Below are positions 1-64,000 of a stretch of 64,000 nucleotides of DNA, one piece after another. Source of the DNA: Anthoceros angustus (taxonomy: Eukaryota; Plantae; Anthocerotophyta); NCBI GenBank assembly GCA_010909165.1, contig MU008150.1, forward strand, positions 434,001 through 498,000, read 5' to 3'. Made by a program: the position numbers and the translations under genes. Numbering within the stretch: position 1 is the stretch's first letter; every line of letters starts with the position of its first letter. The notes under the pieces are model-generated. The model saw only the letters and a program-made list of their open reading frames with translations, had not been told where the DNA came from and searched no databases.

Positions 1-191
1 CAAAGCTCAGTGGGATTCCATAATGGGTTAGTTCATTTTCTACGCACTTCATGTTTTTGCTCCTGTTACCTTCAGGTGAACCCGTGACAAGTGAATGATT
101 GTTGCTGCAGAAATGTGGATCTGTAATGCTCGGCTATTCCCTCATGCCGGGCAGAATACTACCTCGGCAGTGGAAGCATTTCACCGCTTCT

Positions 192-395
192 CACTACAAG
201 GAGGGGCTACCTTTTACAAATGGGTCTAAGTTTAGTTAGAGGAAACTACAACACTCTTACTACAGCTCAAAGCCTTGTTGTAAGTTTTTCGAACATTTAC
301 AACAAGGGTTCCTAACTAATATGATGTGGCATGGATTTTACAACAGGGGTTTGTTGACATGGCATGTTGACACGAATTTTACAACCGGGGTCACC
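192..395 (+). mobile_element. CACTA (En/Spm)-like left terminus with subterminal repeats, truncated
   Basis: CACTACAAGG at 192-201, followed by repeated TTT(T)ACAA..GGG motifs (~212, ~296, ~336, ~377). The same motif follows the CACTA end at 24844. Confidence 0.6.
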
Positions 396-409
396 ACCAA
401 GCAACCTTA

Positions 410-2277
410 CCCATTGTATGGAGAGGGGAAGGGGTAGGAGGATCCTGATGAATTTGTTGAGCGTTTTGAGCAGCTGACATTTGCAAACCAGGAAGCGGGT
501 GATGCACAGATTCAGCTGTTCTACTGTGTTCTTCGGGGAGGACCAGCAAAGTGGTATAGGCGCGAATATCTCAAGTCAGCCACACCTCCAGCCACCTTTG
601 AAGAGTTAAAAAGCGCCTTCTGTGAAAGGTTTAGGGGGCTCGACGTGGAGGGATATGTGTTGTCCCAACTTGAAAAGTCAGAGAGGAAGGAAGGAAACCT
701 TGCAAGCGATGTTGAGAGGTTTCAGCCACGCGATCGGGTGGTCCTCATTCGAGCTGCTGCAATACGGTGGTTCGCTAAAGGCCTGGGTTCTAAGATGGGG
801 AGACACGTAAGGTTGCAAGCGGAGAAGAGTTTGGGCAAGGCTATCAAGGCAGCGCTAAATTATAAGGAATCTAACCCGCAGGATATAAAGAGAGCTAGAA
901 AGGACAGGAGGAAGCCCAGGACAGGAGGAAGCCCAGGACAGGGAAAAAGAGAAAGGATTCCTCATCCTCCTCGGAAGAAAGTTCATCAGGTGAGGAGAGT
1001 TCCACAGAAGATTCCACAGAGAGTTCCACAGAGGAAGAAACAAGTGACAGCTCGGAAGAATCGTCAGATGAGGAGCGCGCCAGACGGAAAAAGAAGAAAA
1101 CAAGGGGTGAGGGGGAAGGAAGGGTCGCATACGGGACAACAAGGAACTGGCAAGAGCGAAACAAGAGGCGTTGTATGCAAAAAAAGATGCGGAGCAGGCG
1201 AGAAGGGAAGCTGAGGCGGCAGCCAAGAAAGTGGAACAACAGGGAAACAAGATGGAGGAGATGATGGCAAAATTTGAGAAATTCCATCTCAACGCGGTGA
1301 AGGAACACGAGAGAAGGAGAGCTGCCACGAATCCATGGGCTAACCTCTTCTGTTCAACATGTGGGCAGCAGGGTCACTCCAAGGCTAACTGCCCGACAAC
1401 AAGAGTGCAACTGCTCGGATATGAGGAGGAAGAGGAAGATACCCCTGTGGAGGATACATATCAGATTCAGGAAGTACAGTCAAATCAGGTGTACCCGAAG
1501 ACTATGTATCCCTCCAACTTACGAAATTCCGCAGGCGTAGGCGTTCGTAATCAGCTGGCGCGGAGTAATAATCCGATGGGCACTGTCCTGTGCTACAACT
1601 GTCGCAACCTTGGACACTATGCGCATAGCTGCCCTTGGCCAACCCGTCAGGGCAATGGAGATTTCGATAAACTGTGTGAAGATTGCAAGCAGCAGGGGCA
1701 TTTGGCAGGAAGCGTACTTTGCCAAAACCCCAGAAAAACAGTCAGGATCGCGCAGCCACCAGTGACGGGGGTTCAGCTGGCTCCGAGCCAAGGTTCCGTG
1801 CCTGCCATGCATGTAGAAGACGCGTTGATGGCTGTATGGGAGGGCGCCGAGATTAAGACCCTAAAAAGCTTAGAGGGTTTAGATGCCATGGATAATGATT
1901 ATTATGGGGAGGCATCTGCCATGGTCGTCAGAACGCGGAGCTCAAAAGCTAAGGAGAAGAGGCGTGGGGGAAAGAAAAGAAGGAAGGAGGTAGATACGAC
2001 CACAGGGTCGGATGAAGGGGAGCGTATCTCGGCCGCGTCAAGCGAGGAAATGTCAAAATTTGCAGAAACGGCGTTCGGAGGTGGAGCGGACCCAAGCGCA
2101 TCCGGTACTTTGGCGGACGAACCAACCAGGCAGGGTGGAGGTACGTGTGAGATACAGAGTGTTCCAAATGGCGAGGGTGGAAATTCAAACCAGGGAAAGG
2201 AATTCCCAACGGACGTAGTCGTAGAAACTTTACAAGCTCCCGCAGGAACTGCCGAACAGGATAAAAATGGGTTATGA
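410..2277 (+). mobile_element. Ty3/Gypsy gag region, degenerate, no LTR visible
   Basis: EDPDEFVERFE...KWY...TFEELKSAFCERF gag motif with a stop at 435-437 and frameshifts. Zinc knuckles CSTCGQQGHSKANC, CYNCRNLGHYAHSC and variant CEDCKQQGHLAGSVLC in ORF 1171-2277. Confidence 0.8.
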
Positions 2278-5200
2278 GTGTTGTTGTCCCCCTCTGAACC
2301 CATAAGCTCCTCATCGTCGTCATAGAGAGTCACCATGGAAGTGTCAATGGGCTCGTCAACTTGAACACCAGAGATAGAAGAAGAGTCCTCAGTGTGTGCT
2401 TGTGTTTGTTGAAGGTGACGTTGAAGTAGAATATCCTCATGGAAAATCACACTTCGAGAAATGGTCAGCGATCGAGAGGCAGGGTCAAAAAGTTTGTATC
2501 CCTTCACGTCATTAGAATAGCCAACAAAAATACGTTGATGTGCCTTGGGATCAAGCTTGGTCTGCAACTCAGAAGGAATGAAGGCATATGCAGGTGAGCC
2601 AAACACACGCAAATGAGAGATGCGAGGTTTCTTGCCTGTCCAAAGCTCATAGGGGGTTGTGGATCCCAACTCCTTTGAAGGTAGTCGATTCTGAATATAG
2701 TTGGTGGTGACGAGAGCCTCTGCCCAATAGCCTCGTGTGAGGCCAGCAAACAACAAACTGGCTAAAGTGGCCTCCTGAAGGGTTATTCTTCCTCTCGGCA
2801 AAGGAATTCTGCGCTGGAGTGTAAGGAACTGTGAGTTGGTGCTGGATTCCTTCAGCTTCACAGAAGTCCTTGAAGGCCCGACTTGTATACTCTCCACCAT
2901 TGTCAGATCTTATGATCTTCACACGTGCACCAGTCCTCCTTTGAGCATGTCTCACAAATGACTGAAAACAATCTAGAACTTCACTCTTGTGTTTGATGGG
3001 ATACACTGTACAATATCTTGACCATTCGTCTATAAAAGTGACAAAGTAAGATGCCCCTCCAAAAGAGGCTGTGGAAATAGGGCCACATACGTCACTATGA
3101 ATGGTCTCCAAGATAGCAGTGGCTCTAGTGGGCAGTGTATCCTTAAAAGGCAAGGAATGAGCCTTGCTCATGGCACAGGAGTCGCAAAAAGGCTTAGAAT
3201 CATGAGTGAAAGCCAATGTATCCCTAAAACTCCCACTGTTTGCTAGTGTGGACAAACGCTGAAAGTTCACGTGCCCTAGGCGACAATGCCAAAGGTGCAT
3301 ACTACACTTAGACTGAGCAACATGTGTGGAGGGCATAGGGGCTGACAAAGTGTGAACATCCAGTAGGTAAAGATCATTGTAAGGCTGACCTGAGAAGAGT
3401 TGGAGACCAGTGTCTATACTGGATATGTAGCAACCAGTGTGGTCGAAACATGTTTGACAAGCATGCTCTTGGGAGAGCTTCATGACAGACATCAAATTCT
3501 TTGTCATGGCAGGTACATAAAGTACTCCGGTGAGGTTGAGACTCCCACCACTGGGCAACTTGATAAGGACTGAACCCATGCCCTTGATTGACAAGCCACT
3601 ATCATCCCCTAACAACACGAACTGCTTGTCGTCAGTGGATGGGACAAAAGAGGAGAAGGCATGTCTATCAAGGCAAATGTGGCTTGTTGCTCCAGAATCA
3701 AGAAACCAGCTATTTTGCTGGACAACAACTGAATTGAGGCAAACAGCGAGGATAGAAGGTGTCTTAGCTTTAGCTACGGCCACATTGGACTCTTGGGTGG
3801 CTGACTCCCGCCTGGGCTCACCACCCTTCTTCTTCCTACAGTCCCTCTCGAAATGCCCTGGTATTTTACACCAGTTACAGGTGAAAGCTTTCTTCTGTGT
3901 GCCTTGCTGGCTTGTAGGAGATTGGGACATGCCTCGTCCTCGGCCACGTCCGCGATATCCACCTCTCCCCCTTGAAGCAAAAAGTACTCTGTCGGCGTTG
4001 TTGCTTGAAGAGCCTTTATTCTTGTGAAGAGTTCTTGAGCGCTCCTCTGCCAGCAGGGCTCCAAGTACTTCCTCCAAGGTCACAGCAGGTTGATTGCCAG
4101 CAGTTGTTGCTTGAACTGCAGCTCGTATGGTGGCATTCTGTGAGCAAACCAGCTGGCTGTATGTGTCCGGCAGAGAGGCAAGAAGGCTAACCGCAGCCTG
4201 AACCTCTGTTAAGACAGTACCACAACAAGCCAAATTAGCCCTCAAGGTCCTAAATTTGTGAATGTAGGCCTCAACAGGCTCATTGTCCTTCATTCTCAGA
4301 TTTAAAAAGTCACGATATGCGTGCACCATCGAGGCTGAGCTTTTATCTTCATATATGAGTTGAAAAACCTTCCACACAGCATTGGAGGTTGCTGCTCCTA
4401 TAGTGTGTGGCATCATGGTCCTGTCTAGGGCTACGATTAGTATTGATCGAGCCCTTCTATCCTTACGCTGCCAAGCTAGGACGTCCTCGGGAGGAGTTGT
4501 GGGGATGGCTACAGTGCCATCCACAATAGACATTAACTCATTTTCTTCGAAAATTTGCGTAAGCCTCATGGACCAAATTGCATAATCAGTCCCATTAAAC
4601 CTATCTTTGTCCCTAAACTCAATCTTAAGAGGAACAACAGCAGGAGGTGTTACAGGAGGTGGAGGAGGATTAGCTGCCATGCTTGCAAGAACTTGGTTGC
4701 TAGTCAACCTGAAAAGAGACTTGGTCTGACGTAGCAACCTAGCCTGCACAGCTTGAAGGGAGAAGTCATGAGGTAAGTACTCATCAGACTCCGAATCCGA
4801 ATCATAAAACAGGAAAGACAAATCAAATGTGTTGTACTCCCCGGATTGCATTCAGGAAGGCTCGCTCAGAGGACTGAGGAAAGACAACGACAAGACATTG
4901 AAACCCCAGGTTCAAGACTCAAAGCTGAGAGGTGGTCTTGGCAAATCTCATGAAGCATCTGGATGGATTCGGCAAGGCAATCAATCAGCTCCTTCTGTGC
5001 AAGCATGCGTTGCAGATTGTTGACTAGCGGACGAACGGAAGGTCTTGAAGCGTTGCAGTTTGAAGACTCCACTCCAGTTGTCCTCGGAAGCGGGCCAGCA
5101 ACTGGTCGAATGTGTTGTGGCCGAGCGTTTCTTGGGGTGCAAATCCTGGAAGCTTGTCGTTGGTGTCTCAGCTGTGATGAAGGCGAAGATCTTCCGGCAC

Positions 5201-5585
5201 GTTCCTCCTCTCTACACTCCGGACAGAGAAACTCTGTGGAAATTGGTCGAGATTGGGTGCGATTGAAACCGGCCCTTCCGTGTCGCTTCGGCATGCTGAG
5301 AATCTCGCGTCAAGCGCTCGTCGGAGAGGAACCCGTGGCTCTGATACCATTAAGGGATGCAGAGGCTACCATCTAGAAGAACAGATGGGCAAGCCGTGAC
5401 CGACGAGAAACGAAAGGCACGAGACAGAGAAGCAAGCAGACAGTTTCCAAATGATGATAACTTGATTATGAACAGAAGTATTTGTACAGGAAATTGTAAC
5501 TGTCATGGCATAACCGTGCGGCCTACAGTAGCAACTACTAAACTGCTCAAACCGTCAGGTAAATTACAGTCTACCATTATCAACA
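2270..5585 (-). mobile_element. Ty1/Copia element, 5' half: LTR, PBS, gag, protease, integrase; RT-RNaseH absent
   Basis: ORF 4851-2647 has RFNGTDYAIW, CNWCKIPGHFERDC, WFLDSGATSH, LWHCRLGH, HSDVCGP, RSDNGGEY and AERKN. A ~2-nt frameshift near 2795 leads into YWAEA/PYELWTGKKP/IFVGYS. PBS at 5337-5349; candidate LTR 5350-5585 starts TGTTG on the minus strand. Confidence 0.93.
5337..5349 (-). promoter_or_regulatory. Primer binding site complementary to initiator tRNA-Met
   Basis: The minus strand reads TGGTATCAGAGCC. Confidence 0.9.
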
Positions 5586-5675
5586 CGATCAGTATCAAGT
5601 GGTGCGTCCTTGCTTTCGCAAATGCCACCAAAGATACATTGATCTGGTCCAGGACACCCCAACGTTGTTCATTAC

Positions 5676-7229
5676 CTGTCCATGAATCTGTCCGCATTGA
5701 AGTCCATGGGCTGGTCCCACACTTTCCCATTTCTGGCCATTGCCCACATGTTGACGAATAGGGCAGTGTTGGCTGGAATGTGAAAGCCAGCAACGTGGCA
5801 AGACTCGGTGGAGCAATGAGGAATAAGAGAAGGCACAAGAGGATGTAGACGGAACGTCTCTTTCACTACCGCCTGAAGGTAAGGAAGATTATCAATGTCG
5901 TCCTCGGTTACCAGGCGATCCCTCCCCACAACAGCATCCATCTCTTGTTGGGCCTTTTCCAGTTGCTCTGGATGTCTCAGCAACTCTGCCAAAGCCCATT
6001 CCGCAGCAAGGCTGGAGGTGTCCGTCCCGGCATTGTACCTGTCCTATTAGACACAAGATTGAAAGACACATTGTTATCTGCATCCGCAGCAGTCAGACAA
6101 AAGCATTCGCGAAGATGGCAAATGGCCTTCACAAACACCATTTCCCAAGCCAGCTGGCAGGAGGAGATGCATGCACATACCAAAAGAATGCCCTTTATCT
6201 CCCTGTCTGTCATGTGATCGGCTCCATTCTCCCTTGGCAAAGTGAGCATGACATCCAAAAAATCCCGCGCATGATCACCGCTGTTTGGCTCACAGCTCTG
6301 CAGATACTGCCGGTGCTCATCCATGACCTTGTCCAAGAAAGCATCCATTCGGCTATGGGCTGCTTCCATCACCCCCTTGTAGTTTTTTCACTCTGTCCAG
6401 AAAGCCCAGATATGGGACATAGTCCCCGATGAAGGGGAGCACAGCCAAATGAAGAATCTCCTCAACCAGAGCCTTGAACTGCAAAGCCTGCACTTCCCAA
6501 AACACAAAACTTTCAGGCAAGCCCAAGATCTCCATTTCCACTCCGAACCTTGAACTGCAAATCCAGCACTACCCACAACACAAATCCTGCGACCAGTACT
6601 CTTGCCAGACCATGCTACTTCTCACAGTCGCTTGAACACATTCATCTGCTTACCTGCTCGGTGTCGGAGACGAACGACTCCGACTCCGACTCCGACGTTC
6701 CTCCGTACAACTCATGATCAGCACGTCGGATGTCCCCCCATATGGATTTCACCATAGCCGCATTCTCCTCCTACCTCACACCCTGCGCCTGCTGCAGTCG
6801 CTTGGGGCCCAGGACCTCAGTGATCATGATTCCCCGCAGCCGCTTGGTGTGCTTGGTGTAGGGGCTGTAGCCCAAAGTGTCGTCCTGGTATAGTAGGTGA
6901 TTTTTCGCAGAGTGGAAGGGGCGGGAAGCGAAGATGTGGTCTTTGTCCCTGAGGAACAGGCGGGCCATTTCTGGGGAGTCGACTGTCACTCCCAATCGTG
7001 ACCCCAGCCGGAAGCTCACGATAGGCCCGTACTGCCTGGACAGCTCGCTCATCACCTGGTGGGGAAGCTTTGCGGAATTCATGAAAATGGGCACCAGGAT
7101 TCCCAGCACGGGCCATCCTGGAGGGCCTGGAGGAAGCCTTGACTTGCTGGGGCCCGGATTCAACACCCTCCTGGTGTACAGCACAGCCAATGCCAATGCC
7201 GAGGCCAAGACAGCCAAAATGAGCCACAT
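5676..7229 (-). pseudogene. Cytochrome P450, CYP71 clan (A-type), disrupted; heme-binding exon absent
   Basis: TM anchor, LPPGPPGWPVLG, C-helix region, AGTDTSS, KETFR and FNADRF. In-frame TAG at 6771-6773, +1 shift in a G run at 6372-6376, GT donor at 5675 followed ~90 bp later by a Copia LTR. No FxxGxRxCxG seen. Confidence 0.88.
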
Positions 7230-7619
7230 GATTGCTGCACAGTCTCAGACTGAAGCACAGCACAAGGCTTCCAGCTTCACGAGCTACTGAAAGCAGCACG
7301 CCAGTGAGCCGATTATCCGGCTAGCCATTCTAAGAATCTCTCATCTCAATCCGCAACCTCCTGGCTGGGCTTAGCGTTTGAGCCTCCCCACTGCTCGCAA
7401 TTTAAAAGTGAAGAGATTCCCCCATCCCAAGAAAAGTTCCCACGATGCCTCCAGGAAACTGTATGCCAGCAACCAATTTGTGGGAATGAGGATTCACAAG
7501 TGTGATTCTTAGACGTGTCTCAAAGTGTTATCTACCACAGCGAGCAGCCTTGACCGACTGGGGTGAGCCTCCCATGCGCTGCACGATTAGACTTTCAAAG
7601 CACCACACTCCTAACTACC

Positions 7620-9300
7620 AGTCATCACGACGGACAGAGCACCAGAAGACTTTCAAACCACCACACTTCTATAATGTACAAAGAGCCCAGGCCTCCTTGG
7701 CAACGTCCAGACCACATCTAGAAAATGTCTCTCAACCACGACGTCTACGTATGGTTCTACAGAACTGGAGGCGCTCGCAGGGAGCTTCCTGCACATGGAC
7801 TCGGCCACCCGGCCAAGGTGAGCTCCTGTGGCCCCCTCTCCACCAGCCCTTTCGTCGGCGGCCTCCTCACCGCGGGGGAATCACAGTGATGGAAGCTTGA
7901 CAGGTCCATACTACTTACAGACTCCGACAATTGAGAAATGTTGGAAGGCCAGTTGTTAGATACGTTTATCAACATACTCAAATGAGGACACTACTAACTG
8001 CCTTCTCCTAGCCCGTACCCTCAGGCAACAATGACCAAGTCTTCTCACCTGCCTTGAAAGGACAGGGGCGTTGCAACAACCGTCACCCATCCAGGGGAAG
8101 TCTGACTGGCGAGGGTGAGCTCATTGACACAACACTTCCCATCCTGTCCTGTATTTTAATATTAGAATCTGGTTCTGGATCATTCTGTCCATGAATGTAC
8201 ACTGTAGAGAGCAGCTGAATTAAGGCTTGACGGAGTGGTCGAAAACGCTCACGATTCTGCATTTTGGTGTTAGCATCTGGTTCTCGACCATTTTGTCCAT
8301 GAATGTAAACGGTAAAGAACAGCTAAATCAAGGCTTCAGGGAAAGGTGGAAAACCTTCACGATTGTTCAACCACCCTGCGCGCCATAGTGCTATCAGTGT
8401 GCTTGAAATGAACTGGAATGCACAAGGCACCCTCCAGCTGAAGGCAAATCATGAGGGGTTTAAGAGTAGGGCTTGTACAAAACAGGTATCTAGAGCTTTA
8501 CATGCTTTCTTTCCGGTGAAATCCAGGACCTGCAACCTGAAGACTCCAAAACATGATGAACTCTTCATGCTTGCAAGGCATTGGCATCTTCAAACCCTCA
8601 GTCACAGAGGGTCCTGCAAATTACGTCTCATCAGCACATCAATCTCCTACGTACTGCTACCGAGTTGACTACTGCTACCGAGCGGAGATTCACGGAGATG
8701 GATCTCGATTCAGGTCAAACCTAGGCCCTTGGTCGGGAGGCACAGTCTCATCCACATCTACATGTCCCGGAGGAAGAGTGAATTCGGGAATACTCTGACG
8801 CTCAGCTCGTTCAGGTACAGGATGGCTCGTTCCCTCACGACCCTGTCGAAAACCCTCAAGGGATGCTTCATGTGCTGAAGCCGGAGCTGCACCAAGGGAT
8901 GCCTGCAACATCAATATGAAGACCAACACTGAGAACACACCAGCAGATGGAGACTGGCCACAACTTCCCACATGTTCCCTCACCTGTTTAATAGCTTTGC
9001 AGCAGCAAAGAGAGCCCATGAGTTTACCTCTACCGGCATTGGCTGTTCCGGTTCACGGTGTTCACTTGATTTTGCATCTGCAGGTGGATTTCCTTGTACC
9101 CCCGATAATCTGGGCCAGACCTTCTCGGCCTCCTTTTCGGCCTTTTTTTCCTTCACCATTCTCCTGAGGCTCCCGAGAACTCGCTCATAGTGAGCGTTAT
9201 CCTCGACCTCGCTGTCTGTATCGCCCACCCTGTCAACAGCCTTGCGATCCATCAGGTGGGCACAGATTAGCAGGAGCAGACAAAGCAGCTGCGCTGTGGC
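7620..9300 (-). pseudogene. Unidentified degraded multi-exon coding region
   Basis: Phase-compatible GT/AG join near 8983/8903, several open stretches, and an in-frame 108-bp internal duplication at 8165-8372. No family recognised. Confidence 0.35.
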
Positions 9301-12098
9301 TCATCCTGATATCAAGCCTCCCAAGGGGCTTGAACGGGATTCCTATCCAGAACGAGGAGGCCGTTCACGCATGACGGTGCAGGAATGAATGGACGGTGGT
9401 CCTCCAAAGAGTGAACCTTCCATTCGCATTCCTGCTCAAAGGAGACCTTCCACTTCTTGCCATTCGCATTCCATTTCCCACCCAAGAGTGGTATTCTGGG
9501 AAGTTCGACCAATCCATTCCCTGCACGAAACTCAAAAAGCCCTTGGAAGTTGGAACTACGGGCGACCCATACCATGGCAAGGGCCTACCGACACTCCGCT
9601 TCCTGAATCCTACCAATACAACCCGTCAGGCTCGTGGAAACACAACCTCGAGCATCCTGGAGGCCGTAAGCTCTTGCAAGTGAGATCGAGATACGGTAGT
9701 GTATGACTATCAGATTAGTATGACCAAAAATAGACATAGGGTGGATGAAAGATATCGTTTATACCTATAGCAGGAATAATTTTCTTTGAGGGAAAAAAAT
9801 TGATAGGAAAAACCATGCGGCAGAGAACAACTAAGGGAGACCATGAGGGTATACCTATAACAATAGTTGTTTGATTTTTCTAAATATAATATTCTTAATA
9901 ATATAAATAGTGGTGAATCTGTATAATATATAGATAAGATTGGTGTAATATCATTAATATCAAGCATATGGAATGAAATTTAAGAGTGCCAAAACTTTGT
10001 TCCATGTACAACATTAACAAGGTTTTGAGTACTTGAAGGTTATATATGTATTTAAAAATAATATTAAATAAATTATAAGGAATGCTATAATGTATGAATT
10101 ATGGTCTATGAGCAATTAGAAAGATCTGTGTCTATGTTTAAAGCCCTTAGCAAAATGAAAAGTTGTAGATGTAAGTATGGTTTGGTGACTACTTGTGGTT
10201 GAAACGAACAAAACCGTCCCTAAATATGTCTTGAGTAACTTGGGATATAATTTTTTCGCAAGAGGCACATTCACGAGATCTAAAATTTTTAGTGAAAACC
10301 ATCATTTTTGATAGATAGTCATCAAAACTCTCACAATTACGAGCAGTGGGAATAGTCTCAGACATAGGATACGTATATTTAGATTGTCTGCAATAGTTGT
10401 TGGGCTTTGAATTCAATGGTGTCGTGACACACAAACCTATTAGTTTGTGGCTATAGCATCCTCTAGAATAGGGCCTAGACAGAGGGTGCCAAGTGAGGAA
10501 GCAATAGAAGAACAATTACCAACACCTACAAATGTTGTAGAAGCCCTTAGGAGTGGTGGAAGATAAATCTAGCTCACTGATAGCGATGGAAAACAGCATA
10601 AGTCAGCGAGAAAACGTCTCCTGCGAGACAAGTTATCTAAATGGAGAAGTGAATGGAACATCGTACAATTGTTACGAAGCAATCCTCCGAGGCTTCTTTG
10701 AGGCTTGCGAAATCTATCAAAAGTAGCAACCCACAAGCTATGAAGCCCATTTACCCTCCAAGGCAGAAGACGGAAAAGTTCTCAGTCAGATTCAAAAAAA
10801 CTTGGAAGAATGTGGGCGGAATGAGTTAAATATCGCAAACCAGAAAGATTATTAGAGCATAAAGATGGCACTAGCAGACCTAGACCTAGTCTTGGCAACA
10901 GATAAGATAAGCGAGCATGAGCAATGTGATGAATTGGAAGCTACGTGTAGCGCAATACATACGTTGGAACAAGACGCAGATTTGAACAAAGAGTTGAGGA
11001 AGGGCCTAAGAGTGTGGAACCATATTGAAGAGTACCTCAGAGCATTCAGTAATTTTGATAATATCATGAAAAGAAGTTACAAGATGAATTCGTAACGCCA
11101 CTGATCAGCACCGAAATGGACTGTGGCCCCTTGCCACAGCCACAAGCAAACGCCGTTGATGATCACAACATGCGTCGTCTGCACCAGGTAGGGACGTTCC
11201 TATGTCCTTTCTTGTGGAAGTGTTTGTGCAATTGAAGGACACATAGCACTTGGGGCTGCCCACAATTCTCTATGAACTAGCCAGTTGTGTAAGTTCTCAT
11301 GCAGCAATGTTTTCTACGCCTTGTTTCTCGCTGCTCTTGTCTTGTCATTCCAAGTTTTTTGTTCCTCTAGCTTGAAAGATGAGCCGAGCATATGGATGTG
11401 GTAAGTGGAAGGGGGGAACTCGGGGAAAGAATCAGGTGGGCTTGAGGGGGCAAGGGGGCAAGGGTAAGTGAGACACACCTATGGCAGTGGAGTTAGGGTT
11501 GGCATATAGGCATTTCATCATGTATCCTTCTTTCACAATTCAATAAGTTTTGGTTTAAGGTTGCGGGTTTTCTTTGATTTCTTCAACCTTGTTTGAGTTG
11601 ACAACGGGGTGTAGGGTTCCAATCTTTTTTTCGTCGAATTTTTATAGTTCCTAGGTATTAGTTTCATATGAATTCCCTCATACTATCAATTTAAAGAGTG
11701 GAATTGAGTGCGGTGTTTCACATAACATATAAAAATATGGATTATCTAAAACCGGTTGGTTACATAGGACTTTGAGTCTCCTTTGGCTTTGGCTTCCATG
11801 GATTAAGTATTTTTTGTGGTCATTTTGTTCATTAGATGGGGATAGATATTACCTTTGTTTGGTTGCCATGAGTCGACAGGACATGTGGCCGATCCTGTTG
11901 CAGGTGTCTATAACCAAGGGGATTGAACATACAGTGAAGGTGGCTGTTCTTACACAAGAGAGATGCGCTTATTGAGAATGTAACAATGAGCACCATAGAC
12001 GCTGACAAGCTAATTGCAAGATTAAACATGATGCAGACCTAAGATATAAAGAGGATTATCATTATTTGGGCAGAAAGGGATTTTTCTAACTAAGCTCC

Positions 12099-12190
12099 CT
12101 ACTTACAGCTACCTACTGCTTCCAAAATATCATATGCATAAAGAACAGAAGACATGCAAACCACGGAGGAAGAGGAATAAGCGTCACATT
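12099..12190 (-). mobile_element. Short 3'-end relic of the CRE-like non-LTR family
   Basis: DAYSSSSVVCMSSVLYAYDILEAVGS aligns without gaps (12/26 identical) to DAVSSTSVVSRPFHIPDHEVLRAVGS of the 15.4 kb copy. Confidence 0.5.
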
Positions 12191-12530
12191 GCCATCGCCG
12201 ACTTGCGAAGACTTTACCTTTTATGTCCACGGAGTTCCTTTTTTTTATCAGTCCAAGCAAAGGAGTGAAAAAAGTGGGAGCAAGTTTTCGATCTTTTGAG
12301 CTTTGACCACGGTTTGTGGTAACACGGAATGATAGGAGAAACTGTCTGCGATGCATCCGCTCGCCACGTTGTTAGCAGGGTAAAACGGCGTGAATCTGTG
12401 CAATACCAGTAAGAGATTGTCATGTGGCACACTGGACGTAGAGAAACAGATCTCTGCTAGCTGTAGCATTCTTGGGAGAGACACAGTTTGTCTGAGCGGG
12501 AGTTTGGAGCAGCTCCCCGTTTTCAGCTGA

Positions 12531-15030
12531 ATGCCTGCCTCTCTCAAGCCTACGGGTGGATGCAGCAGTAGCAGCCATGGCAGCGTGCGCATGTGGGGCT
12601 ATCTGCCTGCTGCATCTGTGAACCGGGCTCCCTTGACGCAGCCATCTCCTTTGCCGCCTCCAGCTCCGCACGAAGGTTGGAAGGCTGTTTCCGGTGGTGG
12701 GTGCGGCTTTGCAGTCGCCATTTCCGGTAGGTATGCCATGCTGGGCTTGGATGCTTGGAGCAGCAGTGGTGGGAATTATGAGCTCGTTTTGCTCTATTTG
12801 CGTTGTTGGCGGCAGATTCTGGGAAAATCTACACTTGGGGCTCGGCGACGGACTCCGGCCACGGCCAGCCGGTTTCGGAGAGACTGCAGGTAAGTGCCCC
12901 GCTTCGTGCTTTGTTGTGCGCATTGCTGTGTGGGCTGTGTGAGCAGGGAATTGGGCCTGCCGCTCTTCAGCTTTGGGTGGTCAGTCCTCGGTATGCGGGT
13001 GGGTGGGATTGTCAGTAACTGTTGCTTGTGACAGGTGCGGCCAAAGGAGTTTGCTTTGCCTGATAGTGCTCCCATTGTGCAAGCTGCAGCAGGATGGGCC
13101 CATTGTGTCGCAATTGCCGGTTGGTTGCATGCTGTGGAAACCACCTGTTTTTTCTTCTTTGACCTGGAGGCTGTGGGATTGACTTGCTCTTCCTGGGTGC
13201 TCAGACAGTGGGAAGGTGTTCACGTGGGGATGGAGTGAGTGCGTGCCTCACGTAAAACTGGAGAAGGAGCAGGAAGTCCTTGCCACAAATTTAGGGAAAG
13301 ACAGTCGAAGGAAAAGTCAAGGAAGGGAGGCATTGGTGTCGTGTGCCGGGGACCACCAGCACGATGGCCATGATCCTGTTTCAGCGACTATGTCAGCCTG
13401 CAATTATGGGGGTGCAGACTCCTCTGGACAACGGCAATTGTGTCCTCTTAACACTATATGCGTAGACAGTCAAGGTGAGGGAGAGAATACGCCTGACACA
13501 GCAGAGCCTTCACTTAAACCAATGGCCCCCAAAGGTTGTGAAAGGATGTCATGGGAAGCAAACAAAAGGAGAAAAATCGGGAGTCTTGAGGAGGCCCCTA
13601 CTCCTGGGCCTGAAGACAGCGTCAGTGCCCCTCCATGTATTGTCAGTTTAGGTGTGGGAATTAGAATCGTCGCTGTGGCAGCCGGAGGACGTCACACTCT
13701 TGCACTGTCAGGTATCCCTCAGTTGTTCTTGGTTTTCCTTGACCCAGGTACCTCATTCTTTGAGAACTTGTCGTCAAACCTCTTATCTTCTTGCATGACA
13801 TGCAGATACAGGCAAAGTTTGGGGATGGGGATATGGCGGAGAAGGACAGCTGGGATTGGGTGCCCGCCTGCGGACAGTAGCTGTTCCGCAGTTGATTCCG
13901 TCTTTGGCATCAGACTCGTTCTGGAATGGTCGTAGCCACATTCCCGGGACTCGCATACAGGCCCTGGCTTGTGGAGGGCGTCACAGTGCTGTTGTCACGG
14001 GTAAATTCACTTGCTCTAAGTCTTACCCCTTGTCTGACCTTCTGCAGCTGCCCCCTTGGACTTATGTATTGCTCTTGGTCAGCTATTCACAGTACGTGGA
14101 ACAGGTCGAAATGTCTAATTTTCCTTGTCATTCACCTGTTTTCCAGATGCTGGTGCACTTTTGACTTTCGGATGGGGGCTCTACGGACAGGTGAGTAGAA
14201 GGAGATCCAAAGTTGTCTTCACGACATCATGATGTAGGTCCAGTCTTGTGTCTATATGCAGATCTAAGTGGTCACTCTGAATTGTCACTGTTGCGCCCTC
14301 TAGTGTGGACAGGGTTGTACAGAGGACGAATTAAGTCCGAGGCATGTATCAGAATTAGCAGGGCTGCAAGTCACAGGTATTGCTGCTGGCTTATGGCACA
14401 CGCTGTGTGTAACTGAGTTGGGGGCTGTCTATGCTTTCGGTGGTAACCAATTTGGTCAGCTTGGAGTCGGTGGCGATCACGCAGAGGTTTGGCTGCATTG
14501 AGCTTCGTTTTCGTTCATGGGAAAAAGTCTGACGATGTGGCGACTCTAAACTTTATGTTGCGTTGTGTATCCATTTCGCAGATGCTTCCAAAGCTTGTGG
14601 AAGGGGATTTGGACGACGAAACTGTGGTGGCCCTGGATTGTGGTGCTAGACACACTGTGGTTTTAACAGGTTGCTCATGTCTAGATATCTTCTTGAAAGG
14701 CTGGGATTTTGCATTGCCACGGACTTCTAATGCGTTTTGCGGATGATGCAGATAATGGGAAGGTTTTCTGCTGGGGCTGGAACAAATACGGACAGGTACA
14801 GATGCATAGCTTACTGTGACCTCCGAGCTCTGACATTTCACTTCATTCTTCTGAACAGCGTGCTTGTTGTGTAACGTGTGCTGTGACAGCTGGGGCTCGG
14901 AGATACGGTTGATAGAGACACGCCAGTCCAGTTAAACTTTGCAGATGGTGTCGTCAAGAGTATCTCTTGTGGGTGGTGGCACACTCTCGCACTTGTACAC
15001 GATAAAGATGGATTGTCTGTTGAGCGGTGA
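12531..15030 (+). CDS. RCC1-repeat protein resembling the Arabidopsis TCF1/At3g53830-type subfamily, ~10 exons
   Basis: MWGYLP...GGGCGFA, AAGWAHC, AAGGRHTL, WGYGGEGQLG, ACGGRHS, AAGLWHT, FGGNQFGQLG, GWNKYGQLG, CGWWHT. GT-AG junctions are in phase; stop TGA at 15028-15030. Confidence 0.92.
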
Positions 15031-15251
15031 TGTACAGCTTTAAGTTTCTCGATCAGTTCAGCACATAAAGTAGTTAATCTGGTTTCCAGATTATGAGACA
15101 GCCAGAAACTTTTAAGTTCCAACAATAACCCCTTACCATCCTCCAGTCCAAATCGGGTCCGAATCGGTCCAGCCTGTGACCTCGGGTTTTGAGCACAGAG
15201 AATCAGATGTTTCAGTGCATGTGATCACTAATTATCACAAGCCACGCTGCA

Positions 15252-15331
15252 CTCGATTTCTTTACTTCGACCTAGAAGGGGAATAGGAGACCTCGATTTC
15301 TTTACTTCGACCTAGAAGGGGAATAGGAGAC
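15252..15331. repeat. Perfect 2 x 40-bp tandem duplication
   Basis: CTCGATTTCTTTACTTCGACCTAGAAGGGGAATAGGAGAC at 15252-15291 and 15292-15331. Confidence 0.95.
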
Positions 15332-16030
15332 TTTATTATAGAAAAGGGATGGGAAAGACCCATGCACCCCAAAAACAAAGGGGGAAAAACCCAACGCAGA
15401 GCACCATGCAAGGGGACTAGCCCCATGATCTCGCATCTCAAAACTACCAACCGCCCGAAGAACTTCGTGGTCAGGAATGTGAAAAGGCCTACTTACCACC
15501 GATGTCGAAGAAACCGCATCTCCCGCGGTCGCTGTCGTTCTGTACACTACATTGGCCAACGCCCTCTGCAGAGCGATGGAAACCCTCTGCCAGATGAAAG
15601 CAAAAATACTAGAAAGGAGGAGACCAACCCATTCTTGCAGCTGTGATAAGCCTTAGCGCAGGTCTTGACGAACTTGGAGAAATCCTTGCCCATGGCTCCA
15701 TGAGTCTAGATGGCAAGGGGGACGAAGGTGTGCCCATCCTGCATAAGAGAGTACTTGTGGACGTTACCCGTTGCGCAAAGAGAGAGAGCCCAGCTCCCTA
15801 AGAAAGCCGCTGGCGCAGAGGCCTCCATGGCCAACAAACTGGTGCCCCCAAAAGCGACGGGAAGGAACACCTGCCGCTTTGCAAGATCCCCAACCGCACA
15901 CTCTAAAGTACCTGGGCCCGATGATGTCGCCTAAAACCTGCATAAGCTGCTTGTCGAAATCCCTTACGTTAGACAAGAAAATCGGAAGAGAACCAGCTTC
16001 AACCTAGAGCGAAAGGGATATCGTAGATTC
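15252..16030 (-). mobile_element. CRE-like (RLE-type) non-LTR retrotransposon 3' part, internally deleted
   Basis: DFDKQLMQVLGDIIGP, AAFLGSWALS, HKYS..QDGHTFVPLAI*THGAMG, QRVSIALQRALA. Homologous to 42060-42955 and 58480-58895. Confidence 0.7.
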
Positions 16031-16595
16031 AGCGACGTGCTGCTTTCCATAATTGATTCCATCTTCTCTGTGAAGACTTAATAACCAAGCTCTTATGCCA
16101 TAGATTGCACACAGACCTGCAAATGACATCTGCAAATCACGAGCTGCACCTGGGTAGCTCTTGTGTCATGCTGCTCCCTTTTAGACATTGGTATTAAACA
16201 GCGTTTGGGTAGAAAGGGGTTTCTCCGGCAAAAAAGGGTTATGGCTAAAATCCCATCTTTTTTTGGGCAAAACTGCGTATTCGGTTTTTTAAGGCTTTTT
16301 TTGATGGTGTTTGCTAATTTTAATGTGGTGTTCAAACCCGCGCCGCCACACCCTACATGTTCATTTAGTCACAATGTGCCGCATCCATGGTAGGACACCG
16401 CGATTTTGAAGAGGTGAAGATAATCAGAACCGTCAGTTATATGCTATTTGTTTATGTTCGCCGTTCATCCCATACAAGCGTTTTTGTTAGAAAACAGACA
16501 ACAAGAGATGAGTGTGCAAGCTTGTTTGCACAAAATGAGCAAGAAGATCTAGGTGCGCAAATATGTTTACGCACTCGGGGGCAAGAAGACGCAGG

Positions 16596-16870
16596 TGTGC
16601 GCACCTGGGGGCAAGGGGAGCCAAGTGGGCGAACAAGTGCATGCACCAGGGGACAAGGGCGCCCAAGTGGGCGAACAAGTGTGTGCACCAAGGGGCAAGG
16701 GGTCCCAGCTGGGTGAACAAGTGCGTGCACCATGTGGCAAGGGGGCCCAAGTGCGTGCACTTCTGTGCGCACCAGGGGGCAAGGGGGCACAAGTGCACGC
16801 ACTTGTGCGCGCACCAGGGGGCAAGGGGGCCCAAGTGCACGCACTTGTGCGCGCAAGGTCAAGAAGGGCC
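16596..16870. repeat. GC-rich ~42-bp minisatellite (~6.5 units) with internal palindromes
   Basis: Consensus near GTGCGCGCACCAGGGGGCAAGGGGGCCCAAGTGCACGCACTT. Confidence 0.9.
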
Positions 16871-17615
16871 TAGGGGCATAAACCCATATGGTTCATGCCT
16901 CCTAGTGCATTCCCAGACGGTTCATCCAAAGAATAAAAGAATAAAAAATCTAAAAAATATGAAAAATCCCAAAAAATACAATTTTTTTGAGGAAAGTGCG
17001 CGCACAAATGCGCGCACTTGCCCTAAAATTTTGGAATTTTTTTGCGCTATGTTTGTATTTTTTTGATATTTTAGTTGTTTTAAAGGGTTCCTTTCGGCGT
17101 TTTCAACCCTTTTTGTGCATCTCCCTAATGTAGATATGTCCTTATCTTGACTTAGCCCTCATCTTTTTTCAAGTGGTTAAAACTTTGAACTAGTAGTGAG
17201 AACCTTTTGCATCTTTTGAATCTTGAGACGTTTGGCGTGAGCCAGCTCCAAGTACAAACCATACCACTCTCATTCTCGCACTGCACGCGGATCAAGAGCA
17301 TCGTGTCAATGAAGATATTATTGTCCCAATGTCTAAGAAACAAAGTCCTGTAGAATTCTCATAGCAAGAATATAGTCTTAGGATTGATTGGTATGAGTGA
17401 AAGGTTGAAGCGCAAACTTGTTTGCGCACCAGAATCACAACAAGCCCTAAAAACTCTAAATGTTTGTACATGTGCTAGTTGTAAGACCTTCTTTTAAGAA
17501 GGCTCATAATTGGATGAAGTTTAAAATCAAATACATTTGTGCACGCGTAAACAAGGCCTAAACTATTCAAAACAAGAAGGGTACCTGTGGAGGGGAGGAA
17601 ACTGCTGCCCTAAGA

Positions 17616-18830
17616 GTGGAGACTGGTCTGCTGGAGGAGGCAGTTGCGGAGGGGGGCCAAGGAACGCCTGCATATGATGGTCAGGAGGTCGGCGAGGAGA
17701 AGGACACTAGCGGCAGCGATGATGAGGAAAGCGCGAGCGAGGAGGCAGATGTGGAGATGGCGGATGATGAGGTGGAGACGGACATAACGACTACATTGCC
17801 ACTACCTGAAATTGGAGAATTGACGGAGCAGTTGGACGGTAAGCCACTAGACAACGTCATTGCCGTGTTGTGCAGGCTGCATGGGCGTGGTCGAGTGTAC
17901 ATGGCTATGAGCCGGTTATGCGATGGAGGTTAGGTGGAGAATGAGGAGGAGGAGGAAGAGTCATCCGATGAGGAAGGACAGTTGAGGAAGGCCTTCCACC
18001 AACGTGTGTTGGAGCTAGTGTGCACGAAAATGGAGTTGATGGTGCCATGGTCGAGCCACGACGACAGTTTGAGGGACAGACTGGTGAGGAAGGTAGAGTA
18101 TGAGTTCCCAAGTATAGATCGCGAGGATATTGTGGCCAGGTTTGTAGGTGCATCACGGAAAAGGAACCACAATGTGGGAAAGAAGGTGCAGCAAGCTACA
18201 ATTATCTGGAGGGAGAAGGGGAAGGATGCAAAATGGCTGCATCCGCCAAATGTGAGCACGAAGGCATGGACATGGGCTGTGGAGCAAGCTGTGGTGACAT
18301 TGCAGAAGCATGGTGGTGTGTGGCCAACACCACAGCAAGCAGCCGCAATGTCGGCAAGACTTGCCAAGCACGAGCAAGGGACCAATCCCTTTGGTCCCGT
18401 TGGAGGGGTTTTTCCAGTAACCCCTTTTTGCACACGGACTTTTGCAAACCCCAAATTGCATGCTAAAAAATCCGAACTAAAATTGGGGGTTGTCCATCGC
18501 CACCGAACAGAAGGTCCACAAAACCAATGGCCTCTCTCTCGCCAGCAACACGGTCGGCCTCTTGGGCAGCACCACCATGCTTCTCCCGATCACCACAGTC
18601 CTCTTTCTCCGGACTCACGCCAAATTCCTCCTCCCCTCCGGATGTCACGGCCCTGGCAGATTCCTCCTAAAGGAGTTCGAGAAACGGTATCTGCAACAGT
18701 GGGGAGGGAGCGCGACACTGGATGAGTTGAAGTGGGCAGCAAGGCATGGATTGGAGAGCATGCCGGAGTACTGGAGTGGTATAGTGGTCGTTGAGGGTTA
18801 ATGGAATGCTTGGTTGTGCGCAAGTTTGGT
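17616..18830 (+). mobile_element. Transposon-like ORF remnants, possibly CACTA TnpA/Ptta-type
   Basis: Acidic N-terminal tract, then LRDRLVRKVEYEF...HPPNVSTKAWTW...PTPQQAAAMSARL. Loosely resembles En/Spm ORF2 proteins (recollection only). Confidence 0.35.
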
Positions 18831-20272
18831 GCGACGTACTGATATGTAGGACGTGAACTCTAAGTGATGTGTGTGCATGACTGCAGGGAAGAAGGGGAAG
18901 GGAAAGCTGGTGGAAGGTGAAGGCCATGTCAAGAAGGAAGGCACAGATACCAGTGGAGAGAAGGAAGATGGAGGAAAGGTGGCAAACAGGGGGGCGTCAC
19001 CGTCAAGTGATGCCGGAGGCAACGTAGATGGTGGGGAACATGGATGTGTGATGGCATTGCCACCGACAAGGCGTATCACACGATTTATGTCTAAAAGCGT
19101 GAGTAAGGTGGTAAACTGAGGGATTGAATGCTATTTGTTTATTGTCTGTAACTGTGAAAGTGGTGTTTTGGCAGCCTATGGGGCCAGGAGTGAAGGGGCT
19201 AGCCATGGAGGCCAGTGGGTCGAATGCGAGCCCACAGAAGGTGGACCACACCAGGAGGAAACGAGGAGGTGCTGAGCGAAGAGGGTCAAGCAAAAGACAA
19301 CGGGTGTTGAAGCTGCAAGAGGAGTCCAAGTCGGATGTTGGCGAAGGGCTGTAGGCGCAGCGACATAGGAATGGTTGGTAGCAGTCCATGGCTAGGCGGA
19401 ACCCTTGATGCTGACGATGGTGGGATGTAATGATGCCAGGATGTTCGGACCATGCATGCAGAGGTTAGAAACCACGGTGAACGAGGGAGAGAATGCGGGA
19501 GCGCATGCCGAATGCAATCTGGAAAACAACCGTGGCAGGTGGGCCGTTGATGGAGGGGGAATGTGAATGTTTAGAGCCATTTTCTTGCAGACGCTGGAGT
19601 CGCCAGTGCATGGGTGGACCGGTGATGGTCAATCAGCAACAAACAGAGGGAATTGGTCTTCCCACCTTTGTAGTCTAGCATTTACAGGGGTCCTCACGCT
19701 TATGTTCATATCACTTGGAAGACGCACATGTTCGTAGTTAAAGCCAATGGCATCAGTGGCAACAAAGCTGAAAGGGATAGAGGACGCTTGAAGTGTCCAA
19801 AAATTCCAATTAATTTGTCAATAAAATCAAACATATATATATGCAAGGTATGAGAGTGACGTAAGGGTTAGCACATACATATTAGTACATAAACAAGTCT
19901 TGAAGCCTATATACATATATACGTATACAAAGGAGGTAAATATAAGTACACTAATATAATATAAGTATAACAGAAGGATGTGTACATATATATGTACACA
20001 TACTTACACATACTTATGTCTTGAAGCCTATATACATATATAGGTATACAAAGGATATGCAAAGGAGGTAAAATAGGAAGAGAAGGATACCCCCGGGGGA
20101 GAGAGAGGTCCTTGTTACAATCATGTTGCAAGAGGAAGAGGGGAAGAGTATAAAATGGTTGTGATAGGGGAGCTCCTTCTCACAGTCATGATGGAGGAGA
20201 AGAAGTAAAGAGTATAAAAAGGGTGTGATAAGGGGAGCAATAACTAGTAGGGTGAGGTGAGAGGAGAGAGGA

Positions 20273-20655
20273 GAGAGACCAAGCATTGTGTTAAGATGGT
20301 GTGAGAAGGTGGATAAGAAATTGACTCCCTGAACACCAAGCCACCAAAGAGTGTTGCAATTTTGAAGTGGTACATGAAGTGAGAGACCAAGCATTGTGTT
20401 AAGGAAGAGAAAAAATTGACCAACTGAACACCAAGCCATCAAAACGTGTTGCAAGTTGGAAGTGTACACAACGATTGCAACAAGGGCAGGTGGGAAATTA
20501 TTAACAATGCTTGTGAGAGAGGGGGTGTACCCATAAGGGTGAGGTGGGAAGAGAGAGTGCCAAGTTCGTGTTAAGATGGCTGCACCAAACGGGGACAGAA
20601 CTGACAAACTTAATACCAAGCCTCCAAAGCATGTTGCAATATGGAAGTGTAACAA
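20273..20655. repeat. Three degenerate ~100-bp direct repeats
   Basis: GAGAGACCAAGCATTGTGTTAAG...ACCAAGCC..CAAA..GTGTTGCAA...GAAGTG at ~20273, ~20381 and ~20553. Confidence 0.75.
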
Positions 20656-21895
20656 AAAATTGCAACATCGACTGTAACATAGGCTGCCCTTTTCTAGTAG
20701 GGTTTGTTTCCTAGAGTTCCTCTTGTCATCGCAAAAATGGAAACGCTATACGAAATGCATAGTATATCATAAACCATTTGTTTCCCAATATTCTTCTTTT
20801 CACAACCAAAATGGAAACGCTTTATGGAATACACAACATATCACAAAGCATGTAGACATGTACCACATGAAAAATTTGCACAGCGAGAATGCTCATGCTG
20901 AATTCTTAGATTGCACTACATAACTCATATTTTACGACTAAACTCATAATTTTCTTTAAGACATAACTCATAAATACAATATAACTCATCATTTTCTTTA
21001 GTTGTGCAGTTCTTATTTTCCTATGTCTATGCACACGCAAGTGCCTTAGGTGTCTGTAATCACTCTCTTTCATGAAGGTCATCTTTGTTCTTGAATTATG
21101 CTTGTCGATGTATATGTTGGAGTGTGTGCATGTAGGATTACTAACATTAAATTCTCATTTTACCATAAATTAGAGACTACCTGATATTCCTATTCTTATT
21201 TTGCTATAAATGGAGAGACTAACTGACAATCTTAAACTCATTTTGCCATAAATGAACAGATTAGTCAACCCCAAAGCACTACAAAGAGTTTAATGCCGAA
21301 TTCCATATTTCAAAGAGGAGAGCTATAAGCTCTTTGGTTGTCTAGACTATTGTGCTGGTAGAACAAACCAATACTTATAATCCGAAGTTAAAGCAACCTT
21401 GAGTCAGACTCTAATTCCACATTGACTAGGGGAAACACAGAAACGAAGGAGACATGCAATGTTAAGTAGTTATTCATATACATGTACAAGTATAAGTATA
21501 TGACTAGATAAGTCATATTATGTGATAGTATTAATGCATTTGTATGAGTGTATGACTTGACAAATGATACCAAATGCAACAGTCTAAACTGCACAAGATT
21601 GATTGGACTCGGAATGTCGAGTCTCCTCCAGCTCGGGCCTTTTATTCTTGTTATTTAGTTGGTGCTGCAGTTAAGCAGGCATGTAAGATGGAGTTAAATA
21701 CTAGTGTCTTAATTATCCTATTTTCCTAATATCTAATCATAACTAACACTTCTCATGCGTATCCACCTATTCTTATATACGCTCATATATTTACTCCATA
21801 AATATCCTCGTCCGCATTGCGTGTTACACTTCATGCATGTACATTGAGAACTTTTTAAATTGCTCTAGTTTGATCTTCACTCTGCACTTGGTAAC

Positions 21896-22010
21896 TTTCG
21901 CCCTCTAGTGTAGCTGACTATTGGTATTTCAATAGGTAGCGCATGTAGAGGCCTTTCGTCCTCTAGTGGAACTTATTACTGGTATTTCGATAGGTAGCGG
22001 ATATAGAGGT
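21896..22010. repeat. 2 x 58-bp degenerate tandem repeat, each unit bounded by CCTCTA...TAGAGG
   Basis: TTTCG(C/T)CCTCTAGTG...TGGTATTTC(A/G)ATAGGTAGCG..T(G/A)TAGAGG occurs twice. Confidence 0.8.
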
Positions 22011-23574
22011 GTTGTGTTGGAAACACCTGGCTTGGTATTTAAAATATTAGTTCGCAATACTTGGCACGCTTTTATTAAGTGTATGTTAAAATCATCCTAC
22101 ACACCTTTTCAGTTTGTTTGGTCCACATGAGTTACTCGGGGCTTTCCATGTCACCACATTCTCAATCTTGGTGTGCATCCTTCAGTCGATACATTTGCAT
22201 ACATGTATGTACATAGTGTTGGCAGTAGTTGTTATCACAAACCTTCCAGAAAATCAGCAGAGCCTTAGCAACTAGCAGCATCGGACGCCTTAGTAGCCAA
22301 TCATGAGAGCGGTCAAATAGCAAAGAACCTAACCGACACCTGACCCGAACCATCCGCCAACAACCCAGCTCATGATCAGTGAATCATCGCACTTCCTTCT
22401 CCTACAGAGAAACCACACTTCCTAGCAAATTTAGTTGAGAAGAGTAGACGTTGTGAGCATCTGTCCTGGTTGAGTGGAGAGTTCCCACAGAAGCGCGAAT
22501 TAGGAGCTCACACACACACGATCTTGTGCTCACACAATCGCGCGACATCACGCTCCAACACAGATTGAATTTCATGAACAGGAAGAAAACATTTGTGAGC
22601 CAAATGCAGCCGCAATTGCGGTGGCGCTTCCGCAATTATAGACTCTCTCAACTAAACTCTACCTACGAAGCACATGACTTTTTAAGCCTGCATGTGCTTG
22701 ATCAGTCTCCATCTGGCATTGGTTGCCACATCTACGCCATCAGTCCACAATGCGTTTGCTCTCTCGCCATCATCAGGCGATCTCCGGCAAAACCTAAATC
22801 CGCTAGTACCTTGTTCACACTGTCACCATCCATTTCCTAGCCTAATTTATACTCAAGCTACATATCATGCCACTGAGCATACATATATATGCTAACTAAA
22901 CAAGTAACTCGACTCCCTCATCTTGTGCTCACACATTGCAACATGACACTGATCTAGTAGTGACTGCAAGAACGAATCACAAAGAATGCGGTGGACTGAG
23001 CTTGTTGGTGGTGCGCAGCGACAATAAGATTGGGTGTCGAGGAGCCAAGAATGCCCAAGAACTGTTGACGTGTGCATCTTTGCAGCGATGAGGATGTAGG
23101 TTGGCGTGGTTGACTGATTCAGTAGTTTTCAGCAAATCCCTTTGACCTAAGAGCGCTCCTGCTCGTGTATGCACCATTGGAGGATGCTGCCTTGTCTTAT
23201 CTTTCAACATGCAAACACCATTGAGGTGCTTTTTATAGATGTGTGTGAACATAATCATTCTTACATTTGTATGTGTATTAGGGACATGGCGGAGGAGTGG
23301 GGAGGGAGGCTCTCTCAAGGCATGCCTCATTTCGTTGAAACAGGACGAACTTTGCTATCTGTCGCCTTTCCACATGCTGCTTGCACCGATTTCTTGGATC
23401 TTATTCGTATGATAACTTGGGCAGCTTTAGAGCTGCTGCTGGTTGCAGCTTTGCTAGCATTAGGGTAGTTGCTATGTGATGACCATTTTGCTGTAGGACC
23501 TACCGGAAAGCTGCCTCAAAATCTGGTGTGCACACTCCAAAGTATTTGTCCGAAGTACTTGAGTCTTGGGATTA

Positions 23575-23689
23575 TAGGAATGTGTGTTGGCTAGCCAAAC
23601 TACTTGCCTCTATGAGTGTTTGAGCATCTCACTGATATAAAAGAGCACCAATGTGGGCTAGCAGTTTGGCTAACCAACACACATTCCTA
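23575..23689. mobile_element. MITE-like 111-bp element or hairpin; 25-bp inverted arms flanked by TA
   Basis: TAGGAATGTGTGTTGGCTAGCCAAACT (23575-23601) and AGTTTGGCTAACCAACACACATTCCTA (23663-23689) are reverse complements with 1 mismatch. Confidence 0.7.
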
Positions 23690-24377
23690 GCTAGCACAAC
23701 AAGAATTTGTAGATTTATTATTTTTTTTTGCAAGGAACTATTATTCGATAAATCTAATACTGTAATATTTAATATATCAAAACCATTACTCAAATGACAA
23801 AATTTGCATATTAGTACATTTAATCTGTCATCAGTAGAGTTTTGAACTTGTTTTATATCTAATATGATGGAATTGATGTTTTGCTGCAGATTATTAGAAC
23901 TAAGAGTTATATGACTAGACCTTAAATTGAAATATGTTGAAAAGCTAATGCAATAGATTTAATTTGCAGTGGACTAAAAGGTGTATGCAAATTTCGCCTA
24001 CCAAGTTTAATTAGTTTGCATTAATCATCTGACTTAATCAAAATGGATCCAATGAGATTACAAAGTTTTTTGAAAACTTCTTTTTTTTTCTTCAACATGT
24101 AAGTTCACTCTCTTTTAGAGTCTAATCTTGTGGTCTTTGTAATGTTTCTCCTATTTTGCAGCCTTGAATCTCCTTCAATATCCTTATCTACCAGAATTTA
24201 AGGAATGTATGGTATGTTGACAAGGATTAGATGCACAAATTGTGCATCATAAAGTTATAAGTTTGAGCATCTTCTTAATGCATATGTTGCAACTAGATGA
24301 TCTAGGATAGAATATTGATTGAGAAATGAATGCCTTCGTAAGCAGAAAGTGATGTGCTCAAACATTGAGAGCAAGGT

Positions 24378-24650
24378 GCTCTGATACCACGATGAAAATC
24401 ACGTGCTTGCTCTGAGAATTTCTTAAGAAACTACTTCTAGCCCTTAGAATTAATTAATCATTAATTCTATGGGTTATAGGTACCATAACGAATAGTGCCC
24501 TAAATAGGTAAGTATTTTATGAGTAAGTGGTAACAGATTAGGGTTCGAACAACACAGATGAGACAAATATTGTAAGTTCTATCCATGACAAGCATTTATT
24601 AGCAATACTTAATTATGTGGATTTCTCACCCATAGTGTAAGTTAGCAACA
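24378..24650 (-). mobile_element. LTR-retrotransposon 5' remnant: tRNA-iMet PBS plus candidate LTR
   Basis: TGGTATCAGAGC on minus at 24378-24389, 3 nt after CA (24393-24394). Possible LTR start TGTTGC at 24650. Internal region is decayed. Confidence 0.55.
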
Positions 24651-24843
24651 GTTTAGACAAGTCTAGTCTCGAAAGACTCCTCCCGCGCATTTAGACTAAT
24701 TGCAAGCATATTTCCATGGGTAAAGATTCCAATCGGCCCAAGAAATTTGAGCATGAAGTCATAAAACTATATTTGCATTATGATAGCTTGTTTTTCAATG
24801 GTCTCGCGCTTTATGGGCTCGCACGTGGGAAATCGGCATATGC

Positions 24844-24965
24844 CACTACAAGAAACTCAAGGGTTTTACAACAAGGGTTTTGAACGGTTGCACAGACTTA
24901 CAACACTATACAACTTGTTAAACCCCCATTGTAGAAGCTTTGGTACTTTTACAACAGGGGTGGGA
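24844..24965 (+). mobile_element. CACTA left terminus with subterminal repeats
   Basis: CACTACAAGAAA at 24844-24855 matches the canonical En/Spm TIR start. TTTTACAACAAGGG and TTTTACAACAGGGG motifs follow. Confidence 0.7.
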
Positions 24966-25655
24966 GAGTAACTTAATGTGGCATTTATGCGCAAAGTTGG
25001 TTTCCCCGTGACAAATCAAAGCCTGAAGTAGATAATTCTTGCAAGAGAACCAACAATATAGTTGTCGTACAAGGTAAGCACTTGCATTCATATGAGCACT
25101 TCCTTGGCAGACAACCAAGCTAAACAAATCTAATATGCAAATATGGGTACAAAACAATAACAAAAAGAAAGAGTAGATCACACGTCGTGGCACAAACACA
25201 CTCTCCCCACGAGAACAACGCGCAAATTTCTCACACATCGCTCTCGGAGTCATAGCTTTGGCCTCCTCACAATACTCTTGTATTGCAAATCTAAAGAACA
25301 AGCTGTGATCTGAGCTTGTCCTCTGTGAAAGAATCTATATATACTAGCCATTGGCATATCTATATTTCTAAAATATCTAACATATTTCTAAAATGTCCTA
25401 TTAGCATCAATATATGTCAGAAATATCCTAAGAATACATTATAATATGCTATCAATATGCTAAAGTATATTACTTGTGCTTATCCACTTAACTATTTGTA
25501 ACTGTATTTAACTAACACTAGTAAACACTAAATTAACACAAGCACTTTAGAATGATTAATACTAATTAATTACTTAAAGATAAGTAATTAGATTAATTAA
25601 TACTAATCAAACACTAAACCCAAGCGCTCAGATTAGTGTCACATGACATAACATA

Positions 25656-26109
25656 GTCGAGAGCAATGTAGCACTCAAGAAGGGTGATTTTCGGGTAGTA
25701 CATCCAATCTGTTGGTAGCAGCTAGCCATGCTTTTGACATACTAACTTAGCTTGGCATTTTGCGTGGAGGTGCAAGTTCACGTTGAAGACCGCTAGGGCT
25801 AGGCTATTGTAGAATGTAAGGTTTATGTCAGCTTTTTTCGTGCTATTGTAGAATATAAGGTTTCTGTCAGCTTTTCTCACACTATTGTAGAATGTAAAGT
25901 TCTTGTCAACTTTTCTCACACTGTTGTAGAATGTAAGGTTCCTGTCAGCTTTTCTCGCCAAGACCGCAAGAATACAACGCCCAAGAAGGGTACGCAATAA
26001 TCTCACTGTTGTGTTTTTATGCCAACTTTGCTCGTTAATATCTTAAGTATTGATAAAGGGTTGTTGTCCTGACAAAATTGTTTAAGTCCCAAGGCCCATG
26101 GAAAGATTG
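25656..26109 (+). pseudogene. Intron-containing fragment copied from the mitochondrial S18-type gene at 53984-54312, inverted
   Basis: Colinear nucleotide match across exon tail, intron, exon (NVRFLSAFLAKTARIQRPRR), intron and exon head. The last acceptor AG is changed to AA. Confidence 0.92.
25804..25959. repeat. 4 x 39-bp minisatellite
   Basis: CT(A/G)TTGTAGAAT(G/A)TAA(G/A)GTT..TGTCA(G/A)CTTTT.TC... at 25804, 25843, 25882 and 25921. Confidence 0.95.
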
Positions 26110-26715
26110 ATCATTTTACAGTCATATTTAAATTGGTGAGGTTGTACTTTCTACTTCATTTGCCTACAACTGAAGTACCAACGTCATGATTTCCGGCATG
26201 ATTTCCCCACAACAATATTCTGGGCTTGCTTACCTAGGGAAATAGTTTGGAATGATTGTGATCAACTTGAGGTTTGGCATGATCAAAAATATCTTTTCAA
26301 ATGCCACTGAGTTTTTAGTCATAGCATCTCATGAGATGTTGCTGATCATAGCAATGTTGAAATCCTAGCTTGTGTGAGTATTAGCTTTTTTTTGAAGCAC
26401 ATAAGAGCATCACAAGATAGGAGACAAGAAAAACCGCTTTATTACTTTAATATGAATCATGAATATTGCATAAATATTATACTAATTCTCACTTAGTTTA
26501 TCATATATATGTATATGTACATAGATGACATACTTTTTGGTTATAGAGATTCATAGATGACTTTTCTTATGTACAATGTTAAACTTAACTGACGGTTTTA
26601 TCGACCGCACTGCTGGGGAGTTCGCGCCTAGGTATATGATCGAGCAAATACGTAGTCCAGCTAAAAATTGCCTTCGTCGCCGTCTGCAATCTGCTCCATC
26701 CCAGACGTCGGCGCC

Positions 26716-27156
26716 ATGACTACTCGCTTGAAGAAGAATCGCAAGAAGCGCGGACACGTCTCGGCGGGGCACGGGCGTGTCGGCAAGCACCGCAAGCATC
26801 CTGGAGGGCGGGGTAACGCTGGTGGCATGCACCACCACCGGATTCTCTTCGACAAGTACCATCCTGGATACTTCGGCAAGGTCGGCATGCGGTACTTCCA
26901 CAAGACCAAGAATCAGTTCCACAACCCCATTGTGAACGTGGACAAGCTGTGGTCCCTGGTGCCGGAGGCGGTGAAGGAGCAGGCCAATGGCGCCACCGCT
27001 GCCCCTCTCTTGGACGTGACGCAGCACGGCTTCTTCAAGGTGCTAGGGAAGGGCGATTTGCCCTCGCAACCCGTGGTGGTCAAGGCCAAGTTCTTTTCCA
27101 AGCTTGCGGAGAAGAAGATCAAGGCTGCTGGAGGCGCGGTGGTTCTTACGGCGTGA
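26716..27156 (+). CDS. RPL27A: 60S ribosomal protein L27a (uL15), intronless CDS
   Basis: [42 protein letters not shown]...GGAVVLTA, 146 aa. Confidence 0.98.
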
Positions 27157-27594
27157 GGTTTTTGCTGTGATCTTTTGCAGAGTGGCGGCGGAGCTGATAG
27201 GGTTTGAGCTCTTTTTGGCTGGAACAGATTGTCTGATGCTTCCAGGTGCTCGGTGTAGCTTTGGTTATATGTTATGTATTTTGATACAAAGTTCTTCGCT
27301 CCTGGGAAGCCAGATTTGTTGGCCATTGCATTCGGCTGCACAATCGCAGCCTGGCTTGGCCTTGTCCCGCCTTCCGAACGCTTGTGAGCTGGAATTAGGG
27401 TTTGAATACCCCCGCCAAGTTTTGCTACATCAGCAGATGTCTAGTGATCGTGCGGCTTTGCAGATTCGTTTTTGAACCTCTCAGTTCAGCATTCCTGAGG
27501 AAGTGAAAGCCGGATGGCTTTATTTGATGAGCCAACTACACACCATGATGACATCAACTTCAAGCCTTAATCCGCGTGAACCAGGGAGCAATAG

Positions 27595-28360
27595 TTAAGA
27601 GACTTTGTCCATCTGCTGAATTGGAGTCAGGATGTTGGTCTTGTTCGTCTCTACGATACAACCGTTCATCACCATCTCTTCGAGCATGAAATGTGCCTTC
27701 TCCAGATGATACATGATGTCGAGCTCGCACTGCACACAGTCATAATATGAGATACCGTCTTTCATACTTGGGGGCTAAGGCCGGACAAATTACGGTGGCA
27801 CCCGGCCAGAAAATGCAGAAACCAGGTCTACTTACCACGTTGCCGAAGTATCGGTCCATCGTTTCCACAACACAATGTATGAATTCCAGGATAGCCAATT
27901 CGTTCTGCACATTTCACAGCAGCGATGGTGAAACAATCTGCCAACTGCACTGTGAATCGAGAAATTCAAGAAGCGGGTCTGGCTCACCTCATCCCCATCT
28001 ACACCCACTAGGAAGAAAAGAGACGCGTATCTTCTGTAGATGATCTTGTAGCTCCGGTGCTCCACAAAGGAACACTATACGTTTCAATCGCCTGGTGTCA
28101 GATCACAGCTAGATCCCGCCTCGGAACAGCACAAGACATATGGAATAGCTACATCCAGCTATAACTCCAATCATCCAAGCAGCACGCATGCAGCCAGACA
28201 GCTTCGTCAGCACGTTCACCTGATTGTCAGATCTCGCCAAGCATTTGCGCACAATCTCGCCTTCCAATGCGCGTCTCTCCTCCAATGTGAGATGCTCGTA
28301 GTACTGTGCCAGCCTGGTCTGCCCTGCTTTGTTCACGAGCAGCACAAACCGAATTGCCAT
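27595..28360 (-). CDS. AP4S1: AP-4 adaptor complex sigma subunit, 4 exons
   Basis: Spliced [22 protein letters not shown]...YRRYASLFF...[10 protein letters not shown]...[28 protein letters not shown]. Exons ~28360-28220, 28073-27987, 27905-27837 and 27731-27595. Confidence 0.95.
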
Positions 28361-29106
28361 GTCTCTATCTTCTGTCAGCAGATTTCTGCAGCATGCGAAT
28401 CTCGCTGGGAACTTCGACCTCGAAAGGCGGCCTCTCGGTGTCTCATCCCCGGTGACGGAGTCCTTCTCAAATCCTTTCAACAAGACAATTTCGGTTCTTC
28501 TTACGTGCCCTGTGCTCAGTCATCAAACCTGGCTTCGCAAATCCGTCGCAGCAAAAACCCTACACACCGGTTTAGCCCTAAAGGAAATTCAGGGGTTTAA
28601 GGTGGACGAGCTTCCGGGACTACAAAGCTTTGCAGTGCTGATGCGCGTGATTATCCGCTGAGCGCAAATCTGCGTTTTCGTTGAACTTATGCTTCATGTT
28701 GGTGAATGCTTCTGGAATCCTCCTGGTGGGCTGACGCTATCTCGTGCAGATTCATGCACTCACAAAGATTGGTGGGTTGCATGTTACATGAAAGTGAATG
28801 CTGTGGCGGTGATTCCTTGTTCAGACTTCAAAGCTACCTACCACTGATATTGTCTTGAGGGCCCTGGTTTGGGAGTCCGGAAAACAGTGGGCATGCCCAT
28901 TGGACCTGCAGATGAATCGAGCTGTCCATGTGATGGATTGGTGGGCTTGTTAGGCTTTCATTGATACAACTCGAAGGTATACATCAGTGCCTGCCGGGTG
29001 TTTTCCTTCATTTGTGGTGTAGGTGTAGTATGGCTAAGCAGGTAAAGGCAGGAATTGCACGTCTTATTAGGTATTTGGCAGGTAATTTTTCAGATCAGGG
29101 AGCAGT

Positions 29107-32100
29107 ATGGTCGACCATGATGACGCTCGCAAGGTGGCATTGCAAGCTCTGGAAAATCTTGTTCAAGTGCGGAAACAGGAAGTTGTGGATATTGAGAATA
29201 AGCTAGCTCGTCTTGAAGCTCACCTTGCTGCATTGTTGGAGTCCTTCTCCGTACCGGTATTTCCTGAAGGTAGGTTTTTATGCAGGTGACCACACAGGAT
29301 ATTGGAAGCTGAGGATCTTCTTGAAGTCAATTGTAGAGATAGATGTGAACTGCCTCGTTTGACTGGTTTGATACTACGGGGGAGTGGGAGCATGTCTGAA
29401 CTTATTCCTTGTGTTCCAGGTTTGGAACGGGATGATGTAAATCCTGTGGAGAAGAGCTGTAGAGGTGAAGTGGCACTCATCACAAGAGGGAGCAGTGACG
29501 TTGCCCCAAGCCTGACGCTGGGGTATCTTGTGGCACAGAATGAGTCACCTACAAGAAACTTGTGCGATGTGACTCGAGGTGTGAAAGTTGATGGCCAACG
29601 ATCAGTCAGCTGAGAGATTGCCGTTAACATTCCGCGTCTGTCCATGATGACATGAATGTCTTAGACTATCCATTGCTTGACTCATGGTGCTTCCGTCTCC
29701 AGGCTTTGAGGCTGCTAGTGCAAGCCCTCGTCAGAACAGTCCTAGAGATGAAGTGGCAGATTTTCTCGGACGAGACTGCAATGAAGGTGACGATCATTTG
29801 ACAGAGGGGGATCATATTGCACAGAACAGATCACCGATGAAGAGGCTGCTTGATGTTGAAACAGGTGTGGAGCAAATTGTCAGTAAGCTCAGAGACAGCT
29901 CTGTCTCCTTTCTGACGAGTTCTTTCAAGTATTTCAGTTGTTGCAAAAGAAGGCAGTTTAGAGGTTGGTTTTAGAACCCTGAAATTTGTGCAGGGATTGG
30001 GAATACAAATGTGGGAGAGCACCTGTTGGAAGTCGTGCCCGGGGAATCTTTGGATGACCAAGAATCACCCTATGAAGCCCTTTTTGATAGGTCCATTCTG
30101 AGTATACAGAAGTTTGGTGAATCTTTTGATCCAGTCAACGTTTGTCATCGGACTGAGTTGAAACCAGAGAGGTCAACTCCACCCCTTTATTTCGATGATC
30201 TTGAGCACTACACGAAGTTCTTTCAGTGTCTTATCTTTGAGGAGGCGATGGCTATAATTGACAAGTTATGTAAAAAGCTACCAGATGTACCACTGACAGG
30301 TTGAAAATATGTCTCCTGCGAAATGTCTTGGTGCAGCATGCATGTTGCTGTTGGTTTCTGGGTTACATTCAGATCTCTCATCTTTACGTCTTCTTTTGTT
30401 CAAAATGGCTGGGTCCAGATGAATGTTGTCAACCCGGCGTAAGCAGCTCCCAGGAGTATTCTGTCTGGAACATTCAAGACAGTTTTCACACTGGGAATAT
30501 TCAACCTGGCTTCCAGTTTTGCGATCTTCGTGTTTATCCTTCAAAACCACCTGAGGGCTCTTCTCAGCATTTTTCATGTGATCGCCTTACTTGGTTTCAA
30601 AAGGGTGACATTATAATGGTTCTGCTTCCCTCCTCAAAGGAGATCCAGGGGCTTGCCATTGTAGGTGAAGTAAACAAGGAAGAGATGAAGCTGAGGACAC
30701 GCTTTGCCTGGAATTCATCAGTTAACCAGGTTCTAACTCCTTGTCTTGGAGTTTGAGATGTGTTCAATAGACGGATAGCTTGTGTGAAAAGTGCTGGTGC
30801 GTTTATGCATTGGAGTGTACTGGCCTCGTCACAAGAATGACCTGCAAGGTCATTCCTTAGAGTAAATGCCTTGTTGGTTCAAAGTCTGTTCCTAGTTTGA
30901 CGCTTGAACCATGTCTTTGCACCCTTACTTCATGCTGACTTTCATCTGTGTTCTGCCAGGAATGTGCCGTGGTGAAGATGCCCCATTTGACTGAGTTACG
31001 GCAGATGCTTATGGCCTTACCTAGAGCTTTGTTGATATACCAACCTTTGCTCCAGCAGCTTATCAAACCAAGAGTGACTGGTAACAAATGGATAATCTCA
31101 CATCCAGCACCTTCTGGCAACAGGGGCTTATTCAAGGGTACTGACTCTTTGGATGAGTTGGTACACGCTGAAAGTCCATTCCTCTCATCATGGGTATCAG
31201 CAAAACTATTAGATGACTCGCAGCTTGGGGCAGTCATGGCGCTTCTGAAGATGCATCAAGGCTTTCTGCTAGTTCAAGGTCCAGCCAGATCTGTCCACTC
31301 GTCATGTTGGACAGTCTTCGTCTTTGCTTCTTTTGATTACATGAATGACATCAAAGGACAGATATCTAATGGGTAATGTGTTGCATCAGGTGGACCAGGA
31401 ACTGGAAAGGTAGTTATCCCTTCACATGCTCTCCATGGTGCTGCACAATGTTGTTGGTAGATTCTGTGATATGAACATAGGATGTGGTCGATTCCACTTG
31501 TGGTGGCTGAAGGTTGTTCCTCCCATATACATACACTGACTTGTATGAATCCTTTTGTCTGCATGTCGCATTCAGACAACCACCATAATTGGTGAGTCCT
31601 GTGTTTCCTTATTTGAGATGGTTTAACCATGTTATGTGATGGGGCCTGATTATGTATCACTTGCACACATTTTCTGCAGGTATGGTTTCAGCTCTTTTGA
31701 TCCACCAGCCAAAGTAAGCGTATAGTCCTACTAATTAGATATTGAAAGCACGGTCCAGCTGGCATTCTAACAGTTTTGTGCTGGGAGCTGCTGTTTCACA
31801 CTGCTAGGATTAGGGTCCTGGTCTGTACACCATCAACTGCAGCAGTAAATCACATCCACCTGAGTCTGATGGATGGGATGCTTGACAAAGATGGGAGGCC
31901 TCTGTCTCTCACATCAGTGGCCTCTCATCAGCTTATATTCAGAAGCGGAGATATTCGACATGGAACAGGGCCAGTTGCTCAAGAAAGGGCTTCTGTTGTG
32001 TGCGCTACATTGGTTGAATGCGGTGGCATACAAGCAGTGAATCAGTTTGATGTGGCTATCATCGGTACGAGCTGTGCTTTCCTAGCATTGGACAATTGAA

Positions 32101-35100
32101 TGTACAAGTACTCTGTTTCGCTGATGTCTGATTTTGTTGCCTCATCCAGATGAAGCTGCCCAGGTATTGTTGCCCCTCCAATTGTCGCTGAATTTATAAC
32201 TTCCTATCATGAGTTGAACGTGTGAAACAGCTGGGCTGAGCAGCTTGGTTGCTCTGAAGGCTTTGGAATGTGAGGCGATCATGGCCCTGTTCACAGGGGC
32301 GAAACGCTGTGTCCTCGTTGGTGACCCTCGGCAGCTGGCTCCAAAAATTCATCAAGAACCTGGTGAGGACATGTCCAGCCAAATGGTGCTTTGTATCTCA
32401 ATTTGCCCTCCTGGTGCCGAAGCTTTCTTTTGTAGTCTATCTGTGCTCTTTCATGCAAAATTTGAAGTGATCTTATGCAAATTTTCTCCTTGCAGGTGCA
32501 GGCTTTGCCCGAAGCTTATTGGAGCGGTTGCAAGATGCTGGGATGGCTGTTCACTTGTTAACGACACAATATCGCATGCATCCAAACATAGCATACTTTC
32601 CTTCCCGCCAATTCTATGGGAATTGCCTTCGTAATGGTAGGCTACCTGTTGAAGCTATCTTCACGCCAGAGGCCCAAGATCTTGGTACTTGGTCACGAGG
32701 ATTCAGGATAAGGCCAAGAGACTATTGCTTCCTCGATGTCAAGTCTACAGACAATTCTGTGGAGCATGAGACCAGGGAGGCATACTTTGTCCCTGCAATC
32801 GTTGAAGGGCTGCTGCGAAGTTTGAAGCCAGGAACGAGACCAAATGTCGGAGTGATTACGTCATCCTCAGAGGATATACCACCTATTAGCATTGAGCTGC
32901 AGAAGTTTGGTGTATCAGAGGCAGAATGTGAAGTTAATACTGTTGATGGCTTCCAGGGGAGGGAGAAGGACATCATTGTGCTGTCTTGTTTGAAACCTCA
33001 GGAGGTTGGTAGCTATTTCAGTGATGACAGGATGCTGGCTGTAGCCCTGACCAGAGCGAGGCACTCTCTAATCATAGTGGGTGATTCAACTCTGCTTCGA
33101 TGTATGAGCTGGTCTTGGGAAGCTCTTGTAGAGGATGCCGAAAAGCGCCAGGTTCTTTGCCAGTATCTGAAAGCCTTGCCCATAGATAAGAGGGAGAAAA
33201 CTTGCAGTAAGGAGAGATGCAACGAGATAGGCAAGGGGCTGTACATGGGGACTGGTTATAACTGGGAAAGGATGGTTAGGACAGGGCAGGAGGCTCCTGT
33301 AAGCAGAATGGCACTAGGAGACAAGGAGGGCGAGACATCCAAAGAGGCTGGGCAGAAGAAGTTGGCATCCAACAGTGCTGCAGGACACGAACTGAGAGGT
33401 CCTACACTCACCAGTCAAAACGTCGACCACTTTGGGGAACATGTTGATTTCGGTCAAACAGCAAAGGTCAAGAGATCAAATACCTATGAGACGCATGCGA
33501 GAAAAGTTGAGGATCCAGAGCCAGAAATCAGGACACTGGGGGGCCAGGAGATGAAAGCAATGGAGCAGGACAAGGAGCACAAGCATGCTGCATCAGGCAA
33601 AGTTGGCGTGAGTGGCCACCCAAAGGAGTACATACAGGAGGAGCAGAACTCTAGGATGCCACAAGTCAGCAGAGAAAAAGCTGAGAAAGAAGCAAGTATG
33701 GGGGTGGGGAAGATGCATGCCGAGGGCGAGGTACAGGAGGAGGGTGGTAATTTCAGTGTCACTGGAATGACACAAAGTGGTAGACTTGCAAGGAACAGTC
33801 TAGCGGAGGGGGAAGCCCCAAGCAAGCAACACAGGTTCAGGGGAAAGAGGTTCAGGACGTGGGAAGATTCCGGGGCGGATATTAGCTACAAGAGAGAGAG
33901 GAAGCTGGAAGAAGAGATACCAACAACGAAGAAGCACAAGGGCAACGAAAGGGAAGGAAAGGCAAAGGTGAAAGCCCACAGGGAAGAGCAAGAAGCTAAG
34001 AAGAAGCAGGAAAAAGGGAAGCATTCAGAAAGGAAGTCCGAGAAGGGTGAGGGACAGCCAAGGGTTCAAAAGAGAAGAAATCAACACGATGGTCAGGGGA
34101 GAGGTCCTGAAGGTGAAATTGTGAGCAAGGAGGTCAAGGCTGAGACGAAGCTTAGGAATGGTAAGGAGGACAAGGTTGGGAAGACACGTAGGAAAGGTAA
34201 GGAACTCCAGGTTGAGAGGAAGCTTAGAAGAGTTGAGGAGGACAAGGTCGAGGAGACGCCTAGAAAGGGTAAGGAAGACCAGGGTGAGAAGATTCGAAGA
34301 GAAGTTAAAGAGGACAATGTTGAGGAGACGCCTAGAAAAGGCAAGGAAGACCAGGGTGAGAAGAAGTTAAGAGAAGTCAAGGAGGACAAGGTTGAGAAGA
34401 AGCTTAGGAAAAAAGGTAAGGAGGACAAGTTTGAGGAGACGCCCAGAAAAGGCAAGGAAGGCCAGGGTGAGAAGAAGCTAAGAGAAGTTAAGGAGGACAA
34501 GGTTGAGAGGAAGCTTAGAAAGAAAGGTAAGGAGGATAAGTTTGAGGAGACGCCTAGAAAAGGCAAGGAAGGCCAGGGTGAGAAGAAGCTAAGAGAAGTT
34601 AAGGAGGACAAGGTTGAGAGGAAGCTTAGAAAGAAAGGTAAGGAGGATAAGTTTGAAGAGACGCCTAGAAAAGGTCAGGAAGACCAGGGTGAGAAGAATC
34701 TAAGAGAAGTTAAGGAGGATAAGGTTGAGAAGACGCTTAGGAAAAAAGGTAAGGAGGACAAGTTTGAGGAGACGGCCAGAAAAGGTGAGGAAGACCAGGG
34801 TGAGAAGAAGCTCAAAGAAGTTAAGGAGGACAAGGTTGAGAAGAAGCTTAGGAAAAAAGGTAGTGAGGATAAGTTTGAGGAGACGCCTAGAAAAGGTAAG
34901 AAAGACCAGGGTGAGAGGAAGCTAAGAGAAGTTAAGGAGGATAAGGTTGAGAAGAAGCTTAGAAAAAAAGGTAAGGAGGACAATGATGAGCAGACGCGTA
35001 GGAATGGTAAGGAGGACAAGGTTGAGAAGATGCGTAGGAAATGTAAGGAACACCAGGTTGAGATGACGCCTATAAAAGGTAAGGAAGACCAGGGTGAGAA

Positions 35101-36004
35101 GAAGCTTAGAGAAGTTAAAGAGGACAAGGTCGCGAAGAAGGTTGAAAAAGGTATGGAGGACAAGGTTGAGAAGATGCTCCGAAAAGGTACGGAAGATCAG
35201 GTTGACAGGAAGTTAGGAAAGCTTAAGGAGGACAAGGTTGAGAAGAAGCTGAGGAAAGGTATGGAGGACAAGGTTGAGAAGACGCGTAGAAAAGGTAAGG
35301 AAGACCAGGTTGAAAAGAAGCTTAGAAATGGTGAGCAGGACAAGCTTGAAAAGAAGGTTGGTAAAGGTGAATCAAAGGAGCAACAGAAGGAGGACAAGAA
35401 AATGAGATCCAATGCAGTTCAGAAACTGGAAGTTAGAAAGAAGCAACTGACAAGGATGAAGAAACAGGAGAAGCAAGATGACAAGGGAAAAACAGTGCGA
35501 AACAGCTCTCAGATGAGAAGAAAACAGGAGAAGGACATCGACAGGAAAGGGGACTCGCAGAATGGAGAGCAGAGGGTCAAAAACAAGCATAACCATGATG
35601 TAATGGTCGCAGACATCAGTTTGGGAAAGAGGAAGATTGCACCTGCAGCTGCAATAGCTGACGGAGAGAGGAAGCCCAAAAGGCAGAAGATCGGGCCCAG
35701 GTCCATCAGCAGAGGAAATTACGGTGCTGGACTTGCTGAAGAAATGGCAGAATTCGAAGGTGAAAAGGCAGAGGAAAATGGGAGAAAAGTTGCTGCGCAG
35801 GGAAAGAAGGGGGCCAAACTAGGTGGTGCAGATCCTGTTAAGCGTCAACATAACAGAAAGACAGTAAAATCAGATAGTGCTGTCGAACAGAGCTCGAGCC
35901 AAGTGGGTAAAAACGTGAAAGCGGGATCTAATGTGCGAGGTGCAAAAAAGAGTTCCTTCAAATGGTCCAAGAAAAAACAGGGTGAAAGCCCAGGCGTTGT
36001 GTAA
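29107..36004 (+). CDS. SF1 helicase, Sen1/MAA3/Upf1-like, with microexons and a long K/E-rich repetitive C-terminus
   Basis: YTKFFQCLIFEE, QGGPGTGKTTTII, RVLVCTPS, FDVAIIDEAAQ, VLVGDPRQL, QYRMHP, TVDGFQGREKD, VALTRAR. Terminal ORF 32519-36004. The 5' exon structure is uncertain. Confidence 0.88.
34150..35370 (+). repeat. Coding higher-order repeat: 36-bp monomers grouped into 72-bp and 111-bp units
   Basis: KEDKFEETPRKG / KEGQGEKKLREV / KEDKVERKLRKKG trimers recur about 6 times, with degenerate 12-aa monomers on both sides. Confidence 0.95.
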
Positions 36005-36639
36005 GTTGTTTCTAACAACGAGGGGTGGACAGGAGTGAAAGTGAGGAAGTTTGGGATGAAGAAGCACCAGAGGCCTTGAGGTTAGAAATTGCCAAACAAG
36101 GCTGCTGCTGCAGCACTTTGGCGGAGTCTCAGCTTGGCGTAAGCCAGCAAATTTTTAACGACAGCCCATGGCTGTCACATTCACTTCCATGAAAATCTCT
36201 TTAAACGTGCAACACGCTGAATACGCGTCGCCACGTTAGGTCGACCGAAGACGGCCACGCCACGGCACGCGCACGTGGTACTGCAGACATGGTTCAGCAA
36301 ACCCCACCATAGCTGTGCGAGTGCGGTCGTCGATAACCCGGGCAACACTCCGGTGAGCGCTGGGGCCCGGTAACGTTCCCCGGGTACCGTGGAAGTTTGT
36401 TTCTTCGCGCATTGCATATGCGCCGACCCCTTCCGGCGTCTGCTCGTCTGTGATTTCGTGATTCTGAGAAGCTCCCTCCGGGCGGCGATTGCAGCTCGCT
36501 GTGGACTCGGTGAGGAAGCGGAGAGTCTGACTGCGGCTGGAAAAGGAATTTTCGGCTCGTCAGCTTGGACTGGTGGAGTGGAGAACATTTGCAGCAGCGT
36601 TCTTGTGCTGTTCCTTTGCGGAGCTCGATTCATCCAGGC

Positions 36640-37492
36640 ATGGCAGCTGTGGAAGGAAGCTCGCGGGCTATGCTAGTCGCAAGCGCCTCGGCTCCTGCAA
36701 GGGCTAGCTCCTCGTCGGCCTCCGTGGTGCTGCACATGCCATCCTCGGGTTTCCGGACTTCCAGACTTGCGCGTTGCGTTTCAGTCTCGGGACCGAGGAC
36801 GCAACGATTGAGGAGGGATCTGAGGGCGTCTGCAGATGCAGGTATGGGATCTGCAGCTGCTGGCTTGTTCTGGTTTGGTCTGCTTAGGTAGGGTTTGTGA
36901 GGAAGACGGGATTTTTGTGCATGGTGTACTATGCTCAGGGGATTTTTTTGCACACACTGATTGATGGCTTTTTTTGTTTGCAGCCACTAGTGTACCGGGA
37001 GCTGTTGCTCCGGCCATCACGTTGTCAGATAAAGCTTTGGCTCATCTAAGTAAAATGAGGGCGGATCAAAACAAAGATCTGCTGCTCAGAGTGGGAGTTA
37101 GACAAGGAGGCTGTTCAGGGATGTCATATGTTATGGACTTTGAGGAAAGGTCGAAGCTCAGGCCAGATGACTCTATTATCGACTACGAGGGATTCTCAAT
37201 GGGTATGAGTTGCTGGTTTCGATTTTTGTGCCCTAATTCCACCCTTCCGATTGCATGTACCACGTACACGGCCTCCTTGTCTCCCTTGCGTCACGCACAG
37301 TGAAGTGCTTGCGAAAAGACGTGTGCATAACCTTTCATGGTTTGTGGTCGTGCAGTTTGTGATCCAAAGAGCCTTCTTTTCCTCTTCGGAATGCGACTGG
37401 ACTACAGTGATGCCTTGATAGGAGGTGGTTTCTCTTTCAGCAACCCCAACGCCACATCAACCTGCGGCTGCGGCAAATCCTTCGCAGCTTGA
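36640..37492 (+). CDS. ISCA: Plastid Fe-S assembly A-type carrier (IscA/SufA-like), 3 exons
   Basis: Ser/Ala/Arg-rich transit peptide, [57 protein letters not shown]. Confidence 0.95.
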
Positions 37493-38678
37493 GATGCAGG
37501 ACACAGCCAGCTTCTCCGTCTCACAGCCAGTATGTACAGTAACCCGTTGTGTTAGAACGGCCGAGAAAAAGCATTCATGATGTAAATTTCCATTGTGTCT
37601 CAGTGTTTCTTTGATTGCTGTCCAGTAAAGTTTAATGAGGAATTGGGATCTTGCTATGTGATCTTCGTTACTGAAGCACAATACTGAACACATCTGAATC
37701 CCTTATCTTAAAATTAGTCGTGGGACCTCTTTTGTTCACTTCTTTGTGACGCTGGTGTGATCTGCCGACAGGCAATGATTGGACCAGGATCCAATGATGT
37801 GGGTGCATATGTAATCGGCAAGGCCTTCTCTGACACTCTCTGCCATGGATGCCAATGAGCAGAAATGGTTAGCAAGAAGTAAACAGTCGGGGTGTGGCAG
37901 ATTCGATGGTTTTTTTCACGTCTGGGGTCTTTGGCTGCACGTGCGTTTAATGGGGAGGGGAGGGGAGCGAGCCTGGCTGCTTGGCTTCCTGCCTTTCTTG
38001 GCGTGGAAGCAACAGTAACATTTGGCTCATCTTTCCTTTCTCTGACTCGTGCGCCTGCATTGCGTTGCATTGAATAAGCATAATAGCCAGATGCTGGAGG
38101 CCGGAGGGTAGAATATCCAGCCCCGGACGCCAGGTAAGGACAGAGCAGCCCAAGAGAGAGACATCCTGCCTGCCCGCAATTCCCCTTGTGTTCCGGCGGG
38201 TGCCAGGCTTTTGTGCAGCTGTCCTCTGATTAGCTGCTGCGCATTTCCCTGCACCAGGATGTGGCACCAATTGGCACACAGGGATCTGGAGCAGCTACCT
38301 GCTGCGACTGCTTTTGCTGCTGCTGCTGCTGGATGATGATGAAAGAGATAGGTGAGGCCAGGTCCTGGTCCTTTTCTTGGGTCTGCACGGACCAGGTCCC
38401 GACCTGTCTATCTGTTTGTGCTTGAAGTTGCGGGAGTAGTGCGCAATTGTACGTCTGGGTGGGAGCTGCTGTGGAGCGGAGGGCATGTTGTGGTGGCGCA
38501 GATGGGAGGCCTGGTGGGCGATGCCATGGAGAAGATCTGAGACAGAGAGCTCGGCAGCAATTGGTGAGAGCGCAGGCAGCTGCAGTAGGAGCAGCAAGGG
38601 CCGAGAGTCCCATTGTGAGTTTGTAGGACAGGATCAGTATCGTGATCGGCGTCGGCATCAGCATCAGCAGGGGTAGGG

Positions 38679-39668
38679 ATGATGAACAGGGAGCGGCTGC
38701 CCAGGCTTAACCGCCCGGTACCTCTGCCACTGCCCCTGCCTCCCCCGTCCATGCTGCAGACACCCACCAACAACCACGGGCCCGGGTGCGGCAAGGTTTC
38801 GAGCTTGCAGCGGAATGTGGCTCTGGAGGATCTGGAGAGGCTGATGCTGCTGGGTTCGGGAAGCGAAGGCAAGGTGTACAAGGTGCAGCACAGGTCGACG
38901 GGCCAGCTTTTCGCGCTCAAGGTGATCCAGGAGAAGCACGAGTCGATCCGGAGGCAGATCATACAGGAGATGGAGATTCTGAGGACCACCAAGAACAGGC
39001 ATGTGATTCAATGCTACGGCGTGTTTGAGAACGGAGGGGAGGTCTCCTTCGTGTTGGAGTACATGGATTGCGGCACCTTGGCCGATGTGCTGCAAACCCA
39101 AGGCAAAATCCAGGAACATCACCTGGCGGAGGTGACGAAGCAGGTGCTGACAGGGCTGTGCTACCTGCACAAAAGCAAGATCGTGCACCGAGACATCAAG
39201 CCCTCCAACCTGCTGCTCAACAGGAGGCAGGAGGTGAAGATAGCGGACTTCGGTGTCAGCACCGTGCTGGCTCACACCATGGCTCAGTGCAACTCCTTTG
39301 TGGGCACCTGTGCCTACATGAGCCCCGAGAGGATGAACCCCGACGCCAATGGTGGCTACTGTGGTGCCTCTGCAGACATCTGGAGCTTAGGGCTGACTCT
39401 GTTCGAGTGCTTCTTGGGCAGATTCCCGTGCCTCAAGCCCGGGGAGAAGTCCGACTGGGTCACCCTCATGTTCGTCATCGGGCTGGGCGAGCCTCCTCCC
39501 CCGCCACCAGATGCTTCCCTCGAGTTCCAAGACTTCCTCAGGTCCTGCTTGAGAAGAGATCCAAATGAGCGGCCGTCAGCAGCAAACCTCCTTGCTCACC
39601 CATTCCTGACAAAGTATGACGGCCAGCCTCGCAGCTTGGCTGCATTGTTGAGATCCCCGCCCTTGTGA
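38679..39668 (+). CDS. Intronless MAP kinase kinase (plant group C/D, MKK4/5- or MKK7/9-like)
   Basis: Basic-hydrophobic docking N-terminus, GSGSEGKVYK, ALK, HRDIKPSN, DFG, activation loop T-MAQCN-S (T-x5-S), GTCAYMSPER. Confidence 0.95.
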   Translation: MMNRERLPRLNRPVPLPLPLPPPSMLQTPTNNHGPGCGKVSSLQRNVALEDLERLMLLGSGSEGKVYKVQHRSTGQLFALKVIQEKHESIRRQIIQEMEILRTTKNRHVIQCYGVFENGGEVSFVLEYMDCGTLADVLQTQGKIQEHHLAEVTKQVLTGLCYLHKSKIVHRDIKPSNLLLNRRQEVKIADFGVSTVLAHTMAQCNSFVGTCAYMSPERMNPDANGGYCGASADIWSLGLTLFECFLGRFPCLKPGEKSDWVTLMFVIGLGEPPPPPPDASLEFQDFLRSCLRRDPNERPSAANLLAHPFLTKYDGQPRSLAALLRSPPL

Positions 39669-40739
39669 CGGCTCCTTATCTTCATTCTCTTGTGGATAGT
39701 CCTAGCACCTCATTCCTTCCACCATGCTATTCAACAGAAGTGCTGCCTGCATCTATCTGCATGTGTTGTGAAGACAAGTGTGCCCTTAGCCGTAGCACCT
39801 AGCATGATTTGTTCCTTCCCAGAAACTTATGTTTGGCTCTGCTTGCTCGCTCTACGCAGCAGGCATCACTCATGTGTATATTATCCAACATATCTGCAGG
39901 TCCCCACCAGGTGGGCTGCAGCAGGTACCTCACCTTGTTGTGTCTCGTCTCCTGTCCGTGTGTCTGTGTCTCTGCGCACATGCTTTTCGTCGTCCAATCA
40001 AGGACAATCTCCAACCGCTCTCTTCTCCCAGCACACCAAATGCAGGTCCATGAATTCAAGTTATCCAGGCCTTAACACGTTCAATGCAACCCTTCCCACT
40101 TCCCGCCTACCAGCGGGCTAGCAGCCCGGTCAGTACATACTGTTACAGAAGGAGTTGCCGGCAACGGAAGGAGGGAAGGTTCAAGGAAGGAAGCAGCCAT
40201 GGTGGGAGGAGCAGTTGCATCGGCACGTAGGTGACGTCTCCGGAACATGTATGTAGTGTAGGGATCTCTGTACAGTACTTTTCTCATCAGTGTCTCTGTG
40301 TAAGTGGGTGCTACCTGCCTTCCTTGTCCTGAACGGGGAAGGGATCCTTCGTTTCGTGTGGTCACCTTGCGTCGCGACCTACTCAGCATATGGCTTGCCG
40401 TTTCGGATACTTCGGTCCCCAGGACACTGCGTCTAAGTTTCCGTGGTTTTCTAGGGACGTTAATGCGTCTGCGTGAGTTACGGCGGCTATGCGCAGGTGG
40501 GCCGTTCGGGGTTCGGGGTTCGCGACACCCATCCCCTCTTTCAGAGGAATGTGCCAAACTGTGCCATCGCCATCCTTACGTGGCTGGTTTGTCAGGCCGG
40601 ATTTCTACGGGACTCGGCACATTTATACGAAAATTATAATATAAACAATATAATATAATACAGACTTTTTCATTTCAAAACGGCCTATTATGATCGACTG
40701 CTGTCGCGGGCTACCGTCGCTATGGTCCGGAGGGAGCGG

Positions 40740-41049
40740 TGGCAAGGGCATGGGTGGCATGATATGGCATGGTTAGCATGGCATGGTTGGCATGGCATGG
40801 CATGGCATAGTATGGCTAGCATGGCATGGCATTGCATGGTATGGCTAGCATGGCATAGCATAGCATGATATGGTGGGCATGTCATGACATGGCATGGTTA
40901 GCATGGCATGGCTGGCATGGCTGGCATGGTTGGCATGGCATGGCATAGTATGGTTAGCATGGCATTGCATGTTATGGCTAGCATGGCATAGCATAGCATG
41001 ATATGGTGGGCATGTCATGACATGGCATGGCTAGCATGGCACGACATGA
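40740..41049. repeat. Degenerate (GGCAT)n satellite with a 133-bp higher-order duplication
   Basis: Pentamer runs; block GATATGGTGGGCATGTCATGACATGGCATGG starts at 40867 and 41000. Confidence 0.92.
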
Positions 41050-41620
41050 TGTAAGAAACCTTTTTTTTGAGAGTAGGCCTGAAGGGCTAAGAGGAAGTCG
41101 AGAGCGTTTAGAGGAGGCTGTGTTGAGAGATGAGGACGTTGCCAAGCGAGATGCTAAAAGGATTCTTGCTGTCCCAGAGGTAAATGGGATTGAGCTTGTG
41201 AGAAGAGAGCCTTGTGAGGAGAGGGATGGTATTGAAGAAGACAGAACGTTAGAGTTGGAAGTGGGGCTGATCTTACCACCTAGGAGATCGGAAAGGTTGT
41301 CTTCTTCGGAGGACACCGATTTGGTTGAGGAAGACGAGACTACCGATGAGGGAATTGAAGACGATAGAGCCCATCTTCGTAGAGCTGTTAACGATCGCCA
41401 TATCGCTTTTGTCACTAACAGTCCCCGAGAAGCCGCCGAGCGAGCTGCTTTGATTGCAGACCATCAGGGGGTGAGGGACTGGGATTGTTACAACCGCAGG
41501 TATCTCGATCACCTTGAGAGACAAGTACAAACCACTGAGACCGCCGGAGTCCGACAGGCGTGCAATCCTCGAGTTGGCAGCTCAAATTCGGTTATTCCAA
41601 GCACGAAGTCCCTGATTTGA
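41050..41620 (+). other. Acidic ORF of unknown origin, probably TE-derived
   Basis: ~190 open codons rich in E/D/R with a PPRRSER motif. Begins at TGTAAG, directly after the satellite. Confidence 0.3.
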
Positions 41621-42059
41621 AGGAACAAGTTGTTGGCAAACTAAGAAGCCCGAGCTGCAACCCTTTTTTCCTCATCTCAAACAGTCTCTATCTCTCTAGT
41701 TCAGACATACGTATGTGTACGGAGTGTTTCACCTCTTTTTACACTGTACCATCTCTATCCCATGATGGTCCTTCCATCCTTAGTGGACATAAATGAAGTT
41801 GTTGTTGTTGTTGTGCAAACAAGGAAGCCCGATGTGTGGCTCAAGCAGGGTCTTGAATGGCCGAGGTGAATCCCAAACCTAGATGTAGTACTATTTTATG
41901 CAGAAAATATGAAACATTTCATTTTAAAGGTGTAGCAATATTTTGCATGAAAAACTGATATTTCTTAAGTTGGACATACATGTTTGCTTTAAAATCTACT
42001 TGGTAATTCTAACTTAAAATCTATCTTTAATATTAAGTGCAAGGTTTGGTCCTCGTTGA

Positions 42060-42955
42060 GCATCACTCTCTCTTCAATATCCTTGGGGAAACATTGTTTC
42101 TGTGCAGGGACTTCGCGTCTTGGGGGTACCGGTGGGACCCCCGAATTTTACTCAGGGTTTTATCAATGCTGCTTTGGAGGAGTTCTTGGCCCACATGAGC
42201 GACCTCTCTCAGTTAGGGCACCCTCAAGTGGCATTGGGCATCCTTTCTTCCTGCTTCACGCGTCAGCCAGGGTACCTCACCAGAATGGTTGCTCCCTCCC
42301 CAGTTTTTCTATCAAGCTTGGTGAAGTTCGATAGAAAGGTTATGCCGGCACTTGAGGACATCATTGGCCCAGGCACCTTCAAGTGTGCCGCAGGGGGTCT
42401 GGCGAGGCTGCAAGCATCCCTAGCTGTCGCCTTTATTTGGGGGCACTGGTTTGTTGGCCATGGAGACTTTGGCACTAGAGGCATTCTTTGGGAGCTTGGC
42501 CCTCTCTGCCCCTGTCTTGGCCTCTCGGTTCTTAATCCGGGATTGCAAGATGGCCGTGCCTTCATCCCCCTCGCCATCGAGAGCCACGGGGCCATGGGCA
42601 AGGATTTTGGATGGCTCATAAAGGATTGTGCTAAAGCCTACCATGGTCGACGGAATGAGCTGGGTCCCCCCCTTTCCTCCATGGTAGCTTTCTTTCGACA
42701 ATGGGTTTCCATCGCCCTGCAAAGGGCGTTGGCCATTATAGGACGTCAATGGGCGCGGGAGACGCGGCATCAGCGGCACCGGTCGTAGGTAGGCCTTTCC
42801 TTATTTCTGACCATGACATACTTAGGGTGGTTGGTAGTTTCGAGGTAGACATTCAGGGGGGCTAGCCCCCCCTGCCCTTGGCCCTTTAATGGGTTGTTCC
42901 CCATTGGCTTGGGGTAGATGGGTTTTCCCATCTCTTCATTTTATAAAGTCTCCAT
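42060..42955 (+). mobile_element. CRE-like (RLE-type) non-LTR retrotransposon 3' part, internally deleted
   Basis: GLRVLGVPVGPPNF (late RT), ARLQASL, AFIPLAIESHGAMG, RQWVSIALQRALA, RPFLISDHDILRVVGSFE; 3' end ATAAAGTCTCC. Confidence 0.75.
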
Positions 42956-44165
42956 TTGACTCTTTAATATTAATTTATTTTTATTAAATATATTAAATGT
43001 TTATTTTAAGTTCAAACTTTAATACAATGTTACTTTAACATTAATTTCCCTTAACACCTCCTGGCAATCCTAACTGAACATCTACCTTTAACAGTAATTT
43101 ATTTTGCTTTAAAGATATTAAAGTTGTCCTTTAAGTTGAAATTTTAATGCAAAAGCTACTTTTTAATTTGGAACTTTATTAGTTTGTAGGTGTAGGCTAG
43201 TGGGGGGCACGAGGACCATCCTTGTGGCCCCTTACAAGAAAAGACTTGGGCGGGCCAAATCCTGCAAATCACAACCTATGGCATAGGCCCGCTAAAGCAT
43301 GCATGCATCCCTATACATAAGTTGTTAGGTATAGTCCCTAACATGGACTTGCCAAAGTGTGCGCCTTAAGCCTACACATAACTTGGACCCTAAAGTCCAT
43401 CATATGCACCTGCCCAAGCCTGCATGCACCTCATACCTATACATAACCAAGATTGCGGGCAAGTATACCATACAGAGGGAAAGAAATCAAAGTTTATGCA
43501 ATTATAACACTTGTTGTAATAGTTCAAGAGAATGACCTATTTTTGCTTGCTAGTAAACAATCTTGGTTATTTTACCATCACAAAAAATAAAATCTTGGTT
43601 ATTGATAATGGCATTGAAAACAACAATGTGAAGGTTTCTCTTGAGTATAGCATCAAACATAGTTCGGGCATTGCATAACGAGGTGTCGGGCAAATGATGG
43701 ACACACATGCAAATGTGGTGAACAAGAAGATGCATACCAAGTTTATATAGCTTGCCCTTATAGATAGCTCGAGTGGCTTTTTGTGAAATGTCTGTTGGTT
43801 ATATATGCACACTGTTGAGGAGGGTGAAGAGCCACACTATCGCTTGAGGTCTAGGGTGGTGCCTCAACATCCGGAGGTTGCTCGTCACGGGAGTGGTGCC
43901 AGGAGTCGGGTAGTTCTTGCTGAGGTTGAGCCAGTGGTTTATCCGGCAGGGGAGGAGCTTGAACAGTTGCCTATATCTGGTGTTGGATAGCAACTTACTA
44001 GTTGGTCTCCTTTGTCAAGCACCGTGGAGATAGTGCCGGTCCTGAGGACAATTGATCTATTGAGGAAGCAGGGGACTCTAGTGGTTCAAACAGGATGGCA
44101 AAGCTCAAATCTGTACTGGCTAGAGCTGAAAATTTATCAGGAAGGCCTGGAACTCAGACCTCGAG

Positions 44166-45912
44166 GGATTTTAAGATCCTTGCCCTCTCCCTCCGGACTT
44201 CCTCCGGAGGCACCAGTGCCCGCCAACCACTCGGTCGCCACCGGACTAGGGTCATGCATATGGGATTACGCCCTATGCATAATCCGGCCCTAGGGGGCCT
44301 TATTGTCTAACCCTACCTCATATCCCACACACAATGTAACAAAAAAAAAACAAAAACAACTACCAAACCGCACTTTGGGGAGTTTAAAGCGTGGTGTGTT
44401 TCCTCCACACTCATCAATTCCAGTAGTGGCAATAGCTCATTCTCGAGCAGTCATGCTAATCACAGTTGGCCCCTTACTCGGCGTTGCCTTCCCTGATGCA
44501 ACTTGAGCTTGATGTGCAGCTACAGTAGCTGCATGCAAAATGCAAGCTGCAACGCTTGCTGATAAGCCGGATTAGGAGTCAGCACAATGGCCAGCAAATC
44601 ATTGTTGTCAGCTTCATACAAGTCAAGAGCTTCATCAATCATATACCCCAACAATTGTTCAAATGTATACTGATGAGAAAAAGTTGCACCATGCTTAAAC
44701 CTCACTCTGTTGGTAAGAAGTCCGGGCGAGACCGGAGGTACTGCAAAAGGATGACACGTAGGCTCGGAGGATTTTAAGATCCTTGCCTCTCCTCCTGGAC
44801 TTCCTCCGGAGGCACCTGCCAACCACTCACGCCACGGACTAGGGTCATGCATATGGGATTACGCCTATGCATAATCCGCCCTAGGGGCCTTATTGTCTAA
44901 CCCTACCTCATATCCACACACAATGTAACAAAAAAAACAAAAACAACTACCAAACCGCACTTTGGGAGTTTAAAGCGTGGTGTGTTTCCTCCACACTCAT
45001 CAATTCCAGAGTGGCAATAGCTCATTCTCGCGGTCATGCTAATCAGTTGGCCTTACTCGGCGTTGCCTTCCGATGCAACTTGAGCTTGATGTGCGCCAGA
45101 TGGCATGCAAATGCAAGTACCAGCGCTGTCGATAAGCCGGATTAGGAGTCAGCACAATGGCCAACAAATCATTGTTGTCAGCTTCATACAAGTCAAGAGC
45201 TTCATCAATCATATACCCCAACAATTGTTCAAATGTATACTGATGAGAAAAAGTTGCACCATGCTTAAACCTCACTCTGTTGGTAAGAAGTCCGGGCGAG
45301 ACCGGAGGTACTGGCAAAAGGACAGACACGTAGGCTCGGAGGATTTTAAGATCCTTGCCTCTCCTCCTGGACTTCCTCCGGAGGCACCTGCCAACCACTC
45401 ACGCCACGGACTAGGGTCATGCATATGGGATTACGCCTATGCATAATCCGCCCTAGGGGCCTTATTGTCTAACCCTACCTCATATCCACACACAATGTAA
45501 CAAAAAAAACAAAAACAACTACCAAACCGCACTTTGGGAGTTTAAAGCGTGGTGTGTTTCCTCCACACTCATCAATTCCAGAGTGGCAATAGCTCATTCT
45601 CGAGCAGTCATGCTAATCACAGTTGGCCCCTTACTCGGCGTTGCCTTCCCTGATGCAACTTGAGCTTGATGTGCGCCAGATGGCATGCAAAATGCAAGTA
45701 CCAGCGCTGTCGATAAGCCGGATTAGGAGTCAGCACAATGGCCAGCAAATCATTGTTGTCAGCTTCATACAAGTCAAGAGCTTCATCAATCATATACCCC
45801 AACAATTGTTCAAATGTATACTGATGAGAAAAAGTTGCACCATGCTTAAACCTCACTCTGTTGGTGAAGTCCGAGACCGGAGGTACTGCAAAAGGATGTA
45901 TAACGTAGGCTC
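44166..45912. repeat. Three tandem copies of a ~570-600 bp unit
   Basis: GGATTTTAAGATCCTTGCC starts at 44166, 44769 and 45341. Copies differ mostly by 1-bp indels. Confidence 0.95.
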
Positions 45913-46239
45913 CACGGAGGAACCGACTTGCACAGTGGTCGAGGACGGAAAACTTGTTCAGAAACCGTTACGGGCCATTTCGAGCGGCAGCAGAAGTTTC
46001 ACGACCCAGAAACAGGCACCGGAGTATAGTAAAGTGTGAGAGCAAAAAGTGTCTTCTCCAGGAATGCGTCGTTCATTCTTCACAACTATCCAGTTCTCTT
46101 GCTCTCTTGCGCTTCCACTTCCTGCTCTCTGGTGCTCAATCCTCCGATGCTCAGGCTCCATTGCTTCCATGCGATCGAGACTTCCGAGTGCAAGTTACCT
46201 TGCGCCAAGCGCGCAGCAGTAGAGAGGAGGAGCAAGGCC

Positions 46240-46470
46240 GAAGAAATGGCTCCCAACACCGAAGAAATGGCTCCCAAGAGATGGCTCCAAACGTCGAAGA
46301 AATGGCTCTCAAGAAATGGCTCCCAACGCCGAAGAAATGGCTCTCAAGAAATGGCTCTCAAGAAATGGCTCCCAACGCCAAAGAAATGGCTCCCAAGATA
46401 TGGCTCACAACGCCGAAGAAATGGCTCCCAAGAATGGCTCCCAACGCCGAAGAAATGGCTTCCAAGAAAT
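46240..46470. repeat. Minisatellite of mixed ~14- and 21-bp units around an AAGAAATGGCTC core (~13 cores)
   Basis: GAAGAAATGGCTCCCAACGCC and AAGAAATGGCTCTC units are interleaved. Confidence 0.92.
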
Positions 46471-46568
46471 TGATGGCGGAGGCGCTCGCGTCGTGGACCT
46501 TGCTGGAGTGCAACATCGCCACCAAAAGCTAACCGGATTTTGGTCCCTGGGTCCATGAGGCAGGAGAG

Positions 46569-47030
46569 TTGGTGGCGGAGTTGCATTTAGACGTGTTCCA
46601 AGCGGTGTGGACTTTCGATAACGTCTCCTTGGTCCGGGAGAACGCTCGGAAGTTGCTTGCGTGGCGGAGGAGGTCGTCACTGAAAACCCAAGGAGGACAG
46701 GCGGGACGTGAGATGTTTCAAGAAGTCTACGGCCGGCCTACGGAGGTGATGGGCGGCGTCCTCCCGGAGCCCCTCCACTCAAAGGAGAGGTTGGAGCAAG
46801 CGAAGGCGCTGCTCTTAAGGCCGGACGCGCATAAGGCGTCCAATGGGTGGCTCATGTCAAACTTGAAGGACCAATGCATTAGAGCAGTGGCGAAGATGTA
46901 CGTCCACTGGAACATACTGACCAAGGTGGACCACCTTGGAGACAATTTGCTGATGTTTTTGCATGCACTCCTAAAGGGGAAACAGGCGGACTGGGGTTGC
47001 ATAATTTTTGCTAGGGTGAGACAAGTTTGT
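46569..47030 (+). mobile_element. Fragment of a retrotransposon accessory ORF (homologous to 63640-64000)
   Basis: EPLHSKERLEQAKALLLRPDAHKASNG...VHWNILTKVDHLGD...DWGCIIF vs EPLKGRGKLEAAKAALLKQDAHRSSNG...VHWNMLTKVAHLGD...DWGRIIF. Confidence 0.65.
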
Positions 47031-47199
47031 TGTGACCTCCTGAGGACAGAACCCTAGCTTCTGAACCCCACAAAGATTGCAATTCCCCATTAAACACTTC
47101 CGCTTATGGAAGTCCTCGTCAGGTGCTTTAGGGCGCAATACACTGTGAACCATTTCACGCACTGAGCCAAAGCAGCAGCGCGCTGCTGCGCACTAGTCC

Positions 47200-48200
47200 A
47201 TCAAAGCACCTTCCCCTTGGTAAACAGCACAAGGACATGAGCATGCAAACCTCAAGTGAACCTTTGATTGGACACCGCAGAGCTGGTTGAGAGCATATCA
47301 AGGAGGGCGGCATCTCCTTCTCCACCAGCGAATGCCAGACTGCTCGACGGAGTTGGTCCGACGCCGCTCCTCCTGCCTCAAGCAGGAGCCCTAGGTCCTT
47401 GCTGTTTAGCGTAGGTCCTTCCACATCCTTGGCCCGCCGTGCGGCCAACTCCTTCTCCGCCCTTCTCCTCTTCGGATCCGGCGGCGGCGAGGGGGTCCTG
47501 GAGCTTGCTCGATTCCTCCTCTCGGCGGGTGAGGGAACGGGCTCGGGGTGTGGCTATTGCTAATGGCCCCCGGCCCCCTGAGCCGCGTCTCACTCCACCT
47601 GACGGACGGCCCTCTCTACTTTTGCCCACTCTAGATCCACGGGCAGAGCCACCGGTAGGGTCACCGGTCCGGCTCCTGTAGCGGTAGCCACCTTCCTCTG
47701 CCCCTTGGTGGCTGTCATGGAGCGGGTCCGCCGCTTCTATGTCTATGCTCTTTCTTTCACCGATGCTACTGCCATCGCCGGCGCTGGTGTGGCGAGCAAG
47801 GTTCCGCAGTCAGCATTAGGGAAGCAGGAATTTCCTCCCAGCGTTCCCTCGGCGGAGAGGGAGTCCACTCCAATCGGATTACGTCGGGGACACCCTCCCA
47901 GTCATCCTCCCCCAACTCTCGCCTTCCTCATCCTTCCTCGGCCTCTTCGCCGCTGCCCTCCTCCTCGCTCTCGTCCCCTCCGGCCGTGGGCAGGAGAGTC
48001 AACCCATGGTGGAGTACGCGCTCCTCCCCGCCGTCCTTCAAGAGGTTGAAGTGCCTGCACACATGTAGAATGAGCGGACAACCCGACAGGCATTCCGCAG
48101 CCTTCGCCTATGAGGGGGACTCTCCAGCGATCATGTGGACGCCGAAAAGTGCTGGCGGCGGTGGCCTACGGTTTGGCCTGGAGTCTTTTCAGGACAACGG
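47200..48200 (-). mobile_element. Second fragment of the same accessory ORF family
   Basis: LILHVCRHFNLLKDGGEERVLHHGL vs ILHVWGHHNLLKEDEEERALHLGL at ~63.6 kb; RRTRSMT basic tract. Confidence 0.55.
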
Positions 48201-48302
48201 AGCGGATGGAGGAGGTGGAGGCCACCCGCCTGTGAATGGTGGAGTTGCAAGGGTGTGAAGTTCCCAAATAAGGCCAACTTAAGGCCGTATGATGTTTTTT
48301 TT

Positions 48303-48440
48303 GAGGGGGGGGCATGATTTCGAGTGGATTTGGTGTGATTGTGTGGCACGTAGGAGGAATAAGAGTGCGAAAATGAGTGGTAGGGTGAACGGTGACGCCC
48401 TTGGGGGTGGGACGTCGCGACGCCCGCAAGGGACGTCACA
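48303..48440 (+). mobile_element. Candidate polypurine tract and short 3' LTR
   Basis: GAGGGGGGGCA (48303-48313), then TG at 48314 ... GGGACGTCACA ending at 48440. Confidence 0.4.
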
Positions 48441-49039
48441 ATGGACGGCAAGATGGAGACAAGGCGTAACTGACCCAACTAGGAGATCAAGTACCACTGA
48501 CAGGTCAGATAGGGCGACAGGTACAAAGGGGGGCTGGTCGCGCATCATAGCATAGCATTGTGGGTGACCTCAAGACGATGATAGAGTAAGGGCTGGAACA
48601 AGCCGATAAAACAGAGCGAAGAGGAGATATAGACCTCAGGCGAGTAGGGACTGCACATAGCCACGACAGCCAGACAGTCCCCTGCGAGCGAATCCAAAGA
48701 CTACAATGACAACCGGGTCTAATATTAATGTGCACCCTGTGGGTCTACAGCCTACTAGAATTGCTCCACAAAGGGCAAGTAGAAGCCGCCCAGGCCATTA
48801 AGAAGAAGGCAGAGACCCTAGCACAGGTTGAAGAGGGGAAGCATAGGGAGGCGGAGAGGGATGCCAGGTCCGCTCTCTAGGACCGGGCGTGGGTCCTGCA
48901 GATGTATGAGCAGCTTAAGCAGTCCGAGGAGGCGAAGGCTTGGGTAGAGTCCCTGGGAAAAGCGTTGGAGGGAGTGCGACATGCCGTAGAGGTGGCCAAG
49001 ACAGCCGAGGAAGCTGCTAGGAGGGCAACCGAGGAGGCA

Positions 49040-50653
49040 AGGGCGGCAACAGAACTGTGCCACAGCATCGACTTCATCCATCTTCGAGCCCAACAAAACA
49101 AGTTAAGTACGAAGTGATAGAACTTGCTCATGTAAGCCGCTACCTTCTCCCCCTCCTTCATTTTTAGCCCACAAAACTCCTGTCTAACGATGCAAAGGGT
49201 CGTCATGTTGTTTACTCGATAAGTCTTGGAAAGTTGACTCCATATCTCACATGCTTTCATCAAGAACTCAATATCGGGGACAAGGACAATATCCCGCCCA
49301 ATTATGAGAAGTGCCCCTACAACATGATACATGGGCTCCCACTTATCTTAATCGACTTGCGAGCTGCTGAGTGGGTCAGGCTCAGGGAAGGTTCCATCCA
49401 CAACTGACCATACACCCCTTGCGATGAGAGTGGCCTTCATCCTGACTCTCTAGACCTGGTACGAAGTACCATTAAACCTGTCTTTCTCCTTCAACTCTGA
49501 TGTAAAGACTGGGCCTGACGAAAGGTGGGTTAGCCTAGAAGTAAAGAATATGAGTAGAGGCCTCGTCGGGTGCTCCTTCCTCCTCAAACTCAAAATTGTC
49601 ATTAGAAGAGAAATGAAACATGCGGTGTACTAGAGTAGTACCTCTACCAACCCCAACGAACTTTGGTTCAATGAGGATTACTGATGTGCTATTTCGTTGG
49701 GGCATGGCATGCTACTTTTCTCCATGGTCTAACCATGCATACTAGGAAGGGTTTGGGCAAGAGAGTAGCTCGAAAGGGGGCAGATGCACGAGTGCCTGAC
49801 CCTTTACGTGCTACCTCTTCATCAAACTTTTCCTCTGTGTACAGTTAGGGAACAAAGCAGTTACACTCTTGAAACATCATGTCTGTTAGGGTTCTAACCT
49901 AGACAGTGTTTCATGTCTTAAAGAACTGTACTGTCACTTGTTGCTGAAGCGACATGTAAAAAGGTAGACCTATCAATAGAGATGGCCAGAGATTTCAAAG
50001 GGCTGCTCGCGAGCTCCAGGGTGCTTGGTACCCTGGCAAGGTTTTGATCACGCTAGGTTCGATACCATCTACAGCTTTCTCAATCTTGTTAGCGGCTCTT
50101 CTAATAGATGCCTGACAACTGCCTTGTAGTGATCAGTGGGATTCAAGCGAGGTGTTCCAGATGGAAGATTGGATGATGAAAGTAGGCACTCCAAACCCCT
50201 GTAGTACAGATTTGGATTTTGACCCCTCTCAGCGCAGCGGGCCTTGAATAGTGTGTCAATTTCTTAGTATTTGTTGATACATTGAGTCGCCCTGCTGCGT
50301 CCAGCCAGGTCGGAATGTTTATCGACAAATTGCTGCAACCGGAATTCAGGATAGTGGTATTCGTAGAAGTCAATCGCTTCACTCATGTAGGAAGATGTCG
50401 AGGAAGGAGCGCATGGCGGTTCTCATGGCACATGCAGTGTCCTGCCTCCCGACGTCGTACTCTTGAACCACTACTATCCCATCTCAGCATCTATAAGAAA
50501 TGGACACACCACAAACACCATGCTTTGATACCATGAACAAAACGGGAGAGCAAGGGCTCGACCAAAAACATGTATATTAGAATAATAATAATAATACAAT
50601 CAGAAAGTCTTATTAAGTAGCCTATTTACACAACGCTTCATAGTCAACTAACA
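49040..50653 (-). mobile_element. Second Copia 5' fragment: ~120-bp LTR, PBS, decayed gag
   Basis: TGGTATCAAAGC at 50522-50533 abuts LTR 50534-50653 (TGTTAG...TTCA). ELKEKDRFNGTSY, VWSVVDGT and LKMKEGEKVAAYMSKF are paralogous to the gag at 4.2-4.7 kb. Confidence 0.75.
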
Positions 50654-50948
50654 CAAGTTACGCTAAGCTAATTCTAAGCGAGTCCAGCTTGTCACAAATT
50701 CTCCACAAAGTACCAACTGGCAATTCTCTCCCACTTTGCTCCAGTTCTCTTCAGTTTGCTTCAGCTCTATTCCAGTTTTGCTCCAATTTGATCCCTTTTG
50801 ATCCAAAACGTAGGAGAGGCAAACTTTTGTGTTCCAATCTCATTGTTGTAGATTTTGTGCCTAAACTCTCATTCACGTACTAACAAACGAGATACTACTT
50901 TGAACATGCAAAGAGGATTGCCAATGCACACAATTGTTGATACATTTA

Positions 50949-51917
50949 TCAGGACCTTTCACCCCTCGGTGTGGCCCACTCCACTCGCAAGATGAGGTTG
51001 TCATAACCATAACCATCAAGTTTGTCAATTGCTAGTTTAGCATCATCCCTGCATTCAACAACGTAAAATACACTCATTGATTAGCCAGCACAAACACAAT
51101 TTCTAACCGACGCTCAAAACCAAGTACTAGAAACTTATCTTACATACCTGTTCACAAAATTGATAAAGGCAAACCCTCTGCTCACGCCTGTGTCACGGTC
51201 AAAGGCAACATATGTGCGAGAAATAGGCCCAAACGGCTTGAACAACTCTTGCAAATCCTCCTCCCTAGTATCCTCTGAAAGATTGGTAACCCTAATGGAG
51301 TGATCATCCTTACCCCTCCTCATGCTCTCTCCCGCGTTCTTGGTGCCACCCCTCATGCTTGGAGGTACATAGGAACCCTTGCTGCCACTAGCAAGGCTTG
51401 GTGTTGAAAATGCTCCCAAATCATCATCGCTAGGAAGCTTATCTCCCAAAGTGAGGCCTTTGGTAGCTGTAAACTCTTTGAAGGGACACTTGGCGGTCCA
51501 ATGATTGCCTTTCTTCCCACAAGTCCTGCAAAGAATAAGCGGTGTATTCCCTAGAGTGGTAAGATCTCCGGACTTCTCTACTGGGTTTGAAGTACCGGTT
51601 AGCCTTGTCTGCTCCACAAAGATCTCCTCCTTCGACACCACGGTGAGGTTGTCTGATGCTTTCTGCCCCTCAGCATCACCAAACGTCTTCAATTGGCGCC
51701 GCCTTAGCACTCCCGGGGTTAGCTTTATCAACATCTTTGTGACTCGGACCGTTTTCGTGACCTTAACGACCATGCCGTCATTGTTTCTATACCACTCTGT
51801 GATCACCTTAATGCCCTTTTCATCAGGCCCGACCACTTGCATTGGAGGCAACACTTCATCGATCCCATGGTCGTCGTCCTCGACATCCCCCCACTTGAAA
51901 TTTCTTTGATTTTCCAT
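50949..51917 (-). CDS. eIF3g: Translation initiation factor eIF3 subunit g, 2 coding exons
   Basis: FKWGDVEDD, CRTCGKKGNHWTAKCP, YVPPSMR, RRM IRVTNLSEDT...RGFAFINF; intron 51049-51147; last exon LDGYGYDNLILRVEWATPR. Confidence 0.95.
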
Positions 51918-52030
51918 GTTTCACAAAGTGTACATGAATAATGATTTGGACAACCGCTTCTTTACTATGGACAAACAAAAGAACAACATTAGAGAGACCG
52001 AAGTGCTCGGTTCACACACCTTGCGCCTCT

Positions 52031-53088
52031 AGCACAAACACAATTTCTAACCGACGCTCAAAACCAAGTACTAGAAACTTATCTTACATACTGTTCACAA
52101 AATTGATAAAGGCAAACCTTCCGCTCACGCCGTATCACGGTCAAAGGCAACATATAAGCGAGAAAATAGGCCCAAACGGCTTGAACAACTCTTGCAAATC
52201 CTCCTCCTAGTATCCTCGAAGATTGGTAACCCTAATGGAGTGATCATCCTTACCCTCCTCATGCTCTCTCCGCGTTCTTGGTGCCACCCCTCATGCTTGG
52301 AGGTACATAGGAACCCTTCTTTGCCACTAGCAAGGCTTGGTGTTGAAAATGCTCCCAAATCATCATCGCTAGGAAGCTTATCTCCCAAAGTGAGGCCTTT
52401 GGTAGCTGTAAACTCTTTGAAGGGACACTTGGCGGTCCAATGATTGCCTTTCTTCCCACAAGTCCTGCAAAGAATAAGCGGTGTATTCCCTAGAGTGGTA
52501 AGATCTCCGGACTTCTCTACTGGGTTTGTACCGCCTTTGTCTCTGCTCCACAAAGATCTCCTCCTTCGACACCACGGTGAGGTTGTCGATGCTTTACGCC
52601 TCAAAGATCACCAAACGCGTCTTCAATTGGCGCCTTAGCACTCCGGTTAGCCTTGTCTGCTCCACAAAGATCTCCTTCGACACCACCACGGTGAGGTTGT
52701 CGATGCTTTCGCCTCAAAGATCACCAAACGTCTTCAATTGGCGCCGCCTTAGCACTCCCGGGGTTAGCTTTATCAACATCTTTGTGACTCGGACCGTTTT
52801 CGTGACCTTAACGACCATGCCGTCATTGTTTCTATACCACTCTGTGATCACCTTAATGCCCTTTTCATCAGGCCCGACCACTTGCATTGGAGGCAACACT
52901 TCATCGATCCCATGGTCGTCGTCCTCGACATCCCCCCACTTGAAATTTCTTTGATTTTCCATGTTTCACAAAGTGTACATGAATAATGATTTGGACAACT
53001 GCTCTTTACTATGGACAAACAAAAGAACAACATTAGAGAGACCAGAAAGTGCTCTGTGTCTACACACCTTGCAGCTCTAGCACAAACA
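52031..53088 (-). pseudogene. eIF3g: Tandem frameshifted partial eIF3g duplicate lacking the last exon
   Basis: Near-identical to 51087-52030, with many 1-2 bp indels and an internal ~100-bp re-duplication at ~52530-52745. Confidence 0.85.
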
Positions 53089-53852
53089 AGGGGAGAATAT
53101 TAGAGAGATCAAAAAGTGCACACCACCGACATACCTTACGGCTCTGGCACACTGGCACACGGTACCCTAATCCCAAGCTCGCTTCGCAAAGCTCCCTTCC
53201 ACTAACACACTAGTTGTCTAGGCTTTCAAGACCTCACACAAAGAGTGTGGACTAATGTTTTTGTGTGGAGGAACATGTGAATGTCACCTTTAGGGCTATT
53301 TAGCCAACCTCTTATATAGGGGGGTCTCCTCTCTAAGAATTGCTATCTTAAGCCAGTTTTGTTGTTCTGAAAGAAAATACTATCCTAAGTTTAATTTTTA
53401 GATAAAAGGTTTAATCTCTTCAAATAGAAAAATAGTTTTATAGTATTACATTACATTTACATGTCGTAGCGGCTCGCATGAGGGAACTGGACATGCCCCC
53501 AGGGATCCGACCTAGTGGATTCTTTTGAGTATATATATGTTTTTATAATGTCTATTTTTTATGGTATGTCCCCTGATTTTAATTGACAGGTGGACACAAA
53601 GCCACGCTTTGCCCTTCTGCTATTGTGTGAGTGCTTGATCAAACCATCCGATCGCTCACCTCCTGCAAGAATCAGAGTGCTAGTGATCTTCATTGTTTAT
53701 CAGAAAAGTGGCCACAAGGACAGCCTGTACAATGTGCTAACGTCTAGCCAGATACAAAAATTCTCTTTTCCTTTATTCCCCAATAGTATAGCAATAATGA
53801 CCTATCAAAACATAAGGAAAGACTGACTTTCAGACTGTTGGGCGTTTTGGGG

Positions 53853-55478
53853 TTAAGTGCGGTCGAAATCCGGAGGTCCTGAACCGTTCGGTCCGTTGCC
53901 TGGTCTACGAAAAGCGAAGGGAGCCTGCCCCATAGAGGTGAAGGGCATCAGCCCAAGCGAGCGAGCAGTCTTGATTTCACGGACAATCTTTCTCTGGGCC
54001 TTGGCACTAAAACGATTCTGTCACGACAGGAAACCCTTGGTCAATACATAAAGTATTAAAGAGCAAAGCTGGTAAGAAAACACAGCAATCATCACGTACC
54101 CTTCTTCTGGGCTGTATTCTTGCGGTCTCCGAAAGAAAAGCTGTCAGGAACCTTACATTCTGCAGTAGCCCAGCCCCAGCGCCTTCGGCGTTAGCTTACT
54201 CTTCTACGCAAATTGCCAAGCTGATTCAGTCTGTCAAAAGCATAGCTAGCAACCGGCAGACAGGATGTGATACCCGGAAATCAGACTTCTTGAGTGCTAC
54301 ACTGCTCTCGACTGTATTCTTGGTTCTCTGATACTGGTTCTCAACTTCAGGCTTTGATATGTCAAGATCCTGCAAAGGCAGCGAAGAATATGGATAAAGC
54401 AACTCAGGCCAACAATGTGGTGCTTGGTACGCAAGTGCACAAACGAAAAACAACCGAAAAACAAACGAAAAACGAAAATCACAGACGCACACGTAATTCT
54501 TACCTCAGCCTCATATCTCTGCCCTGGGAAAAAGAGTCTACCAGGTCTGAATTGGTACGGCCTGTCCGGACTCTCCAGGTCGTAAGCCTCTGCGGCAGCT
54601 AAGCCCCTATCTGCTGCTACGCTGATGTCTGCCTCTGTCGCAGGCTCTGGGTTCCCCCAACTGGCCTGGATACTAACATCTTCCTCCTCATCATAAATCC
54701 CACCCGAGGCACCTGACTCATTGTCAATCGCATCTAACTCTTTCAGCAGCTCACTATCACCTCCATCTTTCTCCGCCTTCCACTGTGTCCCCAAGACCCG
54801 GCGCTCAAAATCATCTACGGAATCAAGGAGCCCACCCACCTGCTTCGCTTCCTTCAAGACATCTGCAGCTATCCCACACCCACACTGTGTCAGCTCCATG
54901 CCAGTTACAAAACCACGAAAGTCTCTATATATCAGCTAACCAAGTGTCCAAGCAGCCACACACACAAGCAACCACGTACAAAACGGATTGCACATGGAGA
55001 GATGCACAGTACCTGTAGCTGGCGACACCCGTGTGGACAAAACCTCGTCGGCTCCCGCACCCCGCTTCTTATCCTTTTCTGCGCAGGGGTAGCAGAATCC
55101 AGCAACTCTTTCACATGCTTCATGAGAAGACTACATTAGCCCCACCACCCTCAACGTCTGCCTAAAAGGCCTACCAGCAAGCCTCCCTTCAATCCATTTC
55201 CTCCACTGCCCTTGCCCTCCTGGCGTTTGCTGTCCGTCTTTTCGATCAGAATCTGCCCCCAATCACAAACCAGAAAGAACTTAACAAATCAACCTGGAAG
55301 AAAAGCAAAACACACCGGACCTGGAGAACGGAATCAACAAACCTCGGGCGCTGGAACAGTACTCCGCAGCCCGCACGGCCGGGCCAGCGCAGAGCTGATC
55401 GCGTGACGCTGACAACTGGCAAGCTCGAGCCACAGACAAGAGACCCCTCCTAGCCGGGCCTGTCACCGCGCCAGCCAT
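53853..55478 (-). CDS. Nuclear-encoded mitochondrial ribosomal protein S18-type (bS18m/mS40-like), multi-exon
   Basis: Presequence-like N-terminus, acidic linker, RPYQFRPGRLFFPGQRY, ALKKSDFR|NVRFLTAFLSET...|FSAKAQRKIVREIKTARSLGLMPFTSMG (S18 core); stop at 53853-53855. Confidence 0.88.
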
Positions 55479-55542
55479 GTTCCCACCTTTCACCTGAGCC
55501 CATCGACTAACAAACGTACAATTCTCATTTCTCTCTGCTTCA

Positions 55543-55610
55543 AAACCCTAATCAGAGTCGCTGCTCCAAACGCTCACTTTTTGTCTTCCATGAATTTGGC
55601 TTATGGCCCA
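55543..55610. promoter_or_regulatory. Telo-box and site II element upstream of the S18-type gene
   Basis: AAACCCTAA at 55543-55551 and GGCCCA at 55605-55610. This pairing is established for plant translation-machinery promoters. Confidence 0.55.
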
Positions 55611-55916
55611 AGGGCACCTCACGGGGGCTACGAGACTGGATGGACAGATGAGTCAGTCCAGCATGACTGCTGATCCATTTACCTACATATATGTTTGTGT
55701 CTGTGCTTAGAAGCGTGTATCACTGGTGGAGATATGGCGTCGGGCGAGTATGTCCACGTAGATGTCTTGCTTAATCACAACTTGTTGTGTCTACGTTGAT
55801 ATATTTGATCAGGTGAGGTACTGCGGTTCTATGATTGTTCCGCTCAGGCTGATCAATGTGGAGGAAGCATGACTGTCCGAGGACAACTGCCATGTTCGGA
55901 TGGATATATTTTGCAG

Positions 55917-56430
55917 ATTGATAAGGTCAAAGAAGAAATTCAACTGGACAGTTCTCGACGTGCACAGGGTCTTGAGATGATCAGTTTCCGGGTTACTATA
56001 AGCCGACTATCCCGGAGTGTATTGCCGGAATTATCAAACAATGGAGAACGCACCAAGGTCAAATTTCGGGCCTGGAATATCCTACTCAGCTTCTTCTCAA
56101 TCTGAACATTCTCACTGAATGTGCGCCTCCTAGAAGGTTCTCATAGCAGTTGAAAATCAAGAGGTTATTATCTTCCGATATCCTGTACAGTTCCACCAGG
56201 AAAGATTGTCAGTTGATAAACCCCACAAGGGTATCACTGTAAGCAGCAGGGAGAAGGAACGCTTGTGAGGTCAAATCCCAAACTGACGCTGATCTACTGC
56301 TTCTGTATCCTATGTGCTTACCAGACTTCTTCAAGAACGGTTTCCCCTGCAACATTACACAGTCGCCAGGAACCAGAATCTGTCCAAGCAAGACATGGGG
56401 CTCATCTTCAGACTGCGAACCGAGACGTAG
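55917..56430 (+). CDS. Candidate unknown spliced gene divergent from the S18-type gene
   Basis: Exons 55917-56057, 56134-56264 and 56325-56430 join in phase through 76- and 60-nt GT-AG introns. No family recognised; start not defined. Confidence 0.35.
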
Positions 56431-58479
56431 AAGTGACATGGAGCCGGGTCCAGCTAATCAAAGCCAGGGGACTGCAGAAGTGCCTGCAACGCCGCCTCCT
56501 GGATTACAGACAGCGAGTTACCCGCGAGAAGTGATCTTGTACCATCAGAAAGCAACCAGCAAATTTGAGCTCAATGCAGACATCTGTCCCCTCAGGTGCT
56601 GAGCAAGATTGGGGTCCATCTCTTTAATTTAAAATGTAAGATACCTGCCAGGGACATGTGAAGGAGATTGCCAGAGAGGGCCACATTCGGAACAGGGGGG
56701 AAAGGGACCAAAGAGGACGGTTGGTCTTTGGTCGGTTGGTTGTATGTGAGTATAGTCGTTTGGATGTGAATATTCCACATCAGCAGCATAATGCAGCTTG
56801 CAGCTCACACTCACTTGGTAAGCTGTACATTTTCATTCACTGGATTGGCACTCCTGTGTCTGCCGTCTTCCTGTCTGTATACAGCAGCTACTTCAGAGTG
56901 TGACATGCATGCCATGATGCACAGGTGAATCAGAGAGGAGAGTGAGGCGGCTGCAAAGAATGTATGAAATCTCAGTTGTGTCCCCGTTGCTGTTGCTCGC
57001 ACCCGTTTTATAGCCTTTCAACGGCCTCCATCTGAGCTCTCTCCAAATATCTGTCCACAAGGTTGTGCTGGGCGTGTCATAAATGCTTTTTCATGTATGG
57101 CACTGCAGGAGGTTTGACCACAGGCATCTGAATCCCAGCAGCAGAAAATGATTCTCCATGTGTAGCAAGCATGGAAGAGAGGTGGGAAAATATTGCTTTA
57201 TTATCGCACATTGCTGAAGTCGCCATGGTATTCACACAGGAAAAGCAGGCCGATGCGTCGATTGCCGCCCGGCTAACACAATTATGTAAAGTTTGATCAA
57301 TAGGTTAAAGCGCGATGGTGAGCAAGGTGGCCTTGACAGCCAAAGATTCGTCATTTCCAGCCAGCGTTCGGTATTTGTCCTTGCGAGCGAGTTCCGTGCA
57401 CTGGAAGGTGAGGTTAGCAGTCAGGAGGCGCTGGATGTGGTGTTGCCGCCATGGCCAGCGCAGGTGAGCTCCAGCGGCAGCTACTCCAGGATGGTGACAC
57501 CGTAGACAGGGAAGGGGTTCATGAAGAAGGAGAGGGGACTCATGCCCTTCGAGCCCCGCCCGTGGTGCCGTAGAACATGGACATTCGGTTCACCATGGCC
57601 ATGGACGCATGAAGATTATCATGAGTCTCTCCAGGAAGATTCTAGAAAGGCCCTCACCACGGCCATAAGGAACTGCGCTAGAAGAACCAACAGTCCCAGT
57701 ACTATGGTGATACCAGCAACGCTTATGATGAAGCCGACAGCTATGCCTGCAACCAGCGTCAGATGCTGAATGAGAATGCGGCCGATACGGTTCCAATCGA
57801 TTCGATTCTGAGTCATAATCCCTCGCTTTGCTAGCACAGGACTGTCAGCCGGGGTCAAGGGCCTCAGGCACCACGCACAGGTAAGCAAGGGGGACTTCGC
57901 ACATGATGGGAGGATGGAGCTGGACTACATATATATGCATATGCTCGGCCATGGCCCAGAGAGTCGGCAACCCTGCAGCTACCCTTGCACGTTCCGATCG
58001 ATTCCCTGCCGGGAAGAAGTTGCAGCACCGTGGGAACAGGCAGCCAAGGACGCCAGCCAAAGCGACGACGATCTGCCACCTCCTGGATTACGATTTGTTG
58101 TTTGTTGCACAACCAACTAGAAAGAATACCAAACCGAGGACGGGTACGATGATGCCATGATGCCAGATTGTCCTGATTGCCGCCTCTCTATTCACACGTG
58201 AGGTGCAGACGAACCGCCTTGCCTACCTGAATGGACTCCATCATCCTTGGTTGAAAAGATGCACCATACTTTTTGAGAAGTCGGAGGGTTCCAAGTAGGT
58301 ATGCATCGAAGTCCCAGCATTATTTGGAACTTTGATCCAAATGGGATTAACTATTTTTAAATTAAATTATTATAAATAATATAACCGCTACCGTGTAGAT
58401 AATATGTAATAGCGGCTGCTATATTACTTTGGTCAGCACGTTCAAATGTTTTAAATTCTTCAAGTTGTTGCATATAGAA

Positions 58480-58895
58480 AGACACCCTAGAGACATGGGA
58501 AAATTCATCTACCTTAAGTAAAGGGGTATGAACCCTTAGGAGGGCACCAGACCACGGGGGACTAACCCCGCTGTCGCTAATCTTGTAACTGCCTACCGCG
58601 TCAAGGATATCAAAATCGGGGATACGAAAGGGCCTACCCACCAAGGTCGGAAGCCGCCTCAGGCTTGCGTCCGTCTGCAGCTGGCCAATGCCTGAGCGAT
58701 GGACACCTGCTGAGAAAGCCACGATACATGAAGGAGGGAGGCCAACACCATTCCTGCGGCTGTGGTACTCCCTGGCACAGGTTTTCAGGAACCTAGAAAA
58801 GGCTTGCCCATGGCCCCATGGGTCTCGATGGCGAGGGGGATGAAGACGTGCCCCTACTGCATAGGAGCATAGGAGGGTACTTATGAACCTTCGAT
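58480..58895 (-). mobile_element. CRE-like non-LTR retrotransposon 3' fragment, 5'-truncated
   Basis: VHKY..MQ*GHVFIPLAIETHGAMGK ... GRPFRIPDFDILDAVGSYK. Confidence 0.7.
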
Positions 58896-59889
58896 AAAAA
58901 TAAATATTAACTAGTATTTCAATTCCTTTTTTAACTTATGGAGAATGTGAGCCAAGCTAGCGTTTTGTTGCAATTTCTCCCTAACTGTTGCTTACTTACC
59001 TCCTTCCTCCATTTTTTAACACATAGGTCTATAACTCCAAGCTGTGCATAAGATCCGCGAATGTTTCCTCATTGAAGCTTTTTTGTGCTTTAAGTGCTTT
59101 CTCATCATCCTGTGCAATAGGAGGGTTCTCGTGTTTCTCTTTGTCATATAGCATTGCAGATAAGGAAAGTGGGTGCAATGTTCTATTTTCTTGGACAGAT
59201 CTAAATAAATATTCGATTAAAATGATGGCTGTAATACCCTTCCAGCCTTATTGCTTTGATACTCATCGCTCCGTCCATTTGCAGCCCTAACTGGCGTCTG
59301 AACATTGACATCCCGTGATAATCAATTCTTTTAGCACTGGATTAGTCCGAAGCACGAGAGATTAACGTCACACAAATGCTCCTCAAGCATGCCCCGCGTA
59401 TTTATCTTGATGATAGATGAATTCCCCTTGGCCACATGAAGTTCGACGTCACTCCTCTCCCACACAAGTCCGGTGCGAAGCAGGACACCCACTATTTCGC
59501 CTTCGAGAGGCTGGCGATGGCCGTTGGCTGCACCCAGCTCGCAAAGGAGCTCCTCCAAGGCAACAAGGAGCGGGTCCGGATCCTGGGCCTACTGCTGCCA
59601 TCCGCTACTAGAGCTGCTTTGCATGCCTCTAGCTCCCACGTCCACCATCGTTTTCTTCATCACACATTTAAAACCAGCCAGGGAGGGATTGTCCACTCAA
59701 CTGAGGGTTGGCTCCCAGCACGCTGGCCAGGTAGCCTAGCCCGCCGGCATGCATCCCAATGTATTCGAGATCGAGTATTATGGAATCTATTATGAGTCGG
59801 ACCGCACGGGGCCGTCCATCGGGACAGGGTCGGGTGCAAGGGTCCGTGCCCACGGGATTCATGCAGCGTTAGGCTAGTTCCGCCGGACG

Positions 59890-60480
59890 ACACTGATGCG
59901 GAGCCAGCATGGACCGGGCATCCACGGGCCCTAGTGAGGAGCTGCATGGCTCAGATCATTTGCCAGCCATACCTGGACGTGAGTCAGGCAGAGATCAAGG
60001 AGGTGAACCTATTCGATTATCTTCCGTGACGTGGGAGGAGTCAGAATTGCTACACAAGCTGGTGCATGTGCCTTTATTTTCTCTTGAGGAGGTGGGAATA
60101 GGGACTGCATGGGTTGCTTCCCTTTTACATCAGCTGGTTCTAGCTGTACAGCCCACGCGCGGTAGTGCAGAGTTAGACAAGCCGATTACTGGTGAGACAA
60201 TAGTCAATGCTCTAGCTACCAGTGAGCTGGATTGGATTGAGCCACTTGCTGCTGGAAAACCGGTGATGGTTTCACAGTTGGCCCTTGCCACTGAAGGCAA
60301 TTCTTTGGTGCAACCAAAAAATCGCCTGCAAGTTCAGGTCAATCATGCACTGGTGAACAATACAGCAAGTCATGTGACGATCAATCGTGTTGCACCCCGT
60401 ATAGTGTTGTTCGATACTGGTGCTCAGCCAGTTATTATTGGTTAGACTTTGGCTGCTCGATTGCAGTTGATGGGATCAGC
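59890..60480 (+). mobile_element. Ty3/Gypsy gag-protease junction fragment
   Basis: Aspartic protease motif IVLFDTGAQPVIIG at ~60400-60440; no RT follows. Confidence 0.7.
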
Positions 60481-61699
60481 ATAACGCAACTCTCCTTGGA
60501 ACATACGTCCCCAGGGCGTAGAGTCGGTCAAGGTGAGACAAGTGTTTCCAAGTGTCATTCCCTCGACTGTGTGTCGATGTCGTGTGTGGAGTTAGATTTT
60601 GCGTCCAGAGACACAAGGAGGCCACATTTATCCTCTATGTCGTTATAGTTCTAGGATTCGATCCTAAGGGAATGGTTTTGTGTCAAGATGTTCCCAAACT
60701 ATGGGTTCTAGCCCTCCTACAATTAGTTCCTTCCCAGCCATAATCAACTACCGTGTCCGCACCCATCACCGTGGTAAGTTCGACCACTGCCATGGTGGTT
60801 TTGGCCACCGCAGTGGCTGATTCGGTTACTATGGTGGGACCCACCCGTCCGGCGCGTGCGCGCGTCGCAATCGACTATTTGGCGCCCGGTTCTTCTAGCA
60901 TGCCCACTAAGGGTTATGGCCCCACACGCGCAGATTTGCATGTACACCAAGTCACACTCATGTGTATTCACACCCAGAGCTCACTGGTAGGCCATGGCCA
61001 CACACGCTGCGGCACCTCACTCCGTCACTGATTCCCACTGACCCCACAATTTACTCCCAACCTTCCTCAGTGTTCCGTGTTTTCCAGACTCTCGCGCTCA
61101 CCACTTCCTAGACTCCTCTCTCACCCTCTTTCTTCCAAGACCCTCAGACACCACCACGCGCAAAATGTTCTCACCAATCCCTCTATCTCAGGCCACACAA
61201 ACCCTCACCTCAGGCTACACAGACCTCTCCCTTAGGCCACACAGACCTCACCTTGGAATTAGATACAATCTGGTTAGACAGCGGGTTGGGAAGGAAAGAA
61301 AAGCATGGCTTGACCTGTGTGATCGACAACTGTGATCTCACCCGGTCCCCTTATGGAAATCTTCCTCTTCCCATGTGGCGCCTCCCGTTAATCACCCTGT
61401 ATGGAGCTTGGTAACTCGGCTCGACCACCTGTGGAACTCCGCCCTCTGTGATTTGGCAAGGCAGCACAGATCGAATCACCGTTATTGATCAGACGTCTCC
61501 AATCAACCTCGCGTGCATATTCGACACACGAGAGCTCACACCTGAAATTGTCTAACAAGAGAGACGCGAAAAGGTCTCTTGTACATCCAGTTGCAGAATG
61601 CCACAACTCACTTTTTCCCAGTGTCTAAAAAAAATGGCTAACCTACCACGAGTGCACCTACCAATTCAGGTAACTACAGCTCCATAGGCTTTCCTAACG

Positions 61700-64000
61700 C
61701 CTTATCCCCTAATCCGAGTGAAAGCCCCTGACCTATGATGCCGCTCCCCTCTAAAATCAGTAGCGCCTCCCTGCCGCTTATACTCAAGCGCGCATGGGTG
61801 TTCCCCTTGCTCTCCTACCACACCTCTGATCCGAAAGATTCTCCCTTAAAACCTCCACCTCACTTCCGCTATCCGATGTCCCTTTACTCCTTCCAGGATG
61901 CGGCGCCCGTCTACTGCCCCCGCGCATGTTGCCTCGCTCCTCATCCGAGAGCCACGGTCGTTCCTCCTCACGCCTGCGGCCTCGCCCGCTCATCTCCTCG
62001 AGTACAACTCGCACATGGAGGGTACGCCCCGGCTCCCGTTCGAAGGAACCACTGGTAGACACCCGTGGCGGTTAGGATGTGCAGCCAGTAGTTTATGCCC
62101 CCTCCTGTCCCAACAACCACATACACATTTAGAGTGAGCACCCACTCACCATGCAGGCAGAAGCTAGGGACATGAGCATCCTCATCCAGAAGCCGCAGCA
62201 CATTACGCCCTTCTGCTAAAGAGGTCCTTACCCTCTCCGCCCGTGGACAGTCCTGGACTGGCTGCTCCCTAGAATCCGGGGGAGTTGCATCCCCTCCTAC
62301 AGCGCTCTTGACGGTGGCTTCCCCCACCTCGGGTCTTTCTTCCGCGACAGTGGCCGTTTTAGCCACCGTGGTGGCTGCTTCCTCAACGGTGGCTGTTTCA
62401 GCCACTGCGGTGGCTGACACTATGCCTTTATTTGGCCTGCCGGTCTCTCTCTTGACCCTGGCCCTAGCCTCATCTCTCTCCCGCTTATACCTTTCCGCTA
62501 GTTTTGAACTTCTCCGTAGGCGCGTCTCCACTGTTCTGGATCACAAATTTCATTACGGGCTCCTCAATCGTAGCATGCGCCCCTTTTACTTGGGTCACCA
62601 GGGCCTCCTGTTGGGTGGACATAACCCTCAGCTCCTCCTGTATCTTGCTTAGTGACTCCTCACACTCCCGCCTGCGATCCTCTGCTGCCTTTTTCTCACT
62701 CTCCACTCCCTCCAACTTTTCCTTGAGCAGCTTCTCTTGCTGCCCCTGCGCACTAAGCCAGGTGAGAGCCATAGCTGCCTGGTCGAGAAGATCCGACTGG
62801 GTTTGAGTCATTGCTTGAAATCCGGGTAGATCACCAAATTGGGGCTGTTCCATTTGTGATGGCTCCACATCGGGGCCCCGTGCTCAAGGCCCCTTGCCAC
62901 CACCACCCGGTACGGGCCAAAGGAGTATCCCCAAAAATGTCCTTCAACTCCGGTGAGAACCCTGCTGCCGGAGTTAACCCTTCCTCCCCTACGAGTTGGT
63001 TTGCAACTGCCTCCTCATTCGTAAAAAACTCCCCTAACAGTTGCGACTCGTCCTCCATACCAGCAGAGGGGATAACCCACCGTTTTCCTTTTGCCTTCCC
63101 CTCCTTCTCCCGTGGCTCTGCCGTTGTCTTCGACCTGGTGATCCGGGGTGTGGTTGTGGGCTCCTCTCCCACTGCGACTGTCTTCCCCTTTTTGGTCGAC
63201 CCCTGTCTAGTCGCCACCGCCTTCCTCTTCCTGCTCCTTATAACCTCTCCCCCTTCATCTGAATCTTCTGGTGCCGCAAATTCCCAACTGCTGGAGTCCT
63301 TTCCCGAATCTTCCTTGGACTCTTCTTCTACCTTGAGCTCCCTCACCGACTTCCAGCTATGGAGGGCGGACACAATATTAATCTCCAACTTAGTTAGGCA
63401 CTTGGAATACGCAAACACATGAATCAAGAAGGGCGAGATCGAGAGGAGAGGAGGAGAGCAAATTCGCCCTCTCTTCACATGCTCTCTCAAAAATTATTCT
63501 GTCCCAGTCAATCCGCGTGACCTTAACTACTTCATGGAGGAAGACCAGGAAGTGTGGCCAGCCCCAGATGAAGTGCTCGTTCCTCCTCATCCTCCTTCAG
63601 GAGGTTGTGGTGCCCCCAAACATGTAGAATGAAAGGGGACAGCACTGATGGGGGAGGCCGCTAGTTGCGCAGTTTCCGAGCCTCCTGTCCTATCCAGGCG
63701 AAGATGATCCGCCCCCAGTCCACCCTCTTACCTCTCATGAGGGCGTGCAGGAGATAAATCTCCTAGGTGGGCCACCTTGGTGAGCATGTTCCAATGGACA
63801 ATAATCTTGTACCGCCTCACCCGCCTCGGTCCACATCGGCTACCGTTGGAGGACCTATGGGCATCCTGCTTCAAAAGGGCGGCTTTCGCGGCTTCCAACT
63901 TCCCCCTCCCCTTCAGGGGCTCCGACACCACTCCCAGAGCTTCCTCCGCGGGCGGTTGCTAGCCATAGGACCTCCGTTGTCTAGGGCCTACGGTCCTCCC
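61700..64000 (-). mobile_element. Long frameshifted accessory ORF of a retrotransposon, antisense to the upstream protease
   Basis: DWGRIIF domain, basic/acidic linker (RSRKRKAVAT, RITRSKT) and coiled coil (EKLLKEKLEGVESEKKAAE). Homologous pieces at 46.6 and 47.2-48.2 kb. Confidence 0.6.

Follow-up and report, generated by a model that had tools for sequence, protein, structure and literature searches.

The Locus and the Question It Raises

In the 64-kb window, that is, the whole stretch of DNA analysed here, part of a gene for a ribosomal protein of the S18 family is found a second time, 28 kb from the gene and next to the end of a CACTA-type transposon, with one of its splice junctions repeated four times in tandem. 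The questions are whether such a piece works, either as a splice device or as a regulator of its parent, and how it came to lie where it does. The reading that we favour, with a probability of roughly 0.6, is that of an old and inert partial duplicate of the gene, which would have been acquired in association with a transposon and would later have been altered by drift, by amplification of the array and by an insertion.

Identity of the Parent Gene

The parent is a nuclear gene on the minus strand (53853-55477; ATG at approximately 55477, stop codon at 53853-53855) that encodes the mitochondrial ribosomal protein bS18m, as shown by matches to Pfam and to solved structures. The S18 domain is spread over consecutive exons. 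The exon at 54100-54159 corresponds to positions 9-27 of the Pfam profile PF01084 (Ribosomal_S18) with an E-value of 1.3e-3 and a score of 19.2 bits, slightly below the 21-bit cut-off, and the last exon (53856-54017) corresponds to positions 31-52 of the same profile (E 3.6e-5, 24.2 bits). As both flanking exons match PF01084, the 82-nt GT..AG gap between them is a true intron. The solved structures nearest to the last exon are bS18m chains of plant mitoribosomes (9evs_Q and 6xyw_Bq; E 4e-10). The exons were queried individually by reference, unspliced, and the identity of the gene rests on these single-exon matches.

Extent and Anatomy of the Copy

The interval 25009-26109 on the plus strand is an inverted, DNA-level copy of 381 bp of the bS18m gene (53984-54364, minus strand), with an identity of approximately 79%. 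It comprises parts of three exons and the two whole introns that separate them. Within the window, blastn aligned 25655-25836 with 54313-54136 (79.7%, E 2e-39) and 25925-26109 with 54164-53984 (79.0%, E 2e-39), in both cases inverted and colinear, and an inverted-repeat finder recovered the same two arms as well as a further pair, I4. A sequence-only reading of the window had described 25656-26109 as colinear with 54312-53984, including two introns. The blastn matches and the alignment confirmed this inverted colinearity, but the true start of the copy lies 647 bp earlier, at 25009, which is 5 nt inside parent exon A.

The first piece of the fragment (25009-25062, plus strand) is the 5′ part of copied exon A and corresponds to parent positions 54364-54311 (pair I4, 78%; blastn E 9e-6). 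The 3′ part of the exon is found at 25658-25695 (plus strand), with its donor GT retained. It is followed by copied intron 1 (25696-25812, plus strand), which is 77% identical to 54273-54160. Copied exon B, when read from the last of its acceptors (NVRFLSAFLAKTARIQRPRR), occupies 25930-25989 on the plus strand and agrees with parent 54159-54100 at 51 of 60 nucleotides. Copied intron 2 (25990-26075, plus strand; 80% identity) has kept its donor, and its acceptor has changed from CAG to CAA. The last piece is a 34-nt copy of the beginning of the last exon (26076-26109, plus strand), where the homology ends mid-exon. Both borders of the copied segment are thus inside exons, in disregard of the exon borders, and the exon pieces show 85-91% identity to the parent.

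The fragment was present as a single copy in the 64-kb window by blastn. As its flanks match nothing else in the window, the duplication is confined to the fragment itself. The retention of both introns at 77-80% identity, with no poly(A) tail, ruled out a retrocopy or processed pseudogene, with which the locus shares the character of a partial, dead gene copy, and upheld the earlier description of a DNA-level copy of an S18-family gene. An assembly artefact, in the form of a collapsed or misjoined duplicate, is hardly credible, because an error of this kind would yield near-identical sequence, whereas the two copies are 21% divergent and only one of them has the 587-bp insertion and the array.

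The insertion splits copied exon A at 25063-25649 and is AT-rich (33% GC). It is flanked by an imperfect 8-bp duplication, AATATAGT at 25055-25062 and AACATAGT at 25650-25657, where the parent has one AATACAGT, and these flanks resemble the target duplication that a later insertion would leave. The ends of the 587-bp sequence show no significant inverted repeat, and sensitive blastn found no similar sequence elsewhere in the window. It may represent a decayed hAT-type or other small element.

The 39-bp Tandem Array

The junction of copied intron 1 and exon B is occupied by a 39-bp tandem array of 3.9 units (25804-25956, plus strand), detected by TRF with a period of 39, 86% matches and a score of 222. 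The array matches itself in blastn with an E-value of 3e-18, and its head-to-tail units fall within the 10-100 bp range of a minisatellite. No 39-bp array is present at the parent locus. Each unit consists of 9 nt of the intron end (CTATTGTAG) and the first 30 nt of exon B. The interpretation of the array as an amplified intron/exon junction, which had been proposed earlier, therefore stands, with the exon share corrected from approximately 27 nt to 30 nt.

The units agree with each other at 31-34 of 39 positions (79-87%) and with the parent at 30-32 of 39, and several differences from the parent are common to all four. As divergence among the units is as great as divergence from the parent, the amplification is old; the differences common to the four units indicate that it came after some divergence had already accumulated.

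It had also been proposed that the four acceptors, 13 codons apart, keep the frame whichever is chosen. The number and the spacing of the acceptors are correct, and the spacing does preserve the frame, yet they are not all usable, since reading on from any upstream acceptor meets the TAG of the acceptor after it. When translated from the first acceptor, the array gives NVRFMSAFFVLL, NIRFLSAFLTLL and NVKFLSTFLTLL, each followed by a stop, and then an open exon. Because units 1-3 each terminate in an in-frame TAG in this manner, the last acceptor of the array is the only one to open an exon.

Decay of the Fragment

These features bear on whether the locus could be a functional element, in which the acceptor array would provide alternative in-frame exons for a chimeric transcript, or in which small RNAs from the fragment would regulate bS18m. 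The exon pieces read from the last acceptor contain no stop, and the fragment shares its orientation with the RPL27a gene 600 bp downstream; however, acceptors 1-3 reach a TAG after 13 codons, the downstream acceptor, that of copied intron 2, has been lost (GACAG to GACAA, with the donor sites intact), and exon A is interrupted by the 587-bp insertion. Over 60 codons, the copy and the parent differ by 8 synonymous and 22 non-synonymous changes, with 19 of the 60 residues altered. The resulting dN/dS of 0.73 is the value expected when a copy under neutral drift is set against a parent under constraint, and speaks against function.

The two regulatory roles suggested by the sequence-only reading fared no better. 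The longest exact word common to the copy and the parent is 17 nt, with no identical 21-mers or 24-mers, so a perfect 21-24-nt siRNA against parent bS18m is impossible. A long-range inverted repeat or hairpin would have its arms separated by 28 kb and at least six genes, which makes a common hairpin transcript implausible. A functional role for the locus is accordingly regarded as highly improbable. Judged from its sequence, the fragment is dead and inert, with no demonstrable function today, and the locus is no working splice device; it is an ordinary by-product of plant transposon activity or DNA repair.

The CACTA-Type Terminus

CACTA (En/Spm) elements begin with CACTA or CACTG within a short terminal inverted repeat and carry subterminal repeats within a few hundred bp of their ends. 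The left terminus at 24844-24998 (plus strand) has this organisation, with a terminal CACTACAAGAAA at 24844-24855 and the motif TTTTACAACARGGG at 24864 and 24947. The terminal sequence agrees at 12 of 13 bases with the terminal repeat of maize En1, CACTACAAGAAAA, as tabulated in PMC3193017 (table 2). The subterminal motif is present in two copies within 24864-24960 and in three within 295-390; six hits were observed in the window against 1.2 expected, and a count of six was reached in 0 of 100 shuffles.

A second left terminus of the same CACTA-like family, starting CACTACAAG, was identified at 192-359 (plus strand) by its alignment with the 24844 end. The two termini align over approximately 155 bp with a score of 211, compared with 92 ± 17 for shuffled sequence (maximum 159, n = 1000), and the 192 end was the best of 1254 window tiles against the 24844 terminus. 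Convincing similarity begins at CACTA, with sparse and gapped matches upstream. The En1 match, the excess of the motif and the ~155-bp similarity to the 192 end thus identify the 24844 end, on its sequence features, as a genuine CACTA-type terminus of a repeat family. The terminus pattern had 0 hits in a metagenome scan.

The fragment was correctly placed inside this terminus in the earlier description, but at a distance of approximately 800 bp; the measured distance from the terminus to the fragment start at 25009 is 165 bp. The junction between the two follows approximately 10-25 bp after the last recognisable base of the terminus.

The 192 terminus directly abuts a Ty3-type gag/zinc-knuckle piece, identified with Pfam, with no LTR between them. 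The order on the plus strand (192-2274) is the terminus at 192-390, a Ty3-type gag-like ORF at 438-1211 and a zinc-knuckle ORF at 1171-2274, and the arrangement looks like another junction of a terminus with foreign DNA. A Copia-type piece on the minus strand (1902-4851; gag, protease beta-barrel, integrase and SH3-like domains) cuts into the plus-strand gag-like ORF.

Search for a Right End

An intact, mobile Pack-CACTA element with an unrecognised right end would account for a genuine left terminus with cargo beginning 165 bp inside it, and the 5′ and 3′ subterminal regions of CACTA elements can differ (PMC6379663). However, searches of both strands found no inverted CACTA repeat with at most three mismatches on the minus strand over 25.7-29.3 kb and no clustering of the subterminal motif on that strand at any point in the window, and direct reading showed TAGTG to be absent from 26110-26716. 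Pfam analysis found no transposase domain near the fragment.

From 26716 onward the window contains conserved host genes, namely RPL27a followed by genes for a clathrin-adaptor small chain, a Sen1-like helicase and a kinase, and a long element is implausible for this reason. The RPL27a (uL15) gene is a single-exon gene on the plus strand (26716-27156, 146 aa; Pfam PF00828, E 2e-16). Its protein is 81-91% identical to plant RPL27a proteins, with bryophyte sequences among the closest, and the exact protein has no database record. The gene begins 600 bp downstream of the fragment, in the same orientation, and bounds the fragment on the right.

Two right-end candidates were considered and rejected. 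The first, at 30217-30228, is an imperfect palindrome inside an exon of the helicase gene, and the second, at 50120-50131, likewise lies in coding or unrelated sequence; neither is accompanied by subterminal motifs. The 25-kb element that the second candidate would define (24844-50131) was also rejected, as the interval holds RPL27a, the adaptor small chain, the Sen1-like helicase and the protein kinase. No 3-bp target-site duplication was identified, a right end or an empty site being required to define one. An orthologous empty site was not found, as the nearest RPL27a loci at the protein level (91% in Logan run SRR33208241 and 88% in ENA) match the window in the coding sequence only. An intact mobile element is thus very unlikely.

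The sequence-only reading had suggested a Pack-CACTA-type capture, and had accepted that this would fail if the fragment lay outside any definable element. The left terminus proved to be real, but no right end, target-site duplication or second copy was found in the window. As the element cannot be delimited, the Pack-CACTA label fails by the measure set for it, although the locus may still be a truncated element.

Origin of the Fragment

We infer that transposon-associated acquisition is the most likely origin of the fragment. The best reading is capture by a CACTA element, or templated repair at a broken one, although the element cannot be delimited. By the first route, a non-autonomous CACTA element would have acquired the piece of bS18m by Pack-type capture and would later have lost its right end. 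By the second, a CACTA element would have been broken, internally or at its end, for instance by an aberrant excision that removed the right end, and the break would have been repaired by copying from the bS18m gene 28 kb away. The copy would then have drifted neutrally, the 39-bp stretch at the junction of intron 1 and exon B would have grown to four units through slippage or unequal exchange, and the 587-bp sequence would have been inserted into exon A after the amplification of the array.

Some observations weigh against a role for the transposon. No right terminus, 3-bp target-site duplication or second fragment-bearing copy was found in the window, the ~25 bp between the terminus and the fragment are assigned to neither, and the adjacency to the terminus could be a coincidence. 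The same observations, together with a donor just 28 kb off on the same chromosome, would fit a small inverted duplication independent of any transposon, in which a break upstream of RPL27a was patched from bS18m by filler DNA or template switching and the truncated CACTA end is merely adjacent. We consider this explanation possible though unlikely. The terminus has the fragment on its inner flank, with hardly any sequence between them, and a chance adjacency needs an element truncated exactly at the fragment start. Moreover, the 192 terminus likewise meets foreign DNA, an arrangement typical of Pack-type or deletion-derivative elements.

Filler DNA, or templated insertion, is said to occur at the repair junctions of plant double-strand breaks, from the work of Gorbunova and Levy and of Salomon and Puchta. 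The present locus would be similar in that sequence from an ectopic site, often one close by, fills the break while the donor survives intact; however, filler is usually shorter, and the junction here coincides with a transposon terminus.

The transposon-associated origin can be compared with captures known in other plants. Gene fragments have been captured by CACTA, MULE and Helitron elements in seed plants, as in Tgm-Express of soybean and the Pack-MULEs of rice. The fragment described here is similarly a few hundred bp long, contains introns, has ends that ignore exon borders, and is non-functional and decaying. It differs in that its donor lies 28 kb away on the same chromosome and in that the element is truncated.

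The Pack-CACTA elements of Arabidopsis have conserved termini of approximately 150 bp around unrelated cargo, and their excision is often incomplete, so that one terminal piece stays behind, such as 264 bp from the 5′ end (Catoni et al. 2018/2019, PMC6379663). Similarly, a terminus of approximately 150 bp is conserved between copies in the window, with unrelated genic cargo directly inside it, and the lone 5′ terminal piece resembles the terminal-deletion derivatives left by aberrant excision. Unlike the Pack-CACTA elements, the locus has one terminus, with no 3-bp target-site duplication or second copy found in the window, and its host, unlike Arabidopsis, is a seed-free plant.

A more specific interpretation, which we regard as quite doubtful, is that the locus could preserve, in a seed-free plant, the opening stage of Pack-CACTA formation, with a terminal-deletion derivative repaired in place by copying a gene at a distance of 28 kb. 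One window would then contain both donor and recipient, together with a second example of a terminus joined to foreign DNA. Should the same cargo occur between two termini elsewhere in the genome, the capture route would be documented outside the seed plants.

Implications for Annotation

Annotators should mask the fragment as a piece of a pseudogene and should call it neither an exon nor a second S18 gene. It is one more decayed gene piece beside transposon debris, and a known kind of event. Within 25 kb, the terminus family provides two examples of an end joined straight to foreign DNA, and the nearby donor gene fits a local, repair-based acquisition. Whether Pack-type capture is frequent in the host lineage could be learned from a genome-wide census of these termini.

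Other Observations in the Window

A number of other repeats and gene pieces were noted in the window. The eIF3g region (51087-53088, minus strand) contains a tandem duplication with 93-96% identity and an offset of ~950 bp, in which one ORF has the eIF3g and RRM domains and a second ORF has a piece of eIF3g only. A tandem repeat with a unit of ~600 bp, in approximately three copies that are 92-93% identical, lies at 44160-45921, with nothing annotated. A dispersed repeat family of ~600 bp is represented at 15326-15928, at 42357-42953 (inverted) and at 58491-58867, with 66-76% identity and no Pfam hit, and is probably an old transposon. At 40755-41047, there is a cluster of direct and palindromic repeats of the CATGGCATG type, comprising a ~160-bp direct repeat (89%) and overlapping palindromes. 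Finally, an ORF on the minus strand at 6771-7226 carries the N-terminal 112 positions of the cytochrome P450 profile, and represents an exon or a fragment beside retrotransposon debris.
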